NCBI GenBank assembly: GCA_001004265.1
Contig: LCQS01000004.1
Location: forward strand, 1 to 51,460
DNA: 51,460 nucleotides
Direction: 5' to 3'
From: Parcubacteria group bacterium GW2011_GWA2_51_10
GTDB taxonomy: Bacteria > Patescibacteriota > Minisyncoccia > Phycocordibacterales > UBA2100
Shown one piece after another: positions 1 to 51,460 of this stretch; within the stretch, counting starts at the first letter, position 1, and each line of letters begins with the position of its first letter. The notes under the pieces are model-generated. The model had not been told where the DNA came from. It worked only from the letters and a program-made list of their open reading frames with translations, and made no database searches. The translations under genes were made by a program, and so were the position numbers.

Positions 1-627
1 CAAGATTTAATGGATCGGATCAATGCGCTCTCGAAGGAAATCGCCGCGATCAGGACGGCGCCGGTATGTCCCGGACTCTCAAGGAGCTTGAAGCGCGGCT
101 CCGCGGGCGATGATGTAAAGCGGCTCCAGCAATACCTCGCGAGCGATCCGGCGGTCTATCCGGAGGCGCTCGTTACTGGCACATACGGCGGTTTGACAGA
201 GGCGGCCGTGAAGCGCTGGCAGGCAAAATATAATGTCGTTCTCTCGGGAGATCCGACGACGACTGGCTTTGGGGCTGTTGGGCCTAAAACAATTTCAGCA
301 ATAGCGCAGCAGTGCAGGGGGGTACAGGGGACTGCCGTCTCTGCTGCGCCGTATGTCGGGGGACTCCTCACTGTCGCGCCAATTTTCGGGGGCGTCCCTC
401 TTACAGTTACCGTGCAAGCGATCGTGAATACTGCAAACGTATGCGGCGGCGCTTCGTACACGCTCGATTACGGTGATGGCAGCATCCAGTCGCAGATTCT
501 CGTGCCCCCGAATCACTGCAGAGAGTTAATCAAATCGTTCTCACATGTGTATCGGCAGAAAGGCAACTTTACAATCACGCTCTCTTCCGGTGCTCATCGG
601 AGCACCGCAACGCTCACGGTTCAGTAA
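1..627 (+). CDS. Secreted/cell-wall protein with a peptidoglycan-binding (PG_binding_1-like) repeat and a PKD-like domain; 5' end probably outside the window
   Basis: ORF 10..627 stays open back to nt 1. GDDVKRLQQYLA...GTYGGLTEAAVKRWQ resembles the PG-binding helical repeat. The C-terminal YTLDYGDGS...HVY is PKD-like. Confidence 0.6.
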   Translation, partial: QDLMDRINALSKEIAAIRTAPVCPGLSRSLKRGSAGDDVKRLQQYLASDPAVYPEALVTGTYGGLTEAAVKRWQAKYNVVLSGDPTTTGFGAVGPKTISAIAQQCRGVQGTAVSAAPYVGGLLTVAPIFGGVPLTVTVQAIVNTANVCGGASYTLDYGDGSIQSQILVPPNHCRELIKSFSHVYRQKGNFTITLSSGAHRSTATLTVQ

Positions 628-658
628 AGAAGGCCGCTGCGTCTACCCTCGCAGTTAG

Positions 659-760
659 CTACGAGGCTCGCGCAGCGATTCCGTGGCTTCTTTGCTGGAG
701 AGGTGCGCCCTCCGTGCGCTCTTATTTGGCGCCGATTCAGCCCCGCAGCAAGCTGCGGGG
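659..760 (+). repeat. Intergenic repeat (family R2): CTACGAGGCTCGCGCAGCGATT block plus hairpin CCCCGCAG-caag-CTGCGGGG
   Basis: The block recurs at 32927..32947 and partly at 21125..21140. A hairpin loop containing CAGCAAGCTG recurs at 21217..21255. Confidence 0.5.
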
Positions 761-828
761 CATTCTCGGCGTCCCGCCAGTAGGAGGCGAGTTCTAGATA
801 TCGTGATTTCGTAAACCCCGATGCATGA

Positions 829-3099
829 CTATTCAACATGGAGTTCACGCATGGCGCTTTCGGAGCGCTCCGAGAGCGCTGGATATTTCAAAAGTTCTGG
901 ATCTTCTTTGACGAGTGCGAGAGCTTCCGATCGAGCGGCTTCTATGAGCCGTGGATTTCTGAGCGCTTCCATGCCGATATCGGAGATGCCCCATTGGCGC
1001 TTGCCGAAAAGATCGCCTGCCCCGCGCGCTTCCAAATCCGCTTCCGCTAGTTTGAAGCCGTCATTGCTTTTCTCAAGCGAGCACAGGCGCTGCATTGCGA
1101 TCTCGCCTGCCGTTTCTGGAAGAAGAAAGCAATGCGGCGGATGGCTCGAGCGTTGGATGCGGCCACGCAGTTGATGGAGCTGCGCGAGCCCGAATCTCTC
1201 GGCTCCTTCGATAAGCATGACCGTGGCGTTCGGAACGTTGATGCCGACTTCGACGACAGACGTCGCGACAAGCATCTGGACTTCGCCTGATGCGAAACGC
1301 CGCATCACGTCATCTTTTTCTTGTGATTTCATCGAGCCGTGCAGAAGACCTATTTCATACTCCGGGAATACTTCTTTCTTAAGACGTTTCGCTTCCGCTT
1401 TTGCGGATTTTGCTTGAAGCGCATTCACCTTGGCTGGGTCCGGCTCTTCGATGCGGGGACAAATCACAAATGCTTGGTGGCCTTCGCGCAATTCATTGCG
1501 TGCGGCCTCATATGCAAGAGTGCGCTCGTCTGGTTTTATAATGCGTGTCGTGACCATCGCTCGCCCCGGCGGGAGCTCATCCAAAACCGATATGTCGAGG
1601 TCGCCATACATAGTGAGTGCGAGTGTGCGAGGAATGGGTGTTGCTGTCATCGACAAAAAATGCGGAGCGATATTTTCCTTTTTAGCAAGCGCTCGTCTCT
1701 GCGATGTTCCGAAGCGATGTTGTTCGTCTACAATCGCGTAGGCGAGATGCTGGAATCTTACGGTTTTTTGAATGAGTGCATGTGTGCCGACTATCATCGC
1801 TATTTCTCCATTTGCAACCCACTTCAGAAATTGGCTGCGCGAGATATCAGTTGCTTTCCCGCGTACAGATTTTGAGGGGAACTTCATGCACCCACTTCCC
1901 GTTATGAGTCCTATGTTTATCGGCAATTCGCGGAAATATCCTATGAAAGATTGGAAATGCTGCGTCGCGAGAATTTCCGTTGGCGCCATGTATGCGACTT
2001 GCAGTGTGCCAGATTCACGACCCGGCGGCCGGGCGTGGACGACGGCATACGCCGTCGCGGCGGCGACAAGTGTTTTTCCTGCTCCGACATCTCCCTCGAG
2101 GAGTCGTGCCATGGGGTGCGCGTCACCGTGAGGAGGATCAAAATCACGGAGGATATCGGCAATCGCGCGCGCCTGGGCGCGCGTCGGGGGAAAATTAATT
2201 GATTGGAGAAATGTATTCGCATATTCTTGCCCGTTCTTTATTGAGAACGACGGCTCTTCGTCGTTTACGGCGCGCTCCTGTGCGCGCGCCACTTGAATCA
2301 CAAATATTTCTTCGAACGCGAAGCGCTTCCGCGCCGCTTCCGCATGATCTCTCTTTTCAGGCGTGTGCATCCACACGAGTGCTGATGCTAATTCCGGTAG
2401 GTGGAACTTTTGTCGGATCTTCGCGGGAATCGGGTCGCTCATCTGAACATGCGCCCTCTCCTTGAATACCCGCTCGAGAGCGTGGTAGAACCATTTGCTG
2501 GTTATCCCTCGACTTTCCGGATACACCGGAAACAAAGCGCCAGAAACCGAACCATCTACTTTGTTGCGGGTCCCTGGCGTCGCGCTCATCGTATTTTCTA
2601 ATACGTCTCGCGCGCCGCTTTTCCCGCGCCTCGTATCTGGTGCGATTTCTGGCGCTCTGGGTAGCGCGAACATTCCGCTCGAAACAGATCTGGCGGTGAT
2701 AATTTCGAATTCAGGATTTGCGATATACGGATTTTTATCTGAACCGCCAACGACACCGGTCAATTTCACAAAACTGTCTTCGGGCACATATGAGGCGATA
2801 TATGGTTGATTGAACCACAGCAATTTGATGCGCCCTGTCGCATCTTCGAACCATCCCTCTGTCGCGTTCCGCCGGCTTTTCCAAAGTTTTTTGGCTTTCA
2901 GTTTGGAGATCCTGCCGTAGAGCGTCACCTTCGCGCCTTTCGACAGCCTGTTGATTTCAGTTTCCTTGCCGAGTGCTTCATATCGCGCAGGAAAATGATA
3001 AAGAAGATCACGAATCGTTGAAATCCCGAGCCGGCGGAGCGCAGAGAGCTGCGCGGGAATGAGCCGGAAATGTTTATTAATCGAGTCTTCAGGCCGCAT
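829..3099 (-). CDS. recG: ATP-dependent DNA helicase RecG
   Basis: GDVGAGKT (Walker A), DEQHRFG, SMTATPIPRT and an N-terminal LGI.T..DLL.HFP.RYE wedge region. The ATG at 3099 has TATACT 6 nt upstream. The track ORF extends to a GTG at 3198. Confidence 0.9.
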   Translation of the reverse strand: MRPEDSINKHFRLIPAQLSALRRLGISTIRDLLYHFPARYEALGKETEINRLSKGAKVTLYGRISKLKAKKLWKSRRNATEGWFEDATGRIKLLWFNQPYIASYVPEDSFVKLTGVVGGSDKNPYIANPEFEIITARSVSSGMFALPRAPEIAPDTRRGKSGARDVLENTMSATPGTRNKVDGSVSGALFPVYPESRGITSKWFYHALERVFKERAHVQMSDPIPAKIRQKFHLPELASALVWMHTPEKRDHAEAARKRFAFEEIFVIQVARAQERAVNDEEPSFSIKNGQEYANTFLQSINFPPTRAQARAIADILRDFDPPHGDAHPMARLLEGDVGAGKTLVAAATAYAVVHARPPGRESGTLQVAYMAPTEILATQHFQSFIGYFRELPINIGLITGSGCMKFPSKSVRGKATDISRSQFLKWVANGEIAMIVGTHALIQKTVRFQHLAYAIVDEQHRFGTSQRRALAKKENIAPHFLSMTATPIPRTLALTMYGDLDISVLDELPPGRAMVTTRIIKPDERTLAYEAARNELREGHQAFVICPRIEEPDPAKVNALQAKSAKAEAKRLKKEVFPEYEIGLLHGSMKSQEKDDVMRRFASGEVQMLVATSVVEVGINVPNATVMLIEGAERFGLAQLHQLRGRIQRSSHPPHCFLLPETAGEIAMQRLCSLEKSNDGFKLAEADLEARGAGDLFGKRQWGISDIGMEALRNPRLIEAARSEALALVKEDPELLKYPALSERSESAMRELHVE

Positions 3100-3105
3100 G
3101 TATGT

Positions 3106-3111
3106 AGTATA
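3106..3111 (-). promoter_or_regulatory. -10-like TATACT 6 nt upstream of the recG ATG (leaderless-type)
   Basis: Minus-strand read ggttataTACTacatacATG; no SD. Confidence 0.4.
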
Positions 3112-3401
3112 TAACCGAGTTATGCACAGGAGCTCCCATAGCATCTTGCGTACGGAAATTCTGTCGGTACTATGGGCGTGTTTAGAAACTAGAGGCACTC
3201 ATACGTCTATGATTTATAGAGATGACTTAGATGAAGAGAAGGATTTGTCGGCGGATGTTTTGGAAGTGGCGGACGAAGATGACGACGAGAGTCTGCCTCC
3301 CGAAGGCGAGGGGGACAGCGAGGGTGAAAGAGAATAGCAACTCGGAATTAAGGTTCAGTCGCTAACCTTACGGAGTCATAAGAAATTCACTGCTTTCTTG
3401 G

Positions 3402-3407
3402 TATTAT
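3402..3407 (+). promoter_or_regulatory. Extended -10-like TGGTATTAT, 6 nt upstream of ATG 3414
   Basis: ttgGTATTATctaaagATG; no SD. Confidence 0.4.
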
Positions 3408-3413
3408 CTAAAG

Positions 3414-3749
3414 ATGAAAACACTTTTACAGTATTTAGGGATTGTCGCGGCGGTGGCGCTCACGCTTAACATCACGCCGGGGATATTCTACAGCGGCGGA
3501 TGGCCGACTATTTTCCTGATCGCACTCGCGTGGTCAGTCATTATTCTTGTCATACGCCCGATCCTTCAATTACTTACTTTGCCGATTACGATTATCACGC
3601 TCGGGCTTTTCGCACTCGTTCTGAACGCATTCCTTTTTTATGCCATGACATGGATTGTTCCCGGCTTTACTGTTGCCGGTTACTGGTCTGCGCTTCTTGG
3701 TTCGGTCATACTTTCCGTCTTTATCTGGCTCATCCAGAAAATCTTCTAG
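3414..3749 (+). CDS. Small 4-TM membrane protein, DUF360/Phage_holin_4_2 (YvlD-like) family
   Basis: The hydrophobic pattern and the GLFALVLNAFLFYAMTWIVPGF segment are typical of this family. Confidence 0.55.
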   Translation: MKTLLQYLGIVAAVALTLNITPGIFYSGGWPTIFLIALAWSVIILVIRPILQLLTLPITIITLGLFALVLNAFLFYAMTWIVPGFTVAGYWSALLGSVILSVFIWLIQKIF

Positions 3750-3827
3750 AAAGTGCAAAGAATTTTGCTGAGCGTTCTCGTGGAGCCAGCCGAGGACGGT
3801 CGAAGGCATGAAATTTGAGTATTTTTC

Positions 3828-3867
3828 TACTTGTTTATCGTGGACGACCGTCCACGATAAACAAGTA
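3828..3867. repeat. 40-nt near-perfect palindrome (19-nt arms, 2-nt centre)
   Basis: TACTTGTTTATCGTGGACG-ac-CGTCCACGATAAACAAGTA. Confidence 0.8.
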
Positions 3868-4017
3868 AACAAGGGAGTCTTTCTTGAGCCAATTTCTTTC
3901 ATGATAAGATTTCTGAAATATGCCCGCGCTGTGCTATCAGTATTGAACTACCCCATACAGAAAGTTATATAGTGTTTGGCATACGGGTTTGCTAGTATCT
4001 ATTTGCGGACGAATCAT

Positions 4018-4650
4018 ATGAATCTCGATAAACAACGGACGCCAGAGCGGCGAAATTCGCCTGAGAGAATTGCTGCTCTACTCGGAGATTTGTTAGCAAA
4101 GGATCCACAAATGCTGGCAAAGGCCATTGATTCGATATCGCCGGAGGCCCGGACGGCATTGAGCGGATTAATACAATTAGCGGAAGAAAAAAATGCGCAA
4201 CAATCTTCGGCTGAGGTTCAGCCACCAGCAAAAACAGACGCCAAGACAGAACAGGGCAAAATCGAAATTCCGGCTGATTATGAACCGAATCTCGACCAAC
4301 GGCGAAGAGAGCAGGCATTTGATGACGACAACTATTGGATTAGCGAGAACCGAAAAAATTCTTTACCGGATTATGGGAAATCACCTTTATATCGCGCACA
4401 TTGGAGATTAGGAACTCAGGAATATCGACTTAAGCTTGCAGAAGAAATACGCAGCAGATTTAAAATTGGTGAGTATTACTACATACGTGGTCGGGGAGGA
4501 CGCAACCCGATGAAACTAGTTGAAATTTTAACTGACGGAACGGCTCAGATGAAACATAGAAATGATTTAGGAAATCAACCAAAGGTTTATCTCGAGGAAT
4601 TGAAAGAACTGAATCCTGATGCTTTGCCATTATCAAAAGATTATTTGTAG
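4018..4650 (+). CDS. Hypothetical protein
   Basis: Long ORF with no recognisable motif. The track start 3976 is TTG; the first ATG is at 4018. Confidence 0.5.
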   Translation: MNLDKQRTPERRNSPERIAALLGDLLAKDPQMLAKAIDSISPEARTALSGLIQLAEEKNAQQSSAEVQPPAKTDAKTEQGKIEIPADYEPNLDQRRREQAFDDDNYWISENRKNSLPDYGKSPLYRAHWRLGTQEYRLKLAEEIRSRFKIGEYYYIRGRGGRNPMKLVEILTDGTAQMKHRNDLGNQPKVYLEELKELNPDALPLSKDYL

Positions 4651-4675
4651 ATGAGACAGCGCACCCTGTCTTTCT

Positions 4676-5539
4676 ATGTTTGTTAGAATTCCACAAATGG
4701 AGCCGGTTTGCTATCTGAACGGAAAGATTTTACCGGTTGCCGATGCGTGTGTGAACGTGTACGACATCGGACTTTTGCGCGGCTTTGGGATTTACGAAGC
4801 ATTCATGACATACAGCCGCAAACCGTTCATGCTCGCCGATCACCTCGCGCGATTCCGACGCTCGGCCAAAGCAATGTCGCTTAAAGTTCCTGCAAGCGAC
4901 GAGGAAATTCGTTCAGCAGTCGACGCATTGGTTGAGAAAAGCATTCCGTCTTATAAAGAGGCGGTGATTCGCATTATTTTGACAGGCGGTAATGCGCTTG
5001 ACGGCATCGAATACAACTATGACACTCCCACCTTTTACATTCTTGTCGAGGAATTCAAGCCGTTTCCTAGCACATTGTACACCGACGGATGCCCCTTGAC
5101 CGTGTTCGAACAACAGAGGCAGTTCCCGGAAAGCAAGACAACGAATTACATTCAGGCGGTCCTTCTGCAGGAGGCGCGCGAGAAAGCCGGCGCAATCGAA
5201 ATTTTGTATGTGTCAAACGGAAAGGTCTTGGAAGCCGCAACGAGCAATTTTTTTATCGTGAAGAATGGCGTGCTCATTACCGCAAAGAGTGGAATTCTTG
5301 AAGGTGTTACTCGGAAAGTTACTATCGAAGTCGCGCGGCCGCACTTTTCTGTTGAAATACGGGATGTTTCAGTAGATGAGATGTACGACGCTGATGAAGC
5401 GTTCATCACGTCAAGTTTCAAAGAGATCGTCCCCATTGTGCGGGTTGGCGAGAAAACAATAGGGAGCGGGAAAGTCGGCGACGTGACGAAACGCCTCATG
5501 AAATTATTTCGCGACTATACAGTACATGTCGGTAGGTAG
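4676..5539 (+). CDS. Class IV aminotransferase (branched-chain/D-amino-acid aminotransferase family)
   Basis: Fold-type IV layout: YLNGK, GFGIYE, ESKTTNY, EATSNFFIVKNG.LIT, G.LEG.TR. Confidence 0.8.
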   Translation: MFVRIPQMEPVCYLNGKILPVADACVNVYDIGLLRGFGIYEAFMTYSRKPFMLADHLARFRRSAKAMSLKVPASDEEIRSAVDALVEKSIPSYKEAVIRIILTGGNALDGIEYNYDTPTFYILVEEFKPFPSTLYTDGCPLTVFEQQRQFPESKTTNYIQAVLLQEAREKAGAIEILYVSNGKVLEAATSNFFIVKNGVLITAKSGILEGVTRKVTIEVARPHFSVEIRDVSVDEMYDADEAFITSSFKEIVPIVRVGEKTIGSGKVGDVTKRLMKLFRDYTVHVGR

Positions 5540-5552
5540 GCCTTGATGTTGT

Positions 5553-5558
5553 TATAAT
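5553..5558 (+). promoter_or_regulatory. Extended -10 TGTTATAAT, 6 nt upstream of ATG 5565
   Basis: tgtTATAATaaatcaATG; no SD. Confidence 0.45.
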
Positions 5559-5564
5559 AAATCA

Positions 5565-6041
5565 ATGAGTCTCGATAATAAAAAACCGGTGGATCTGCGC
5601 CGCAGAGGTCTCGTGGCGGCGCTCGGAGGCGCGCTGATGGCTGGCCCAGCGCGCGGGGGAGAGAAAAGTAAATCGGAAGACGATCGTTTTTTTGAAGCCA
5701 TGGAGCGCGACATTGAAAAACAAGCTCGGTCAAATCCGGAATTTGTAAAGGAGATGTTCGTGCGGCACCGGGGTGATCTTATAGGCGATGCGACCAACGT
5801 AGAGAATTTAAAGCGAATGCTTAGGAGTTCAAAATTCCAACACGTACGGTCGCTCATTGCTGCAGACGTGATATTTCGCGAAAGGGAGATCGCATGGAAA
5901 CGCAGGTACGTAGGGTTACTGGAGAAGTATCTTCCACCCGAAGTTCCGCGCGACAAAGGACGGCGCATCACTACGCAAACTCAAGCGCCACGACCCGATT
6001 TATCGGAACTTCCCCCGGAGAAACGACAGAAGATAATGTAA
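5565..6041 (+). CDS. Hypothetical protein with a twin-arginine-like N-terminus
   Basis: DLRRRGLVAALGGALMAGPA followed by a charged region. Confidence 0.45.
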   Translation: MSLDNKKPVDLRRRGLVAALGGALMAGPARGGEKSKSEDDRFFEAMERDIEKQARSNPEFVKEMFVRHRGDLIGDATNVENLKRMLRSSKFQHVRSLIAADVIFREREIAWKRRYVGLLEKYLPPEVPRDKGRRITTQTQAPRPDLSELPPEKRQKIM

Positions 6042-6124
6042 TTCTTTTTTTCCGTCAGCTAATAGTCGTACACCCTCAAGGCAAAACAGGTCGTAATCGG
6101 AGAACGTGGCGCAATTGCGCGACA

Positions 6125-6937
6125 TTAGATTTTCAGCAAATATGTTTCAATCAGTTTAGCGGGGCGCATAGAGTCTTTAAATGCGAGAAGTCCAGGCACT
6201 CCACAGGGGCAGCCGATCGTAAAATATGGAACACCGGGATACAGTCTCGCTTTTTCTTGATAAATAAAGGGACTTAATCCGCGATATTTAATATTAACCT
6301 TCTGCATCAAGCCGACAAAAAGATTCTCTGTCAGCGGGTGAGTGTATGCAAACCCCGCGAGCTTCCCATCCACTTCAACAAAAATATTTCTCTGCGGCAG
6401 ACTTGTAAATTCCAGATATTGCAAACAGGCATTAAGATCATCGATAAAAACGCCTTTTGCGAACTCTGAATAGTTTGTTAAGTCCTTAGTGCTCGCCCAA
6501 TTCCGAATGAATTCCGCTACGAACTCTGGCTCATATTGATTTTTTATAGTGTAAGAATAGTGATGTCTAAAATAATTTGCGTTTTGTCGAAATTTACGCA
6601 GATCAGGCGTCGCGGATTTTGATAATTTCTCGCAGTCGTAAAAATATTCAGGGCCATAGGGTATTTTCTCCTTTATAGTTATTCCATTTTCCTCAAAGGT
6701 TTTGATGTCTATCTCGCGAGCAAACTGCACTCCTCTGGCGTCTTCTTTGCCTATTTTAGACGGTGCGTACAAGAACCGCATTTCTTTATCAGAAGTATCG
6801 AGATAGTAAACGATGAGTTTACCATTCATTTGCTCGTAATAGCCGTGAGCGGCTAAAAGGAAGGGGCTCGTAAAATAAGCTTCGCGTCCTAATTCTCTCG
6901 AAATTTCCAGCGCATTATTGGGAGTAATTTTCTCCAT
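6125..6937 (-). CDS. Hypothetical protein, possibly DUF2156 (lysyl-PG synthase C-terminal-like, GNAT fold)
   Basis: LRKFRQNANYF..., the ...GFAY... core and the C-terminal GLLAFKDSMRP resemble DUF2156. Confidence 0.4.
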   Translation of the reverse strand: MEKITPNNALEISRELGREAYFTSPFLLAAHGYYEQMNGKLIVYYLDTSDKEMRFLYAPSKIGKEDARGVQFAREIDIKTFEENGITIKEKIPYGPEYFYDCEKLSKSATPDLRKFRQNANYFRHHYSYTIKNQYEPEFVAEFIRNWASTKDLTNYSEFAKGVFIDDLNACLQYLEFTSLPQRNIFVEVDGKLAGFAYTHPLTENLFVGLMQKVNIKYRGLSPFIYQEKARLYPGVPYFTIGCPCGVPGLLAFKDSMRPAKLIETYLLKI

Positions 6938-7054
6938 TTAGATATTGTGCGCGTCTCGATTGAAACGCAACAGTTGACACCGCGCACTGGACGATGCACA
7001 ATCGCATCCAGAAGATTGGCGCCGCCAGTCACGCAAGCAGAAGGAGAACATGAA

Positions 7055-7813
7055 ATGGAAGCAACGAACCCGAACGTTCGTGCGCTGTTGTTCAGCAGTC
7101 ACAAGGTACACGGCCGCGAATACCTCGATCACGCCGAGGGAGCGATCAAAGCATTTCTCGGACCCGTGACGAAGGTGGTTTTTATTCCATTCGCGCTCAA
7201 CGACTGGGACAGGTATACGTGGGAAAATCGCAAACGTTTTGCCGCGATGGACATCGATCTGATCGGGATTCAAGAAGTTCAGGGCAACATTCATGATGAA
7301 CTCGATAAGCTGTATCTCGGCCGCGATTCGCTCGCAATTGTAGTCGGGGGCGGAAATACGTTCCGCCTTCTCAAAGATATGCAGAGCGGCCTGATAGATC
7401 AGATGCGTTTTTACCTGACGGTGCGTGGAGTACGCTACATTGGTGTCAGCGCTGGCACCAATGTCGTATGCCCGACGATCATGACGACAAACGACATGCC
7501 CATCGTGATGCCATGGTCGTTTGATGCTCTCGGCCTCATACCGTACCAGATCAACACGCATTACGTCGACGCCGCTATCGCCGACGGGCATATGGGCGAA
7601 ACGCGCGAGGAACGCATCAGGGAATTCCACGAAGAGAATGACGTTCCGGTCATCGGTCTCCGCGAAGCATCGTGGATACTCGTGGAACAAGGAATCAGTA
7701 CTCTCGGCGGTCCAAGCGCCGCGCGGCTCTTTCTTCCGGGTCACGCCGCAGAATTCGAAGGCACGCGATCGATCGAATCCGAAATCGCATACGCACAGTC
7801 GCTCCAGCGGTAA
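7055..7813 (+). CDS. pepE: Dipeptidase E (peptidase S51)
   Basis: Collinear with E. coli PepE: FIPFA, VVGGGNTFRLL, GVSAGTNV, TTNDMPIV, QINTHY, GETREERI. AAGGAG lies 9 nt upstream of ATG 7055. Confidence 0.9.
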   Translation: MEATNPNVRALLFSSHKVHGREYLDHAEGAIKAFLGPVTKVVFIPFALNDWDRYTWENRKRFAAMDIDLIGIQEVQGNIHDELDKLYLGRDSLAIVVGGGNTFRLLKDMQSGLIDQMRFYLTVRGVRYIGVSAGTNVVCPTIMTTNDMPIVMPWSFDALGLIPYQINTHYVDAAIADGHMGETREERIREFHEENDVPVIGLREASWILVEQGISTLGGPSAARLFLPGHAAEFEGTRSIESEIAYAQSLQR

Positions 7814-7878
7814 CTAGCAGGACCCGCGGCAAACTCATGAAGACCAGCAATCCACAGCTGGTCTTGTTTTTTTAAAGT

Positions 7879-8883
7879 TCAGTTTATCTCAATATCGATG
7901 TGGCGGATTTCGGGGTGAGTTTTCCTGATGCGTGATTCTATCTCGTCGATTTTTCTGCCCATGAGACGGGGAATGCGATCGGCATACTCCGCGGAGAACT
8001 TCTTAAAGGATTCGAAATCGCGTGTCTTTTTATACTGCTCTCGAAGTGAGGCCTGCTGATATTCGGCGGAAAGGAGAGCCGCGCCGTTGAATTCCACTTC
8101 GCACTTGATGCGATAGACTCCCCAGCCGAGTACGGTTGATTTGAAGTCAATCACTTTTTCGATCGCAGGGTCAGACTCGAGGAGTTTTATGACCGCCTCC
8201 TGTAATTCGTCCGGCATCGAGCGACCGATAAGAAACGAGCGGTTCTTCACAATCAGCGTAAGTGCCGCAATCGCAAGGAATATGGAAATAATGATCGAAC
8301 CAACCGCATCCCACGCGACATTGCCGGTGTAGTACGACATTCCGATCGCGAAAGCGGCCACAGCAATTCCGGCGACGGCAATCGCATCCTCCAAATACAC
8401 GGCGAGCGTCATCGGGTCTGCCATTTTCAGGCGTTCCGAGAGGCGCGCGTTCGGAAAACTTTTCTTAAGTGAAGACGCCGCAACGTAGAACGTATACAAT
8501 TCGACGACAAGAGCAAAGACGAGCACCGCGAATATCACGAGGCTGAACTCGATCGGTTCGGGATGAAAGAGGGCGGTGATCCCGCTGTAGGCCGTGACGC
8601 CGGCTCCGGCGAAGAAGACACCGCACGCCGATATAAGTGCCCAGAAGAACCGCTCGTTTCCATAGCCGTATTCGAAATCCTCGTCGGCTTTTTTGAGCGA
8701 GCGGCGCAATCCTATCAAAAGCAGAATCTGATTCAGCGTATCTGCCGCGCTATGAACGGCTTCTGAAAACATTGCGGAAGAGCCGGACACCGATGCGGCA
8801 ACAAACTTGCTCACCGTCACGATTGCGTTGCCGAACACTGCCGCTACGACCGGCCAAAAACCCGTGGTAGTTTGCAAAGCCAT
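7879..8883 (-). CDS. Cation diffusion facilitator (CDF) family transporter
   Basis: SSAMFSEAVHSAADT motif, six TM segments and a C-terminal cytoplasmic domain. The track start 8913 is TTG; ATG is at 8883. Confidence 0.8.
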   Translation of the reverse strand: MALQTTTGFWPVVAAVFGNAIVTVSKFVAASVSGSSAMFSEAVHSAADTLNQILLLIGLRRSLKKADEDFEYGYGNERFFWALISACGVFFAGAGVTAYSGITALFHPEPIEFSLVIFAVLVFALVVELYTFYVAASSLKKSFPNARLSERLKMADPMTLAVYLEDAIAVAGIAVAAFAIGMSYYTGNVAWDAVGSIIISIFLAIAALTLIVKNRSFLIGRSMPDELQEAVIKLLESDPAIEKVIDFKSTVLGWGVYRIKCEVEFNGAALLSAEYQQASLREQYKKTRDFESFKKFSAEYADRIPRLMGRKIDEIESRIRKTHPEIRHIDIEIN

Positions 8884-8917
8884 TTCGCTCGAAGTATATA
8901 AAACCTGGCGCAAAAGA

Positions 8918-10066
8918 CTATATTTCCTGCTTTAAGAGGCGATCCAAATCTCGCAGCACAAAACCACTCGGAATGAATTGAGCAAAAAGATTCATAAGCT
9001 GACGAATCCTTTTCGATTTTACGAGTGTATACAAACGAATCTTATGGCTCAATTCGCGGGCGATCTGAACGCGCGGCAGACGCTTCGACTCGTACCGTTT
9101 GAGAGTATCGGAAATCGGAAATTGCCCCGACACTTTCATCAGCTCTCCCGCAAGCACGTATGCATCTTCCATCGCCATCGAGCCGCCGAGAGCCGCATAC
9201 GGTCCGAATGCATGAGCCGCATCGCCTAGAAGCGCAATTCTTCCTGATACCCATTTGTCGAGTTTCACTTCCATAATGTCTGAGGGGAAGAGATCCTGAT
9301 CTTTATGTTTTGAAATGGATGCGGGGATGAGCGCCGATTCTTCTTTCAAAATTGTCCGTAGCCGCTCGGCACGCCCCTCTGCAGTGTCCCATGCAGTGTG
9401 CTCTACCGGCGCAATGAAGGAGGCGTGCGTCTTGCCATTTGCTTTGAGGACAATTGCGAATTCGGACGGCTCAACGTATTCGGTCAATATGCCAGGAACA
9501 TTGAATCTATCGTCTATCCATGTGTGCCAAACCCTCCAGTTGTCGAATTTTTCTTCGCTCTTTGGGAATGAGAGCTTGCGTACAACCGAATGCGCGCCAT
9601 CGGCACCGACAACAGCATCAAATACACGCGATGTGCCGTCCGTGAATTTCACCGTGACACCTTCCTCATCTTGAACGATGCTTTCAACAGAAAGTCCCAT
9701 GCGTATCTTCGATTGGTCGACACGCGAGAGGAGCCAATCATGGAGGTCGGCACGATTAATGCAGGTGAGCGATGAGCCGTACTTTATAAAAAAATTCCGC
9801 AGATCATAGGTGCGGATGCCGTTGCCCGCGCCATCGCGGATCGCATATGCCTGAATCCGCGTTCCAAACTGATCAAGCCCATCCGCGAGCCCGAGTTTTT
9901 TCAAAATATCGCGCCCGTTGTCCCACAGGCCGATGACGAACCCCTGATGCTCCCAATTCGGGCACTTCTCAATTATTTCGTATTCGATATGCGAGTGCTC
10001 AAGAAACGCCGCAAGTGTAAGCCCGCCGATTCCTCCGCCGACGATGAGAACTTTCATCTTCTGCAT
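8918..10066 (-). CDS. FAD-dependent monooxygenase (UbiH/salicylate hydroxylase-like)
   Basis: N-terminal IVGGGIGG dinucleotide fold and the LLGDAAHAFGPYAALGGSMAMEDA motif. Confidence 0.75.
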   Translation of the reverse strand: MQKMKVLIVGGGIGGLTLAAFLEHSHIEYEIIEKCPNWEHQGFVIGLWDNGRDILKKLGLADGLDQFGTRIQAYAIRDGAGNGIRTYDLRNFFIKYGSSLTCINRADLHDWLLSRVDQSKIRMGLSVESIVQDEEGVTVKFTDGTSRVFDAVVGADGAHSVVRKLSFPKSEEKFDNWRVWHTWIDDRFNVPGILTEYVEPSEFAIVLKANGKTHASFIAPVEHTAWDTAEGRAERLRTILKEESALIPASISKHKDQDLFPSDIMEVKLDKWVSGRIALLGDAAHAFGPYAALGGSMAMEDAYVLAGELMKVSGQFPISDTLKRYESKRLPRVQIARELSHKIRLYTLVKSKRIRQLMNLFAQFIPSGFVLRDLDRLLKQEI

Positions 10067-10071
10067 TATAC

Positions 10072-10162
<91 letters not shown>

Positions 10163-10226
10163 TTGGTTAACAGCCGCAATCGTACTTTACCGATTGTACC
10201 TTATCAAATGTTCAGGTGATACGACT

Positions 10227-10475
10227 TCACTTCCCGTGATAATCGTACGCTTCAAGAGCCGCAATACGATCGAGGAGCACCTTCCTTATTTCCTTGTTTT
10301 CCGGCAAATGCATGATCCCATAATGGGAGTATTCATCGAGTCTTTGTCGCAGAGCGACTCTCTCCTCTTTGTTCTCCGGTATCAAAAAATTTCCTTCCCG
10401 CCATGTTTTGTCAAAAATATAGTCGGGAACAGGACTTTTTCGTTTCTCGGCGGATTTCGACAGCCGTTCGCTCAT
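10227..10475 (-). CDS. Hypothetical small protein
   Basis: 82-aa ORF with TGCTATAAT 6 nt upstream of its ATG. Confidence 0.45.
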   Translation of the reverse strand: MSERLSKSAEKRKSPVPDYIFDKTWREGNFLIPENKEERVALRQRLDEYSHYGIMHLPENKEIRKVLLDRIAALEAYDYHGK

Positions 10476-10481
10476 TTTTGA

Positions 10482-10487
10482 ATTATA
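10482..10487 (-). promoter_or_regulatory. Extended -10 TGCTATAAT, 6 nt upstream of ATG 10475
   Basis: Minus-strand read tgcTATAATtcaaaaATG; no SD. Confidence 0.45.
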
Positions 10488-10542
10488 GCAGAAACCCTTT
10501 GATGGGCGTGGCTAATCATAATTTTCTAGTCAACGTGCATGT

Positions 10543-11196
10543 CTACGCGCGGGCGAAGGCGATCAGGGTGACTTTTGCTCCGGCAGCTTCAAGTCGCTTG
10601 CCGGCGCTCTCTAGTGTTGCACCGGTTGTTGTAACATCGTCAATAAGAAAAATATGCGTATCTTTGATGATCGACTGTGATACAGCAGCGAATGCGCCTT
10701 TCACATTCTGTATTCGCTCATCGCGCGAGAGGTGCGTTTGTTGCCGTGTCGCGCGGATTCGCGCGAGCGCGTGCGGCGCTAGAGAGGCGAGATCGCCATT
10801 GCGAAATTCTTGCGGCAGGCGTTTAAGCACGATATCTACTTGATTAAAGCCGCGCTCGCGCTCGCGGCTCTTATGAAGCGGCACCGGAACAAGCAACACT
10901 CTTTTTTCGGAGAACAACTTCGATGAGGAGATTTCCTCGCGGAGAAAATCAGAGAGTGCGCTCGCGCAGAGGGATGCGGCATGAGCGGAGCCGTCGTACT
11001 TCAGCGAACGGATCAAATCCTCAATGATCGGCTCTCGATAATCCATGAGCGTCGTGATTCTCGTTCTATCAAGAGAGAGTGAGGCAGGGGATACGGGAAT
11101 ATCTTCAAATGTGCGCGCTGTCGTGCGGACACTGCGCTCGCGCCGGGGCAGAATAAGGTCAAGCATGCGGGATAACAGTTTCTTCATGTTTGCCAT
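10543..11196 (-). CDS. comFC: ComF family phosphoribosyltransferase-like competence protein
   Basis: VPVPLH...RGFNQ and the PRTase motif FLIDDVTTTGAT. Confidence 0.75.
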   Translation of the reverse strand: MANMKKLLSRMLDLILPRRERSVRTTARTFEDIPVSPASLSLDRTRITTLMDYREPIIEDLIRSLKYDGSAHAASLCASALSDFLREEISSSKLFSEKRVLLVPVPLHKSRERERGFNQVDIVLKRLPQEFRNGDLASLAPHALARIRATRQQTHLSRDERIQNVKGAFAAVSQSIIKDTHIFLIDDVTTTGATLESAGKRLEAAGAKVTLIAFARA

Positions 11197-11208
11197 TGTA
11201 GCGCGTGC

Positions 11209-11214
11209 TAATCT
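11209..11214 (+). promoter_or_regulatory. Extended -10-like TGCTAATCT, 6 nt upstream of ATG 11221
   Basis: tgcTAATCTgctctcATG; no SD. Confidence 0.35.
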
Positions 11215-11220
11215 GCTCTC

Positions 11221-11544
11221 ATGCTTGCAGACAAGAAATGTGTCCCATGCGAAGGTGGAGTATCGCCGCTCACGCGAGCGGAGGCCGGGACACTGTTAAA
11301 GCAGATTTCCGATTGGAAGATTTCTGATGACGCGGAAAAGATATCAAAAAAATTCAAATTCAGGAACTTTGCCGATGCGCTCGCATTCGTAAACAACGTA
11401 GGAGCGATTGCGGAGCGCGAAGGGCATCATCCTGATCTCCAATTATCGTGGGGAAAGGTTTGCATCGAGCTTTCGACGCACGCAATAGGTGGGCTTTCAG
11501 AAAATGATTTTATTTTGGCCGCCAAGATCGATCAAGTCTCTTAA
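11221..11544 (+). CDS. 4a-hydroxytetrahydrobiopterin (pterin-4a-carbinolamine) dehydratase
   Basis: CVPC...L, F.F.NF..A..F and EREGHHPD motifs. Confidence 0.85.
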   Translation: MLADKKCVPCEGGVSPLTRAEAGTLLKQISDWKISDDAEKISKKFKFRNFADALAFVNNVGAIAEREGHHPDLQLSWGKVCIELSTHAIGGLSENDFILAAKIDQVS

Positions 11545-11573
11545 TTCTGCGGAATACAGTATGAGGAATACGG

Positions 11574-11579
11574 TATACT
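11574..11579 (+). promoter_or_regulatory. -10-like GGTATACT, 6 nt upstream of the pilM ATG
   Basis: cggTATACTgttcacATG; no SD. Confidence 0.45.
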
Positions 11580-11585
11580 GTTCAC

Positions 11586-12719
11586 ATGGTTGCTTTTTCT
11601 CTCGGCAAATTGTTCGGCCGCTCTCAAGAAGGAAGTATTCTTGGAATTGATATTGGGGCATCGTCGGCGAAAGTCGTGCAGCTTCGCGCATCAAAAGGCG
11701 CGGCGATTTTAGAAACATACGGCGAAATTGCGCTTGGTCCATACGGCAATGCCGCAATCGGTAAGGCGGTAAAGCTGCCGCCTGAAAAAATCGCCGAAGC
11801 GCTCACCGATCTCATGCGAGAAGCCAACGTAACGGCGCGCACAGGCGGGCTTTCCATCCCTTTTTCAGCATCTCTTGTGTCTATCATCGACTTGCCAAAG
11901 GTGGACGACGACGCTCTCGCGCGCATGGTGCCCATAGAGGCGCGAAAATACATTCCCATTCCGATAAGCGAAGTGACGCTCGATTGGTTCGTTATTCCCC
12001 GCGAGGAAGAAGGCGCGAGCGCTTTTGACAGAGTTGAGGAGCCTTCGCCTCTCCGAGCCAAAGGCCAGGAAGTGCTCCTCGTTGCAATACACAACGCGAC
12101 AGTGAAAAATTATCAGGCCATCGCGAGCGCCATCGGAGTAAAGGTCCATTTTTTTGAAATAGAAATTTTCAGCGAAGCGCGCTCGTCAATGGAGCACGGC
12201 ACGGCGCCAGTTTTGGTTGTTGATATTGGCGCGGCAATGACAAAGATGTACATCGTCGAGCGGGGGATCGTGCGCCTCACGCACCTTGTCACAACTGGCG
12301 GCCAGCATATGACAGATACTCTTGCGCGCTCTCTATCATGGGATTTTGAGAAAGCGGAGCGCGTAAAGCGCGAGCGCGGTCTCATAGATTCCAGCGCATA
12401 TGGCACGGAAGAGAATGCAAAAATCAAGTCGGCGCTGTTATCAACACTCGCGCGCGTGTTTGCGGAGGTAGACCGTGTACTATTGAGCTACGGGCAGCGA
12501 TATAATAAAAACGTGTCGCATGTTCTCTTTGCAGGCGGCGGCGCTTCGCTTCCCGGACTCAAAGAGCACGCGAAAACAGCGCTGCGGGCCGAAGTCACTG
12601 TTGCCGATCCTTTCGCACGGGCGGAAGCGCCGGCGTTCCTGAAAGATGTGCTTCAGCAAATCGGGCCCGGGTTTGCCGTTTCCATTGGACTTGCCCTCCG
12701 AGAGCTAAAACATCTTTAG
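11586..12719 (+). CDS. pilM: Type IV pilus assembly protein PilM (actin-like ATPase fold)
   Basis: ILGIDIGASSAKVVQL N-terminus, a second DIGA motif, and its position at the head of the pilus operon. Confidence 0.8.
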   Translation: MVAFSLGKLFGRSQEGSILGIDIGASSAKVVQLRASKGAAILETYGEIALGPYGNAAIGKAVKLPPEKIAEALTDLMREANVTARTGGLSIPFSASLVSIIDLPKVDDDALARMVPIEARKYIPIPISEVTLDWFVIPREEEGASAFDRVEEPSPLRAKGQEVLLVAIHNATVKNYQAIASAIGVKVHFFEIEIFSEARSSMEHGTAPVLVVDIGAAMTKMYIVERGIVRLTHLVTTGGQHMTDTLARSLSWDFEKAERVKRERGLIDSSAYGTEENAKIKSALLSTLARVFAEVDRVLLSYGQRYNKNVSHVLFAGGGASLPGLKEHAKTALRAEVTVADPFARAEAPAFLKDVLQQIGPGFAVSIGLALRELKHL

Positions 12720-12724
12720 AACGG

Positions 12725-12787
12725 AGAACGTAGTAAGTACAACAAAATGCAAAACTTTCTCTCAGCTTCATCTACGTTCTACGAACT
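12725..12787. repeat. Pair of 7-nt-period repeat blocks with complementary 9-mers upstream of the PilN-like gene
   Basis: AGAACGTAG (12725-12733) is the reverse complement of CTACGTTCT (12772-12780). Confidence 0.6.
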
Positions 12788-12792
12788 AAATT

Positions 12793-13503
12793 ATGTCTGA
12801 AGTACAATCATCGTTTATTCCACCCGATACGGTGACGCCGTCTGGCAAAAGGCGCGAAAGCGGCGGCGGATTGTCTGACTTTCTTTCTCTCGTCGGGCTC
12901 GTGCTTGTTGTTGCATCTGTCGTTCTCGCTATTGGCGTTTTCCTCTACCAGCAATTTCTGGATGAAAGCAAAGAGAGCAGGCTCAAGCAGTTGAAGCACG
13001 CGAAGGAGCAGTTCCAGCCGACCCTCATACTTGAGATGACGCGGCTCGATGATCGGATGGAAGCGGCCGAGACGATTCTCGCCAATCACCCTGCTCCGTC
13101 CACATTTTTCCACATGCTGGAGCAGGTTACGCTCTCGACGGTCTCTTTCCGCTCTCTCGCTTTTGAGGTTGTAGATGCGCAGACGATTACGATAAAGATG
13201 GACGGCATCGCAAAGAGCGTGAACGCAGTCGCGCTTCAAGCAGATCTTTTCAGCAAGAACGGCGTTATCACGAGCCCTATATTTTCCAATATTGATCGGC
13301 AGCAAGATGGCGTCCATTTTAGCCTTACCGCAAACATCAATCCCGCGGCCATTCGCTATCGGCAGCTGATCGCGGATTTGATAGCGGCAGCACAGAACGC
13401 GCCAGGAGAGGCAACAGAAGAATTACCGGCAAGCAGTGCAGCACCGTTTAGTCCGTCGCAGCAAGAAGACTCTCGCGCAACAGGCCCCGGCGATCAACAA
13501 TAA
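12793..13503 (+). CDS. PilN-like pilus assembly membrane protein
   Basis: A single N-terminal TM segment followed by a coiled region, immediately after pilM. Confidence 0.5.
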   Translation: MSEVQSSFIPPDTVTPSGKRRESGGGLSDFLSLVGLVLVVASVVLAIGVFLYQQFLDESKESRLKQLKHAKEQFQPTLILEMTRLDDRMEAAETILANHPAPSTFFHMLEQVTLSTVSFRSLAFEVVDAQTITIKMDGIAKSVNAVALQADLFSKNGVITSPIFSNIDRQQDGVHFSLTANINPAAIRYRQLIADLIAAAQNAPGEATEELPASSAAPFSPSQQEDSRATGPGDQQ

Positions 13504-13507
13504 TATT

Positions 13508-14068
13508 ATGATTCGCACTATTTTTTCAGTTGTAGCTCTCCTTGCCGCCGGGGTGATCTTCTTTATGTATACGCAGCCTACGTATGGATCGCTCTCTCTT
13601 ATTAAGGGCGAGATAGATCAATACAATAAGGCGCTTGAGAAGGCGGATGAGCTCAAGAAACAAAAAGAGGAGCTTCTGAAGAAATTCAACGCCATTGATC
13701 AGGAGTCAAAAGACAGATTGCTGAAGCTCCTTCCCAATCATGTCGACAACGTCAGGTTGATCCTTGATATAGACGGTCTTGCGGGCGCGTTTAACATACC
13801 CTTGAAGAACGTCGCTATTAACAGCTCTGAAACTGATGAGACAGGAAAATCTGTTATTAAATCGATTTCGTCGGGAAAGCAAAAATATGATTCGCTCACG
13901 CTCAAATTCGCGACCGAGAGCACCTATCCCGAATTTGTCCGCTTTATCGAAGCGCTCCAAGCGTCTCTGCGCATTGTGGACATCGTCTCTCTTAACGTTG
14001 CCCCGGGCGCCTCAGGCGGCGGCATATATCAATATACCGTTACCATTAAAACGTACTGGCTCCGCTGA
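13508..14068 (+). CDS. PilO-like pilus assembly membrane protein
   Basis: N-terminal TM then a coiled coil (KKQKEELLKKF). ATG at 13508; the track start 13436 overlaps the upstream gene. Confidence 0.5.
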   Translation: MIRTIFSVVALLAAGVIFFMYTQPTYGSLSLIKGEIDQYNKALEKADELKKQKEELLKKFNAIDQESKDRLLKLLPNHVDNVRLILDIDGLAGAFNIPLKNVAINSSETDETGKSVIKSISSGKQKYDSLTLKFATESTYPEFVRFIEALQASLRIVDIVSLNVAPGASGGGIYQYTVTIKTYWLR

Positions 14069-14433
14069 TGTCGCGTATGAGTACACTTAAACAATACAAA
14101 ATAGCACTTCTCGGGATCGCGATCGTCGTTGCGCTCTTCATCTGGTGGGGCCTTCGCGGCTCGCCGCAAGACGTACCTCTCCTTACGACAGAGGCACTCG
14201 GGGGCGCCACCGGCATAGAAAAGGAGCTTGTCGAAACACTCATAACGGTTCAATCAATATCGCTGACCGGCACGATCTTTTCCGATCCAGCATTCCGGAG
14301 TCTGGGGGATTTCGGAAGGGAAATTATCCCCGAGCCGATGGGCCGCCGAGATCCGTTTGCGCCGCTTGCCCCTGGAGATCTTGATGAAAATGCGGAGAGC
14401 GAAGTCCCGGCGCAACTCTTTCGCGCGAGGTAA
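14068..14433 (+). CDS. Small membrane-anchored pilus-operon protein (PilP-like position)
   Basis: Its ATG overlaps the upstream TGA, and it has an N-terminal TM segment. Confidence 0.45.
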   Translation: MSRMSTLKQYKIALLGIAIVVALFIWWGLRGSPQDVPLLTTEALGGATGIEKELVETLITVQSISLTGTIFSDPAFRSLGDFGREIIPEPMGRRDPFAPLAPGDLDENAESEVPAQLFRAR

Positions 14434-14486
14434 TCTGAACGCACAACGTATTGCGAACGGCGAGATTCAGCATGCGCGCCATGCGG

Positions 14487-14492
14487 TACAAT
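14487..14492 (+). promoter_or_regulatory. -10-like TACAAT, 7 nt upstream of the pilB ATG
   Basis: ggTACAATactaattATG; no SD. Confidence 0.4.
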
Positions 14493-14499
14493 ACTAATT

Positions 14500-16242
14500 A
14501 TGCCGAGTAATACGCAGATTAATCCCGCGGCGACTGCCGCGACCCCCGCCGCCGGAGAGATCCCAACGCGAGTAATCGGCGATAAGAAGATTTCGTACGA
14601 CATACTGCGCTACATCCCGGAAGAATCCGCGGAGCATTACAAATTGGCGCCGCTTAGTGTCGTAGACGGCGTGCTGGAAGTTGGCATGGTTGAGCCCGAC
14701 AATCTCGGTGGCATCGACGCTCTGAATTTCATCACGCGCAATACGGGCCTTCCGTTCAAGCTCTTCAAGATATCGGCGGAGGATTTTGAGCATATTTTGC
14801 AGATGTATCGGGGGCTCGGCGGTGAAGTCGAACGCGCGGTTTCAGATTTGGCCGCAGAACAAAAGGAGCGGCTAGCCAAGGATGGAGCGGCACTCGGACT
14901 CGATTTAAATGATCCCTCTATCGGGCGCAAGGATGCTGACGATCTGGTAGAGCATATCCAGGAAGATGCGCCGACCATTAAGATAGTTTCAACGATATTG
15001 CGCTATGCGATAGATGGGAAAGCCTCCGACGTGCATATCGAACCGCTCCCGAGCGGGGTGCGCGTGCGCTACCGCGTCGACGGCGAACTCCATACGAGCG
15101 TCATCCTTCCTTTGAGCACGCATCGCGCGCTTATCGCGCGCGTGAAGGTGCTCGCTTCCATTCGGCTCGACGAGCAACGAAAACCGCAGGACGGACGGTT
15201 CTCTGCGACGATAGACAATCGCCCGATAGATTTTCGCGTTTCGACATTCCCGTCGTACTACGGCGAAAAGGTCGTCATGCGTATCCTCGATCGTGATCAG
15301 GGATTTATTCCACTCGACAAAATCGGGCTTACAGAACGCAACCTTACGCTCTTGAGGCGCGCCATCAAACGCCCGCATGGCCTGATCCTTCTTTCCGGCC
15401 CCACAGGATCTGGAAAATCAACGACTCTCTACTCCATGCTCAATGAGATCGATCGTGAGCATAAGAATGTGCTTTCACTCGAAGATCCTATCGAATACTT
15501 CGTCGATGGCGTCACCCAATCGCAGGTGAAGCCGGAAATCGGCTACACGTTTGCAACGGGGCTCCGCACAACGCTGCGGCAGGATCCGGACGTCATCATG
15601 GTCGGCGAGATCCGCGATTCCGAGACGGCCAAGCTTGCGTTCCAAGCGGCGCTCACTGGGCACCTCGTGCTATCGACGATCCACACGAATGATGCAGTGG
15701 GCACGATTCCGCGCCTCATAGACATGGGAGTTGAACCCTATCTCATTCCGCCGGTTTTGATCCTCTCCATGGCACAGCGCCTAGCGCGCACTCTGTGTTC
15801 TGATGGCGGTAAAGAAATCGAGATTTCCGCGAGCGATCGCAAAAGCATTGAAGCGAACATGAGCAGTCTGCCTCCCAAATACCGATTCGAAATACCGCGC
15901 GTTGCATACGAAGCGGCAAAAACACCGACGTGTCCAACGGGAATGCGCGGGCGCATGGCGGTGTTCGAAGCCCTGGAAATGTCGCCGGAGATCGAGCGTA
16001 TCATTTTGGAGCATCCCGTCGAATCGAAGCTCTGGGCCGCGGCGCGTGCGCAGGGCATGCTCACGATGCGCGAAGACGCGCTCGTGAAGGCATTCCACAA
16101 GCTCGTTCCTTTCACGGAGGTGAACAATTTGAGCAGCCTTCTTCTTGCGGGGGATACCGATGTCGGTGAGGAAGAGAAAGAGGAAGGGGAAGAAGGAGGA
16201 AAGACACGTAAAGCAAAAGGCGAAGAAAAAGACAAGGTATGA
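14500..16242 (+). CDS. pilB: Type IV pilus assembly ATPase PilB (GspE family)
   Basis: GSPII_E N-domain, Walker A GPTGSGKST, Asp/His boxes, tetracysteine-like region and an E/K-rich C-terminal tail. Confidence 0.9.
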   Translation: MPSNTQINPAATAATPAAGEIPTRVIGDKKISYDILRYIPEESAEHYKLAPLSVVDGVLEVGMVEPDNLGGIDALNFITRNTGLPFKLFKISAEDFEHILQMYRGLGGEVERAVSDLAAEQKERLAKDGAALGLDLNDPSIGRKDADDLVEHIQEDAPTIKIVSTILRYAIDGKASDVHIEPLPSGVRVRYRVDGELHTSVILPLSTHRALIARVKVLASIRLDEQRKPQDGRFSATIDNRPIDFRVSTFPSYYGEKVVMRILDRDQGFIPLDKIGLTERNLTLLRRAIKRPHGLILLSGPTGSGKSTTLYSMLNEIDREHKNVLSLEDPIEYFVDGVTQSQVKPEIGYTFATGLRTTLRQDPDVIMVGEIRDSETAKLAFQAALTGHLVLSTIHTNDAVGTIPRLIDMGVEPYLIPPVLILSMAQRLARTLCSDGGKEIEISASDRKSIEANMSSLPPKYRFEIPRVAYEAAKTPTCPTGMRGRMAVFEALEMSPEIERIILEHPVESKLWAAARAQGMLTMREDALVKAFHKLVPFTEVNNLSSLLLAGDTDVGEEEKEEGEEGGKTRKAKGEEKDKV

Positions 16243-16279
16243 CCCAATAGTGCCCCTCATCTTTAGGCCTACACATACA

Positions 16280-16705
16280 ATGGAGACAGGAAACAAAGAA
16301 AACAAAAACGGAGGAACAAAAGGACAAGTTTTGCTCGTTGATGACGACAAATTTTTGATCGACATGTATGCGATGAAATTCACAACAGGAGGATATACCG
16401 TAGAGGCCCACCTTTCTGCGGGCGACGCCCTCACGGCACTTCGCGGCGGATTTGTTCCGGACGCGATTGTTTTTGACCTCATCATGCCCGAGCATGACGG
16501 CTTTTCATTTCTCCAGACGCTTTCGGCGGAGCATCTCGGGGGAGAGGCGGTGCGCATCGCACTCACCAATGAGAGCGATGACAATGCGCAGAAGAAAGCA
16601 TCAGAGCTCGGTGCCGATCGCCTCGTCGTCAAAGCAAATACCATTCCTTCTGAAGTTGTCGCAATAGTCGGGGAGGAGATCACTAAAAAACAACGAAAGC
16701 AATGA
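16280..16705 (+). CDS. Receiver-only response regulator (CheY/PilH-like)
   Basis: VLLVDDD...D.IMPE.DG...K receiver motifs with no output domain. ATG at 16280. Confidence 0.8.
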   Translation: METGNKENKNGGTKGQVLLVDDDKFLIDMYAMKFTTGGYTVEAHLSAGDALTALRGGFVPDAIVFDLIMPEHDGFSFLQTLSAEHLGGEAVRIALTNESDDNAQKKASELGADRLVVKANTIPSEVVAIVGEEITKKQRKQ

Positions 16706-16719
16706 GTATGTTTTTTATG

Positions 16720-16842
16720 ACCCTGTTAAATCCTGCATCGCAGGACGACATGTCAGTTCTTCACATGCATCATGCATAATGGATTATGTATTGCAGACAT
16801 GCGCTACAATGCGGGGTAAGAGCATGTCGTATTTAACAGGGT
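16720..16842. other. Structured 123-nt intergenic element with a long-range 12+8-bp inverted repeat
   Basis: ACCCTGTTAAAT-[CCTGCatcGCAGG]-ACGACATG ... CATGTCGT-ATTTAACAGGGT. Confidence 0.6.
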
Positions 16843-16886
16843 GTAAGAGCTTCTAAATTCGTTATCACTCATTAAGAATCTCTAAC

Positions 16887-17951
16887 ATGACAGACTACCC
16901 CGCGCAGCTAAAAAAATACATCAATGTACTTTCTCATGAGGGCGGCTCTGATATTCACTTCACATCCGGAGCGCATCCGACAATTCGTGTATCCGGATCG
17001 CTCGCGCCCATGCTCCGCGAGCCAGTCCTCTCGGGCGAAGATACGGTAAGTTTTCTTAGAGTGCTCGCGCGGCCCGATCAGGAGAAGCGCTTTCTTGAGG
17101 CACAGGAACTTGATTTCGCATACGAAACCGAAGACCGCATACGATTCCGCGGCAATGCGTTCTACCAGAGAGGAGCCGTGGGGATCGCGCTGCGTCTCAT
17201 TCCACGTCAGATACGCACGCTCCAGGAATTGAATCTACCGGACGTGCTTGCGACATTCGCGCGCAAATCGCAGGGCTTTTTTCTCGTCGTTGGCCCCGTC
17301 GGACACGGGAAAACGACAACGCTCGCCGCTCTCATTGATCTCATTAACACGGAGCGTATGGAGCACATCGTCACGGTAGAGGATCCAATAGAATACGTGT
17401 TCGAACCGAAGCAGTCTTTAATAGAGCAGCGGGAAGTGCGCATTGATACAAAAGATTTTCCCACGGCGCTCCAATCCGCTTTCAGACAAGATATAGATGT
17501 TTTAATGGTTGGAGAAATGCGGGGGCCGGAAACCATGTCATCCGCGGTGACGGCGGCAGAAACAGGGCACCTCGTGCTGTCAACACTCCACACGAACAAT
17601 GCGGCACAGACGATAGATAGAATCATCGATACCTTCACAGCCGTTCAGCAGGATCAAATCAGATTGCAGCTTGCCTCCTCGATGGCGGGTATTTTCTCCC
17701 AGCGTCTCATTCCACGTATTTCAGGTGGTCTTATTCCGGCTTACGAGCTCCTCATCAACAATAAGGCGGTAGCCAATTTGATTCGGGAAAAGCGAACGCA
17801 CGAATTGAATACGGTCATTGAAACGAGTTCGGGAGAGGGGATGGTGGATATGAATCGCTCGCTCGCCGAGCTTGTGGCAAGAGGGGAAATTACCGTAGAG
17901 AGCGCATACCAAAATTCACTCAATCCCAATGTACTCCAAAAATTACTTTAA
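16887..17951 (+). CDS. pilT: Twitching-motility ATPase PilT
   Basis: GSDIH..., Walker A GPVGHGKTT, and the AHLV-type motif TGHLVLSTLHTNNAAQTIDRI. Confidence 0.9.
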   Translation: MTDYPAQLKKYINVLSHEGGSDIHFTSGAHPTIRVSGSLAPMLREPVLSGEDTVSFLRVLARPDQEKRFLEAQELDFAYETEDRIRFRGNAFYQRGAVGIALRLIPRQIRTLQELNLPDVLATFARKSQGFFLVVGPVGHGKTTTLAALIDLINTERMEHIVTVEDPIEYVFEPKQSLIEQREVRIDTKDFPTALQSAFRQDIDVLMVGEMRGPETMSSAVTAAETGHLVLSTLHTNNAAQTIDRIIDTFTAVQQDQIRLQLASSMAGIFSQRLIPRISGGLIPAYELLINNKAVANLIREKRTHELNTVIETSSGEGMVDMNRSLAELVARGEITVESAYQNSLNPNVLQKLL

Positions 17952-17971
17952 AAATTCGGATTTTATAAAGT

Positions 17972-19183
17972 ATGGCAGTTTTTAATTACACCGCAGTTGA
18001 TGCCGAAGGAAACGAGCGGGCTGGCACTATCGAAGCCGTCAACATTGATGTGGCGATTGTTGCGATCCAGCGTCGCGGCCTCATTATATCCAACATTGAG
18101 AGTGCCGAGAAGAAAAGTGTGGGCCTCATGAGCAGAGTCACTTTTTTTGAGAGAGTAAAAAACAGCGATATCGTCATTCTTTCCCGCCAGATAACAACGC
18201 TTTTTGAAGCACAAGTGTCCGCACTTCGGGCATTCCGCCTCCTCGCCGCAGAGGCGCGAACAGAACTTCTCGCCGAGAAACTAACCATCATTGCCAACGA
18301 CATCCAGAGTGGGAGCAGCATTTCCGCAGCGCTCTCGCGGCACCCTGACGTCTTCTCCGGCTTTTACGTCAACATGGTTCGTGCAGGAGAAGAAGCGGGC
18401 AAACTGGATGAGGCGTTCTCCTTTCTCGCTGATTATCTCGATCGAACATATGAAATCTCGCAAAAAGCGCGCAATGCGCTCATTTACCCTGCGTTTGTGA
18501 TATTCACGTTCATCGTTGTCATGATTCTCATGATGACGCTCGTGATACCGAATCTCGCAAAAATGTTATCAGAAGTCGGGCAGGACATACCGATTTACAC
18601 GAAAATCGTAATAGGGATAAGCAGCTTCTTCTCCGAGTTCATAGTCCTCATATTGGTTGTTTTTGGCGCCGGTGCATTTTTCTTTGTTCGCTACGGGCGA
18701 ACGGAGGCAGGCAAAATGCTCTACTCTCGCGCACGCCTCGGGATACCGTATCTCGGAGGTGTGTATAAGAAGCTTTTCCTTTCACGACTTGCCGACAATC
18801 TTTCAACAATGCTTCGGAGCGGCATACAAATTTTGCGCGGAATTGAAATCACAGGTTCTGTCGTTGGGGATCCAGTGTATGAGAAACTCTTGAAAGAAGC
18901 AGCCATCGACGTTCAAGCCGGGCTTCCGGTATCGGAAGCTCTGCGCCGTCATCCGGAGATTCCGGGGATTGTGGTTGCGATGATTAAAATCGGCGAGGAG
19001 ACGGGAAACATGGGAAGTATTCTCGACACTATGGCCAAGTTCTACCGCCGCGAAGTGAATAATGCGATAGATACACTCGTCGGGCTCATCGAACCATTCA
19101 TGATCGTAACCTTGGCAGTGGGCGTCGCAATACTTTTAACGTCAGTTCTCATTCCTATTTACAATATCGCCTCCGGATTTTGA
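17972..19183 (+). CDS. pilC: Type IV pilus platform protein PilC (GspF family)
   Basis: Two T2SSF repeats and three TM segments. Confidence 0.9.
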   Translation: MAVFNYTAVDAEGNERAGTIEAVNIDVAIVAIQRRGLIISNIESAEKKSVGLMSRVTFFERVKNSDIVILSRQITTLFEAQVSALRAFRLLAAEARTELLAEKLTIIANDIQSGSSISAALSRHPDVFSGFYVNMVRAGEEAGKLDEAFSFLADYLDRTYEISQKARNALIYPAFVIFTFIVVMILMMTLVIPNLAKMLSEVGQDIPIYTKIVIGISSFFSEFIVLILVVFGAGAFFFVRYGRTEAGKMLYSRARLGIPYLGGVYKKLFLSRLADNLSTMLRSGIQILRGIEITGSVVGDPVYEKLLKEAAIDVQAGLPVSEALRRHPEIPGIVVAMIKIGEETGNMGSILDTMAKFYRREVNNAIDTLVGLIEPFMIVTLAVGVAILLTSVLIPIYNIASGF

Positions 19184-19201
19184 TAGAAAACAGAGCGGGT
19201 A

Positions 19202-19207
19202 TACAAT
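19202..19207 (+). promoter_or_regulatory. -10-like TACAAT, 7 nt upstream of the pilin ATG
   Basis: gggtaTACAATttaacatATG; no SD. Confidence 0.4.
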
Positions 19208-19214
19208 TTAACAT

Positions 19215-19676
19215 ATGAAATATAGCAAGGGATTCACGCTCATCGAGCTTCTGGTCGTGATCGCGATCATCGGGATTCTTTCGTCGGTTGTGCTCGCTTC
19301 TATGAACAGTGTTCGCAAAAAGGGCCGAGACACGGCTCGGATTTCTCACGTGCAGCAGTATCGGCTTGCTCTCGAAATGGTCTACGACACCTTCCAAACG
19401 TATCCTGCTGATGATGATGCAGTTGTAGATCAGGGATTTATTTCGGCGTTGCCGCGCGATCCGTCGACGAATGCCCTCTATCAATATGTTGGTATCGGCT
19501 CCGACGGTAATCCTTGCCCACCGGCGGGACCATGCACGAGTTATATTCTGAAAGCGACTCTCGAAACGCCGGGACATACGATTGTGCAGGCCGATAAAGA
19601 CGGAATGATCGCAGGGGTTAACTGTGGCCCCATACCGCAAACCGTATCGGAGGTTGAATACTGCGTAGCGCCGTAG
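19215..19676 (+). CDS. Type IV pilin (prepilin N-terminal cleavage/methylation domain)
   Basis: MKYSKG|FTLIELLVVIAIIGIL class III signal peptide. Confidence 0.85.
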   Translation: MKYSKGFTLIELLVVIAIIGILSSVVLASMNSVRKKGRDTARISHVQQYRLALEMVYDTFQTYPADDDAVVDQGFISALPRDPSTNALYQYVGIGSDGNPCPPAGPCTSYILKATLETPGHTIVQADKDGMIAGVNCGPIPQTVSEVEYCVAP

Positions 19677-19691
19677 GAATAGCAGATTGCA

Positions 19692-20495
19692 ATGACCCCA
19701 GCTCTCTTTGCCCTCTTCGGACTCATTGTGGGCAGTTTTCTTAATGTACTCATCCTCCGGAACGGCGTGGAGACACTGCGAGGCAGAAGTGCGTGCCTCT
19801 CCTGTGGAAGGAAAATCGCGTGGTACGATCTCGTTCCCGTCGTCTCGTGGATTTATCTTCGAGGAAGATGCCGCTTCTGCGGCAGCCGCATCTCCCTGCA
19901 GTATCCACTCGTAGAATTGCTTACTGGAATTCTCTTTGGTCTCGTCGGCCTCTCTTCGCTTGTGCTTTTTGAGAAGCTCATCTCCCTACCAATACTTGCT
20001 CTGCTTGTCGCTATTTTTGTCTATGATATGAAGCACAAGATTATTCCCGACCCGTGGGTCTGGACTTTCAATCTTCTTGCATTTCTGTTTTCACTACTAA
20101 CTACTAACTACTTACTACTAACTATTTTCTCTGGTCCTATCACCGCACTGCCGCTCTTTCTCCTGTGGCTTGTTTCGAGAGGGACATGGATGGGATTCGG
20201 GGACGTGAAGTTGGCGCTTGGGATGGGGTGGCTCTTGGGGTCGTTCTATGGGCTCTATGCTATTTTTTTCGCATTCGTGCTCGGAGCCGTTATAAGCGTT
20301 CCACTTGTATTTTTTTCTTCCCAATTATGGAAGCGAAGCATCCCGTATCACTTTTTGCACAGATTCATCACGGTAAAAAGTGCTAAGGGGTATACAATGA
20401 AAAGCGAGGTGCCGTTCGGGCCATTCCTCGTGTCGTCGACTATTATGGTTTGGTTCGCAATGCTCTATAACGTGCCACTGTCGCTACTTGCATGA
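19692..20495 (+). CDS. pilD: Prepilin peptidase/N-methyltransferase PilD (A24 family)
   Basis: CLSCG...CRFCG zinc motif plus the catalytic-Asp contexts YDMKHKIIPD and GFGDVKL. Confidence 0.85.
   Translation: MTPALFALFGLIVGSFLNVLILRNGVETLRGRSACLSCGRKIAWYDLVPVVSWIYLRGRCRFCGSRISLQYPLVELLTGILFGLVGLSSLVLFEKLISLPILALLVAIFVYDMKHKIIPDPWVWTFNLLAFLFSLLTTNYLLLTIFSGPITALPLFLLWLVSRGTWMGFGDVKLALGMGWLLGSFYGLYAIFFAFVLGAVISVPLVFFSSQLWKRSIPYHFLHRFITVKSAKGYTMKSEVPFGPFLVSSTIMVWFAMLYNVPLSLLA
20094..20125 (+). repeat. Heptamer tandem repeat (CTACTAA x ~4.5) inside the pilD coding sequence
   Basis: ctactaa ctactaa ctactta ctactaa ctatt, which encodes LLTTNYLLLT. Confidence 0.75.
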
Positions 20496-21070
20496 TAAAG
20501 AAAAAGAGTACTTCTGCAGGTCTAACGTTGATAGAGCTCGTCGTGGCTGTCGGTATTTTCGCACTTATCACGGGCATTATCCTTGCAAACAATACTCGTT
20601 TTGGCGGAATATTTTCGCTCCAAAATCTCGCGTACAGCATTGCGCTTTCAATTCGAGAGGCGCAGGCCCATGGCATATCAGTAAGCAGGTACTCGAGCGG
20701 CTACGAAACGGCATTCGGCATGCATTTTGATGTATCATCACCGGCGAGTCGCCTACACTATGAACTTTTTGCCGATAGCATTGATGACGGCTATTTCGAA
20801 ACAAGCGAGAATGTGCCGCCATCGCCATATACGATTGGCCGGGGGTATACAATTTCGAAGCTCTGCGCACCCGCGGGGAATACTATTGAGACCTGTACGT
20901 CTGTAGAGCGACTCGATATCATCTTTAGACGTCCCGAGCCCGATGCGTCTATTCGCGCGAATAGCCTGGCGCAGAAGTATGAAAGCGGTCGGATCGTCGT
21001 GCAGTCACCTCGGGGTGATCAATTGAGCATTCTTGTGTTAGCAACGGGCGGGATATCAGTTCAAAGATAA
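20492..21070 (+). CDS. Minor pilin/pseudopilin (prepilin-type N-terminus)
   Basis: SAG|LTLIELVVAVGIFALI. Its ATG overlaps the pilD TGA. Confidence 0.75.
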   Translation: MIKKKSTSAGLTLIELVVAVGIFALITGIILANNTRFGGIFSLQNLAYSIALSIREAQAHGISVSRYSSGYETAFGMHFDVSSPASRLHYELFADSIDDGYFETSENVPPSPYTIGRGYTISKLCAPAGNTIETCTSVERLDIIFRRPEPDASIRANSLAQKYESGRIVVQSPRGDQLSILVLATGGISVQR

Positions 21071-21072
21071 AT

Positions 21073-21948
21073 ATGTGGAACAAAACTCTTTCTTGCTGTG
21101 CAATTTTAGGGTCGCTATCTGCGCGTGCTCGCGCAGCGCTGCCTCTCGCGCCGTCGCGCTGCGAGACACCCCAAAATCGCACAGCTTCGGCGAGTTTTGT
21201 TTTTGGGAGGAGGAATAAAATACCTCGCAGCAAGCTGACGAGGTATTTTATTTTTGAGAACCGTCGGTTCTCAACGCTCGCTTCGCTCGCTGCTCTCCTC
21301 CACGGGGAACCGGATGCGGGTCCCCGACCCCCTCCGCCCTTTGCGCATTCACCCCCGAAGCAGAGCTTCGGGGAACTCTGCGCAAAGATAGGAGAAAATC
21401 GGGGTTTTACTTTGATCGAAATGATGGTTGCAACTGCGCTGTTTGCAATTGTGATGCTTGTTTCTGTGAGCACGCTTCTTGCGCTCGCGGATGCGAATCG
21501 GAAGGCGCAAGCGCTCCAATCCGTCATAAATAATCTGAATGTCTCGCTCGACGGCATGGTGCGCGCCATTCGCATCGGGAGCGATTACCATTGTGGCAGC
21601 ACGGGTGTTCTGCGCGACCCGCAGTCGTGTCCAACCGGGGGAGATACATACTTTGCATTTCAGCCATACCATGAAGGCGACGCTGCCGTGCAGCCGTGGG
21701 TGTATAAATTTGACGGCACTCAAATCCTGAAATCAGAAACAGGAGGGGAACCATTCTACGCAATCACAACGCCTGAGGTCCAAATTGATAGCGTCCGTTT
21801 TTACGTCGTTGGCACAGCGCGTGGCGCAGATAGAATTCAGCCGAAAGTCGTCATCACGATAAAGGGTACCGCAAGTGCCGGTAACGAAAGAGCGAAAACG
21901 GAATTCAACATTCAGGCAACAGCTGTGCAGAGAATACTTGATATCTAG
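21073..21948 (+). CDS. Minor pilin/pseudopilin; only the part from ~21400 is recognisable and the start is unresolved
   Basis: The prepilin motif NRG|FTLIEMMVATALFAIV is encoded at ~21397-21450. The upstream ~330 nt of the ORF consists of repeat elements. Confidence 0.55.
   Translation: MWNKTLSCCAILGSLSARARAALPLAPSRCETPQNRTASASFVFGRRNKIPRSKLTRYFIFENRRFSTLASLAALLHGEPDAGPRPPPPFAHSPPKQSFGELCAKIGENRGFTLIEMMVATALFAIVMLVSVSTLLALADANRKAQALQSVINNLNVSLDGMVRAIRIGSDYHCGSTGVLRDPQSCPTGGDTYFAFQPYHEGDAAVQPWVYKFDGTQILKSETGGEPFYAITTPEVQIDSVRFYVVGTARGADRIQPKVVITIKGTASAGNERAKTEFNIQATAVQRILDI
21115..21345 (+). repeat. Composite repeat insertion (R2-like half plus R1-like core TTTGAGAAC..GTTCTCAACGCTCGC..GCTCGCTGCTCTC.TCCAC)
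   Basis: The core matches 29311..29352 of repeat B. GCTCGCGCAGCG and the CAGCAAGCTG-loop hairpin match 659..760. Confidence 0.6.
21217..21255 (+). terminator. Intrinsic-terminator-like hairpin with a T run
   Basis: AAAATACCTCG-cagcaagctga-CGAGGTATTTTATTTTT, 150 nt after the stop at 21070. Confidence 0.55.
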
Positions 21949-22051
21949 TTCGTAGAACGTAGTACGTAAAAAGTAGTAAATAGCATGAAAAAAATCACCA
22001 TATGAAAAAGAATTCTCAACTACGAACTACGAACTACGTACTACGTACTAG
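21945..22051. repeat. Pair of 7-nt-period repeat arrays (TAGNACG x ~6; CTACGWA x ~4.5) spanning the start and leader of the next minor pilin
   Basis: ACGTAGTACGTA (21957-21968) is the reverse complement of TACGTACTACGT (22035-22046). Confidence 0.75.
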
Positions 22052-22571
22052 TGCTGGGTTTACGCTCGTCGAGACCTTCGTCGCGGTCGTGCTTTTGTCT
22101 GTTACGATTGTTGCTCCCATGATGCTGACGGTGCGGAGCCTTTCTTCCGCATACTATGCACGCGATCAGGTGACAGCATTTCATTTGGCGCAGGAAGCGA
22201 TAGAAGTTGTTCGGCACATTCGGGATAGCAACATCCTTAAGATCGTCTATGGTGAGTCCACGAATCTTTTTGCCGGCATACCATCGACGAGTGGCGAGGC
22301 ATTTTACGTCGATGCACCTTCTTCCGCCGCTCTCGACTGCGGGGACAGCGGGTGCCCGCTTCTTACGACCGATGGGGAACTCTACGGATACGGCGAAGGC
22401 GGGAATTGGAGGAGTACAAAATTCACACGAGCTGTTCGAGTAACTGCCATTAATCCGGACGAGTTGCGCGTCGCCGTAACGGTTTCTTGGAAATCGGGGC
22501 CATTTAAAGAGCGCACATTCACGATTTCCGAAAATGTTTATCGGTGGGTTGAGGACGGAAGCGCAATATGA
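22002..22571 (+). CDS. Minor pilin/pseudopilin
   Basis: TSAG|FTLVETFVAVVLLSV. The leader QLRTTNYVLRTS is encoded by the heptamer repeat. Confidence 0.75.
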   Translation: MKKNSQLRTTNYVLRTSAGFTLVETFVAVVLLSVTIVAPMMLTVRSLSSAYYARDQVTAFHLAQEAIEVVRHIRDSNILKIVYGESTNLFAGIPSTSGEAFYVDAPSSAALDCGDSGCPLLTTDGELYGYGEGGNWRSTKFTRAVRVTAINPDELRVAVTVSWKSGPFKERTFTISENVYRWVEDGSAI

Positions 22572-23167
22572 CCCCTTATCACTTTTTCTCCAAATGCTGT
22601 AAGCGGCTTTCTAGAGTCGGTGATTCGTCGTTGTTCAAAACCATGGTGGCAGATCCCACTTTTAGGAAAAGTGATAAGGGGTTTACGCTCCTGCTTGCAG
22701 CGCTCGTTTCTTCGATTGCTCTTGCGCTCGGAGTTGCGGTGTTTGAGATTGCAATAAAGCAGATCGAGCTGTCGTCGATGGGCCGCGATTCGCAATTCGC
22801 ATTCTATACAGCCGATTCCGCGGCGGAATGCGCGCTCTATTGGGATTATCGCTATTCGTATTTTTCTCCAACTCCTTCGCCGGATACGCCAGCGAACGTT
22901 ACATGCGATGGCAGAACTATAACCATCAGTGATCGCCCTGCCGAGCCGATGCCGAGCACGTACACATACACGATAGGGATCGGCGACATGAATTTATTTA
23001 CAGATGCGACGCCAGGAAACTTGTGCGCGCGCGTTACTGTAACGAAGACACGCGGCGCGGATAACATCGTTCGCAGCATTATTCACGCCGATGGTTTTAA
23101 TGATGATTGCAGCTCTCTTGCCGAGAATCCGCGCGCTATTCAGCGTTCAGTGGAGATACGGTACTGA
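22568..23167 (+). CDS. Minor pilin/pseudopilin
   Basis: SDKG|FTLLLAALVSSIAL. ATG 22568 overlaps the upstream TGA; an alternative ATG is at 22643. Confidence 0.65.
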   Translation: MTPYHFFSKCCKRLSRVGDSSLFKTMVADPTFRKSDKGFTLLLAALVSSIALALGVAVFEIAIKQIELSSMGRDSQFAFYTADSAAECALYWDYRYSYFSPTPSPDTPANVTCDGRTITISDRPAEPMPSTYTYTIGIGDMNLFTDATPGNLCARVTVTKTRGADNIVRSIIHADGFNDDCSSLAENPRAIQRSVEIRY

Positions 23168-23171
23168 ACCA

Positions 23172-23253
23172 GGTTCTAGCTGCTAGGGACTAGGTTCTAG
23201 AGAGATTCACGATGAGTCGGTTCCTGTATTTCCTGAAGCTAGAAGCTAGAAAC
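23172..23253. repeat. Pair of CTAG-rich 7-nt-period repeat blocks upstream of ligA
   Basis: TTCTAGCT (23174-23181) is complementary to AGCTAGAA (23244-23251). The right arm reads gaagcta gaagcta gaaac. Confidence 0.65.
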
Positions 23254-23265
23254 AAGAAGTTGTAG

Positions 23266-25284
<2,019 letters not shown>

Positions 25285-25314
25285 GCTGATTTTTTTGAAG
25301 TGGATGCGTAGGGT

Positions 25315-25620
25315 ATGATGTCGGCAATGGCTGGCGAAATTGATATTAAAGCGCTTGCGGAACTCGCGCGACTTGAGGTAGGGGATGAAGAGCTCGCGAC
25401 GCTCGAGCGCGAGATTCCGGATATTCTGAACTTTGTTCGCGTCATAGAAAAGGCAGCAGCCTCATCGGAGGAAGAGTCTCCGTCCCTCCGGAATGTTGTG
25501 CGAGCGGACGAGAATCCGCATGAGAGCGGTGTGTATACCGAGAAGTTATTGAAAGCTGCGCCAGCGCGAGAAGGGAATCGTATTGCGGTGAAACAAGTCT
25601 TAAAAAAGAATAAGGAATAG
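25315..25620 (+). CDS. gatC: Asp/Glu-tRNA amidotransferase subunit C
   Basis: LA.LARLE....E...L..EI..IL.FV pattern, ~100 aa, immediately upstream of gatA. Confidence 0.8.
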   Translation: MMSAMAGEIDIKALAELARLEVGDEELATLEREIPDILNFVRVIEKAAASSEEESPSLRNVVRADENPHESGVYTEKLLKAAPAREGNRIAVKQVLKKNKE

Positions 25621-25651
25621 GGAATAAAGAATAAGGGAGAAAGGATAACGT

Positions 25652-26958
25652 ATGCTAGATATAACAGCGCTAACGATTGCTGGGGCAAGAAAAGGCCTCG
25701 ATAAAAAGGAGTATTCGGCGCAGGAGCTTACGAATGCGTGCCTTTCTGAAATTGAAAAGAGGGAGCCGAATATTCATGCATTTCTCGAGGTATGGATGGA
25801 TTCGGCGCGCGACGAGGCGAAAGCGGCAGATGAAATGATTGCGCGTGGTGAATCGCGATCGCTCACCGGTATTCCGCTTGCGATCAAAGACAATATTCTC
25901 ATCGAAGGCAGGCGCGCAAGCTCAGGCTCGAAGATATTGGAGAATTACGAAGCATCCTATAACGCGACCGTGATCGAGAAGCTTAAACGCGAGGGAGCCG
26001 TCTTTATCGGGCGCACAAACATGGATGAATTTGCCATGGGCTCATCCACAGAAAATTCGGCATTCGGACCGACAAAAAATCCCCACGACACTGCGCGCGT
26101 TCCCGGCGGCAGCTCCGGCGGAAGCGCCGCAGCGGTTGCTTGTGGAGCGGCACTCGGCGCACTCGGCTCTGACACCGGCGGCTCTATCAGACAGCCGGCA
26201 GCTTTTTGCGGCCTGGTGGGCCTCAAGCCGACCTACGGCTCCGTATCGCGCTTCGGTCTTATGGCAATGGGCTCTTCGCTCGATCAGATCGGCCCATTTG
26301 CAAAAACAGTCGCTGATGCGGAAATCATATTTGAAGCGATTAAGGGACATGATCCACTGGATAGCACCTCGTTTCCATCCGAAGAAGAAGCGTCGCCGCC
26401 GCAACGGAAAGTTATCGGAGTGCTGCGCAGTTTCATCGAGCGCGGCGGGATTGATCCAGAGATGCTCGCAAATTTCAATAGCGCGCTCGAACAATTAAAA
26501 AGCCGCGGCTTCACGGTAAAAGAAGTTGAACTGCCCTCGCTCGAATACGCACTCGCTGTCTACTACGTCCTCATGCCCGCGGAGGCGTCCACCAATCTCG
26601 CGCGCTATGACGGGATTCGCTACGGGCTATCCACTCCGGCAGAAACGATTCAAGAAGTATACAAAAAAACGCGAGGACAGGGCTTTGGAAGAGAGGTTCG
26701 GAGTCAGTCGATGCGATAGCAACTCCGACGACGCCTGCTCCCGCATTCAAATTCGGTGAGAAATCAGATCCGCTCTCTATGTACTTAGAGGATATATTCA
26801 CAGTGCCCGTGAATCTTGCCGGCGTGCCGGCGATTTCCGTTCCTTCGGGGATGGTGGAGAGGGACGGCTCTCTCCTTCCAGCTGGCTTTCAAATTATTGG
26901 TCCTTCCCGAAGCGAGAAAATGTTATTTGCTATCGGCAAATGCATAGAAAATACATAG
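25652..26958 (+). pseudogene. gatA: Glu/Asp-tRNA amidotransferase subunit A with an internal out-of-frame deletion
   Basis: The N-part (25652..26719) has the amidase signature GGSSGGSAAAV. After GFGREVR the frame stops. The C-part VDAIATPTTPAPAFKFGEK...NLAGVPAISVP continues in another frame to TAG 26956-26958. About 40 conserved residues are absent. Confidence 0.75.
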
Positions 26959-27076
26959 TATAATTTCCCCATGATCTCCGCCTTTTTGCGGAGACGATAT
27001 TGCCATGCACGGTCGAGTTTGCTACCAGAACGTAATTGCGCGGCGCGCGCTGAAAAACGCCGCCTGCTGCTAAAAG

Positions 27077-27787
27077 ATGCCCGGCGACATACCAATTGGA
27101 GAGGCGTTTACCAATATTATATGGTACGTAGGTGAGCTCGCGTTCCGGCTTGTGCCCGGTACCATTCTTTCGCTCTCGCAAAATATTAATGATCCTGTGG
27201 CGGGTCCAGTTCCCTCTGGAATCGGGCCAATTGCTGAGCCAGTCACGACGGAGAGCGTCGTTACCTATTTGGAGCGGATATCGACTCCGGAGCAATACAG
27301 TTCACTCGTTCACAATTGGGAAATGTATGTCGCATACGTGATGGCCCTCTCGCTTGTCTTGCTGACGATTGTCATTTACTGCTCTATCCGCGTTCGCCAG
27401 CTTCGATACTGGGAGCGCAAGCAATTTGAAGCGGCGGCGCAAACAGTCGTTGCGGAAGACGTGCCGCGCACGATTCTGCGCTGGAAAAGAATTATCGAAC
27501 AAGTCTCCTCCGATAACGAGCAAAATTGGCGGCTCGCGATTCTGGAAGCGGACATCATGTTGAGCGAGCTTCTCGATAGGGAAGGGCACAAAGGTGATAC
27601 GATCGCCGACAAGCTGAAAAATGTGGATCGCGCATCATTCAACACGATTGATTTTGCGTGGGAAGGGCACAAAGTGCGCAATCGAATCGCGCATGAGGGA
27701 GCGAGCATGCATCTCACTGACCGCGAAGTGCGGCGCGTCATACATTTGTACGAGCGCGTGTTCAGAGAATTTGGGATTATTGAATAA
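27077..27787 (+). CDS. Membrane protein with a C-terminal helical domain carrying an Rx4H (HEPN/DUF4145-like) motif
   Basis: Central TM segment (YVMALSLVLLTIVIYC), then AILEADIML...AWEGHKVRNRIAHEG. Confidence 0.45.
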   Translation: MPGDIPIGEAFTNIIWYVGELAFRLVPGTILSLSQNINDPVAGPVPSGIGPIAEPVTTESVVTYLERISTPEQYSSLVHNWEMYVAYVMALSLVLLTIVIYCSIRVRQLRYWERKQFEAAAQTVVAEDVPRTILRWKRIIEQVSSDNEQNWRLAILEADIMLSELLDREGHKGDTIADKLKNVDRASFNTIDFAWEGHKVRNRIAHEGASMHLTDREVRRVIHLYERVFREFGIIE

Positions 27788-27895
27788 TCTCAACATTGTC
27801 CGGGCGGCCCGATTTGATTTACAAATGCGGAAGCCGTGGTAAAGTCTTGCGGGTATCCGGGCTATCAAAGCTCATTTTACTGATGGAGGTTCCAA

Positions 27896-28372
27896 ATGAT
27901 TGCCAAGCTGTGGGCTGCAATCGCTACGGTAATAGCCGCGGCACTGACGGTGCTGCACTTCGATAACCCGTATCCGCTCGTTCAGGTTCCCGATCGCGGG
28001 CATCGACTGTACGCCGTTCCGGCCGCACAGCATGCGCTGGTTGTGGACATTCTGAAAAGGTCAGGGCTGAGGCCCTTCGGCACTTTCACGGCCGGGATCA
28101 GGCAGACGCTGTTTGAGGACGGCATGACGGTGATCGCATCGGGCGCGGGGGTGGAGAAGGCAGCAATCTCGCTTCCGGTCGAAAATCCTCAAAAGAAAGC
28201 TGAGGAAATGAAGAAAGTTGTCCTGGCTGAATTCGGGATCGAAACGCAGCTCTGGACACCGCCCGATCCAGAATTGAAGGACAAGCTCGTCGTGCTGAAG
28301 TCCGCAAATCTTCCGCTCGACTTCGCCTACCGCCTGCCAGGCAATAAAATGCCATGGCCGAAGTGGGAATGA
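27896..28372 (+). CDS. Hypothetical secreted/membrane-anchored protein
   Basis: GGAGG SD, a hydrophobic N-terminus, and a clear terminator downstream. Confidence 0.5.
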   Translation: MIAKLWAAIATVIAAALTVLHFDNPYPLVQVPDRGHRLYAVPAAQHALVVDILKRSGLRPFGTFTAGIRQTLFEDGMTVIASGAGVEKAAISLPVENPQKKAEEMKKVVLAEFGIETQLWTPPDPELKDKLVVLKSANLPLDFAYRLPGNKMPWPKWE

Positions 28373-28392
28373 GGCGATCGACTGCCTTGCGA

Positions 28393-28422
28393 ACACTTCG
28401 GAGAGATCCGGAGTGTTTTTTT
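28393..28422 (+). terminator. Rho-independent terminator
   Basis: ACACTtCGGA-gaga-TCCGgAGTGT followed by TTTTTTT. Confidence 0.75.
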
Positions 28423-28635
28423 GCAGCATTTTGGTGCACTCTAGGGCTGGATTGACACCCTATTGCTGGCTGGCCTGCGCTTAGCCATTTGAAGAATTAA
28501 TCATCGATTCGAGAGCTCTGATGTTTTCGCTAATTGCTTCCATGGTATATAGCATATTTTCATCAATGAGGACTGAAGTTTGATTAGGGCAAGAAACCAT
28601 ATACCCCTGAAACATCAGTGTTCTTTACTGGGGGG

Positions 28636-29178
28636 TTACCGACCAAGTAACACAAGGGCCATGACACTTAAAGCGCGACCCGGGTGCACGCATAATTGTT
28701 TGTCCATTGTACTGTCCTCGAAGAAACGAGCGATTCGATCGTTATCGCTTCCACTGTCTGTTCTAAGCTTGAGAGATTTATATTTTCCGAATTCTCGCGT
28801 AAGAAAACTCTTGATATTTTCCTCGCTTACCAAATCTCCTGGCGAAGCTTGAATATCCATTTCGGCTGTGGGTAACCCGTCATATGGATAGGAGAGTGCT
28901 TTCCTGTATTGCTCAACATTTTCCGGTTTAATATTATGGACCCTTACCGCTTCGTTAAACGCTCCTTCTTCAGTTACCGTTTTTTTGATAATAAGTCCAG
29001 GATAAGCCGTTTTCATATCATTTGTAAGACTGGCTAGTTCCTCCGCTGATGATCCTCGTTGAAATATAAAAATCAAAGGACTTTTTGCCTTATCTCTCAG
29101 CCATATGCAAGAACCACTTGCACTTATCCAGAGTATTAAAAAAATTACGCCCAGCGCCATGAAGACATTTCTCATCAT
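28636..29178 (-). CDS. Hypothetical membrane-anchored protein in an AT-richer patch
   Basis: 180-aa ORF with an N-terminal TM segment and no recognisable domain. Confidence 0.45.
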   Translation of the reverse strand: MMRNVFMALGVIFLILWISASGSCIWLRDKAKSPLIFIFQRGSSAEELASLTNDMKTAYPGLIIKKTVTEEGAFNEAVRVHNIKPENVEQYRKALSYPYDGLPTAEMDIQASPGDLVSEENIKSFLTREFGKYKSLKLRTDSGSDNDRIARFFEDSTMDKQLCVHPGRALSVMALVLLGR

Positions 29179-29267
29179 CTACATTCTATCTTATTTTCTC
29201 GACACCCGGTCGAGGACGTAACTTGTTTCTCTCAGATGCAAAACCAGTCCGGCTTTCTACTATGCGT

Positions 29268-29450
29268 GTTGCGGGGGGCTAGACTCGTCGCTGCGCTCCT
29301 CTTTGAGAACCCACAGTTCTCAACGCTCGCAAGCTCGCTGCTCTCTTCCACAGGAAACTCCCGTTTCCTGGCACTTTCCCAGTCCTTCTCCCGCAACTCG
29401 CTGAAATGCAAAAATCCTCCCAAACTGAGAGGATTCTTGCTGCGAGTTGC
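29268..29450 (+). repeat. Repeat B (family R1, tRNA-fMet 3'-flank element), plus orientation
   Basis: Starts with GTTGCGGGGGGCTAGAC. Shares TCCACAGGAAACTCCCGTTTCCTGGCACTTTCCC, CCCGCAACTCGC, AAATGCAAAAA, GAGGATTCTTGCT and GCGAGTTGC with the reverse complement of 31030..31194. Confidence 0.8.
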
Positions 29451-29525
29451 ACTGGCAGGACGGGATTGGCACCTGATTCTGGTGTGGATGCGAGATGCGG
29501 CTGCAACTAGCGCTACGCCAGACTT
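29451..29525 (-). pseudogene. Degenerate remnant resembling the 3' half of tRNA-fMet
   Basis: The minus strand reads ..CAGGTGCcaatcccGTCCTGCCagtGCAACTCGC, against CAGGTGCAAGTCCTGCCCCCGCAACTCGC in the real gene. It cannot be folded into a cloverleaf. Confidence 0.35.
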
Positions 29526-29529
29526 AGTA

Positions 29530-29562
29530 CTCGCAAAATGCAACGCCCGCGTTAGCGGGCGT
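29530..29562 (-). terminator. GC-rich hairpin downstream of the minus-strand ORF 29581..29850
   Basis: ACGCCCGC-gtta-GCGGGCGT. On the minus strand it is followed by TGCATTTTG. Confidence 0.5.
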
Positions 29563-29580
29563 GCGTAGTGGCGAACTTCA

Positions 29581-29850
29581 CTACGTCCATAGATCGGCGA
29601 GTGCTTCCGGTGTCAGATCGCTCGGCGCATGCGGGACAAGACTCCCGCCGAGCCCGATTATTGCGCGAGCCTTATTGATCGTGTCCTTCGGAATCGTTTC
29701 CGTGAATGTTCCTTTGAGTGCGGAAACGAAGTCGCCTCGGCTTTGCGCATCGAAGAACGCCTGTACAACCGGGTTGGTGCTTTTTGCGTAGAACATGTGA
29801 GGGTCCTCCTCCAGGTTTAGCAGTATGTCTTTTATTTCAAAATCGGGCAT
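29581..29850 (-). CDS. Hypothetical 89-aa protein
   Basis: ORF with a downstream hairpin and no recognisable motif. Confidence 0.4.
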   Translation of the reverse strand: MPDFEIKDILLNLEEDPHMFYAKSTNPVVQAFFDAQSRGDFVSALKGTFTETIPKDTINKARAIIGLGGSLVPHAPSDLTPEALADLWT

Positions 29851-29895
29851 GTGTCAAGGCCACCAGATTTCTGGTGCAAAATGCGTCCTATTTCT

Positions 29896-29937
29896 GTTGC
29901 GGGGGCTAGACTCGTCGCTGCGCTCCTCTTTGAGAAC
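29896..29937 (+). repeat. Repeat C: truncated copy of the first ~40 nt of repeat B
   Basis: GTTGCGGGGGCTAGACTCGTCGCTGCGCTCCTCTTTGAGAAC is almost identical to 29268..29310. Confidence 0.8.
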
Positions 29938-29962
29938 TCCCATTTCGACAGTTGGGACTACT

Positions 29963-30646
29963 TCAAGAAGCGTATCCTGCGACAGCAGAAATTGAACCGA
30001 GAATCTGTCGCCGCAGTGCTGTGGCCCTACGGACTTTAACTCGAAGTGTCCCGAAATGCGTGGTCGTGTTTGTGTACACTTTGCGAGATTGCACTTTTAT
30101 GAGGCTTGCTTGAGTAAATTGTGACGAGGATATACCTGTTACGCGAGCCCAATATCTTTCAACCACACCTATACGACTCTTATGTGCCTCATTAATTGAC
30201 ACCCTCAGGATCAAATGCTTTTTAGAAATCCCGTATGTTTCAAAGACCCATCTGATAAAGGCCCGGATAATGTCAGGATTACTATTTGTAAAGCCGCATT
30301 CCTCGTTTCCTTTTTTGTAACCCTCTCCCCAGTAGAGACCGAGTCCCAACATAAAGAAGTCGCGTTTCGTAATATTTCCGACTTCACGACGACCTCTATC
30401 TTCTGCAAGTCGCGTATCGAGAATTCTTTGAGCGCGTTTCTTTTCTGATGATATTAGCCGTCCTATTCTGCCACCTGCTTCTCTTCTTTCAGCCAACCTC
30501 CGTAATTGCGCGCTGCTCAATTGAATGTCTCTGCACCAGTAGCTCACGGTACTCTTACTTGTGTATAGATCTCTCGCAATTTCATTAATGCTCCGCCCTT
30601 TCATTCGGAGCTTACAAGCTTTGTCTCGGAGTTCGACATCTGCCAT
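29963..30646 (-). CDS. HTH domain plus single-motif LAGLIDADG-like putative homing endonuclease
   Basis: N-terminal GRSINEIARDLYTSKSTVSYW (HTH). FFMLGLGLYWGEGYK then FTNSNPDIIRAFIRWV resembles the LAGLIDADG helix and following strands. Confidence 0.5.
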   Translation of the reverse strand: MADVELRDKACKLRMKGRSINEIARDLYTSKSTVSYWCRDIQLSSAQLRRLAERREAGGRIGRLISSEKKRAQRILDTRLAEDRGRREVGNITKRDFFMLGLGLYWGEGYKKGNEECGFTNSNPDIIRAFIRWVFETYGISKKHLILRVSINEAHKSRIGVVERYWARVTGISSSQFTQASLIKVQSRKVYTNTTTHFGTLRVKVRRATALRRQILGSISAVAGYAS

Positions 30647-30730
30647 CCGACCAGCATATCATAAGGTAGCTACATACATTATCGGTTGTGCAGTACTTGT
30701 GTGAATATATCGAACATGTATAGTAATAAA

Positions 30731-31029
30731 AGCGGGGTGGAGCAGTAGTAGCTCGCAAGGCTCAAATGGGCTCATTCAGCAGTAATGCTGGATGGAACAT
30801 CTGTCAAAGTCGGTGAAATCTTATTCGCAGTGCGAAGTGACAATACCGAGCCAAGTCCAGAGAGTAATCGAAGGAAAGGTGTAGAGACTAGACGGCAGAT
30901 TCCCGAACGTAAAGTCGAGGGAAAAGGTATAGTCCAGACCACAAATCTTATCCATTGGGATGAGAGCGATGAAAATCGTAGATGGAATGCATAACCTTGA
31001 GGTCGCAGGTGCAAGTCCTGCCCCCGCAA
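30731..31029 (+). tRNA. Initiator-type tRNA-Met (anticodon CAT) interrupted by a group I intron
   Basis: Exons 30731..30762 and 30990..31029 join to AGCGGGGTGGAGCAGTAGTAGCTCGCAAGGCT|CATAACCTTGAGGTCGCAGGTGCAAGTCCTGCCCCCGCAA. This is collinear with canonical bacterial tRNA-fMet. Confidence 0.8.
30763..30989 (+). ncRNA. Group I intron (IC3-like tRNA intron), no internal ORF
   Basis: P1 GCUC/GGGC with a U.G at the splice site; terminal G at 30989. GNRA hairpins CAGCA-GUAA-UGCUG and GCGAU-GAAA-AUCGU. Core strings GUCAAAGUCGGUGAAA, CCGAGCCAAGUCC, GGUGUAGAGACUAGACGGCAG and AAGGUAUAGUCC. Confidence 0.8.
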
Positions 31030-31194
31030 CTCGCAAGCAAGAATCCTCCGCAAGGAGGGTTTTTGCATTTGAATTTTGCGAGTTGCGGGGGCAGGGCCGG
31101 GAAAGTGTCAGGAAACGGGAGTTTCCTGTGGAGGAAGGCAGGGCGAAGCCCGCTGGAAAACCGTGGGTTTCCAGAATGTCTAGTCCCCCGCAAC
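31030..31194 (-). repeat. Repeat D (family R1), inverted relative to B, abutting the tRNA 3' end
   Basis: See repeat B. It ends with a second direct copy of CCCCCGCAAC (31185-31194; first copy 31021-31030). An inverted copy GTTGCGGGGG lies at 31082-31091. Confidence 0.8.
31045..31064 (+). terminator. Rho-independent terminator after tRNA-fMet
   Basis: CCTCC-gcaa-GGAGG followed by GTTTTT. Confidence 0.7.
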
Positions 31195-31303
31195 AAAAAA
31201 ACTGATAGGAACTTCCATACCATTTTTGGTATGGAGGAAGGGCTTCGAAAGGGGTCGAAAAAGATTTATTTTTAGAGACGCATACCGATAATCCCTGGAT
31301 TTT

Positions 31304-31486
31304 CTATTCCGCCTTTGATGCGCAAATAGCTTCGGTAAGGATAAGAAGTGCGACGATACCAATCGAGATAAGTAATTGTTTGCCGGCGGCGTTCAGTATC
31401 GCGTTGCCGATAGAGAAAATAAAATACGCAAATGCTATTGCGAGAAGCAGGGTATTAATGCCGAGTAGCGTATTCCACCTGCGCAT
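31304..31486 (-). CDS. Small two-TM hydrophobic protein
   Basis: 60-aa ORF, strongly hydrophobic. Confidence 0.35.
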   Translation of the reverse strand: MRRWNTLLGINTLLLAIAFAYFIFSIGNAILNAAGKQLLISIGIVALLILTEAICASKAE

Positions 31487-31555
31487 GCATTATTTTTAGC
31501 ATATAACTGACCGGATATGGAGAATTATCCGGAAATCGCTTATATTCATATTGTC

Positions 31556-31628
31556 GCCGGCGTAGCTCAGTGGTAGTAGCGGACGTTTCATAAGCGTCAG
31601 GTCGCAGGTCCGATTCCTGCCGCCGGCA
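31556..31628 (+). tRNA. tRNA-Met or Ile2 (anticodon CAT), elongator type
   Basis: Acceptor GCCGGCG/CGCCGGC, anticodon loop TTCATAA, T-arm GCAGG-TCCGATT-CCTGC. Confidence 0.85.
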
Positions 31629-31666
31629 TTGGAAAAGAGATAACTGTGAGCTAAAATGCGCCCGTT

Positions 31667-31740
31667 GCGGCCGCAGCTCGACCCGGTGGAGCGCTTCCCT
31701 GTCACGGAAGAGGTTGCGGGTTCAAATCCCGTCGGCCGCG
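31667..31740 (+). tRNA. tRNA-Asp (anticodon GTC)
   Basis: Acceptor GCGGCCG/CGGCCGC, anticodon loop CTGTCAC, T-arm GCGGG-TTCAAAT-CCCGT. Confidence 0.9.
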
Positions 31741-31827
31741 CAAAATCTTTGATGTTGAAAGTAGGGCTCGTTTAGAGCGGGCAACGGGACAGTTGAACCG
31801 TACTTGTTACAATGGCTGTACAAGACT

Positions 31828-32847
31828 ATGAGCGTAGAGAAAGTCGGCGGACGGCGCGGATTCGAGTCCAAGTCCAACGTGGATAAAGCAAGCCAGTATC
31901 AGCAAACAGTTAGAAAACAAGCAGAAATATTGAAAACTCGTTATCCCGAGGAAGTTGGCTGGATAGAAGATGTTGTGCAAGCGATAGACTTCGACGAATT
32001 GAGAGGTGTTTTTTTTGAACTAACGGCCAAATCACAGGTTGCTAGAGAAGACGTCAACTTCATCCCTCGGGAGAATATATTCATAGTCCCGCCGAGTGTG
32101 ATAACTACTCCGGGCAGTAGCTCGGCGTTTAAGATCGAAGAAAATGTCATCCTAATGTCTGCACAGGAAATGCTTGAAACGAGGAAGAAACGAGGAGAAA
32201 TTCAGGCACGGCAGATAATCTTGTATGAGCTTATACATGAATATTGCCACGCGGTCGGAGCGAACCGAGCCGAGCAGGGACCATATAAAGAACGTTCGGA
32301 CGTCGATCTGCGCGAGAAGAACGTGGCGTACGCCAAAGTCCAAAGCCTAATTGAAAAGAAAAGTGGCAAGGATCAGGTCATCGATTCTGCGAACTCGTTC
32401 ATGCTTTTCAATGAGGGCATTACAGACGAGATCGCCCATCGCGTCCTTGAAACATACTTGTCGAGAAAAGACTTCTTTGGAATTACTGCATCAAGCCTGT
32501 TCAAAAAAGAAAAAGAGGGGCTCTTCTCGTTCTCTCCGCATATGTCTATCCACTACCGCACCGCACGCACCTTTGCCGACATGCTCGTTGATAGGATTTC
32601 TAAGATTTCCGAAGTGCCAAAAGATGTCGTTTGGAATGGCGTCATCGGTGACTATTTCCGTGGAACGGGACTACCTAAAGAGCTGTTAGACGAAGTGATC
32701 GGTCCCGGCTTCACTTATAATCTAGGTGAAGCCGAGAGCGCCGCAGACCTAAAAGATCTTGCGAAACATTTCGACTTCTCGGATCCTCGACCGGGCACCG
32801 TAGAACGACTTAAGAGTTATTTCCGGTCAGGGATAAGGTTCGAATAA
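31828..32847 (+). CDS. Hypothetical HExxH protein (putative MA-clan/gluzincin-like metallopeptidase); paralogue of 43595..44827
   Basis: LIHEYCHAVG, then ~55 aa downstream FNEGITDEIA. The track start 31804 is TTG; the first ATG is at 31828. Confidence 0.45.
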   Translation: MSVEKVGGRRGFESKSNVDKASQYQQTVRKQAEILKTRYPEEVGWIEDVVQAIDFDELRGVFFELTAKSQVAREDVNFIPRENIFIVPPSVITTPGSSSAFKIEENVILMSAQEMLETRKKRGEIQARQIILYELIHEYCHAVGANRAEQGPYKERSDVDLREKNVAYAKVQSLIEKKSGKDQVIDSANSFMLFNEGITDEIAHRVLETYLSRKDFFGITASSLFKKEKEGLFSFSPHMSIHYRTARTFADMLVDRISKISEVPKDVVWNGVIGDYFRGTGLPKELLDEVIGPGFTYNLGEAESAADLKDLAKHFDFSDPRPGTVERLKSYFRSGIRFE

Positions 32848-32926
32848 TTAATGCCCGACCTTATTCGACACGAGCGTCGGAATACGGACGTGTCCACATT
32901 CTCGCGTATCCTGGTTCGAACATCGT

Positions 32927-32947
32927 CTACGAGCTCGCGCAGCGATT
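32927..32947 (+). repeat. Second copy of the CTACGAG(G)CTCGCGCAGCGATT motif
   Basis: Near-identical to 659..680; both lie shortly downstream of a stop codon. Confidence 0.6.
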
Positions 32948-32987
32948 AATTCATACACTCTACAGTTTGCTGCAATAAAATTGCATC

Positions 32988-33254
32988 ATGGAACGCTTTC
33001 TCAAGCGCTGTTTTGCGGTACTCATTGGATTAGTGCTCGTATTTGCGCCGAGTGCGGTTGCGTTCGCGTGGTCGCCATTTCAAGCCGGGCCAACGTACTG
33101 GTGTGGGTCTTACTGGTCGTATAGTCCCTGCTCATACACGCGTTATTACAATTATCCTTCATACACTCCCACGTACTACTATCCCGTCTACTATTACTAC
33201 ACTCTGCCGACTTTCTATTATTACTCGTATCCGACCTGGCCCAATTACTGGTAA
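32988..33254 (+). CDS. Small secreted Tyr/Pro/Trp-rich protein
   Basis: Signal peptide ...APSAVAFA, then 61 residues of which 20 are Tyr (YYNYPSYTPTYYYPVYYYYTLPTFYYYSYPTWPNYW). Confidence 0.5.
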   Translation: MERFLKRCFAVLIGLVLVFAPSAVAFAWSPFQAGPTYWCGSYWSYSPCSYTRYYNYPSYTPTYYYPVYYYYTLPTFYYYSYPTWPNYW

Positions 33255-33323
33255 GTATGACTTTCAACGCGGCCTCGAAGAGAGGCCGCGGATTTGCTAT
33301 ATTAATCGCTCATCACAGCAACT

Positions 33324-34625
33324 ATGAAAGCAAAATTCGAATACAAGAAGACTGCCTCATATGAAGGCGAAGTAGGGCACGTTGATACAGTGCTTCTCCT
33401 CTATTCCGGAGGGCTCGATACTTCTGTCATGCTGAAGTGGATTCAGGACAATTACAAAGCAAAAATCGTCACGCTTACGCTCGACATTGGCCAGCAGAAA
33501 GATGATCTCGAACAAATACGCAAAAAGGCTCTACGCCTGGGAGCAATTGACGCAATAGTTCTCGATGCGAAACAAGAATTCGCTGATGAATTCATAGCGA
33601 AAGGCATCAAGGCGAATGCTTCGTATCAGGGTGAATATCATCTCTCTACGCCAATTGGGCGCGCAATCACCGCAAAGAAAGGCGTCGAGATAGCGAAAAA
33701 GAAAAAAATCACCTGTATCGCGCACGGATGCACGGGGAAAGGCAACGATCAGGTGCGTCTCGAAGGGTACATCCTCGCGCTCGATCCGGAAATGAAAATT
33801 ATTGCGCCCGTGCGCGAATGGAACATGGATCGCGCAGAAGAAATAGAGTATGCGCGGCAACATGGCATTGAAGTGCCAGTAAAAAAAGATTTCCCGTATT
33901 CTGTGGACGACAACATGTGGGGCATGACGTGGGAAGGAGGAGAGATAGAAAATCCAGCATCTGTGCCTCGCGTAGAGAATTTTCTCACGGCATATACGCG
34001 GCCCGAAAATGCGCCTGATAAATCCGAGATCGTCACGTTGGATTTCAAAAACGGAATTCCGCACAGCCTGAATGGCGCAACAATGCCGCTTGCCGAATTA
34101 ATTCGAAAACTCAATGGAATCGGGGGCCGCCACGGCGTCGGTGTCGCGTACATGATCGAGGATCGGCTCATCGGCCTCAAGGACCGGGGCGTATATGAAC
34201 AGCCGGCTGCGCACATAATCATCGAGGCACATCGCGCGCTCGAGCGATACGTATCAACGCGTGAACTGAATGAGGTAAAGAGCGCACTCGATATTAAGTG
34301 GGGCTATCTTTGCTATGGCGCGAAATGGTACGACCCGACAATGGATGCGATCAATGCATTCAACGACAGCGTCAATGAGAGGGTCACCGGCACAATAAAA
34401 TTGAAACTCTACAAGGGAGCAGTGAATGTCGTCGCGCTCGACTCTGCCTATGGTCTCCAGCACGCGTCTTTCAATGTGAAAGAGGGGTACAGATTCAATG
34501 TGAACGCGAGTGCCGGATTCACCGAAATTTATACTCTGCAGATGAAAATCGCCAACCAAATTAGATCGACGGGCGCGCCAGACAAAAAGGGAAAGAAGAA
34601 GCCGGCCTCCGGCGAGGCGAAATAG
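33324..34625 (+). CDS. argG: Argininosuccinate synthase
   Basis: YSGGLDTS ATP-binding motif, AHGCTGKGNDQVR, and a Lys-rich C-terminal tail. Confidence 0.95.
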   Translation: MKAKFEYKKTASYEGEVGHVDTVLLLYSGGLDTSVMLKWIQDNYKAKIVTLTLDIGQQKDDLEQIRKKALRLGAIDAIVLDAKQEFADEFIAKGIKANASYQGEYHLSTPIGRAITAKKGVEIAKKKKITCIAHGCTGKGNDQVRLEGYILALDPEMKIIAPVREWNMDRAEEIEYARQHGIEVPVKKDFPYSVDDNMWGMTWEGGEIENPASVPRVENFLTAYTRPENAPDKSEIVTLDFKNGIPHSLNGATMPLAELIRKLNGIGGRHGVGVAYMIEDRLIGLKDRGVYEQPAAHIIIEAHRALERYVSTRELNEVKSALDIKWGYLCYGAKWYDPTMDAINAFNDSVNERVTGTIKLKLYKGAVNVVALDSAYGLQHASFNVKEGYRFNVNASAGFTEIYTLQMKIANQIRSTGAPDKKGKKKPASGEAK

Positions 34626-34628
34626 TGC

Positions 34629-35921
34629 ATGAGCAAACTCTGGAAAAAACCGGGACAGGGACCAAATCCTGCGATCGAGAAGTACACGGTGGGGAGCGAT
34701 TACATTTTTGACAGGGAGTTGATTCTATTCGACGTCCGGGCGAGCGCGGCACACGCGAAAGCGCTGCAGAAGGCCGGCATTCTCACGCAGCAAGAGCTCG
34801 AGCGCCTCGAGCTGGCACTTCGCGATCTTGAAAAAGAATTCGCTGACGGAAAGACAGAGATCAAGCGCGAAGACGAGGACTGCCACACGGTGATCGAAAA
34901 TTATCTGACGGAAAAACTCGGCGATCTTGGTAAGAAAATCCATACAGGGAGAAGTCGTAACGATCAGGTGCTCGTTGCCCTGCGCCTTTATATGAAGGAT
35001 CGGCTTTTCGCGATCGAGAGGGGATGCGCAGAATTGGCAGGGCGCTTTCTCGATTTTGCGGAAAAATATCAGGACGTAGCCATGCCGGGGTACTCGCACA
35101 CGCAGCAGGCGATGCTCGGAAGCGTCGGCCACTATTTTTCCGCATATGCGGAAAGCTTAATTGACGACGCTGAATTTCTGGTGGCGATTCGAAAACACAT
35201 CGACAAGAACCCACTTGGCTCTGCGGCAGGATTCGGAACAGCCATTCCAGTCGACAGAGAAGAGACGACAAAAGAGCTCGAGTTCGCAGCGCTTCAAATA
35301 AATTCTTTATATTGCCAAAATTCGCGCGGTAAATTCGAGAGCGCATTTCTGGAGGGCGTTGTGCAAGTGATGATGACGCTCGGGAAGTTTGCATCGGATC
35401 TCATTCTTTTCACATCCCGTGAATTCGATTTCTTCCACGCGGATGACTCGATAGTTACGGGTTCAAGCATCATGCCACAAAAGCGCAATCTCGATGTCTT
35501 GGAAATTATGCGCGGCAATCTCTCTGTCGTTGTAGCAAACCAGCTTGCGGTGAAAGAGATAAGCAAGAATTTAATATCGGGCTATAGCAGAGATTTGCAA
35601 CTCATAAAAAAACCTTTGTTTGAAAGCGTGGATATAGTGCTCGGAAGTCTCGAGGCGGCAAAAATAGTTTTGAGAGGACTCTCGCCGAAAAAAGATTCGA
35701 TCGCGGCAAAAATACAGCCCGACATTTACGCGGCGGATATCGCAAACACACTGGTGCTTGAGAAAGGAATCCCATTTCGCGATGCGTATAGTGAGGCGCT
35801 TACGACGGTGGCGGGACACACAGCGGACCCGAAGAAAAATCTTGCCTCTAAAACAGTGGTCGGCTCACCGGGCAATCTACAAATTGATGCTTTGAGAAAG
35901 CGGGCCGCAATGCATCTCTAA
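34629..35921 (+). CDS. argH: Argininosuccinate lyase
   Basis: HTGRSRNDQV and the GSSIMPQKRN fumarate-lyase signature. Confidence 0.95.
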   Translation: MSKLWKKPGQGPNPAIEKYTVGSDYIFDRELILFDVRASAAHAKALQKAGILTQQELERLELALRDLEKEFADGKTEIKREDEDCHTVIENYLTEKLGDLGKKIHTGRSRNDQVLVALRLYMKDRLFAIERGCAELAGRFLDFAEKYQDVAMPGYSHTQQAMLGSVGHYFSAYAESLIDDAEFLVAIRKHIDKNPLGSAAGFGTAIPVDREETTKELEFAALQINSLYCQNSRGKFESAFLEGVVQVMMTLGKFASDLILFTSREFDFFHADDSIVTGSSIMPQKRNLDVLEIMRGNLSVVVANQLAVKEISKNLISGYSRDLQLIKKPLFESVDIVLGSLEAAKIVLRGLSPKKDSIAAKIQPDIYAADIANTLVLEKGIPFRDAYSEALTTVAGHTADPKKNLASKTVVGSPGNLQIDALRKRAAMHL

Positions 35922-35984
35922 ACTTCATTCTCAATTCATCGCTCCGAGTGATACGTTATGGATAATTATCCCATCATGATCTGT

Positions 35985-36034
35985 AACGTCTATGACGCTA
36001 GCGTACGCGGCCGCGCTAGCTAGCGTCATACGTT
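35985..36034. repeat. 50-nt palindrome with a GCGGCCGC core after argH
   Basis: TATGACGCTAGC (35991-36002) pairs with GCTAGCGTCATA (36019-36030), plus flanking AACG/CGTT. Confidence 0.75.
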
Positions 36035-36051
36035 AAATGAGGTAATGGAAC

Positions 36052-36513
36052 ATGGACAACAACAAATTCATTGTGCCCGGTCTGATTCTCGCGCTCGCGC
36101 TTGCCGCGCTCGGTGCCGTGCTCTACATGAGCGGCAAAGAAGCTCGTGAGGGAGTGGAACCGCCTTTGGAAGATGCACCGCCAGAGGATCGCGGCTTGAT
36201 CGAAACGCGCATTGATCAAGGAGCGTCGACGCTCGGCATCAAGATTGTGCCCGTCGAGGTGTTGGAAGATAGCCGCTGTCCATCCGATGTGCAATGCATT
36301 CAAGCGGGGACGGTGCGGGTGCGCGCGCTCGTGTCGAACGGCGAAACCGAGGGAGAAAACTTCGCCTCATACACATTCGTGCCCGGAGAGTCTTTGCAGA
36401 TAGGGGATCGCGTCGTTTCGCTGCTTGCCGTATATCCGGAGCCGCACGCGGGCGAGCAGATTGAGGAAAATAATTACCGCTTCATATTCGAGATAAAAAG
36501 AACTACGCGGTGA
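36052..36513 (+). CDS. Hypothetical membrane-anchored exported protein
   Basis: N-terminal TM segment and an EDSRCPSDVQCIQAG motif. Confidence 0.5.
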   Translation: MDNNKFIVPGLILALALAALGAVLYMSGKEAREGVEPPLEDAPPEDRGLIETRIDQGASTLGIKIVPVEVLEDSRCPSDVQCIQAGTVRVRALVSNGETEGENFASYTFVPGESLQIGDRVVSLLAVYPEPHAGEQIEENNYRFIFEIKRTTR

Positions 36514-36538
36514 GAAATTCACATTCCGACCGGCGCAG

Positions 36539-37198
36539 TTGTGGATAGAATTTTCTGCGCTTATTGATATCATTCATTTTGTGAATACATACAAGAAAGT
36601 ACTAACGGTTATTTTCCTCGCGGTCTGGATCTGGTCGGCACTGCGCCCGACAGAAATGCAGAACTGGCTACTGGAGAACATTCTCGTTTTTCTGTTCGTC
36701 CCCGTTCTCCTTGTCATGATATATACGTTCAAAATCTCCAATCTTTCGTATTCCTTGATCATCGCGTTTATGATCATGCATATTATCGGCGCTTCGTACA
36801 CCTACAATCAGGCGCCGCTCGGATACGCAATCGGAAGGTGGTTCGCATCAACGAGGAACGTCTACGATTTGTTTGTGCATCTCTCATTCGGTTTGCTATT
36901 CTTTTATCCGATACGCGAGGTTTGCATGCAGATGCTGAAAACAAAAATTTTCTGGAGCTATTTTCTGCCGTTCACGATAATCCTCGCGGCTTCGTCGCTC
37001 TATGAAGTGGCGGAGTGGCTCATTGCCATCAACGTGAGTCCCGGCGCCGCGGAATCATTCATTGGAGCACAGGGTGATTTCTGGGACACGCAAAAGGATA
37101 TGGCGGCAGCGGCGGTAGGCGCACTGCTTGCGAATGCGATTCTACACATCAAATACATGTTTAAGCCGCTGCCTGCCAGCGCGGAAGTCGTTGTCTAA
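36539..37198 (+). CDS. DUF2238 (YjdF-like) inner membrane protein
   Basis: HIIGASYTY...RN.YD..VH..FGLL..YPIRE pattern. Start uncertain (TTG 36539 or GTG 36581). Confidence 0.6.
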   Translation: MWIEFSALIDIIHFVNTYKKVLTVIFLAVWIWSALRPTEMQNWLLENILVFLFVPVLLVMIYTFKISNLSYSLIIAFMIMHIIGASYTYNQAPLGYAIGRWFASTRNVYDLFVHLSFGLLFFYPIREVCMQMLKTKIFWSYFLPFTIILAASSLYEVAEWLIAINVSPGAAESFIGAQGDFWDTQKDMAAAAVGALLANAILHIKYMFKPLPASAEVVV

Positions 37199-37204
37199 TT
37201 GGCC

Positions 37205-37363
37205 ATGAAATATGAAGAAGACAGGCGGGGTTCGAAAATAATCCTCATTCTTATACTTGTAGTTGTTATCTATCTCGCTTTTTTCAATTTCGACATACGG
37301 GCCGCATTTGATGCCGCCGTTGCCGCCGACAAGGAATTTTTTAACCTACTATTTGGACGCTGA
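37205..37363 (+). CDS. Possible 52-aa single-TM protein
   Basis: ATG 37205, KIILILILVVVIYLAFF hydrophobic core; below the track cutoff. Confidence 0.3.
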   Translation: MKYEEDRRGSKIILILILVVVIYLAFFNFDIRAAFDAAVAADKEFFNLLFGR

Positions 37364-37386
37364 AGTTTCGCGCAATTGGTGATGCC

Positions 37387-37418
37387 GCTCTAGTTGCTTA
37401 GCCCTAGAAGCTCGCAGC
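37387..37418. repeat. CTAG-rich repeat block between convergent genes
   Basis: gctctagttgcttagccctagaagctcgcagc, the same sequence class as 23172.. and 40925.. Confidence 0.45.
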
Positions 37419-37423
37419 AATTC

Positions 37424-37660
37424 TTAGAGCTTGCCGAGTTCTTTCAAATCGTGATCCGGAAGGTACAGCAAGAGAAGTCCGATGATGAGCCACGGCACTG
37501 CGGTAAGCACATGATTGCCGCTGAAGACGTATAAATCTATGCCATCGAGGATGTACCACATGCTGCGCCAGACGATGACGAGCCCGAGCACCACGGCGAG
37601 ATTGTCGCTGAAATAGCGCAACAAATGCCGATGGGGGACTGGATTATTACTGCCTTCCAT
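37424..37660 (-). CDS. Small two-TM membrane protein
   Basis: 78-aa ORF with TGGTATTAT 7 nt upstream of the ATG. Confidence 0.45.
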   Translation of the reverse strand: MEGSNNPVPHRHLLRYFSDNLAVVLGLVIVWRSMWYILDGIDLYVFSGNHVLTAVPWLIIGLLLLYLPDHDLKELGKL

Positions 37661-37667
37661 TGCCGCG

Positions 37668-37673
37668 ATAATA
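37668..37673 (-). promoter_or_regulatory. Extended -10 TGGTATTAT, 7 nt upstream of ATG 37660
   Basis: Minus-strand read tggTATTATcgcggcaATG; no SD. Confidence 0.4.
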
Positions 37674-37744
37674 CCATGAAAAAAACCGGGGCGACTTCAA
37701 TTTCAACAACAAAACATGGCGTGATATCATCGGCGGGCGTGATC

Positions 37745-37816
37745 GCCGGAGTAGTTCAGTGGCAGAACGTTTCCATGGTAAGGAAAAGGTCGGGAGTCCG
37801 ATTCTCCCCTCCGGCT
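37745..37816 (+). tRNA. tRNA-Thr (anticodon GGT)
   Basis: Acceptor GCCGGAG/CTCCGGC, anticodon loop ATGGTAA, T-arm GGGAG-TCCGATT-CTCCC. Confidence 0.9.
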
Positions 37817-37913
37817 CAAGTTTCAAAGCAAGAGGGATTTCGTCGCCGGAAATTCGCGGTGCACCGCATTTTTATCGCTTGACGGAGAATAAAACGTATA
37901 TACAATAGTATAT

Positions 37914-38186
37914 ATGATATATAAAGAGAGAGAAACAACGAAAGTATCCAGATGGGGCAATTCCCTCGGCATACGTTTGCCGGCGCGGAGTGCGGCACGT
38001 GCCGGTATTTCAGATGACACGATTCTAACGGTCGAATCAAATGCGGATGCGGTGACATTGCGGCCGATACGCGAACGCAAGAAATCTCGCACACTCAAAG
38101 CTCTTCTCAAGCATGTTCGTCCGATACGCGATAGAGAAGCGGTCGAGTGGCTTGCGATGAGGCCCGTCGGAAAAGAGATATGGTAA
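37914..38186 (+). CDS. mazE: AbrB/MazE-family antitoxin
   Basis: VSRWGNSLGIRLP SpoVT/AbrB swapped-hairpin motif. Its stop overlaps the mazF ATG. Confidence 0.7.
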   Translation: MIYKERETTKVSRWGNSLGIRLPARSAARAGISDDTILTVESNADAVTLRPIRERKKSRTLKALLKHVRPIRDREAVEWLAMRPVGKEIW

Positions 38187-38530
38187 GTCGGGTAAAAACT
38201 ATTCCTCCCGATCGCGGCGATATCATGTGGATTACGTTGGACCCTACACGTGGTCATGAACAAGCCGGAAGACGTCCGGCGGTTGTTCTTTCAAAAAGGG
38301 AATTCAATCGGGCATGTGGGATTGCGCTCATTATCCCCATCACTTCGAAGCACAAGGGCTATTCAAATGAGGTACCGATTGCCACAAAAAAGATCAAGGG
38401 CTCGGCACTTACATCCCATCTTCGTGCAATTGATTGGAAATCTCGACACGCAGAATTCATAGATACGTGCCCGCGCGAAGCGCTGCGCGAAATTCAGGAT
38501 ATGTGCGCGGTATATATTTCAGGTGAGTGA
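38180..38530 (+). CDS. mazF: MazF/PemK-family endoribonuclease toxin
   Basis: P.RGDI.W..LDPT.GHEQAGRRPA.VLS...N......IPITS motif. Confidence 0.85.
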   Translation: MVSRVKTIPPDRGDIMWITLDPTRGHEQAGRRPAVVLSKREFNRACGIALIIPITSKHKGYSNEVPIATKKIKGSALTSHLRAIDWKSRHAEFIDTCPREALREIQDMCAVYISGE

Positions 38531-38616
38531 TGAATAAACACCTCCTATTGCAATTATAAAGTCAACCGACTCGAAATAGTTGGTAGCGATTAGCGGATAG
38601 TTTATAGTGCATACAC

Positions 38617-38680
38617 GCCGGAGTAGCCCCGACGTAAAGTCGGGGTCCCGACCAAAAGCGTCGGGACTCAGTGAGCCGGT
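38617..38680 (+). repeat. Tandem twin hairpins closed by an outer stem, upstream of tRNA-Thr(CGT)
   Basis: GCCGG..CCCCGAC-gtaaa-GTCGGGG TCCCGAC-caaaagc-GTCGGGA..CCGGT. The first 10 nt GCCGGAGTAG equal the 5' end of tRNA-Thr(GGT). Confidence 0.55.
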
Positions 38681-38684
38681 CGAT

Positions 38685-38757
38685 GCCGAAGTAGCTCAGT
38701 TGGTAGAGCAATCGCTTCGTAAGCGATGGGTCGGCGGTTCGAATCCGCCCTTCGGCT
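38685..38757 (+). tRNA. tRNA-Thr (anticodon CGT)
   Basis: Acceptor GCCGAAG/CTTCGGC, anticodon loop TTCGTAA, T-arm GGCGG-TTCGAAT-CCGCC. Confidence 0.9.
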
Positions 38758-38758
38758 C

Positions 38759-38789
38759 AAAAAACAGGGGCGGCACGCGAGTGCCGCCC
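38759..38789 (-). terminator. Rho-independent terminator of the DUF1328 gene
   Basis: On the minus strand GGGCGGCAC-tcgc-GTGCCGCCC followed by TGTTTTT. Confidence 0.65.
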
Positions 38790-38797
38790 TCGGGTCG

Positions 38798-39016
38798 CTA
38801 CTGCGTCGGCTCATCATCGGGGTGCGTTGGTAAAAAAGGGTCATTCAATCCCATGGCACGACCAACAAACTTGATAAGGCCTACGATGAACGCCAGCACC
38901 AGAAACACGAAGAACAGGATCACCCCTATCTTCGCGGTGCCGGCAGCGAATCCCCCGAAGCCGAAAAACGCAGCAACCACTGATATCGCAAAGAACAAAG
39001 CAGCGAGGTACAACAT
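38798..39016 (-). CDS. DUF1328 (UPF0391/YtjA-like) small membrane protein
   Basis: AAFFGFGGFAAGTAKIGVILFFVFLVLAF motif. AAGGAG lies 6 nt upstream of ATG 39016. Confidence 0.7.
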   Translation of the reverse strand: MLYLAALFFAISVVAAFFGFGGFAAGTAKIGVILFFVFLVLAFIVGLIKFVGRAMGLNDPFLPTHPDDEPTQ

Positions 39017-39087
39017 TGCCGTCTCCTTTAAAGTGAGCTGCGCGGTCATGTTATCGCCAGATGCTTTAATTAGCAATTTGCGAGCGG

Positions 39088-39093
39088 TATACT
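39088..39093 (+). promoter_or_regulatory. -10-like GGTATACT, 6 nt upstream of the prfB ATG
   Basis: cggTATACTtgcaaaATG; no SD. Confidence 0.45.
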
Positions 39094-39099
39094 TGCAAA

Positions 39100-39984
39100 A
39101 TGCAAAAAAGTGAAATAGAAGAAAGAATCAAACAAATAGAAACACAGATGAGCGCGGTGGATTTTTGGAGCGATAAGGAAAAGGCACAGCGAATACTCAA
39201 GGAATATCAAGAGTTGAAGCAAAAACTCTCCGGGGGAGATTCTTACGACAAAAGCGATGCGATTATTTCCATCACCTCTGGCGCGGGAGGAGACGATGCG
39301 GAAGATTTTTCGCGCATGCTTTTTGAGATGTATGGAAAATATGCGGCGTCGAAAAATTGGCGGACATCACTGCTATCGGAAAACCGAAATACGATGGGCG
39401 GGTATCGTAGCATCGCATTTGAAATCTCCGGCTCTGGTTCCTATGGCACATTGAAAAACGAAGCAGGCGTTCATCGCCTTGTTCGTATGTCTCCTTTTAA
39501 TGCGGCAGGCAAGCGGCAGACGTCTTTTACTATGGTCGAAGTCTTGCCGAAACTTCCGGACACGGGAGAGTTGCACATTCCGGAAAGTGAACTTGAGATT
39601 TCTGTCGCGCGCTCTGGCGGCCCGGGCGGGCAAAATGTGAACAAGCGCGACACGGCGGTGCGAATGACGCACAAACCGACTGGAATTAGTGTGCACGTCA
39701 CGTCTGAGCGCGGACAGCTACAAAATCGCGAGAAAGCGCTCGAAATGATTCGCGGCAAGCTCTTTGCGATGAGAGAAAAAGAGCGGGAGCAAGAAGAACG
39801 AGGCCTCTCTGTCGCGGCGACGACGAAAATAGAATGGGGCAGCCAAATTCGCTCGTACGTTCTGCATCCATATCAACTTGTGAAGGATCATCGGACGAAT
39901 ATCGAAATCCGAGATGTGGAGAGCGTTCTAAATGGAAAGCTTGATCTGTTTATTACTGCGGAAAAAGAGATGCCTGCCCCGTAG
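39100..39984 (+). CDS. prfB: Peptide chain release factor 2, short form (294 aa), single frame
   Basis: SPF tripeptide and GGQ motif ([11 protein letters not shown]). No CTT-TGA frameshift site. The N-terminal helical domain is ~70 aa shorter than in E. coli RF2. Confidence 0.85.
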
Positions 39985-40010
39985 CCAACGCGAAGCGTTG
40001 TGGTATCGGG

Positions 40011-40091
40011 GTTGAAAGCGTATTGAACGGAGAGATTGATCCATTTATCTCTGCGGAGAAAAATTTGGGCGATAGAAAGGGTACGGTATAA
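40011..40091 (+). pseudogene. Out-of-frame relic copy of the prfB 3' end
   Basis: Encodes VESVLNGEIDPFISAEKNLG, against the genuine C-terminus [20 protein letters not shown]. Confidence 0.55.
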
Positions 40092-40139
40092 TAGCGTTCG
40101 TATGCACGCGCGTCCCGCATTTTGTATTTCTACATTTCA

Positions 40140-40166
40140 TACGCTATACGCTATACGCTATACGCC
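40140..40166 (+). repeat. Heptamer tandem repeat TACGCTA x ~3.8 in the ftsE 5' region
   Basis: tacgcta tacgcta tacgcta tacgcc, 13 nt upstream of ATG 40179. Confidence 0.75.
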
Positions 40167-40178
40167 ACACTTTTCCCT

Positions 40179-40859
40179 ATGATTTACTACGACAAAGTTA
40201 CAAAAATTTACGAAGACGGCGCGCATGCTGTCGAAGACATTACGCTCGGAATAGATGCGGGAGAATTCGTCTCAATCGTGGGGCACTCTGGGGCGGGGAA
40301 AACGACGCTCCTCAAGATGCTGTTTGCGGAGGTTCGGCCCACAGAGGGCTCTATTTTTTTTGGCTCGCGTGATATCGGATCACTGTCAAATCAGGAACTT
40401 CTTCGCATGCGCCGCAATATCGGCACTATTTTCCAGGATTTCCGGCTTATCCCGACAAAAACTGTCTACGAAAACATCGCCTTTGCGCTCGAAGTGGCAG
40501 GCAAGAGCGACGAGGATATAAAAGCCGATGTGCCGCACGTCCTCGAGCTCGTGGGGCTTTTTCATAAGATATGGAATTTTCCCAATCAGCTCTCCGGCGG
40601 GGAGCAGCAGCGCGTCGCGATCGCGCGCGCGATCGTCAATCAGCCCGATGTACTCATAGCAGACGAGCCGACAGGGAATCTCGATCCCATCAACGCGCAC
40701 GATGTCGTCGAAATCCTCAAAAAAATTAATGACCTTGGGACGACGGTGCTGCTTGCAACGCACAATAAGTCTATTGTTGACACGGTGAAGCGTCGCGTGG
40801 TGACGATGGATCAGGGTAGTATCATCCGCGATGATAAGAGTGGGAAGTATGTGTTATGA
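40179..40859 (+). CDS. ftsE: Cell-division ABC ATPase FtsE
   Basis: Walker A GHSGAGKTT, LSGGEQQR signature, Walker B LIADEPT. The track start 40122 is a TTG inside the repeat. Confidence 0.9.
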   Translation: MIYYDKVTKIYEDGAHAVEDITLGIDAGEFVSIVGHSGAGKTTLLKMLFAEVRPTEGSIFFGSRDIGSLSNQELLRMRRNIGTIFQDFRLIPTKTVYENIAFALEVAGKSDEDIKADVPHVLELVGLFHKIWNFPNQLSGGEQQRVAIARAIVNQPDVLIADEPTGNLDPINAHDVVEILKKINDLGTTVLLATHNKSIVDTVKRRVVTMDQGSIIRDDKSGKYVL

Positions 40860-40890
40860 AATCAATAAGCCCAGCTTATATGATTTCAAA

Positions 40891-40914
40891 CATCCTGAGC
40901 GTAGCGAAGGATAA
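40891..40914 (+). repeat. CTGAGCG..AGCGAAGGA motif copy
   Basis: catcctgagcgtagcgaaggataa. Related strings lie at 47553..47590 and 3768..3806. Confidence 0.5.
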
Positions 40915-40924
40915 CTTATGACAA

Positions 40925-41019
40925 CTTCTAGCTGCGAGCTTCTGGCTTCTAGGGGAGCGGCCATCAACAACTGTTATAATTCTTATGCCCTAGTCCCTAG
41001 CAGCTAGTCCCTAGAAGCT
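40925..41019. repeat. Pair of CTAG-rich 7-nt-period repeat blocks ending at the ftsX ATG
   Basis: Left arm cttctag ctgcgag cttctgg cttctag ggg; right arm gccctag tccctag cagctag tccctag aagct. Complementary pairs are CTAGCTGC/GCAGCTAG and CTTCTAGGG/CCCTAGAAG. Confidence 0.75.
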
Positions 41020-41943
41020 ATGTCATTGTGGATCAACATCAAGCGAGTCGCGCGATACGGCTTCATCGGTTTTATTCGCAACGGCTTTGTTTCTCTTTCG
41101 GCGGTTCTCATAATGACCATCACGCTCTTTGTTGTGGCGACGATCTTGATATCTGGCGCCGCTCTCAACGAGACGCTGCAGAATCTGAAGGCGAGAGTAG
41201 ATGTGAGTGTCTACTTTACGACGAATGCAACAGCAGAGCAGATCGAAGACATAAAAAAAATGCTCGAGGGCCAACCGGAAGTTGCTTCGGTAACATATCT
41301 CGATCGCGAATCGGCGCTCGCGCGGTTCCGCGAGCGCCACAAGAGTGATCAGCGCATCTTACAAGCGCTCGATGAACTCGACGAAAATCCGCTCGGCGCG
41401 TCGCTCGAGGTGCGTGCGAAAGAAGTCTCGCAGTATGAGGCAATCGCTAAATTTCTCGAAGCGCAGCAGGAAAAAAGTGCAACAACCGGCATCGACAATG
41501 TGAATTTCTATCAGAATAAGACCGCGATTGATCGGCTCACGAGCATCATCGAAACATCGAATCGCGTCGGCATAGCTCTCGCGCTTATTCTCGGCCTTGC
41601 ATCAGTGCTCATCTCATTCAATACGATACGGCTTGCGATCTACACATCGCGAAATGAAATCGGAGTCATGAATATCGTCGGCGCGGGAAGATGGTACGTG
41701 CGCGGGCCGTTCGTCATCGCGGGAATTCTCTACGGGCTCGTTAGCGGTCTCATTGTTCTTGTCCTTTTGTATCCATTCACCCTCTACTTCGGACCGGCAT
41801 CGCAGCGTTTCTTGGGCGAATTTAATGTATTTACATACTACGCGAGCAATTTCGCACTCCTCTTTCTCGTCGTTATGGGCGGCGGGATAGCCCTCGGTGC
41901 CCTTTCAAGTTATTTGGCAGTGAGACGATATCTTCGCACCTGA
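41020..41943 (+). CDS. ftsX: Cell-division permease-like protein FtsX
   Basis: N-terminal TM segment, periplasmic domain, three C-terminal TM segments, downstream of ftsE. Confidence 0.8.
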   Translation: MSLWINIKRVARYGFIGFIRNGFVSLSAVLIMTITLFVVATILISGAALNETLQNLKARVDVSVYFTTNATAEQIEDIKKMLEGQPEVASVTYLDRESALARFRERHKSDQRILQALDELDENPLGASLEVRAKEVSQYEAIAKFLEAQQEKSATTGIDNVNFYQNKTAIDRLTSIIETSNRVGIALALILGLASVLISFNTIRLAIYTSRNEIGVMNIVGAGRWYVRGPFVIAGILYGLVSGLIVLVLLYPFTLYFGPASQRFLGEFNVFTYYASNFALLFLVVMGGGIALGALSSYLAVRRYLRT

Positions 41944-41944
41944 T

Positions 41945-43591
41945 ATGGGGCTGAATTCCCATAAATATATTTTCGTCGTTGGCGGCGTGATGTCCGGCGT
42001 TGGGAAGGGCATTACAACTGCTTCCATCGGGAAAATTCTTTCGGCGCGGGGATTGACGCTGAATCTCATGAAAATTGATCCATATCTCAACGTGGATGCG
42101 GGCACGATGAATCCCACCGAGCACGGAGAAGTATTCGTGCTCGATTCCGGCTTGGAAACCGATCAGGATATGGGAAATTACGAGCGTTTTCTCGAACGCG
42201 ATCTTGGCCCGGAGGATTACATGACAAGCGGCATGGTCTATCGCTCCGTCATCGAGCGCGAGCGCAACCTCGGGTATGGAGGAAAATTCGTCGAAACGAT
42301 TCCGCATGTTCGCGACGAAATAGTCGCGCGCCTGAAACTCGCCGCTGAGAAAAGCGGCTCTACCGTATCGGTCATAGAAATCGGCGGGACGATAGGGGAT
42401 TTCCAGAATGAGCTCTATATCGATGCGGGCCGCGTCATGCGCCTCATGCATCCGGAGGATGTGCTCTTTGTAATGGTTTCGTACCTGCCTGTTCCCGGCA
42501 CGATCGGCGAGATGAAAACGAAGCCGACGCAGAATGCGGTGCGCCAGCTCAACTCGTACGGCGTACAGCCCGACGTCATTGTCGCGCGTTCGACGCACGC
42601 GCTCGATGCGAAGCGGAAAGAGAAACTCGCTATTTGGTGCAATGTCGAGTCTGACAGCATTATCTCTGCGCCGGACGTCGGATCTATTTATGACGTGCCC
42701 TTAAATTTCGAGCGTGACAAACTCTCCGACATTCTTTTGCAGAAGCTTGGACTTACGCCTGTACAGGAAGAGGATTTGAGGACGTGGCGCGAATTTGCCT
42801 CGCGTGCGCACAACGGCGGAGAGGAAGTGCGGATCGGTATCGTGGGCAAATACTTCGACACGGGCGATTTCGTTCTCTCGGATGCGTATATATCGGTAAT
42901 TGAAGCGATAAAGTTCTCAAGTTACGCACTCGGCAAGAAACTGCATATCGAGTGGCTGAATGCAAAAAGTTATCAGCAGAATCCGGACACGGTATCCGAG
43001 CTTGCAAATTATGACGGCGTACTTGTGCCCGGCGGATTCGGAGAAACCGGCGTTGAGGGGAAAATCGCGGCGATCAAATTCGCGCGCGAGAATAAAATCC
43101 CGTATTTCGGACTCTGCTACGGAATGCAGCTCGCGACTGTGGAATATGCGCGAAATGTTGCGGGGCTTTCCGGCGCTCACACCACTGAAATAGATGCCAA
43201 TACGCCGCATCCTGTCATCGCAATTCTTCCAGAACAAGTAGAAAAAATGAAACAAAAAGCATACGGCGGCACGATGCGCCTCGGTGCATATCCATGTGAA
43301 TTACAAGAGGGGACAATTGCCCGCGAGGCGTATTTGAAAGATTCGATCTCCGAGCGTCATCGCCACCGCTATGAGGTCAATCCTGAATATATCGAGCGAC
43401 TCGAGAAGGCGGGCCTCGTATTTTCCGGCCGCTCGCCCGATGGACGCCTCATGGAAATTGCAGAATTACCTAGGAGCGAACATCCATTCTTCCTCGGTAC
43501 GCAATTCCATCCGGAATTCCGCGCACGTCCGCTCTCCCCGCATCCGCTATTTACCGCATTCATAAAAGCCGCCTCCGAGCGCGCAGCTTGA
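41945..43591 (+). CDS. pyrG: CTP synthase
   Basis: GGVMSGVGKG, DPYLNVDAGTM, and a glutamine amidotransferase domain (GLCYGMQ...HRHRYE). Confidence 0.95.
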   Translation: MGLNSHKYIFVVGGVMSGVGKGITTASIGKILSARGLTLNLMKIDPYLNVDAGTMNPTEHGEVFVLDSGLETDQDMGNYERFLERDLGPEDYMTSGMVYRSVIERERNLGYGGKFVETIPHVRDEIVARLKLAAEKSGSTVSVIEIGGTIGDFQNELYIDAGRVMRLMHPEDVLFVMVSYLPVPGTIGEMKTKPTQNAVRQLNSYGVQPDVIVARSTHALDAKRKEKLAIWCNVESDSIISAPDVGSIYDVPLNFERDKLSDILLQKLGLTPVQEEDLRTWREFASRAHNGGEEVRIGIVGKYFDTGDFVLSDAYISVIEAIKFSSYALGKKLHIEWLNAKSYQQNPDTVSELANYDGVLVPGGFGETGVEGKIAAIKFARENKIPYFGLCYGMQLATVEYARNVAGLSGAHTTEIDANTPHPVIAILPEQVEKMKQKAYGGTMRLGAYPCELQEGTIAREAYLKDSISERHRHRYEVNPEYIERLEKAGLVFSGRSPDGRLMEIAELPRSEHPFFLGTQFHPEFRARPLSPHPLFTAFIKAASERAA

Positions 43592-43594
43592 GAC

Positions 43595-44827
43595 ATGAGT
43601 GAATCATTTCCTGGAGATCGCTCTATAAAAAAGATCTCTCCAGTTGGTCCCGAGTTTAAAGCGGAGCAGAAACGCCGCGCAAAAGAAATGAAAAATCGAG
43701 TATATGGATCTCAAATACTCGTCCATCATCGTGGAACTATTCTGGCTGAGAAGATGCCTGCGGAACTTAGAGAAATGATTAAAGGGAACTATGAAAAATA
43801 TCTCAATCGAGAGGCCGCAAAATTAGATACCGGATTCAAACATTTTCTCTCAAGCCAGAATTCTCGGATCCGAAGTGCAGCTGTCGGTTTCATCCATCGA
43901 GGTTTATGGGGGGCACTTGGACCTGAAAACGTTCGGCCTGCATTACAGGTAGTATCCGTTGTCGACAGGATCAAGTCTGGAAAATCTCTTGCACCTCCCA
44001 TATGGGTCCGGATCGTTCAGGGGAATGAACTGGTGATATCGCAACTGCAGAAAACGGTTCAAAAAGAATTTCCCGCAGTACGAACGGCGTTTCGCGAATC
44101 GTTGCCAGAGTTTTTGGCCGATTATCATATATCAGAACCGGTTGTAAGGACAGTGACAAAACGACTCACAGGAACACAAGTAAGAGTCGTAGATGGCTTG
44201 TCAGCACGCGTCGAAGCAATTGGGGGGTTTTATTCTCCTGGCACGCACACAATTTTTGTCGCTGCTCATTACGTAAATGAAAATACAAAGCAACAATTGA
44301 CCGAGATTGAAGAGCATGAATTATTCCATGCAATTTCCGGCAGGCTCGTCTATGAAGAAGCAACGACGGAAAGGAGTGAGCTTGACGATATTCAAAGTAC
44401 ATTCACATCGCACGATGATGGGAGAATCGGTCTTCATTTTATGCCGCCATATTTCTTGGACAATAATACGCAACGTTTTCGTTGGCTTAATGAAGCTGTG
44501 ACGGAGCGTTTGCGCATCGAATATGCTAAGAAAAGAAATAGTCCTCTCACCTACAACACGTATCTTAATGAACAGAAAATTCTCGAGTTTTTGTGCAAGA
44601 AAGGAAAACGGGAAATACCCTTCGAGATCTTTGTACGTGCATATCTTGAGGATTACAAACCTGCAGTAAGAAAGGCTGATTCAATTATTCGTGAATGGCG
44701 ACATTTACGAAGTACTCTGAACGAGAGTTTTACCCCCCAATTCCTTGTAAGCCTGGATAATCGGATTAAACAGATTGGTGTTGAAAAGGTGCTTATGGAA
44801 TTAGAAGGTCGGGCATCGGAGCGTTGA
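43595..44827 (+). CDS. Hypothetical HExxH protein (putative gluzincin-like); paralogue of 31828..32847
   Basis: EEHELFHAISG, then ~50 aa downstream RWLNEAVTERL. Confidence 0.45.
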   Translation: MSESFPGDRSIKKISPVGPEFKAEQKRRAKEMKNRVYGSQILVHHRGTILAEKMPAELREMIKGNYEKYLNREAAKLDTGFKHFLSSQNSRIRSAAVGFIHRGLWGALGPENVRPALQVVSVVDRIKSGKSLAPPIWVRIVQGNELVISQLQKTVQKEFPAVRTAFRESLPEFLADYHISEPVVRTVTKRLTGTQVRVVDGLSARVEAIGGFYSPGTHTIFVAAHYVNENTKQQLTEIEEHELFHAISGRLVYEEATTERSELDDIQSTFTSHDDGRIGLHFMPPYFLDNNTQRFRWLNEAVTERLRIEYAKKRNSPLTYNTYLNEQKILEFLCKKGKREIPFEIFVRAYLEDYKPAVRKADSIIREWRHLRSTLNESFTPQFLVSLDNRIKQIGVEKVLMELEGRASER

Positions 44828-44829
44828 TT

Positions 44830-45132
44830 ATGGAGGAGTTTGGTGCGTCGGACAGGGAAATAATAGGTGCAGTATCAGCGGTATATCACAATGTTGGCCA
44901 TTTCACCCTGCGCAGCAGAGTAAGCGGCACGTATAACGGTGAGCGATTATCAAACTCTCAAGTCTCGCTGGAGTTGCTCATCTCGAAGGCAAAAAATGAG
45001 GAGATTATCGCAGAAGCTCGCAGACTTATTACTTTGTTGGGAACGATAGAACCCAATACACCAATAGATGAGTCAGTTCTACGGCAGGCCGACGAGTCAA
45101 ATAACAAAATTCGGTTGATGAAAAAGTTTTGA
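44830..45132 (+). CDS. Hypothetical ~100-aa protein coupled to the HExxH gene
   Basis: The ORF overlaps or abuts the upstream stop. The track TTG is at 44824; the first ATG is at 44830. Confidence 0.4.
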   Translation: MEEFGASDREIIGAVSAVYHNVGHFTLRSRVSGTYNGERLSNSQVSLELLISKAKNEEIIAEARRLITLLGTIEPNTPIDESVLRQADESNNKIRLMKKF

Positions 45133-45165
45133 CCAGGCAGTGTTTGCGCTGTTTTTCCGCATAGG

Positions 45166-45171
45166 TATACT
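45166..45171 (+). promoter_or_regulatory. -10-like GGTATACT, 5 nt upstream of ATG 45177
   Basis: aggTATACTggttcATG; no SD. Confidence 0.45.
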
Positions 45172-45176
45172 GGTTC

Positions 45177-46226
45177 ATGGGTGCCAAAATCTCTCAAGAA
45201 GGATTTACATTCGACGACGTTTTAATCAGGCCCGGCGAAAGTCGCATGGAGCCGGCCGAAGCGTCTCTCAAAACAAATATAGCTGGAATCGCGCTCGCGG
45301 TTCCGTTTCTCTCCGCCGCGATGGATCGCGTGACGGAAGCGGGCATGGCGATCACACTGGGAAAGCTTGGCGCGCTCGGAATCCTGCATCGCAACTGCTC
45401 GATTGAGGAGCAGGCAGCCATGGTTAAAGAAGTAAAGGGAGCGGGGGTTCCCGTCGGCGCGGCGTGTGGACCGTTCGCGGCAGATCGCGCCAAAGCGCTC
45501 GATGAGGCCGGCTGCGATGTAATTGTCATAGACTGCGCGCATGGCCACAATTTGAATGTTGTTGCGAGCGCAGCACAGATAAAAAAGTCGCTCAAGAAAG
45601 CAAAAATGATTTTTGGAAATATCGCGACAGCCGAAGCGGCGAAAGCGGCATGCAGCTTTGCCGATGCAGTAAAGGTAGGCGTCGGCCCCGGATCCATCTG
45701 CACGACGCGTCTTATTTCCGGCGTCGGTGTCCCGCAGCTCTCAGCAATCTTAGATGTTGTCTCTATCGCCGCAAAGAAAAAAGTTCCCGTTATCGCCGAC
45801 GGCGGCATTCGCACGTCGGGAGACATCGCAAAAGCGCTCGCGGCCGGTGCCTCGGCAGTGATGCTCGGAAACCTTTTTGCGGGAACAGACGAGGCGCCCG
45901 GAAGAATTGTTGAAAAAGACGGGAAGAGGTTCAAAGAATACCGCGGCATGGGCTCTGAAGCAGTCATCAAAAGCGCATCGGGAAACGAGCGCTATTTCAC
46001 GCACGGGCGGAAGGCCGTGCCGGAAGGTGTGGAAGCACTCGTTCCCTATAAAGGTCCCGTTGAGGAGATCGTCGCATCACTCTCATCTGGAATCCAAGTC
46101 GGGATGGGATATGTCGGCGCGCGGACTCTCGCCGAATTCGCAAAAAAAGCGAAGTTCATCCGCATCACTCATGCGGCGATTGCAGAAGGGAAGCCGCACT
46201 CGCTTTCTTCAATAGCCGATCAATGA
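45177..46226 (+). CDS. guaB: IMP dehydrogenase family protein lacking the CBS subdomain
   Basis: FDDVLIRP, GVGPGSICTTR, ADGGIRTSGDIAKALAAGA, YRGMGS. At 349 aa there is no room for a CBS pair; GMP reductase is not excluded. Confidence 0.7.
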   Translation: MGAKISQEGFTFDDVLIRPGESRMEPAEASLKTNIAGIALAVPFLSAAMDRVTEAGMAITLGKLGALGILHRNCSIEEQAAMVKEVKGAGVPVGAACGPFAADRAKALDEAGCDVIVIDCAHGHNLNVVASAAQIKKSLKKAKMIFGNIATAEAAKAACSFADAVKVGVGPGSICTTRLISGVGVPQLSAILDVVSIAAKKKVPVIADGGIRTSGDIAKALAAGASAVMLGNLFAGTDEAPGRIVEKDGKRFKEYRGMGSEAVIKSASGNERYFTHGRKAVPEGVEALVPYKGPVEEIVASLSSGIQVGMGYVGARTLAEFAKKAKFIRITHAAIAEGKPHSLSSIADQ

Positions 46227-47248
46227 TCCCAGCGCCGTACCTCGTTGGAGCACTCGCTGTTTTCCTTGCGGCGGCTCTTGCTGCGCTTCCGCTCGACGAG
46301 CAATCGTTCCTGTCACCGAAGGAGCCGGGGAGTATCCGAATACTTTTTGTCGGAGACATGCTCTTCGATCGCTCGATCCGACAAGCAATGGAGAAATTCG
46401 GAGGCGATTTCATTTTTTCCTGCATCGCTTCGACTTTAGCGGAAGCTGATGCGGTCGTTGCGAATCTCGAAGGGCCCATAACATCAAATGCATCCATGAG
46501 CATCGGCTCGAAACCGGGAGGCCCGAACAACTACACGTTCACGTTCCCTCTTTCCACCGCAGCTCTTCTTGCCCGTCACAACATTACGGTTGTGAATCTC
46601 GGCAATAATCACATTCGTAATTTCGGCATAAAAGGCGTGGAGGAAACGATACGCGCTCTTAGGAACGCGGGGGTATCGTTCTTCGGCGATCCGCTCGAGA
46701 ATACGGTCGCATATGAAGAAATTGCGGGAATTCGTTTCGCATTTATAAATTACAATGAGTTCGACGCATCGAGTACCGCGTCGAGCACGATTGCCCGCAT
46801 ACGACTCGCCCGCGAAGCCGGTGCAGTTCCGATCGTGTATACACATTGGGGAAACGAATACGAGAAGCATCCCCCAGAGTGGATTCGGAAGCTCGCGCAT
46901 CGCTTCGTTGACGCAGGTGCGGAGATCGTCATCGGCTCGCATCCGCACGTGATAGGGGAGAGCGAAGTGTACGGTTCGACTCCCCCGACTTTGCTCGGGA
47001 CAAGTACGCTCACCACAGGTGGTTCGACTACGCTCACCACAGGTGGTTCGACTACGCTCACCACAGGCAAAGGGAAATATATTTATTACTCGCTCGGCAA
47101 TTTTATTTTTGACCAGTACTGGGACAAAGACGTCCGTACCGGACTCCTTCTCGACGTGCAATTCAATTCTGCCGGCGTGGTTTCAGTCGCCGAACTCCGC
47201 GTCTATCTCGAGAAAGACCGCCGCACGTGCCCAATTAGAAAATCTTAG
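46223..47248 (+). CDS. CapA/PGA_cap family metallophosphatase-like protein
   Basis: FVGDMLFDR, ANLEGPIT, NLGNNH and YSLGNFIFDQ motifs. Its ATG overlaps the guaB-like TGA. Confidence 0.75.
   Translation: MIPAPYLVGALAVFLAAALAALPLDEQSFLSPKEPGSIRILFVGDMLFDRSIRQAMEKFGGDFIFSCIASTLAEADAVVANLEGPITSNASMSIGSKPGGPNNYTFTFPLSTAALLARHNITVVNLGNNHIRNFGIKGVEETIRALRNAGVSFFGDPLENTVAYEEIAGIRFAFINYNEFDASSTASSTIARIRLAREAGAVPIVYTHWGNEYEKHPPEWIRKLAHRFVDAGAEIVIGSHPHVIGESEVYGSTPPTLLGTSTLTTGGSTTLTTGGSTTLTTGKGKYIYYSLGNFIFDQYWDKDVRTGLLLDVQFNSAGVVSVAELRVYLEKDRRTCPIRKS
47006..47067 (+). repeat. Perfect 24-bp in-frame tandem repeat (2.6 copies) inside the capA-like gene
   Basis: ACGCTCACCACAGGTGGTTCGACT x2 plus a partial copy, encoding TLTTGGST repeats. 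Confidence 0.85.
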
Positions 47249-47301
47249 CGTTGCGCGCTTTAGATTTTCAATTGTACTGAGCTCGTGAGAGCGAATGTGC
47301 G

Positions 47302-47349
47302 CCCGAGCGTGAGCGAGGTAGTACTGAGATCAACAGAGCGAATGTGCGG
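47302..47349 (+). repeat. 47-nt direct repeat, left copy (with an extra half-unit at 47270..47301)
   Basis: cccgagcgtgagcgaggtagtactgagatcaacagagcgaatgtgcgg; ~37/47 identical by eye to 48665..48711. Confidence 0.7.
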
Positions 47350-47361
47350 ATTAGTGATTCT

Positions 47362-47389
47362 ATGCCGCCCTCGCGCGCGGCATCTTTTT
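47362..47389 (+). terminator. Rho-independent terminator after the capA-like gene
   Basis: ATGCCGC-cctcgcgc-GCGGCAT followed by CTTTTT. Confidence 0.7.
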
Positions 47390-47428
47390 ATTGTATTTTG
47401 TATCAATTGCCGATCAGATGGCATAATT

Positions 47429-47499
47429 TGCGGGATCATCTAGCGGTAGGATGCGACTCTCTGAAAGTCGTCACCTTGGTTCGAATCCAAGTCCCGCAG
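47429..47499 (+). tRNA. tRNA-Gln (anticodon CTG)
   Basis: U1:A72 acceptor TGCGGGA/TCCCGCA, anticodon loop CTCTGAA, T-arm CTTGG-TTCGAAT-CCAAG. Confidence 0.85.
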
Positions 47500-47592
47500 T
47501 CCTTCGACAAGCTCAGGACAGGCCCATTAGGGCGTGTTCTGAATTAATGATTGACGAAGGATCCTGAGTGAGCGGAGCGAATCGAAGGACGT

Positions 47593-47844
47593 ATGTATTT
47601 TGTATATATTATCGAATGCAGCGATGGATCTTTGTATACAGGTATTACCACGAACATCGAGCGACGTTTCAATGAGCACAAAAATGGCGAGGGCGGGCAT
47701 TTTACAAAGTCAAAGGAGATAGTGAGGGTCGCCTACACAGAGCGGCATCCTGACAGATCGTCTGCTTTGAAAAGGGAAGCACAGATCAAAGGCTGGACAC
47801 GACAAAAGAAATTAGAATTAGTCCTGAAGGAATCGAAGGGCTGA
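47593..47844 (+). CDS. GIY-YIG nuclease family protein (UPF0213/YhbQ-like, 83 aa)
   Basis: YFVYIIECSDGSLYTGIT....R..EHK.G and K..R..K..L motifs. Confidence 0.85.
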   Translation: MYFVYIIECSDGSLYTGITTNIERRFNEHKNGEGGHFTKSKEIVRVAYTERHPDRSSALKREAQIKGWTRQKKLELVLKESKG

Positions 47845-47899
47845 ACGTGATACAGTTTGGCCGTCTCTGAGATAGGTTCGGACTCCGAGGTATATCGTT

Positions 47900-48565
47900 A
47901 TGGATAAATCTGAAAATCAAAATAGAGGGCTAGGAGGCGATGGCGGCAAAGTTTTTATTTTTGCCAAAGAAATAAAAGGAAGCGGAAAAATCTTGGCCGA
48001 TGGCGGAGACGGGTTTACAGGAGGAAAAGGGGGAGAAGTTCATATTGTCACCGAAAAGAATGATTACACAGGAGAAGTATCCGCTAAGGGTGGAAAATCT
48101 GACGACGTTCGACCCACAGGAAAGATAGATTGGCAAAAACGGGCTGTAATAGTAGCAGTGATTATCTTTGTATTTGGACTCATCGCTGATTATTTTCTTC
48201 AAAAGCCATCAGTACAGCAAGAAGGAACAATAAACACGGTAGACCAGATAGGGGATAACATCGTCAACAACCCTCCTCTTCCCAAGCCCAAGCTCACATA
48301 TAACGTAGTAGAACCAATCAATCAGCTTCTGGGAAGAAATCAATACCAAACGAAATACGAGGCAACCATATCGTCCGAATTTCCAATTCCGACAACGATT
48401 GGCATTTCATTCCCGTCTTTTTGTTCTGGAAAGGGTCTAGGGGGAGGTCCGTGGATTAATGGAGGGATAACACTTAACCAAATTAGATTTGAAATAATCT
48501 GTATCACAGAATCCCCTATTCTAAAAGATCAACTGAGTTTCTCACTCGTAGATAGTCAACGCTAA
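47900..48565 (+). CDS. Hypothetical protein: Gly-rich repeat N-domain, one TM segment, unknown C-domain
   Basis: GGDGGKVFIF...DGGDGFTGGKGGEVHI...KGGKS, then AVIVAVIIFVFGLIADYF. AT-richer than its surroundings by eye. Confidence 0.45.
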   Translation: MDKSENQNRGLGGDGGKVFIFAKEIKGSGKILADGGDGFTGGKGGEVHIVTEKNDYTGEVSAKGGKSDDVRPTGKIDWQKRAVIVAVIIFVFGLIADYFLQKPSVQQEGTINTVDQIGDNIVNNPPLPKPKLTYNVVEPINQLLGRNQYQTKYEATISSEFPIPTTIGISFPSFCSGKGLGGGPWINGGITLNQIRFEIICITESPILKDQLSFSLVDSQR

Positions 48566-48664
48566 AATCAAGAGTCCGAGGAGGGTCGAATTGGTAAACT
48601 TAAAAGCGTCAGAAAAGCCTTGCGGGGTCTCACTGGGAAAAGTTCGAGACCGATGAGGCCTGCA

Positions 48665-48711
48665 ACCGAGCGCGAGCGAAGGCGTACTGAGCCCAGCAGG
48701 GCGAATGTGCC
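48665..48711 (+). repeat. 47-nt direct repeat, right copy
   Basis: accgagcgcgagcgaaggcgtactgagcccagcagggcgaatgtgcc. Confidence 0.7.
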
Positions 48712-48727
48712 AGTTTGCAGATAAGCG

Positions 48728-48733
48728 TATACT
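48728..48733 (+). promoter_or_regulatory. -10-like GTATACT, 6 nt upstream of ATG 48740
   Basis: cgTATACTtgtgagATG; no SD. Confidence 0.45.
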
Positions 48734-48739
48734 TGTGAG

Positions 48740-49384
48740 ATGAGACGTCTTCTTTTTTTCGTCGCATGGGGTTTTGCGCTCCTCCTTAGTTTCATTCTGG
48801 TGACCAATATAGTTTTTTACGTCGGGACAAAAGCATACATATACGATGATCCTGCCGAGGTTCCGAATTCTGTAGTGGCACTAATTCCCGGCGCGGCTAT
48901 TTTGCAAAATGGCGCACTGTCTCTCATTTTTATCGACAGAGTAGATACGGCTATAAAATTGTATGAAGCGAAAAAAGTTTCAAAAATTCTCGTCTCCGGC
49001 GACAACAGCACCGACAGCCACAATGAAGTCAATCCGGTCCGCCTTTATCTTATTAGCAAGGGCATTCCAGAGACTGACATTTTTCTTGACCATGCAGGCT
49101 TTGACACCTACAGCACCATGTACCGAGCGCGCGACATTTTCGAAGTCCCTTCCGTTATCATCACTACTCAGTCGTTCCACCTGCCGCGCTCGGTTTTTAT
49201 CGCGCGCCGACTTGGAATAGAGGCCTACGGAGTAAACGCTGATACCGGCCATATCCTCTTTCGCAATTATGTCCGTGAAGTGTTTGCCAATGAGAAAGCT
49301 GCGCTCAACCTTATCTTCAATAGAAAGCCAAAATATTTGGGGGAGCAGATCCCCATCGAGGGTGACGGAAGAAACTATCAATAA
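48740..49384 (+). CDS. sanA: SanA/YdcF (DUF218) family protein
   Basis: N-terminal TM segment, ILVSGDN....HNEV..........GIP...I..D.AG.DTY motif. Confidence 0.7.
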   Translation: MRRLLFFVAWGFALLLSFILVTNIVFYVGTKAYIYDDPAEVPNSVVALIPGAAILQNGALSLIFIDRVDTAIKLYEAKKVSKILVSGDNSTDSHNEVNPVRLYLISKGIPETDIFLDHAGFDTYSTMYRARDIFEVPSVIITTQSFHLPRSVFIARRLGIEAYGVNADTGHILFRNYVREVFANEKAALNLIFNRKPKYLGEQIPIEGDGRNYQ

Positions 49385-49474
49385 TCCTTCGATTCCATAG
49401 CACAAGTAAGTATTCTTATATAGTTACGTCTGTATCTCTGTCAGTGAAATTTCAACATCGTAATGTCTTCATGA

Positions 49475-49480
49475 TATTAT
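49475..49480 (+). promoter_or_regulatory. Extended -10 TGATATTAT, 6 nt upstream of ATG 49487
   Basis: tgaTATTATtttggtATG; no SD. Confidence 0.4.
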
Positions 49481-49486
49481 TTTGGT

Positions 49487-50554
49487 ATGACTGATGAACC
49501 TACTACGCACGGTTTCCGACCGCGCCACATTTCCTGGCTTACGATAGTGCTCGCGCTTCTCTCGATCGGTACTTTTTTTGCGATTTCCAGTCCTGGCGTC
49601 CAATACCCGATACGAATGGGAATCGAGCAGATGGGATATGGCGTTAGCTATACAACATCGGCACCCGATGGCGCTCCGAGTATGCCCATGAGAGACGCCA
49701 GCATATCCAATATTTCAGAGTCCTCACAGGGCATGATGGCTCCGAAAATGTCCTACCCATACCCATACCCATATCCTAATCCGGACGTGCCAGTCACTGA
49801 CACGCGCGAATTTCTAAAAGTGAATTACAGCGCGTCTATGCAGACGCGCGATGTGCAGGGGCTCACGCGTCGTGTGGAGACGACTGTGCGCGGGTACGAT
49901 GGACGCATAGACCAGGAATCGAGCTCTCCGCAATATGGCTACGTAAGCTTCGTTGTCCCGATGAGCAAGTACGACGCTTTCCGCGATGAGCTCGAAGGTC
50001 TCGTGAACAAGCGGTTCCTTACCATTAACGTCTCGTCTCAAAATCTCTTACCCCAAAAGCAGAGCATCGAAGAACAGCAGAAACAGGCCGACAGCACGCT
50101 CGCCGATTACAAAGCGGCCCGTCAAAAGTTAGTCAATGCGCATGCGAGTGCGGTGCAATCGATCCAGTTGCAAATAGACGCGGATACGCAATTGCTCGTC
50201 AGCTTACGTGCGCAGACACCGACGGGAGAGATACAAACGCAGATACAAGCGGTGTCCCACAACTTGACTACTCTCAAGCAGCGGCTTGAGAATGAGAACG
50301 CATCGTATGCTGCGCAGTTGAGTAATGCGGATTCAAATATCAAATACGCGGAGAATTGGCAGACGGCCGTGAAGACACAGGATCAGGTTTTCCTTGATAG
50401 CGTCGCGACTGTGACGGGTTCCGTATCTGTACAATGGATTAGCTACTGGGCAATGGTCCAGCTTTACCTGCCGGGCTACTGGATACCAGCCATCTTTGCT
50501 GTACTCGCATTCCTCTCGTTTCTCTGGGACCGTCGCCGATTTGGGACTGTGTAG
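49487..50554 (+). CDS. Membrane protein, probably DUF4349 family
   Basis: N- and C-terminal TM segments, a YPYPYPYP linker, a central beta domain and a Q-rich coiled coil. Confidence 0.5.
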   Translation: MTDEPTTHGFRPRHISWLTIVLALLSIGTFFAISSPGVQYPIRMGIEQMGYGVSYTTSAPDGAPSMPMRDASISNISESSQGMMAPKMSYPYPYPYPNPDVPVTDTREFLKVNYSASMQTRDVQGLTRRVETTVRGYDGRIDQESSSPQYGYVSFVVPMSKYDAFRDELEGLVNKRFLTINVSSQNLLPQKQSIEEQQKQADSTLADYKAARQKLVNAHASAVQSIQLQIDADTQLLVSLRAQTPTGEIQTQIQAVSHNLTTLKQRLENENASYAAQLSNADSNIKYAENWQTAVKTQDQVFLDSVATVTGSVSVQWISYWAMVQLYLPGYWIPAIFAVLAFLSFLWDRRRFGTV

Positions 50555-50594
50555 AAAAGCCTGCCCCGGTTGCTCACCGCCGGGGAAGGCGAGT

Positions 50595-50789
50595 TTACAT
50601 ATTTCTCTCTTCCAGAGTTGATTTGATGCTTTCTGCCAAACCCGGTTCGTTCCTGTCGTGCTTATGAGAGCCGACTGCGTGATCCATCGCCGCCTTGGTC
50701 ACCTCATCCTTATTCGTTCCGCTGATCATAACGTCGCAGTTGTTTTCGCTCGGAAATTTCGAGCAGTCCGCGACCCATTTTTTTGCCAT
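50595..50789 (-). CDS. DUF1059 small metal-binding-like protein
   Basis: C....C......G....E....A..HA...H pattern in 64 aa. Confidence 0.6.
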   Translation of the reverse strand: MAKKWVADCSKFPSENNCDVMISGTNKDEVTKAAMDHAVGSHKHDRNEPGLAESIKSTLEERNM

Positions 50790-50926
50790 AGAGATATTTT
50801 GTTAACGCGATTGTTAAAATCGACCTCATGCTAGCCGCAATATACCGCTGCAATTATTAAGAATTGATGTAGTCGAGAAAATTGTTGCAAGACTCTGGGC
50901 AATCGCTTACCATCTCAAGATAAAGT

Positions 50927-51343
50927 ATGAAAACATTTCTCATTGTCATCGGTGCGATAGTCTTGCTGCTCGCAGGAAGCACATTATGGTCGAAGAGTTT
51001 GCAGTCGAGCGATCCAGATATAGTCGCGCGAAGCGGTATGCACTGGCATCCGCAACTCGAAATCTACGTTAAAGGCGAGAAACAAGAAATTCCGCAGAAC
51101 GTCGGCATCGGCGCCGTCCATTCGCCGATGCACACGCACGATGATCTACCAATCATTCACCTCGAGTATAGCGGTGTCGTAAGGAATGACGACATCATGC
51201 TTGGACAATTCTTCAAAGTGTGGGAAAGAGACATGAATTCTTTTGGTTCAAACATGAAGATGACCGTGAACGGGGAAGAGAGCACTGAATTTGGGGATTA
51301 CGTCATGCGAGACGGCGACAAGATCGAGTTGCGATACGAATAG
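50927..51343 (+). CDS. Hypothetical exported protein with His-rich motifs
   Basis: Signal/TM N-terminus, with HWHPQLEIYV and HSPMHTHDD motifs. Confidence 0.5.
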   Translation: MKTFLIVIGAIVLLLAGSTLWSKSLQSSDPDIVARSGMHWHPQLEIYVKGEKQEIPQNVGIGAVHSPMHTHDDLPIIHLEYSGVVRNDDIMLGQFFKVWERDMNSFGSNMKMTVNGEESTEFGDYVMRDGDKIELRYE

Positions 51344-51364
51344 CGCGCTATAATGCGCCTATCA

Positions 51365-51460
51365 ATGAAGAAAACGATAAGCGAGAGAGAACATAGGCGC
51401 AGACTGAAGCGAGATCTCTTTATAATCGCCGGGAGCGTCGTCCTTGCTGTGGCGCTCTCA
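51365..51460 (+). CDS. 5' fragment of a membrane protein, running off the window
   Basis: ATG 51365 with TATAAT 10 nt upstream. Open to the window end, with a basic N-terminus then a TM segment. Confidence 0.3.
   Translation, partial: MKKTISEREHRRRLKRDLFIIAGSVVLAVALS

Follow-up and report, generated by a model that had tools for sequence, protein, structure and literature searches.

The tRNA-fMet locus and its repeats

The window analysed here is a stretch of 51,460 nucleotides from Parcubacteria group bacterium GW2011_GWA2_51_10 (contig LCQS01000004.1). Within it, an initiator-like tRNA-Met gene (tRNA-fMet) interrupted by an intron lies next to a gene for a 227-aa protein with an N-terminal HTH, accompanied by copies of a repeat, R1, which were designated B, C and D (Table 1). 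The intron, already proposed in an earlier, sequence-only reading of this DNA, was identified as a group I intron in the anticodon loop (RF00028, match at 30693-30959, 57 bits versus a gathering score of 50). Its boundaries were derived from the intronless orthologue L013 (positions 1005-1077; L-numbers denote loci on other Patescibacteria metagenome contigs), and another intronless allele exists at L022. In a comparison of positions 29200-31300 with Rfam 15, the group I intron alone passed, and nothing credible was obtained over B or D even at E values of up to 10.

With 733 homologues of 50-61% identity, the 227-aa protein belongs to a widespread Patescibacteria family, which is usually encoded divergently from tRNA-fMet. 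HTH_38 was found in 23 of 25 members, while HTH_7 (resolvase HTH) gave one sub-threshold signal only, in a protein without a recombinase domain. The label "LAGLIDADG-like", under which this ORF had been described, was not confirmed. None of 25 family members showed a LAGLIDADG Pfam match, a PDB sequence search with the protein was without match, and Foldseek against the PDB (two models) gave no significant match to either the complete protein or the C-terminal domain alone (pLDDT 88, pTM 0.81). GLGLYWGEGYK is the sole motif of the protein resembling LAGLIDADG. For the 89-aa ORF between C and B, no homologue besides itself was detected in 5.8 billion proteins and no family in Pfam or PHROGs. 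Because of the missing homologues its coding status is doubtful, and as possible cargo of a mobile element this orphan is uninformative.

Table 1. Positions of genes, repeats and repeat parts in the window (X, tRNA 3' end; antiX, inverted X; X', direct repeat of X)
Feature	Position	Strand	Remark
Block missing from relatives with the HTH gene	27788..29962	.	Synteny in L003, L004, L006, L008, L019, L025, L027, L029
R1 copy E, diverged	21216..21400	-	Covariance-model match 50 bits, E about 2e-10 (model built from other copies)
E, body	21216-21354	-	Long proximal hairpin reaching about 21400
R1 copy B	29268..29445	-	Covariance-model match 139 bits; alignment to D
B, X'	29268-29278	-	Body next in order
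B, antiX	about 29380-29401	-	
B, trailer and terminator-like hairpin	up to 29445	-	
Degenerate copy of tRNA-fMet T-arm and acceptor 3' strand (AGGTGCCAATCCCGTCCTGCCAGTGCAAC)	29446..29475	-	Directly upstream of B; B-D alignment continues into it
89-aa ORF	29581..29850	-	Between C and B
C, solo distal R1 end (hairpin 3 3' strand, tail, X')	29896..29950	-	Covariance-model match 20 bits
227-aa protein, N-terminal HTH and conserved C-terminal domain	29963..30646	-	No significant PDB fold match for C-terminal domain
tRNA-Met(CAT), initiator-like	30731..31030	+	1:72 mismatch; CCA not encoded
tRNA exon 1	30731-30762	+	Boundary from L013
Group I intron	30763-30989	+	Boundaries from L013
tRNA exon 2	30990-31030	+	Boundary from L013
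X, tRNA 3' end (CCCCCGCAAC)	31021..31030	+	First direct-repeat copy
R1 copy D, 164 nt	31031..31194	+	RNA fold z = -7.7; covariance-model match 124 bits
D, TCGCAAG trailer and intrinsic terminator (31045-31070)	31031-31075	+	
D, antiX	31076-31095	+	tRNA 3' end and trailer, inverted
D, three-hairpin body	31096-31184	+	
D, X' (CCCCCGCAAC)	31185-31194	+	10-nt direct repeat, 164 nt spacing from the tRNA's own copy

B and D are inverted copies of each other. Their gapped alignment covers D from end to end, with 133 of 190 columns identical (70%), and the best ungapped arm (29338-29401 versus 31078-31141) extends over 64 nt with 88% complementarity. The inverted repeats include a 34-nt near-perfect block, and the 24-mer CAGGAAACGGGAGTTTCCTGTGGA, which is common to both, occurs exactly twice in the window (0 expected, 100 shuffles). 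Identity is higher in the proximal (77%) than in the distal part (61%). The distal half of B is nearer to copies of other genomes than to D, and the two repeats fall into different subgroups. At 31076-31095, D holds a perfect 20-nt inverted copy of the tRNA 3' end and trailer (31017-31036); directly after X', from position 31195, the sequence continues with AAAAAAAC. The suggestion that B is a full tRNA pseudogene was rejected, as the sequence upstream of its T-arm-like part was equalled in tRNA likeness by 576 of 2000 shuffles. Within C, positions 29901-29946 repeat the end of B directly over 46 nt (93% identity, 627 nt spacing). C is separated by about 13 nt from the 227-aa ORF's stop codon and is 95% identical to L014 across 43 nt. 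On the plus strand, B and C start with GTTGCGGGGG, while D closes with its reverse complement CCCCCGCAAC. Thus, the sequence-only reading was right in describing inverted copies, a truncated third copy almost identical to the first 40 nt of B, repeats that begin with the reverse complement of the tRNA 3' end, and an att-type duplication of this end, of which the second direct copy follows 164 nt after the first.

The diverged copy E occupies the upstream spacer of a type IV pilin-like gene, to which it is antisense. It has no adjoining tRNA, and no clear direct repeat was detected there. Hairpin 1 of E shows compensatory changes relative to the other copies.

Cassettes behind tRNA genes of other Patescibacteria

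R1 is a family of cassettes of about 110-185 nt which carry no gene, are strongly structured and are located immediately 3' of tRNA genes; B, C and D are members. A complete cassette shows the order X, trailer, antiX, three-hairpin body and X', followed by a trailer like that of uninterrupted sites. In the fMet copies, the cassette-borne trailer holds an intrinsic terminator. AntiX is the inverted X, often plus a few trailer bases, and pairs with X' to a closing helix in every complete copy. The conserved body starts with GGGAAGG, ends near GTCT and has no inverted termini. In the R1 structure, 96% of the cells are paired and 12 pairs were changed on both sides versus 3.2 in shuffles; slid controls were all far below the real pairing.

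On other Patescibacteria contigs, the R1 body was found behind tRNA-Arg, tRNA-Gln and an intronless tRNA-fMet, each with its own tRNA end duplicated. The direct repeat comprises 14 nt (exact; about 24 nt with two mismatches) at tRNA-Arg(tct) of L010, 11 nt at tRNA-Gln(ttg) of L018 and 11 nt (exact; 15/16 overall) at the tRNA-fMet of L013. The R1 cassettes occur in a clade of Patescibacteria, tiny bacteria of groundwater, the homologues being named Kaiserbacteria, Paceibacterota and Parcubacteria by their sources. Of the 27 tRNA genes scanned in the compared loci, 11 have at least 10 nt of their 3' end repeated directly at a distance of 70-420 nt downstream, for which the chance expectation was estimated at about 0.0075 per gene. 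The window's six other tRNAs show no such repeat of the 3' end.

The orthologous tRNA-fMet site carries R1 in the window and in L013, whereas it is occupied by R2 cassettes in L003, L004, L008, L025 and L029 and is empty, with a plain terminator, in L006 and L027. R2 direct repeats are 16-20 nt long in four of the five copies; in L004, X' is degenerate (about 10/14) and no exact repeat of at least 9 nt was found. Compensatory changes occur in 30 of 65 predicted R2 pairs, and the R2 antiX is split around a hairpin into an anti-acceptor and an anti-T-loop part, which gives a tRNA-like junction. Since the R1 model did not match the R2 copies, a detectable homology was dismissed and R1 and R2 were treated as separate families, which have only the architecture and a GGGAA..G.CAGG-like stretch in common. 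AntiX and X' follow local tRNA sequence variants. In L025, the tRNA end GCTAC is accompanied by the antiX GTAGC and the X' GCTAC, the T-loop GCAAATCCC of L029 is mirrored as GGGATTTGCA, and in L003, L004 and L008 GCAATTCC is mirrored as GGAATTGCA.

Tandem units exist in L008 and L030, the latter being a tandem of R3. The trailer after X' (AAAA...) is similar to the trailer of the empty site in L006. Relics with degenerate tRNA 3' fragments are B in the window, L017 and L022, and at L022 a 1.45-kb insert bearing Fic is located between tRNA-fMet and a 16-nt repeat of the tRNA end. The tRNA-Gln genes of L018 and the window have no common flanking genes and were discarded as an orthologous pair of filled and empty sites. 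A search with the R1 20-mer core in 185,579 species genomes, to which the source genome does not belong, gave one unrelated Melainabacteria match due to chance, and a scan of viral contigs for this core yielded no match. The 20-mer matches at L015, L009, L011, L012 and L016 were likewise rated as chance. Literature searches turned up no account of cassettes like these; all they provided was the general rule for elements that integrate into tRNA genes.

Proposed integration at tRNA 3' ends

Repeated integration at tRNA 3' ends would fit both the recurrence at other tRNAs and the presence of filled, empty and tandem sites. With moderate confidence, we regard B, C and D as integrative cassettes that are non-autonomous and are accompanied by att-like duplications of the tRNA 3' end, for which a mechanism can be inferred. 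A cassette would enter at the tRNA 3' end via site-specific recombination, and a recombinase encoded outside the cassette would act in trans. It would carry its own, attP-like copy of the target; insertion would regenerate the tRNA end, add a new terminator and leave the displaced copy as X', and repeated insertion would lead to tandem arrays. D would be the cassette in the intron-bearing tRNA-fMet, B a second, older member still joined to a decayed tRNA-fMet 3' fragment in a lineage-specific 2.2-kb block, and C a solo end.

Some observations run against this model. One body family occurs at three tRNAs with matching antiX, unlike the prediction for a classical sequence-specific integrase, and E lies away from any tRNA and lacks a clear direct repeat. 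Furthermore, no recombinase was found in the cassettes or among the scanned ORFs of the window. The scan covered about 37 ORFs, exclusive of the last four (46.2-50.6 kb). There is no ORF, and thus no integrase, transposase or recombinase gene, inside any cassette, and only a Y1_Tnp fragment, at a distance of about 0.85 kb from the cassette of L029, comes into consideration as a candidate in the vicinity.

Gene-less derivatives of tRNA-targeting islands are known as cis-mobilizable elements (CIMEs). Partial tRNAs come to flank elements that integrate into tRNA genes, newer insertions push older ones outward, and copies of the elements can mediate inversions (tycheposons, bioRxiv 10.1101/2020.12.28.424599). 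The cassettes resemble tRNA-targeting integrative elements (tyrosine-recombinase islands, tycheposons, CIMEs) in that an intact tRNA borders them on one side and a direct copy of its 3' part on the other, in the restored tRNA end, the tandem accretion and the older partial tRNAs scattered nearby, which promote rearrangement. Flanking direct repeats as well as filled and empty sites were found, but no integrase inside the elements or among the scanned ORFs of the window. By contrast to these elements, the inserts measure only 86-190 nt and contain no gene, one body family is present at three different tRNAs, and each cassette holds an internal inverted copy of the target as well as a conserved, covarying hairpin body. 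We know of no established role for such an internal copy in tRNA-targeting integrative elements.

Other small elements share some properties with the cassettes. MITEs, Correia/NEMIS, ERIC, RUP and REP/REPIN sequences are also small, non-coding, hairpin-rich, multi-copy and intergenic, and can supply terminators. Unlike MITEs, the cassettes have no terminal inverted repeats common to the family, as the antiX/X' termini change with the target, no fixed short target-site duplication, since the flanking duplication differs in length (10 to about 24 nt) between copies and may reach into the trailer, and no known parent IS. Integration of a folded single strand, as with integron attC or the attP of CTX-phi and XerCD, leaves the order X - loop - antiX - cargo - X'. 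The cassettes show an analogous order; by this analogy, only a free form carrying X would have the full X/antiX hairpin, and the short boundary sequence shared by the units may be compared with that of integron arrays. On the other hand, the integron core sites RYYYAAC/GTTRRRY are not present, CCGCAAC/GTTGCGG agreeing with them on inspection in no more than AAC/GTT, and at the boundary of the Arg and Gln copies AAC is missing. Neither IntI nor a dif-like site was seen, and the cassette hairpin varies in sequence with the target instead of being a fixed recognised site. IS200/IS605 elements (HUH/Y1 TnpA) insert 3' of a target which is read by a base-pairing guide beside a subterminal hairpin. 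Their insertion is strand-specific and hairpin-dependent, and the target sequence can recur at the right end. The Y1_Tnp fragment near the L029 cassette is reminiscent of these elements and their non-autonomous palindromic derivatives. However, their guides comprise 4-5 nt, compared to 13-25 nt in the cassettes, their hairpins are conserved within a family, and there is no TnpA gene in the window.

It is conceivable, though in our opinion unlikely, that R1, R2 and R3 constitute a previously undescribed retargetable mini-element, which inserts wherever a matching tRNA 3' end exists and, once inserted, encodes an RNA capped by an acceptor/T-arm mimic. In that case, antiX might pair with the element-borne X to build a hairpin attachment site while the element is free and either single-stranded or cruciform, or antiX might act as a base-pairing guide. 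If true, CPR bacteria would possess an integrative cassette system that is gene-less and specified by structure. Irrespective of this, an X/antiX/X' signature that follows the local tRNA is unusual. It could point to a site choice guided by structure or base pairing and is relevant to the understanding of recombination mechanisms. Patescibacteria (CPR) have tiny genomes and few known mobile elements. Should the cassettes insert behind tRNA genes as proposed, they would add a new source of plasticity to the genomes of this group, rebuilding the tRNA end, bringing a terminator, stacking in tandem and seeding rearrangements.

Alternative explanations and the arrangement of the locus

R1 and R2 might instead primarily be genes for a structured non-coding RNA derived from the tRNA 3' trailer, which we consider unlikely. 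The antiX:X' helix would then copy the acceptor/T-arm stack of the upstream tRNA, the att-like repeat would be the 3' strand of the closing helix, and RNase P, RNase Z and the CCA-adding enzyme could release a stable RNA of about 110-150 nt. Multiplication of the copies would occur through local duplication, and this explanation is compatible with mobility. Compensatory changes in all hairpins, the very low folding energies of D, E and L013 (z = -7.7, -8.7 and -6.7, respectively), the closing helices of all complete copies and the tRNA-like junction created by the split R2 antiX agree with such an RNA. In E, four G-U pairs were read from the sequence in the stem between flanking sequence and antiX; these pairs work only as RNA, on E's strand. 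Yet E has no tRNA-like closing helix, and in the fMet copies the intrinsic terminator is positioned between the tRNA and antiX, so that most transcripts should end before the RNA begins. Upstream of the antiX of D, reading by eye revealed no -35/-10 pair, and no Rfam family matched. The empty sites (L006, L027) and the exchange of R1, R2 and R3 at one site also argue against an essential RNA. Clearly improbable is the explanation that the cassettes are deletion scars of larger tRNA-integrated elements (prophages or genomic islands), of which the joined attL and attR arms were left. Direct repeats of the tRNA end and the larger Fic-bearing insert of L022 with the same signature would be in line with it, and partial tRNAs and degraded elements do pile up at such sites (bioRxiv 10.1101/2020.12.28.424599). 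Independent deletions, however, would not yield the same body of about 110 nt with compensated hairpins at three tRNAs in several genomes, nor five R2 copies of one architecture, and no integrase fragment was found inside or beside any copy.

The sequence-only reading had taken the inverted copies B and D for the termini of a mobile or invertible module, with the 89-aa ORF, the HTH gene and the tRNA with its intron as contents. The 34-nt near-perfect block in the flanking inverted repeats would suit this interpretation, as would the orientation of tRNA-fMet, which varies among lineages, and the R1 copy of L014, but we judge it very improbable. In L004, L006, L008, L019, L025, L027 and L029, the HTH gene and the intron-bearing tRNA-fMet stand in the same order and orientation beside a ligA-gatC-gatA-236aa block, without any B-like copy; the same pair is present in L003, whose contig ends short of gatA/ligA. 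Hence, HTH gene and tRNA have kept the ancestral arrangement of relatives without B, and what these relatives lack is the DNA between 27788 and 29962, which contains a 158-aa ORF (plus strand), a 180-aa ORF with just 10 homologues (minus strand), B, the orphan 89-aa ORF and C. Without this block, the homologue of the 236-aa gene abuts or overlaps the HTH gene. Of the proposed scars of repeated integration or inversion, the integration pattern stood up through the other tRNAs and the filled, empty and tandem sites, while B-D as an invertible unit did not. The moderate identity of B and D (different subgroups, see above) and the 89-aa ORF being an orphan speak against the module as well, and no recombinase or invertase gene adjoins the segment. 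Of five contigs with the HTH protein, two that were assembled independently share one gene order and the other three were collapsed as similar places; a second orientation of the B-D segment was not seen in these assembled contigs.

Inverted copies should thus be taken with caution as borders of functional modules. Repeats of the R1 type explain contig breaks and local mis-orientation near tRNA genes in CPR assemblies. Relative to conserved neighbours, tRNA-fMet is on the minus strand in L022 and on the plus strand in L013, L020 and the window, and in L014 the R1 copy lies in the orientation of B right behind the 236-aa gene. These differences between lineages indicate that inversions have taken place at the locus over evolutionary time, and we read the inversion of B relative to D as a by-product of rearrangements at a hot spot and not as the border of a functional unit.

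R1 repeats and their association with tRNA 3' ends

The sequence-only reading had described B and D, which flank the HTH gene and tRNA-fMet, as inverted copies of the tRNA 3' flank (here repeat family R1), and C as a partial third copy. These observations were confirmed. The longest ungapped arm of B and D comprised 64 nt (88% identity, repeat scan), a gapped alignment covered D over its full length, and a shared 24-mer was present at these two places only, with none expected by chance. D adjoins the tRNA and is closed, as had been noted, by a second direct CCCCCGCAAC, 164 nt past the first. D is a cassette in place. Two features had escaped the sequence-only reading: within D, the tRNA 3' end and six trailer bases recur as a perfect inverted repeat of 20 nt whose loop holds an intrinsic terminator, and the homology of B runs on into a degenerate tRNA T-arm and acceptor 3' strand, upstream of which no tRNA-likeness was detected by test. 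B and D were 70% identical overall (proximal part 77%, distal part 61%), while the distal half of B was 71-73% identical to the copies in the metagenome loci L013, L014 and L018, compared to 61% for D. B is a second member of the family rather than a recent copy of D, and is joined to a decayed 3' fragment of a tRNA.

Searching metagenome contigs with a 20-nt core yielded nine loci, five of which were real relatives. R1 bodies were located behind tRNA-Arg(tct) in L010, where the tRNA end TCCAACCGGGGGCA recurs at the far end, behind tRNA-Gln(ttg) in L018 (duplicated end TGTCCCCCAGC), behind an intronless tRNA-fMet in L013, itself directly after a homologue of the 236-aa gene of the ligA-gatC-gatA block (duplicated end GCAACACGAAG), and behind a degenerate tRNA-Gln 3' fragment in L017, whose contig stops within the element. 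In L014, the copy has the orientation of B and lies 5 nt past the stop of the 236-aa gene; the contig halts exactly at its proximal ..GCAAC. Assemblies are probably interrupted at tRNA genes by repeats of this type. In the proximal part of every complete R1 copy, 11-20 nt of the neighboring tRNA 3' region are repeated in inverted form. The presumed tie to tRNA 3' ends held in relatives, and the family as a whole is of more interest than the local cassette.

E, a third full but diverged copy in the window with no adjoining tRNA, was revealed by a covariance model based on six copies. In its hairpin 1, CAGGAAAC/GTTTCCTG is replaced by CGGGGACC/GGTTCCCCG with pairing kept. In the model-fitted alignment, 96% of the cells were paired and 12 pairs were changed on both sides, compared to 3.2 in shuffles; slid controls collapsed. 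Since the alignment is small and fitted to the model, this covariation is supportive, not decisive. R1 had no Rfam match. E is situated in the spacer ahead of a pilin-like gene, whose N-methylation motif lies at residues 109-130 of the open frame; no canonical start codon was seen just upstream of the motif. E and its long hairpin fill exactly the stretch upstream of it, and the insertion may have altered the start or expression of this gene.

Coordinates of features in the window and in related metagenome loci
Locus	Feature	Position	Strand
Window	B, R1 copy inverted relative to D	29268-29445	-
Window	Degenerate tRNA fragment at B	29446-29475	
Window	C, 46-nt direct copy of the distal end of B, 93% identity (repeat scan)	29896-29950	
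Window	D, R1 copy beginning directly behind the tRNA	31031-31194	+
Window	E, R1 copy	21216-21354	-
Window	E with long hairpin	21216-21400	-
Window	Pilin-like gene	21073-21948	+
Window	HTH gene (227 aa)	29963-30646	-
Window	tRNA-fMet exons	30731-30762, 30990-31030	
Window	Group I intron	30763-30989	
Window	Extra DNA	27788-29962	
L006	232-aa ORF	3471-4169	-
L010	tRNA-Val(tac) and insert	289-403	-
L013	tRNA-fMet, no intron	1005-1077	
L014	Contig end in R1	5640-5643	
L020	tRNA-fMet with intron	4770-5068	
L022	Parts of the Fic insert locus	4712-4790, 4901-5956	-, +
L022	tRNA-fMet, no intron	6201-6273	-
L029	Y1_Tnp fragment	1499-1750	-
L030	Tandem units	2178-2432, about 2450-2625	-, -

Further cassettes behind tRNA genes

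In L006 and L027, the 3' flank of tRNA-fMet is empty and carries a plain terminator; in L003, L004, L008, L025 and L029 it is occupied by a second family, R2. The layout of R1 recurs in R2: the tRNA 3' end (X), its inverted copy (antiX) and a direct copy at the far end (X'). Direct repeats of 16-20 nt were present in four of the five R2 copies; the fifth, in L004, has a degenerate X' and yielded no exact repeat. Compensatory changes affected 30 of 65 predicted pairs. The conserved R2 motif GGAATTGCA repeats the tRNA T-loop in inverted form and tracks the local tRNA, reading GGGATTTGCA in L029 where the tRNA has GCAAATCCC. In L025, the tRNA ends with GCTAC, and GTAGCGGGGG and GCTAC are found in antiX and X'. 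The trailer past X' (AAAA...) resembles that of the empty L006 site. L008 carries one full unit and the beginning of another. In L030, two identical 86-nt units of another type (R3), each ending with GCAAC, follow tRNA-fMet in tandem. Layout, insertion polymorphism, tandem units, tracking of the tRNA sequence and conserved structure are shown by these comparisons.

Among the compared loci, the 3' end of 11 of 27 tRNA genes is repeated over 10 nt or more at a distance of 70-420 nt downstream; no such repeat was found at the window's six other tRNAs. On a larger scale, L022 shows this signature: its intronless tRNA-fMet is followed by a 1.45-kb insert with a Fic-domain gene but no integrase gene, and then by 16 nt of the tRNA 3' end, repeated together with a terminator and antiX.

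Some neighboring features were also recorded. The tRNA-Val(tac) of L010, convergent with tRNA-Arg, is trailed by an insert of ~95 nt unrelated to R1 in its body and bounded by an imperfect ~27-40-nt repeat of the tRNA 3' end and trailer. A small GIY-YIG nuclease ORF adjoins the L030 units, and an 83-aa Y1_Tnp fragment (IS200-type HUH transposase) lies ~0.85 kb downstream of the L029 cassette. In L006, an ORF with a weak LAGLIDADG_3 match is located between tRNA-Met and tRNA-Asp, downstream of the empty site.

Possible origin of the cassettes

R1, R2 and R3 are read as non-autonomous, gene-less integrative cassettes because their anatomy fits the rule for tRNA-gene-integrating elements, which includes stacked successive insertions and later rearrangements (bioRxiv 10.1101/2020.12.28.424599). 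An insert would arrive at the tRNA 3' end carrying its own target copy, rebuild the tRNA end and provide a terminator, the displaced end being left as X'. The recombination step, the enzyme behind it and a free form are inferred. The X:antiX hairpin takes in cassette-borne trailer bases and would therefore need a free form carrying X to be complete; these bases and the element order may be clues to the role of antiX. The order X - loop - antiX - cargo - X' may be what folded single-strand integration would leave, by analogy with CTX-phi and integron attC sites; integron core sites were not found in the cassettes. Instead, or as well, a helix closed by antiX and X' could mimic the tRNA acceptor/T-arm stack and so let tRNA-processing enzymes release an RNA. 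Under the integrative reading, the cassettes belong to a known kind, tRNA-targeted integrative DNA; the literature searched yielded no description of small structured cassettes with this three-part target signature at tRNA 3' ends of CPR bacteria.

The conserved HTH gene-tRNA locus

The interpretation given in the sequence-only reading was partly supported. Filled, empty and tandem tRNA-fMet sites in relatives agree with scars of repeated integration, but there is no sign that the 29.5-31.0 kb segment flips now, and the proposed mobile or invertible two-gene module bracketed by B and D was not supported. The contig of the window was assembled independently from Rifle groundwater samples, and gene order was identical in the two contigs compared. 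In L004, L006, L008, L019, L025, L027 and L029, the order is ligA, gatC, gatA, 236-aa homologue, HTH gene and tRNA-fMet, in which the HTH gene is convergent with its neighbor, the 236-aa homologue, and divergent from the tRNA; L003 contains the HTH-tRNA pair but its contig stops short of gatA/ligA. The supposed cassette, HTH gene and tRNA, is the conserved part of the locus. Since nothing separates the HTH gene from the 236-aa homologue in these relatives, it is the window that possesses 2.2 kb of extra DNA, comprising a 158-aa ORF, a 180-aa ORF (only ten known homologues), B, an 89-aa ORF (no homologues in a protein search) and C. The R1 copy of L014, a relic in L022 with the same orientation, and the tRNA-fMet of L022, inverted relative to L013, L020 and the window, mark the locus as an evolutionary hot spot of rearrangement; present-day movement of the segment as a unit is not indicated by any observation. 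No recombinase was detected among the window ORFs scanned, whose products are ordinary chromosomal ones (RecG, type IV pilus genes, LigA, GatCA, ArgG/ArgH, PrfB, FtsEX, PyrG, GuaB).

The tRNA-Met(CAT), with a 1:72 mismatch, is split by a group I intron (Rfam RF00028); its exons were set by the intronless L013 orthologue. The intron is polymorphic among relatives. Intron and HTH gene are both present in the window, L003, L004, L006, L008, L025, L027 and L029 and both absent from L013 and L022, while L020 has the intron without the gene; the two are thus often, not always, linked. Of the HTH/LAGLIDADG-like assignment of the 227-aa product, only the HTH part stood (HTH_38 in 23 of 25 homologues). 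No match to LAGLIDADG families or PDB sequences was obtained, nor a significant fold match, even with the confident C-terminal domain model by itself. Its 733 homologues (50-61% identity) are all from Patescibacteria where a source is named, and many residues are invariant in the family, among them W37, C38, R39 and a GLGLYWGEGYK block.

Follow-up and report, generated by a model that had tools for sequence, protein, structure and literature searches.

To our knowledge, the group I introns of bacterial tRNA genes are mostly without endonuclease genes. An intron with its own enzyme interrupts the tRNA-fMet gene of Synechocystis, and its homing endonuclease, I-SspI (I-Ssp6803I), was reportedly found by Bonocora and Shub in 2001 to target the anticodon region; I-SspI is a PD-(D/E)XK enzyme encoded inside the intron. 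Free-standing nucleases also occur among tRNA genes, as with phage T4 SegB, a GIY-YIG endonuclease in the coliphage tRNA gene cluster that has no partner intron. T4 mobE and the nrdB intron of the defunct I-TevIII are said to form a further case of collaborative homing, in addition to the cyanophage pair described below.

Collaborative (trans) homing has been shown for the free-standing nuclease F-CphI and the ORF-less psbA intron of cyanophage S-PM2, where the intron blocks self-cleavage and F-CphI cuts the intron-less allele at the insertion site (PMC6083498). It has been reviewed as a route to mobile introns, with mention of two phages (PMC3984707), and a third source can also be cited for it (PMC2790892). 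A preliminary description of the locus studied here had considered it unusual for a homing-type endonuclease gene to lie beside an intron rather than inside it; the arrangement has a precedent, however, in the free-standing nuclease beside an ORF-less intron of S-PM2 (PMC6083498; PMC3984707). Here we describe such a neighbourhood in the chromosome of an ultra-small bacterium of the Patescibacteria, where a gene for an HTH and LAGLIDADG-like protein adjoins a tRNA-fMet gene split by a group I intron.

Results

The gene and its split tRNA neighbour

The window (the whole stretch of 51,460 nt that was analysed, from Parcubacteria group bacterium GW2011_GWA2_51_10) carries on its minus strand, at 29963..30646, a gene for a 227-aa HTH and LAGLIDADG-like protein, which is documented by the list of open reading frames, its homologues, their alignment and an AlphaFold model. 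The ORF begins with ATG and closes with a TGA stop codon at 29963-29965 (minus strand); its extent is that of the preliminary description, and all three strings quoted there are found in the translation, namely GRSINEIARDLYTSKSTVSYW (residues 18-38), FFMLGLGLYWGEGYK (residues 97-111) and FTNSNPDIIRAFIRWV (residues 119-134). The database gene call is of 213 aa and starts 14 codons late; homologues align from M1. On the minus strand the gene runs away from a tRNA(CAU) gene that begins at 30731, which leaves the divergent spacer of 84 nt (30647..30730, unstranded) that had been reported. A promoter scan of this spacer returned one promoter-like match per strand, with no excess over shuffled sequence. 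A block with the consensus ATATCAyrAGGTAGCTA, upstream of the start codon, is common to most orthologous loci.

The tRNA gene lies on the plus strand in two exons. The 5' exon (30731..30762, tRNA positions 1-33) opens with A1 followed by GCGGGG and is the same or nearly the same in 29 related genomes, and the 3' exon (30990..31029), which runs from the CAU anticodon to discriminator A73 with no encoded CCA, has BLAST matches to tRNA-fMet in 48 related genomes. By its sequence the tRNA(CAU) is of the initiator type, with A1 opposite A72 and an A11:U24 pair; it closely resembles the tRNA-fMet of E. coli, though with only two of the three usual anticodon-stem G:C pairs. The exons are separated in the anticodon loop, between U33 at 30762 and C34 at 30990, by a group I intron of 227 nt (30763..30989, plus strand) that ends in G and matches Rfam RF00028 at 57.3 bits (cut-off 50; E 5e-13 to 5e-14), its boundaries having been set by comparison with intronless alleles. 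As had been noticed from the outset, it contains no ORF, and it is too short for an endonuclease gene. Because of the intron, ARAGORN makes no call for the split tRNA-fMet.

The window locus also has an additional 2.2 kb (ORF158, ORF180, repeat copies and ORF89) that is not present at any other locus. For ORF89, ORF180 and ORF158 neither a Pfam family nor a homologue at other loci of the endonuclease-like family was found, which places them outside any conserved module. Nothing was found in favour of the R1 repeat as a nuclease target, which had been offered as one possibility; in a related genome with neither gene nor intron (G047), R1-like sequence is the ordinary 3' flank of the tRNA-fMet gene. 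As a separate observation, the rearrangements around the locus, in the form of inverted tRNA-flank repeats, may relate to selfish nuclease genes.

Protein family, domain architecture and conserved residues

The first search retrieved 733 homologues at E<=1e-3, each of about 225-230 aa, from Kaiserbacteria, Paceibacterota and other Patescibacteria, all of them unnamed or 'hypothetical', and 461 family loci were collected from contigs of one genome per species. Together with a strongly conserved alignment, these numbers place the ORF far beyond what chance would give, as judged from sequence comparison. The closest homologue of the 227-aa protein is 61% identical, so that no recent transfer is visible. 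Full-text literature searches found no paper on the endonuclease-like family or on tRNA-linked LAGLIDADG genes in Patescibacteria.

In an AlphaFold model of the whole protein (pLDDT 86), an HTH (residues 1-42) is followed by a long helix (45-89) and an alpha/beta domain (91-227). The HTH head, encoded at 30521..30646 on the minus strand, is a three-helix unit identified by structural matches and by sub-threshold Pfam matches to HTH_38, HTH_28 and HTH_7. The preliminary description had called it resolvase-type, and this is sustained by the model, in which the HTHs of serine recombinase and IstA fit onto residues 1-42 at 1.9-2.2 A, and by HTH_38 matches in 33 of the 35 aligned members, but not by Pfam for the 227-aa protein itself, where HTH_38 (E 0.0046) and HTH_7 (E 0.047) both fall below their cut-offs. 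Against SIRV1 ORF55, a serine-recombinase HTH and the IstA HTH the head scored Z 6.0-6.9, with rmsd 1.5-2.2 A over 40-42 residues, and an NCBIfam scan gave only weak transposase-HTH matches. The single long helix that links the HTH to the nuclease-like domain (DSSP on the model; 30380..30514, minus strand) found structural matches only to generic coiled coils; from the model it could be a dimerisation or spacer element.

A full-length alignment of 35 members is tight, with 29 invariant columns, and its best-conserved blocks are LYWGEGYK, FTNSDP and GTLRVKVRR. The first of these (residues 104-111; 30314..30337, minus strand) is placed by the alignments and by the profile match to I-DmoI described below at the end of the LAGLIDADG helix. 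Its E108-G109 pair is invariant in the 35 close members, in 27 distant paralogues, where the motif reads LYWGEG, LYWAEG, LYLAEG, LYMCEG, LYIGEG or LYWSEG, and in 74 aligned C-terminal domains. The acidic residue of GEG, whose variation among homologues would have refuted the preliminary description by its own terms, is thus conserved in the distant paralogues and in all the aligned domains, and E108 is presumed from the alignments to be a metal-binding catalytic residue.

Fold of the C-terminal domain

Modelled alone, the C-terminal domain (residues 91-227; 29966..30376, minus strand) reached pLDDT 94, with elements in the order helix, strand, helix, strand, extra helix, two strands, helix; the extra helix of the model lies between strands 3 and 4. 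In an exhaustive structural alignment against 48,161 representative chains, the best 8 were LAGLIDADG proteins, with Z of 5.6-7.1, which is 'middling' by the tool's scale, and 80-93 of 140 residues aligned: WhiA (7.1), I-DmoI and the TliVMA intein nuclease (both 6.9), I-Tsp061I and E-DreI (both 6.1), I-Vdi141I (6.0) and two Thermotoga WhiA proteins (5.7 and 5.6). LAGLIDADG proteins make up 10 of the best 11 chains; I-CeuI (4.9), I-MsoI (4.2) and I-CreI (3.8), together with PI-PfuI and PI-SceI, appear further down, and with the full-length model against the same chain set LAGLIDADG proteins again ranked top for the C-terminal domain. Foldseek searches of the PDB with the full-length and domain models gave no row at E<=0.001, the weak rows for the domain being OmpA/MotB-like with rmsd of 7-10 A.

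At the sequence level, a profile built from 74 C-terminal domains taken from the loci had I-DmoI as all of its top 8 matches among PDB sequences (E 1.4e-3), with LYWGEGYK aligned to GLYVAEGDK, the second LAGLIDADG motif of that enzyme. The glutamate of I-DmoI aligned to E108 is the one that we take to be catalytic E117, and K111 aligns with the I-DmoI lysine three residues past the motif Glu. A single-sequence search of PDB sequences gave no LAGLIDADG match, and the 35-member full-length profile gave four weak rows, none of them LAGLIDADG and three of HTH type over residues 4-44. No Pfam LAGLIDADG family matched the 227-aa protein or 34 relatives at E<=1; this includes LAGLIDADG_2 as well as LAGLIDADG_1 and LAGLIDADG_3, the two families to which the preliminary description had pointed, and LAGLIDADG_WhiA likewise had no match in the protein. 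In hhalign comparisons, the 35-member alignment matched HTH and LAGLIDADG_3 proteins with a probability of 90% (E 1.8e-6) over the HTH and first motif, and the C-terminal domain alone gave E values of 0.043 and 0.15 against canonical LAGLIDADG_3 alignments, which are not significant. With the profile match to motif 2 of I-DmoI and the best 8 structural matches all being LAGLIDADG proteins, the suggested combination of an HTH with a single LAGLIDADG-type domain is supported. Very probably, therefore, the C-terminal domain is a divergent LAGLIDADG domain with an intact putative metal-binding residue, a fold assignment built on moderate scores.

Association of the gene with intron-bearing alleles

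The wider protein family was found in 30 of the 61 genomes of the taxonomic family. Within it, the clade of the window's gene lies in a constant context, divergent from tRNA-fMet with 85-150 nt between it and the 5' exon, in G000, G024, G030, G055, G023 and G005 and as a split pseudogene in G049. All 7 clade genes (the pseudogene included) adjoin an intron-split tRNA-fMet gene, and a clade gene is present at 0 of the 22 intronless tRNA-fMet alleles. Two intron alleles are without the clade gene (G026 and G041), and tblastn of these intron-only loci detected no gene remnant; one further tRNA-fMet locus is cut by a contig end. The resulting two-by-two count (7/2 against 0/22) has a hypergeometric probability of about 1.4e-5, a value that overstates the evidence since the genomes are kin. 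Among the intronless alleles, that of G047 has exons identical to the window's. At empty sites a conserved gene (27077-27787 in the window) ends about 60 nt from tRNA-fMet; at filled sites about 700 nt intervene, with only the clade ORF in between, convergent with the conserved gene. The presence/absence polymorphism is therefore confined to one syntenic site, and in these genomes the clade gene is strictly tied to the intron-bearing allele, which fits the targeting of the intron-less allele.

The same association holds on a broader scale. A quick maximum-likelihood tree, read together with gene context, was made for the best 80 of the 461 species-level loci. The window's clade comprises 64 of these rows (SH-aLRT 85), and a split tRNA-fMet gene adjoins 62 of the 64, recognised by exon search in 61 and by Rfam in one; 59 rows are divergent from the split gene and 2 lie downstream of it. 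The two remaining loci are at contig ends, with less than about 320 nt upstream of the ORF. None of the 64 species-level clade members stands beside an intact tRNA-fMet gene; all six cases of that kind belong to the sister clade of 12 rows, in which the genes beside an intact tRNA-fMet run into a following tRNA-Met. Rfam was applied to a sample of 14 loci, and each of them has a group I intron. The pairing of gene and intron is kept across many Patescibacteria lineages in the one-genome-per-species loci, genomes whose relatedness means that the linkage counts are not independent. Within the one ORF clade the partner intron is found either at U33/C34, as in the window, or at U36/A37, as one would predict were the loop shielded from the nuclease by an interruption at any point.

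Related genes at other tRNA loci

Nearly every copy of the family in the 61 genomes touches a tRNA gene. At 19 of 30 loci the frame ends no more than 40 nt from, or up to 35 nt inside, a same-strand tRNA gene (Met, Gln-UUG, Ile-UAU, Arg-CCU, Gly, Trp or Ala), and from an estimate of a few dozen tRNA genes per genome of about 0.8 Mb the chance of such a tRNA-abutting end is well under 1%. The stop codon of family genes is often supplied by U8-A9-G10 of the tRNA itself, and genes abutting tRNAs in this way would probably ride on the tRNA transcript. The window's genome has a second family member, which precedes tRNA-Ala(GGC). For most paralogues the tRNA gene alongside is intact and has no intron.

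The same 61 genomes encode proteins in which a similar HTH comes first and is followed by a Pfam-recognised LAGLIDADG_3 domain. These canonical genes abut tRNA genes as the paralogues do, often with the stop codon inside the tRNA: at tRNA-Asp the frame ends 7-12 nt inside (three loci) or 4 nt before it (one), and others end inside tRNA-Leu or tRNA-Tyr, or 0-1 nt behind tRNA-Lys. Large IMG/VR contigs have remote relatives of the domain inside their tRNA arrays, with tRNAs at 20 of 21 loci; tblastn against cultured phages gave no match. In these organisms, then, tRNA genes look like places where free-standing LAGLIDADG genes settle in general. The family itself bears the signature of selfish genes: a patchy distribution, up to 6 matches per genome, some stop-interrupted copies and 4 split loci among the 80 species-level ones.

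Discussion

We regard it as fairly probable that the gene encodes a free-standing homing endonuclease of divergent LAGLIDADG type that takes part in collaborative homing with the neighbouring intron; most likely, gene and intron would spread together as one selfish 'homing' unit. In the mechanism that we infer, as regards nuclease activity, target site, dimerisation and transfer alike, two copies of the protein, each with its N-terminal HTH, its long helix and its single LAGLIDADG domain, would pair as a homodimer and cut tRNA-fMet genes that have no intron, in the region of the anticodon stem-loop. The arms of that stem, CAAGG...CCTTG, naturally form an inverted repeat, which would suit the symmetric dimer of a single-motif LAGLIDADG enzyme, and the 7-nt loop between them contains both observed intron positions. 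The chromosome that carries the gene would itself be immune, its target being split by the group I intron. An uninterrupted allele would be cut, and repair from the donor would always copy the intron, which lies at the break, and often the nuclease gene as well, the latter only if the conversion tract were long enough; the gene takes up the stretch between about 116 nt (its start) and about 800 nt (its end) from the point where the intron is inserted. The intron would thus shield the host of the nuclease, and the nuclease would lend mobility to an intron that has no ORF. Collaborative homing predicts the pattern that was found, in which the gene without the intron is never seen and the intron without the gene is.

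Two other functional readings of the same protein have to be weighed. The first is that it is a domesticated LAGLIDADG binder that does not cut DNA, acting either on the tRNA-fMet intron, as a maturase in trans, or on the tRNA cluster, as a regulator similar to WhiA. LAGLIDADG maturases exist in organelles, and a maturase would equally predict a gene confined to intron-bearing loci; WhiA, itself a domesticated non-nuclease with LAGLIDADG and HTH parts, is among the best structural matches (Z 7.1). However, two genomes have the intron, in an essential tRNA, and lack the gene, which indicates that splicing does not need it, the aligned Glu is invariant even in paralogues beside intron-less tRNAs, and a patchy, multi-copy and pseudogene-bearing distribution is unlike that of a housekeeping regulator. 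We consider domestication unlikely. The second is that the protein is an active free-standing homing endonuclease with another target, for instance an intergenic site upstream of tRNA-fMet, the intron being a linked passenger ('intronless homing'). The gene is indeed an optional insert in the spacer of about 60 nt between the conserved gene and tRNA-fMet, and the paralogues, mostly at intact tRNAs, would have to owe self-immunity to the insertion itself or to site differences. This reading predicts some loci with the gene and without the intron, but none occurs at the 22 intronless alleles or among the 64 clade members, and two intron sites with one ORF clade fit loop protection better than hitch-hiking, which makes it quite unlikely in our estimation. 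That the C-terminal domain is unrelated to LAGLIDADG, so that an HTH protein of other function merely sits at tRNA loci, is a reading that could appeal to the missing Pfam LAGLIDADG match, the OmpA-like weak rows of Foldseek and Z values below 8, but it is improbable (our estimates for the fold itself range from this low level to one slightly above it) in view of the LAGLIDADG proteins that fill the best 8, and 10 of the best 11, places among 48,161 chains, of an independent sequence profile that picks the I-DmoI motif with the acidic residue in register, and of canonical LAGLIDADG_3 genes with the same HTH-first architecture and tRNA-abutting position.

Returning to collaborative homing by a LAGLIDADG-type enzyme, it is tempting to speculate on a wider reading, which we hold to be possible at somewhat less than even chance: Patescibacteria and large phages could have an extensive, as yet unnamed superfamily of free-standing homing endonuclease genes of LAGLIDADG type, of which the gene would be one branch, each branch being locked to one tRNA gene species and driving ORF-less tRNA introns. 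The tRNA species concerned are fMet, Met, Gln, Ile-UAU, Arg-CCU, Gly, Trp and Ala for branches of the family, and Asp, Lys, Leu and Tyr for canonical LAGLIDADG_3 genes. Were this true, such genes would together drive the spread of the many tRNA group I introns of these bacteria that lack ORFs and have been regarded as without a partner for mobility.

A nuclease-type gene that lies beside the intron and, in this clade, never beside an uninterrupted tRNA-fMet gene is a candidate answer to how tRNA introns spread. If the proposed mechanism is true, collaborative homing, so far known from phages, would extend to the cellular genomes of a very large bacterial radiation, and the proteins, if active, would be compact enzymes of HTH-LAGLIDADG type whose natural targets, in tRNA genes, are long and conserved. 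The family is now labelled only 'hypothetical' in current annotation. The finding also marks the tRNA clusters in Patescibacteria as places where selfish nuclease genes gather, which bears on how these genomes are annotated.

Among the enzymes that resemble the protein, I-DmoI, of the archaeal and intein endonucleases that belong to Pfam LAGLIDADG_3, is close in the domain itself (Z 6.9, rmsd 2.8 A over 85 residues, motif Glu and Lys in register), but it is a monomer of two domains whose gene lies within an rRNA intron, whereas the 227-aa protein has one such domain and a gene outside the intron, and adds an HTH at the N-terminus, a helix of 45 residues and one more helix in the core, with no Pfam LAGLIDADG model matching it. 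I-CreI, I-CeuI and I-MsoI share with it the single LAGLIDADG motif per chain, from which a dimer on a near-palindromic site is expected, and I-CeuI uses Glu rather than Asp; they differ in being intron-encoded, in having no HTH and in their weaker structural scores. WhiA (DUF199), the top structural match, likewise joins a LAGLIDADG fold to an HTH. However, this conserved housekeeping regulator has two degenerate domains and a C-terminal HTH and has lost the catalytic acidic residues, in contrast to the single domain, N-terminal HTH and invariant Glu of the present protein, whose family is multi-copy, includes pseudogenes and is found in only 30 of 61 genomes. I-SspI offers the likeness of a group I intron in the same tRNA-fMet loop, yet here the gene is outside the intron and the fold is another. 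The resemblance to SegB lies in a free-standing nuclease gene among tRNA genes, the family having relatives in viral tRNA arrays.

The nearest parallel to the arrangement as a whole is that of F-CphI and the psbA intron. In both, the nuclease gene, a putative one here, is outside the intron and adjoins the gene that bears it, and the group I intron has no functional nuclease of its own. In the present case the nuclease-type gene is found only beside intron-bearing alleles, with some alleles having the intron alone. On the other hand, the locus departs from phage collaborative homing in its host, a cellular bacterium, in its target, a tRNA rather than a protein gene, in its putative nuclease, LAGLIDADG-like with an HTH instead of Endo VII-like or HNH, and in its breadth, since the pairing extends across many Patescibacteria lineages as against a couple of phages. 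The type of mechanism, collaborative homing, is already known, and what would be new here is its occurrence at a tRNA gene of cellular bacteria with a nuclease of novel architecture.

Association of the endonuclease-like family with tRNA genes

Introns interrupt the compared tRNA-fMet genes at two positions, one type lying between U33 and C34, before the anticodon, and the alternative type between U36 and A37, after it (L112, L117, L118, L124, L126, L129 and other loci). Both are partnered with the same clade of the endonuclease-like gene. Most orthologues of this gene (window 29963-30646, minus strand) also share a block of approximately ATATCAyrAGGTAGCTA (plus-strand reading) located 10-25 nt upstream of the start codon, which is found at 30655-30672 in the window and at the orthologous loci L066, L079 and L090. 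A role in promoting transcription is possible for this block, as is one as the operator to which the protein's HTH binds.

Paralogues of the gene are found at other tRNA genes. The genome of the window (G000) encodes a second member with 30% identity (contig C1:2708-3385; L002:1486-2163), which ends 20 nt upstream of a tRNA-Ala(GGC) gene on the same strand. In many paralogues (L010-L032, L146-L163) the reading frame extends 7-35 nt inside the downstream tRNA gene and, where this overlap is 7 nt, tRNA positions 8-10 provide the stop codon. Since a separate promoter would not fit in these arrangements, the gene layout suggests that the mRNA of the overlapping paralogues serves as the 5' leader of the tRNA and would be freed by RNase P.

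Apparent rearrangement of the tRNA-fMet region

Three full or partial copies of R1, the repeat matching the 3' flank of the tRNA-fMet gene, occur in the window (29236-29560, 29896-29946 and 31036-31200), the genuine flank containing a terminator hairpin (31037-31066). The stretch 29236-29460 is an inverted R1 copy, with arms of 64 nt and 88% complementarity, and a 46-nt R1 fragment lies directly behind the stop codon of the endonuclease-like ORF. Because R1-like sequence is the plain 3' flank of tRNA-fMet in G047, a relative devoid of both the endonuclease-like gene and the intron, the window looks rearranged, perhaps through inversion or duplication between flank copies. A degenerate copy of the 3' part of tRNA-fMet, followed by its own flank copy, is also present on the minus strand (29451-29525); its T-arm, acceptor and flank are still discernible (88% over 32 nt) and the region of the anticodon stem is scrambled. 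It may be the remnant of another tRNA-fMet copy that was not interrupted.

A segment of ~2.2 kb (27788-29962) separates the endonuclease-like gene from a conserved gene at 27077-27787. It contains ORF158 (27896-28372), ORF180 (28636-29178), whose N terminus carries a membrane anchor, and ORF89 (29581-29850). These three ORFs match no Pfam family, and no homologues of them were found at any of ~190 other compared loci. This segment is probably an insertion specific to the genome of the window.

Comparison with other tRNA-associated genes

Canonical Pfam LAGLIDADG_3 genes likewise abut tRNA genes, as observed at loci L199-L213 from the relatives G020, G027, G037, G038, G043, G051-G056 and G059. 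Double-motif genes of ~230-240 aa are flanked by tRNA-Met and tRNA-Asp, HTH-first genes of 285 aa start 0-1 nt behind tRNA-Lys(UUU), and further members terminate within tRNA-Leu or tRNA-Tyr. Distant relatives of the C-terminal domain of the endonuclease-like protein are embedded in dense tRNA arrays, with up to 19 tRNAs per 4 kb, in large viral contigs of 15-527 kb from IMG/VR (L173-L193).

Follow-up and report, generated by a model that had tools for sequence, protein, structure and literature searches.

Positions 30731 to 31029 of the window, the 51,460-nt stretch of DNA analysed here, very probably hold an initiator tRNA gene of a Candidate Phyla Radiation (CPR) bacterium that is split between U33 and C34 by a 227-nt group I intron of the IC3 type, which lacks an ORF and comes from a mobile intron family. 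The interrupted gene divides into three segments:

30731..30762, plus strand: 5' exon, placed by ARAGORN on the joined exons
30763..30989, plus strand: group I (IC3) intron, 227 nt, no ORF, placed by RF00028, covariation and the MFE fold
30990..31029, plus strand: 3' exon, placed by the sequence, ARAGORN on the joined exons and intron-less orthologues

The joined exons form an initiator-type tRNA

The segments 30731-30762 and 30990-31029 together measure 72 nt, and these are the coordinates and the length for which the original prediction had proposed a cloverleaf. ARAGORN called the joined exons tRNA-Met(cat), and RNAfold folded them into a cloverleaf at -29.9 kcal/mol, which gives a class I cloverleaf with a CAU anticodon. 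The 5' exon supplies the 5' strand of the acceptor stem, the D-arm with A11:U24 and a 7-nt D-loop (AGUAGUA) that includes A18, the 5' strand of the anticodon stem, C32 and U33, and its first 26 nt recur unchanged in L108, the Kaiserbacteria orthologue, and in the intron-less orthologues. The 3' exon consists of the anticodon CAU, A37 and A38, the 3' strand of the anticodon stem, the variable loop, the T-arm with the T-loop UGCAAGU containing G55, and the 3' strand of the acceptor stem, which ends in A72 and the discriminator A73. CCA is not encoded in the tRNA gene.

Several positions mark this tRNA(CAU) as the initiator type that had been proposed. Position 1:72 lacks a Watson-Crick pair, the mismatch being A1.A72 as claimed, with A.A or C.A in orthologues, and the exons further contain A11:U24, G2:C71, C3:G70, A73, G30:C40 and G31:C39. 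Three consecutive G:C pairs at 29:41, 30:40 and 31:39 were not found, position 29:41 being A:U. The earlier statement that the anticodon stem has only two G:C pairs is correct for the signature pairs (30:40 and 31:39) and overlooks C27:G43. Searching metagenomes with the string of the 5' exon returned 120 loci, and 114 intron-less genes were parsed from them. The anticodon was CAT in all 114, a non-standard 1:72 pair was present in 108, and 21 of the 114 initiator-like genes shared A29:U41, which is therefore a natural, recurrent variant and no sign of damage.

These comparisons also bear on the identity of the host as an elongator tRNA-Met or a tRNA-Ile2 with a lysidine-modified CAU, the latter as for the Azoarcus intron. 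Such an identity would fit the absence of one of the three signature G:C pairs, and some tRNA-Ile2-like genes do have an intron at this site (L075, L016, L066 and L118, and L298, L302 and L312 on viral contigs). However, we regard it as highly improbable in view of the 1:72 mismatch and A11:U24, of acceptor and D stems identical to those of canonical tRNA-fMet genes such as L067, and of the recurrence of A29:U41 among initiator-like genes. Moreover, an elongator-type tRNA(CAU) with G1:C72 adjoins at 31556-31628, 530 nt downstream of the interrupted gene. Because of the exon marks, the 114-gene comparison and this elongator-type neighbour, we accept the host gene as an initiator tRNA of the tRNA-fMet type, with a predicted role in formylation and initiation.

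The elbow of the interrupted tRNA deserves separate mention. A18 in the D-loop and G55 in the T-loop are unusual in any tRNA, and they are conserved and co-vary within the clade, whose initiator tRNAs show perfect covariation between A18/G55 and G18/U55.

Placement of the splice junctions

Neither the default mode of ARAGORN nor the Rfam tRNA model detected the interrupted gene. The intron mode of ARAGORN detected it with the junction two bases off and called it tRNA-Leu(caa). Since CA is repeated at both borders of the intron, three cut positions yield one and the same spliced product (...GGCU CAU AACC...). Only one of these three equivalent junctions, U33/C34, combines an exon-final U with an intron-final G; with this junction the 5' exon ends at U30762 (position 33), the intron spans 30763-30989, and the 3' exon starts at C30990 (position 34). 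The U preceding the 5' splice site is paired with a G in P1 and the intron ends in a guanosine, as is expected of group I introns.

Intron-less orthologues in the corresponding gene neighbourhood read exactly CTCATAACC across the junction, and the intron-less Parcubacteria allele is GCTCGCCAGGCTCATAACCTGGAGG. Intron-less alleles from metagenomes (L126, L142, L147, L203, L216 and L235) show the pattern GCTCG.....GGCTCATAACC....., and L126, L147, L203 and L235 score 58-61 bits as tRNA with Rfam. Precise removal of the intron produces a cloverleaf whose anticodon loop is identical to that of the intron-less orthologues. The junction proposed in ARAGORN intron mode (...CTCAA / AACC...), with the anticodon CAA, is almost certainly wrong: although it is the direct output of that program, it lacks both the U that should precede the 5' splice site and the G that should end the intron, the variable arm is short, unlike that of tRNA-Leu, and the intron-less orthologues carry the sequence given above. 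The tRNA-Leu(caa) call was rejected on the basis of the group I rules and these orthologues.

Anatomy of the intron

A cmsearch with the Rfam model RF00028 (Intron_gpI) over the whole window supported the proposed group I intron with a single match at 30693-30959 of 57.3 bits (E=5e-12), 7 bits over the gathering score of 50, and the core helices show covariation in relatives. The RF00028 alignment matches the core well from P3 to J8/7; its 5' end is mis-registered, with P1/P2 set upstream of the tRNA, and it ends short of P9. The Rfam placement of P1/P2 and its omission of P9 were set aside, and the helices were redrawn by hand and counted on alignment A1, in which MAFFT aligned the window intron with nine related ones:

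30759..30772, plus strand: P1, from the sequence
30773..30794, plus strand: P2, 9 bp, capped by GUAA at 30782-30785; both-side changes at 9 of 9 pairs
30799..30805, plus strand: P3 5' strand AUCUGUC, partner 30894-30900; 4 of 7 pairs compensated
30810..30849, plus strand: P4, J4/5, P5 and P5a; covariation on A1
30850..30880, plus strand: P6 (30850-30852 / 30878-30880) and P6a hairpin; P6 invariant, P6a stem compensated
30884..30890, plus strand: P7 5' strand G-(A bulge)-GACUA, partner 30930-30935 (UAGUCC); invariant in 10 of 10
30894..30900, plus strand: P3 3' strand GGCAGAU; covariation as for the P3 5' strand
30901..30922, plus strand: P8 hairpin with asymmetric internal loop; stem compensated, distal part poorly aligned
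30923..30935, plus strand: J8/7 (AAAAGGUA) and P7 3' strand (UAGUCC); AAGG.AUAGUCCAG invariant in the family
30938..30986, plus strand: P9 domain; compensated pairs 3 of 5 in P9, 6 of 8 in P9a and 4 of 4 in P9b
30989, plus strand: terminal guanosine (omega-G) at the 3' splice site; G in 10 of 10 aligned introns, followed by CAUAA

P1 contains the wobble of U33 with G that had been expected at a U-ending 5' exon. U30762 faces G30769 at the 5' splice site within a 5-bp helix, the other pairs of which are G30759.U30772, G30760-C30771, C30761-G30770 and C30763-G30768, and the loop is AAAU. The automatic count on A1 found no P1 pair with both-side changes; by eye on the same alignment, the P1 guide reads GGGU opposite exon ACU in the tRNA-Ile2 relative L075, compared to GGGC/GCU in the window. 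With only four bases, the P1 loop is too short to contain a P10 guide, and an intron of 227 nt with a P1 loop of only AAAU has no room for an endonuclease ORF; no PD-(D/E)XK endonuclease is encoded in the window intron. At the other end of the intron, the claimed terminal G was found as G30989 immediately 5' of CAUAA.

GNRA tetraloops had been noted on two hairpins, and we counted three: L2 (GUAA, 30782-30785), L6a (GUAA, 30864-30867) and L9b (GAAA, 30971-30974), of which the P2 loop is kept as GNRA in 8 of the 10 sequences of A1. P4 (30810-30815 / 30844-30849) is 100% paired and switches from U-A to G-C in 4 sequences; it is followed by J4/5 (AAA, 30816-30818) and the P5/P5a hairpin (30819-30840), in which all 5 pairs of P5a are compensated. 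P6a contains tandem G.A pairs and a GUAA loop. The P9 domain comprises a closing stem (30938-30942 / 30981-30986), P9a (30946-30965) and P9b (30967-30978), the last with an invariant GAAA loop. P7 is predicted to be the guanosine-binding helix, pseudoknotted with P3, and the related L206 intron has GACUU/AAGUC compared to GACUA/UAGUC at this helix, an exchange of A-U to U-A.

Comparative support for the ribozyme fold

Standard pairs occupied 90.1% of the cells of A1, compared to 32-44% when the 3' partners were slid by 1-3 columns, and both-side changes were found at 43 of 71 pairs, compared to 10-18 in the slid controls. None of 500 shuffles equalled the observed value on any of five measures. 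Compensatory changes were abundant in P2, P5a, P6a, P9, P9a and P9b, and P3 contained four compensated pairs, while P6, P7 and most of P4 did not vary in A1 and hence were uninformative there. The MFE fold of the intron alone recovered P2, P4-P5a, P6a, P8, P9a and P9b (z=-3.94). With RF00028, the window intron and five relatives sharing its host gene scored 57.3, 71.7, 62.1, 60.6, 56.7 and 51.7 bits. Helices P1 to P9, including the P3/P7 pseudoknot with covariation, correspond to the IC3 architecture. Altogether, these data confirm the insert as a complete IC3 ribozyme core at the level of sequence, and splicing is predicted from its conservation.

A true group I intron might still depend on a protein helper in the cell, such as a chaperone or a maturase-like factor. 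The lack of a textbook 11-nt tetraloop receptor in P5 and the variability of P8 among relatives would be in line with such a dependence, but the related IC3 tRNA introns of Azoarcus and Anabaena self-splice efficiently in vitro (PMC3984707), conservation covers all three GNRA loops and the entire core, and the intron carries no ORF. We consider a required helper unlikely.

Proposed splicing pathway

For this putative self-splicing intron we infer a guanosine-initiated two-step transesterification. The primary transcript would fold into the ribozyme, and P1 would arise by pairing of the last exon bases, G-G-C-U33, with the internal guide GGGCU. P7 would bind an exogenous guanosine or GTP, which would attack after U33; G30989 would next take the place of the guanosine in the P7 pocket, and the freed 3'-OH of U33 would attack before C34, ligating the exons. 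The anticodon stem, instead of a P10 helix, would keep the exons together, as in other tRNA introns; this follows established work on the Anabaena intron that is cited in PMC3984707. Maturation of the ends would involve RNase P, 3' trimming and, because CCA is not encoded, CCA addition.

Host genome and distribution of the intron among relatives

The host is an uncultured, ultra-small Parcubacteria/Kaiserbacteria-like CPR bacterium, Kaiserbacteria being placed within the Parcubacteria group of Patescibacteria/CPR. The genes of the window include those for RecG, LigA, GatC, GatA, ArgG and ArgH, and the stretch common to the window and contig L001 contains genes with RF (PCRF/RF-1), FtsE/X-type and CTP-synthase domains. 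Contigs of two metagenome assemblies match the window at >99.9% identity.

Among the matches listed in a scan of genomes with the IC3 core pattern, the only genome with the same interrupted tRNA was L108 (Candidatus Kaiserbacteria RIFCSPHIGHO2_01_FULL_54_36), with 78% identity over all 299 nt. L108 is syntenic with the window, LigA being 71%, GatA 67% and a 236-aa ORF 53% identical, followed by the tRNA. The order ligA-gatC-gatA-ORF236 and then the tRNA was found with the insert at the identical position in L108 and L167 and without the intron in L126 and L147, so the relatives are polymorphic for the intron. In the unbiased 5'-exon sample, an intron interrupted 2 of the 8 genes with this tRNA subtype and 1 of ~110 other initiator-like genes.

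The interrupted gene could be a disabled copy, with an intron that splices poorly or not at all and an uninterrupted initiator gene used elsewhere in the genome. Only 51 kb of the genome are in view, and the region is rearranged: degenerate tRNA 3'-end copies surround the gene, and 3 kb of inserted sequence are absent in relatives. Nevertheless, the gene lies where conserved synteny places the initiator gene in the relatives, its exons differ from those of orthologues only at stem positions that co-vary, and the intron retains all core positions that are invariant in its family, which makes a disabled copy very unlikely. CPR genomes are small, moreover, and their tRNA genes are usually single-copy.

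If the interrupted gene, read as a functional initiator gene, is single-copy, an essential translation step in a minimal-genome bacterium hangs on RNA self-splicing. A bolder proposal, to which we give only a slim chance, is that it is the sole initiator gene, that initiation is ribozyme-dependent and that the need of the ribozyme for GTP/Mg2+ is exploited as a growth-state checkpoint on initiator tRNA supply; the A18/G55 elbow may also be involved in such a checkpoint. Because default ARAGORN and the Rfam tRNA model miss the interrupted gene, annotation would show no initiator tRNA in genomes with such genes.

A wider intron family at the U33/C34 site

The scan of genomes with the IC3 core pattern gave at least 120 matches, and the counts that follow are of the matches listed. 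The core strings that the original prediction had linked to IC3 tRNA introns do occur in more than 240 such introns among the matches listed from genomes and viral contigs, including the Azoarcus-type tRNA-Ile(CAU) introns. tRNA-Leu(UAA) was the commonest host (73 of ~124 genome and 71 of 120 viral-contig matches, among those listed), and most of the genome matches listed were introns of this tRNA in Alpha- and Betaproteobacteria, Acidobacteriota, Chloroflexota and Bacteroidota. The description of tRNA group I introns as classically cyanobacterial or proteobacterial thus covers part of their range and is too narrow, as IC3 tRNA introns are also present in Acidobacteriota, Chloroflexota, Bacteroidota, CPR and many viral contigs.

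The site occupied by the window intron, U33/C34, is shared with several other introns. L067 and L206 are canonical tRNA-fMet genes from metagenomes with introns of 639 and 648 nt at this site, each with an ORF that begins in the P1 loop. The ORF of the L067 intron matches PDB 2OST, the endonuclease I-Ssp6803I of the Synechocystis tRNA-fMet intron, with E=6e-47, and the window intron is 69% identical to the ribozyme part of L067 over 209 nt. The I-Ssp6803I family PF11645 has >1500 members in the database searched, some of which are named 'group I intron-associated PD-(D/E)XK endonuclease' by NCBI. The same site is also interrupted in L031, a divergent CPR-like initiator, and in the tRNA-Ile2-like genes L075 and L118 and, on viral contigs, L298, L302 and L312. 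In L016 and L066, the same-site intron of another tRNA(CAU) has within its P1 loop an HNH ORF that runs on the opposite strand. The intron family is laterally mobile and targets the exact U33/C34 site in tRNA genes with a CAU anticodon, and some of its members carry homing endonuclease genes of the I-Ssp6803I-type PD-(D/E)XK or the HNH class. In view of the same-site L067 and L206 introns, which encode I-Ssp6803I homologues, the window intron is therefore best read as a probable ORF-less member of the known mobile tRNA-fMet intron family. Since the window copy has no endonuclease gene, it would be kept by inheritance and by phenotypic neutrality as long as splicing works.

Comparison with known introns

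Group I introns in tRNA-fMet were reportedly described by Biniszkiewicz et al. in 1994. The cyanobacterial tRNA-fMet introns of Synechocystis PCC 6803, Dermocarpa and Scytonema share with the window intron the initiator host gene, the insertion in the anticodon loop and the IC3 type, and they exist in ORF-less and ORF-bearing versions, the homing endonuclease being I-Ssp6803I. The Synechocystis intron measures 655 nt with a 150-codon ORF (PMC1995217), and a passage of PMC5733544, citing Biniszkiewicz 1994, reports ORF-less tRNA-fMet introns in other cyanobacteria. By way of L067 and L206, we infer kinship and a shared site of the window intron with the Synechocystis intron RNA (GenBank U10482). 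Compared to the cyanobacterial cases, the window intron resides in a CPR/Parcubacteria-type host, has no endonuclease ORF, and interrupts a tRNA with the clade-specific A18/G55 elbow and A29:U41. Such introns are already known in cyanobacterial tRNA-fMet, and the case in the window is real and not fundamentally new.

The Azoarcus-type tRNA-Ile2 intron, of which the betaproteobacterial examples L004, L059, L063 and L070 were retrieved, has near-identical core strings (GUCAAA.UCGG.GAAA, CCGAGCCAAG and GGUGUAGAGACUAGACGGCA), a host with the CAU anticodon and GNRA tetraloops in L2 and L9. However, it is inserted after U36 (CAU/A) in tRNA-Ile2, whereas the window intron follows U33 (U/CAU); its P9 is a single hairpin instead of the three helices P9, P9a and P9b, and the GUAA loop of P6a is an extra feature of the window intron. 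The IC3 intron of tRNA-Leu(UAA), cyanobacterial and plastid and widespread in bacteria, has the same fold and core as the window intron, but differs in its host tRNA, its site (U34/A35) and its P1 guide.

Group I introns in CPR rRNA genes were reportedly noted by Brown et al. in 2015. They are documented for 16S and 23S rRNA genes of this radiation (Tsurumaki et al. 2024, PMC11270868), and a review mentions insertions in CPR tRNA genes too (PMC9698310). Like the window intron, the CPR rRNA introns are self-splicing insertions in essential RNA genes of the same radiation, but they occupy other host genes and often encode LAGLIDADG proteins. In the literature searched we found no detailed description of a CPR tRNA-fMet intron. 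With the window intron, the tRNA-fMet group I intron, for years regarded as a cyanobacterial curiosity, extends to the Candidate Phyla Radiation, and one intron family at U33/C34 of CAU-anticodon tRNAs spans distant phyla, with three endonuclease types: PD-(D/E)XK, HNH and a neighbouring GIY-YIG.

Repeats flanking the interrupted gene

A putative terminator follows the tRNA within a repeat-rich neighbourhood:

31037..31066, plus strand: terminator-like hairpin and T-run, 8 nt 3' of the tRNA, from a consensus scan

This hairpin lies inside an 83-bp palindrome (31015-31097, z=-8.4) that includes the last 15 nt of the tRNA. For the palindrome and repeat element downstream, an Rfam E-value scan of 30600-31250 yielded no credible match. 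Relatives lack the 3 kb that separate ORF236 from the tRNA in the window, and Pfam and PHROG assigned no function to the ORFs of this insert, except for weak matches of a 227-aa ORF to Pfam DUF3606 and to a PHROG transcriptional regulator. An inverted copy of 31015-31197, ~88% identical, is found at 29265-29461, and further degenerate copies of the T-arm and acceptor sequence lie at 29268-29294 and 29896-29922. These repeats look like scars of elements that integrated at the 3' end of tRNA-fMet, plus an inversion. Inverted and direct copies resembling those of the window are also present 3' of the tRNA in L235, L203 and L067.

Introns with endonuclease genes at the same tRNA site

Introns at U33|C34, the insertion site of the tRNA-fMet intron of the window, were also found with endonuclease genes. 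Two loci, L016 (minus strand, a 695-nt gene ending at L016:4746) and L066 (L066:524-1218), carry an elongator-type tRNA(CAU) gene interrupted at U33|C34 by an intron of ~620 nt, which harbors an HNH-endonuclease ORF inside the P1 loop on the opposite strand. Canonical tRNA-fMet genes with introns of 639 and 648 nt at this site were identified in L067 (L067:2553-3268) and L206 (L206:280-1000), respectively. Both introns encode homologues of I-Ssp6803I, the homing endonuclease of the Synechocystis tRNA-fMet intron, with the ORF being frameshifted in L206. Since the I-Ssp6803I protein family has >1500 members, many labelled Omnitrophota among the matches listed, the distribution of this mobile intron goes far beyond what the literature on cyanobacteria suggests.

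In L174 (L174:502-831), an incomplete second copy of the 5' portion of the tRNA, whose D-arm is broken by a hairpin-forming insert, is situated directly upstream of an intron-bearing tRNA-fMet gene and is followed by a small GIY-YIG-type ORF. This ORF may represent a free-standing homing endonuclease tied to the tRNA-fMet target.

The IC3 core pattern had at least 120 matches in IMG/VR viral contigs (L243-L362); most of those listed were intron-containing tRNA-Leu(UAA) genes, and several were tRNA-Ile2(CAU) genes. According to a 2014 review, the phage introns known by then were all located in protein-coding genes. The intron-bearing tRNA genes on IMG/VR contigs may be phage-borne or may belong to host flanks of prophages.

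Covariation of the tRNA elbow contact

In the initiator tRNA of the clade, the D-loop carries A18 and the T-loop carries G55, so that the latter reads UGCAA in place of UUCAA. In the window, the two loops lie at the following positions:

30744-30750, D-loop with A18
31011-31017, T-loop with G55

Loci listed for this elbow were L108, L126, L142, L147, L167, L174, L203, L216 and L235 in addition to the window. In the metagenome sample, retrieved with the 5'-exon string of the window's tRNA-fMet, A18 was combined with G55 in all intron-less genes carrying A18 (6/6), and G18 was combined with U55 in 108 of 108 genes. A18 and G55 also occurred together in four intron-bearing genes, those of the window, L108 (Candidatus Kaiserbacteria), L167 and L174. 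The tRNA elbow contact covaries cleanly in these genes.

Rearrangements around tRNA-fMet

In the window, ~3 kb (27800-30700) separate tRNA-fMet from the conserved 236-aa ORF that follows gatA. This stretch is missing from the syntenic loci of the relatives L108, L126, L147 and L167, and contains four ORFs:

27896-28372, plus strand, ORF
28636-29178, minus strand, ORF
29581-29850, minus strand, ORF
29963-30646, minus strand, ORF

Pfam and PHROG searches gave no function for these ORFs, apart from weak matches of the 227-aa ORF to Pfam DUF3606 and a PHROG transcriptional regulator.

The 3' end of tRNA-fMet is surrounded by repeats:

31017-31036 and 31076-31095, perfect 20-bp inverted repeat enclosing the terminator hairpin, to which the final 15 nt of tRNA-fMet belong
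31015-31197, block of ~185 nt
29265-29461, inverted copy of this block (~88%), 1.55 kb upstream
29268-29294, minus strand, degenerate T-arm and acceptor copy
29896-29922, minus strand, degenerate T-arm and acceptor copy
31178-31194, plus strand, repeat copy

The inverted-repeat fold around the terminator hairpin had a z-score of -8.4. Across 2 kb, the T-arm and acceptor 3' strand recur in several degenerate copies, including five exact copies of CCCCCGCAAC, and L235, L203 and L067 contain similar inverted and direct copies 3' of the tRNA. The copies are probably scars of integrative elements targeting the tRNA-fMet 3' end, combined with an inversion.

Further upstream, at ~26700, the window lacks 113 nt present in L001 and L002, contigs otherwise >99.9% identical, which leaves gatA (25652-27070) divided between two frames, with ORFs at 25652-26719 and 26611-26955. 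The missing 113 nt reflect either variation within the population or an artefact of assembly.

Related tRNA genes

The 3' half of the neighboring elongator-type tRNA(CAU) gene (31556-31628) is 81% identical to the initiator 3' exon over 30990-31026, a stretch that begins with the anticodon and extends across the T-arm. The gene order tRNA-fMet followed by tRNA-Met was also found in L031, L216 and L235. In L141 (L141:1608-1700), a complete initiator-type tRNA body shares the 5' exon string and has three G:C pairs, but its anticodon loop is CUAAUGA, corresponding to the anticodon AAU, not CAU.
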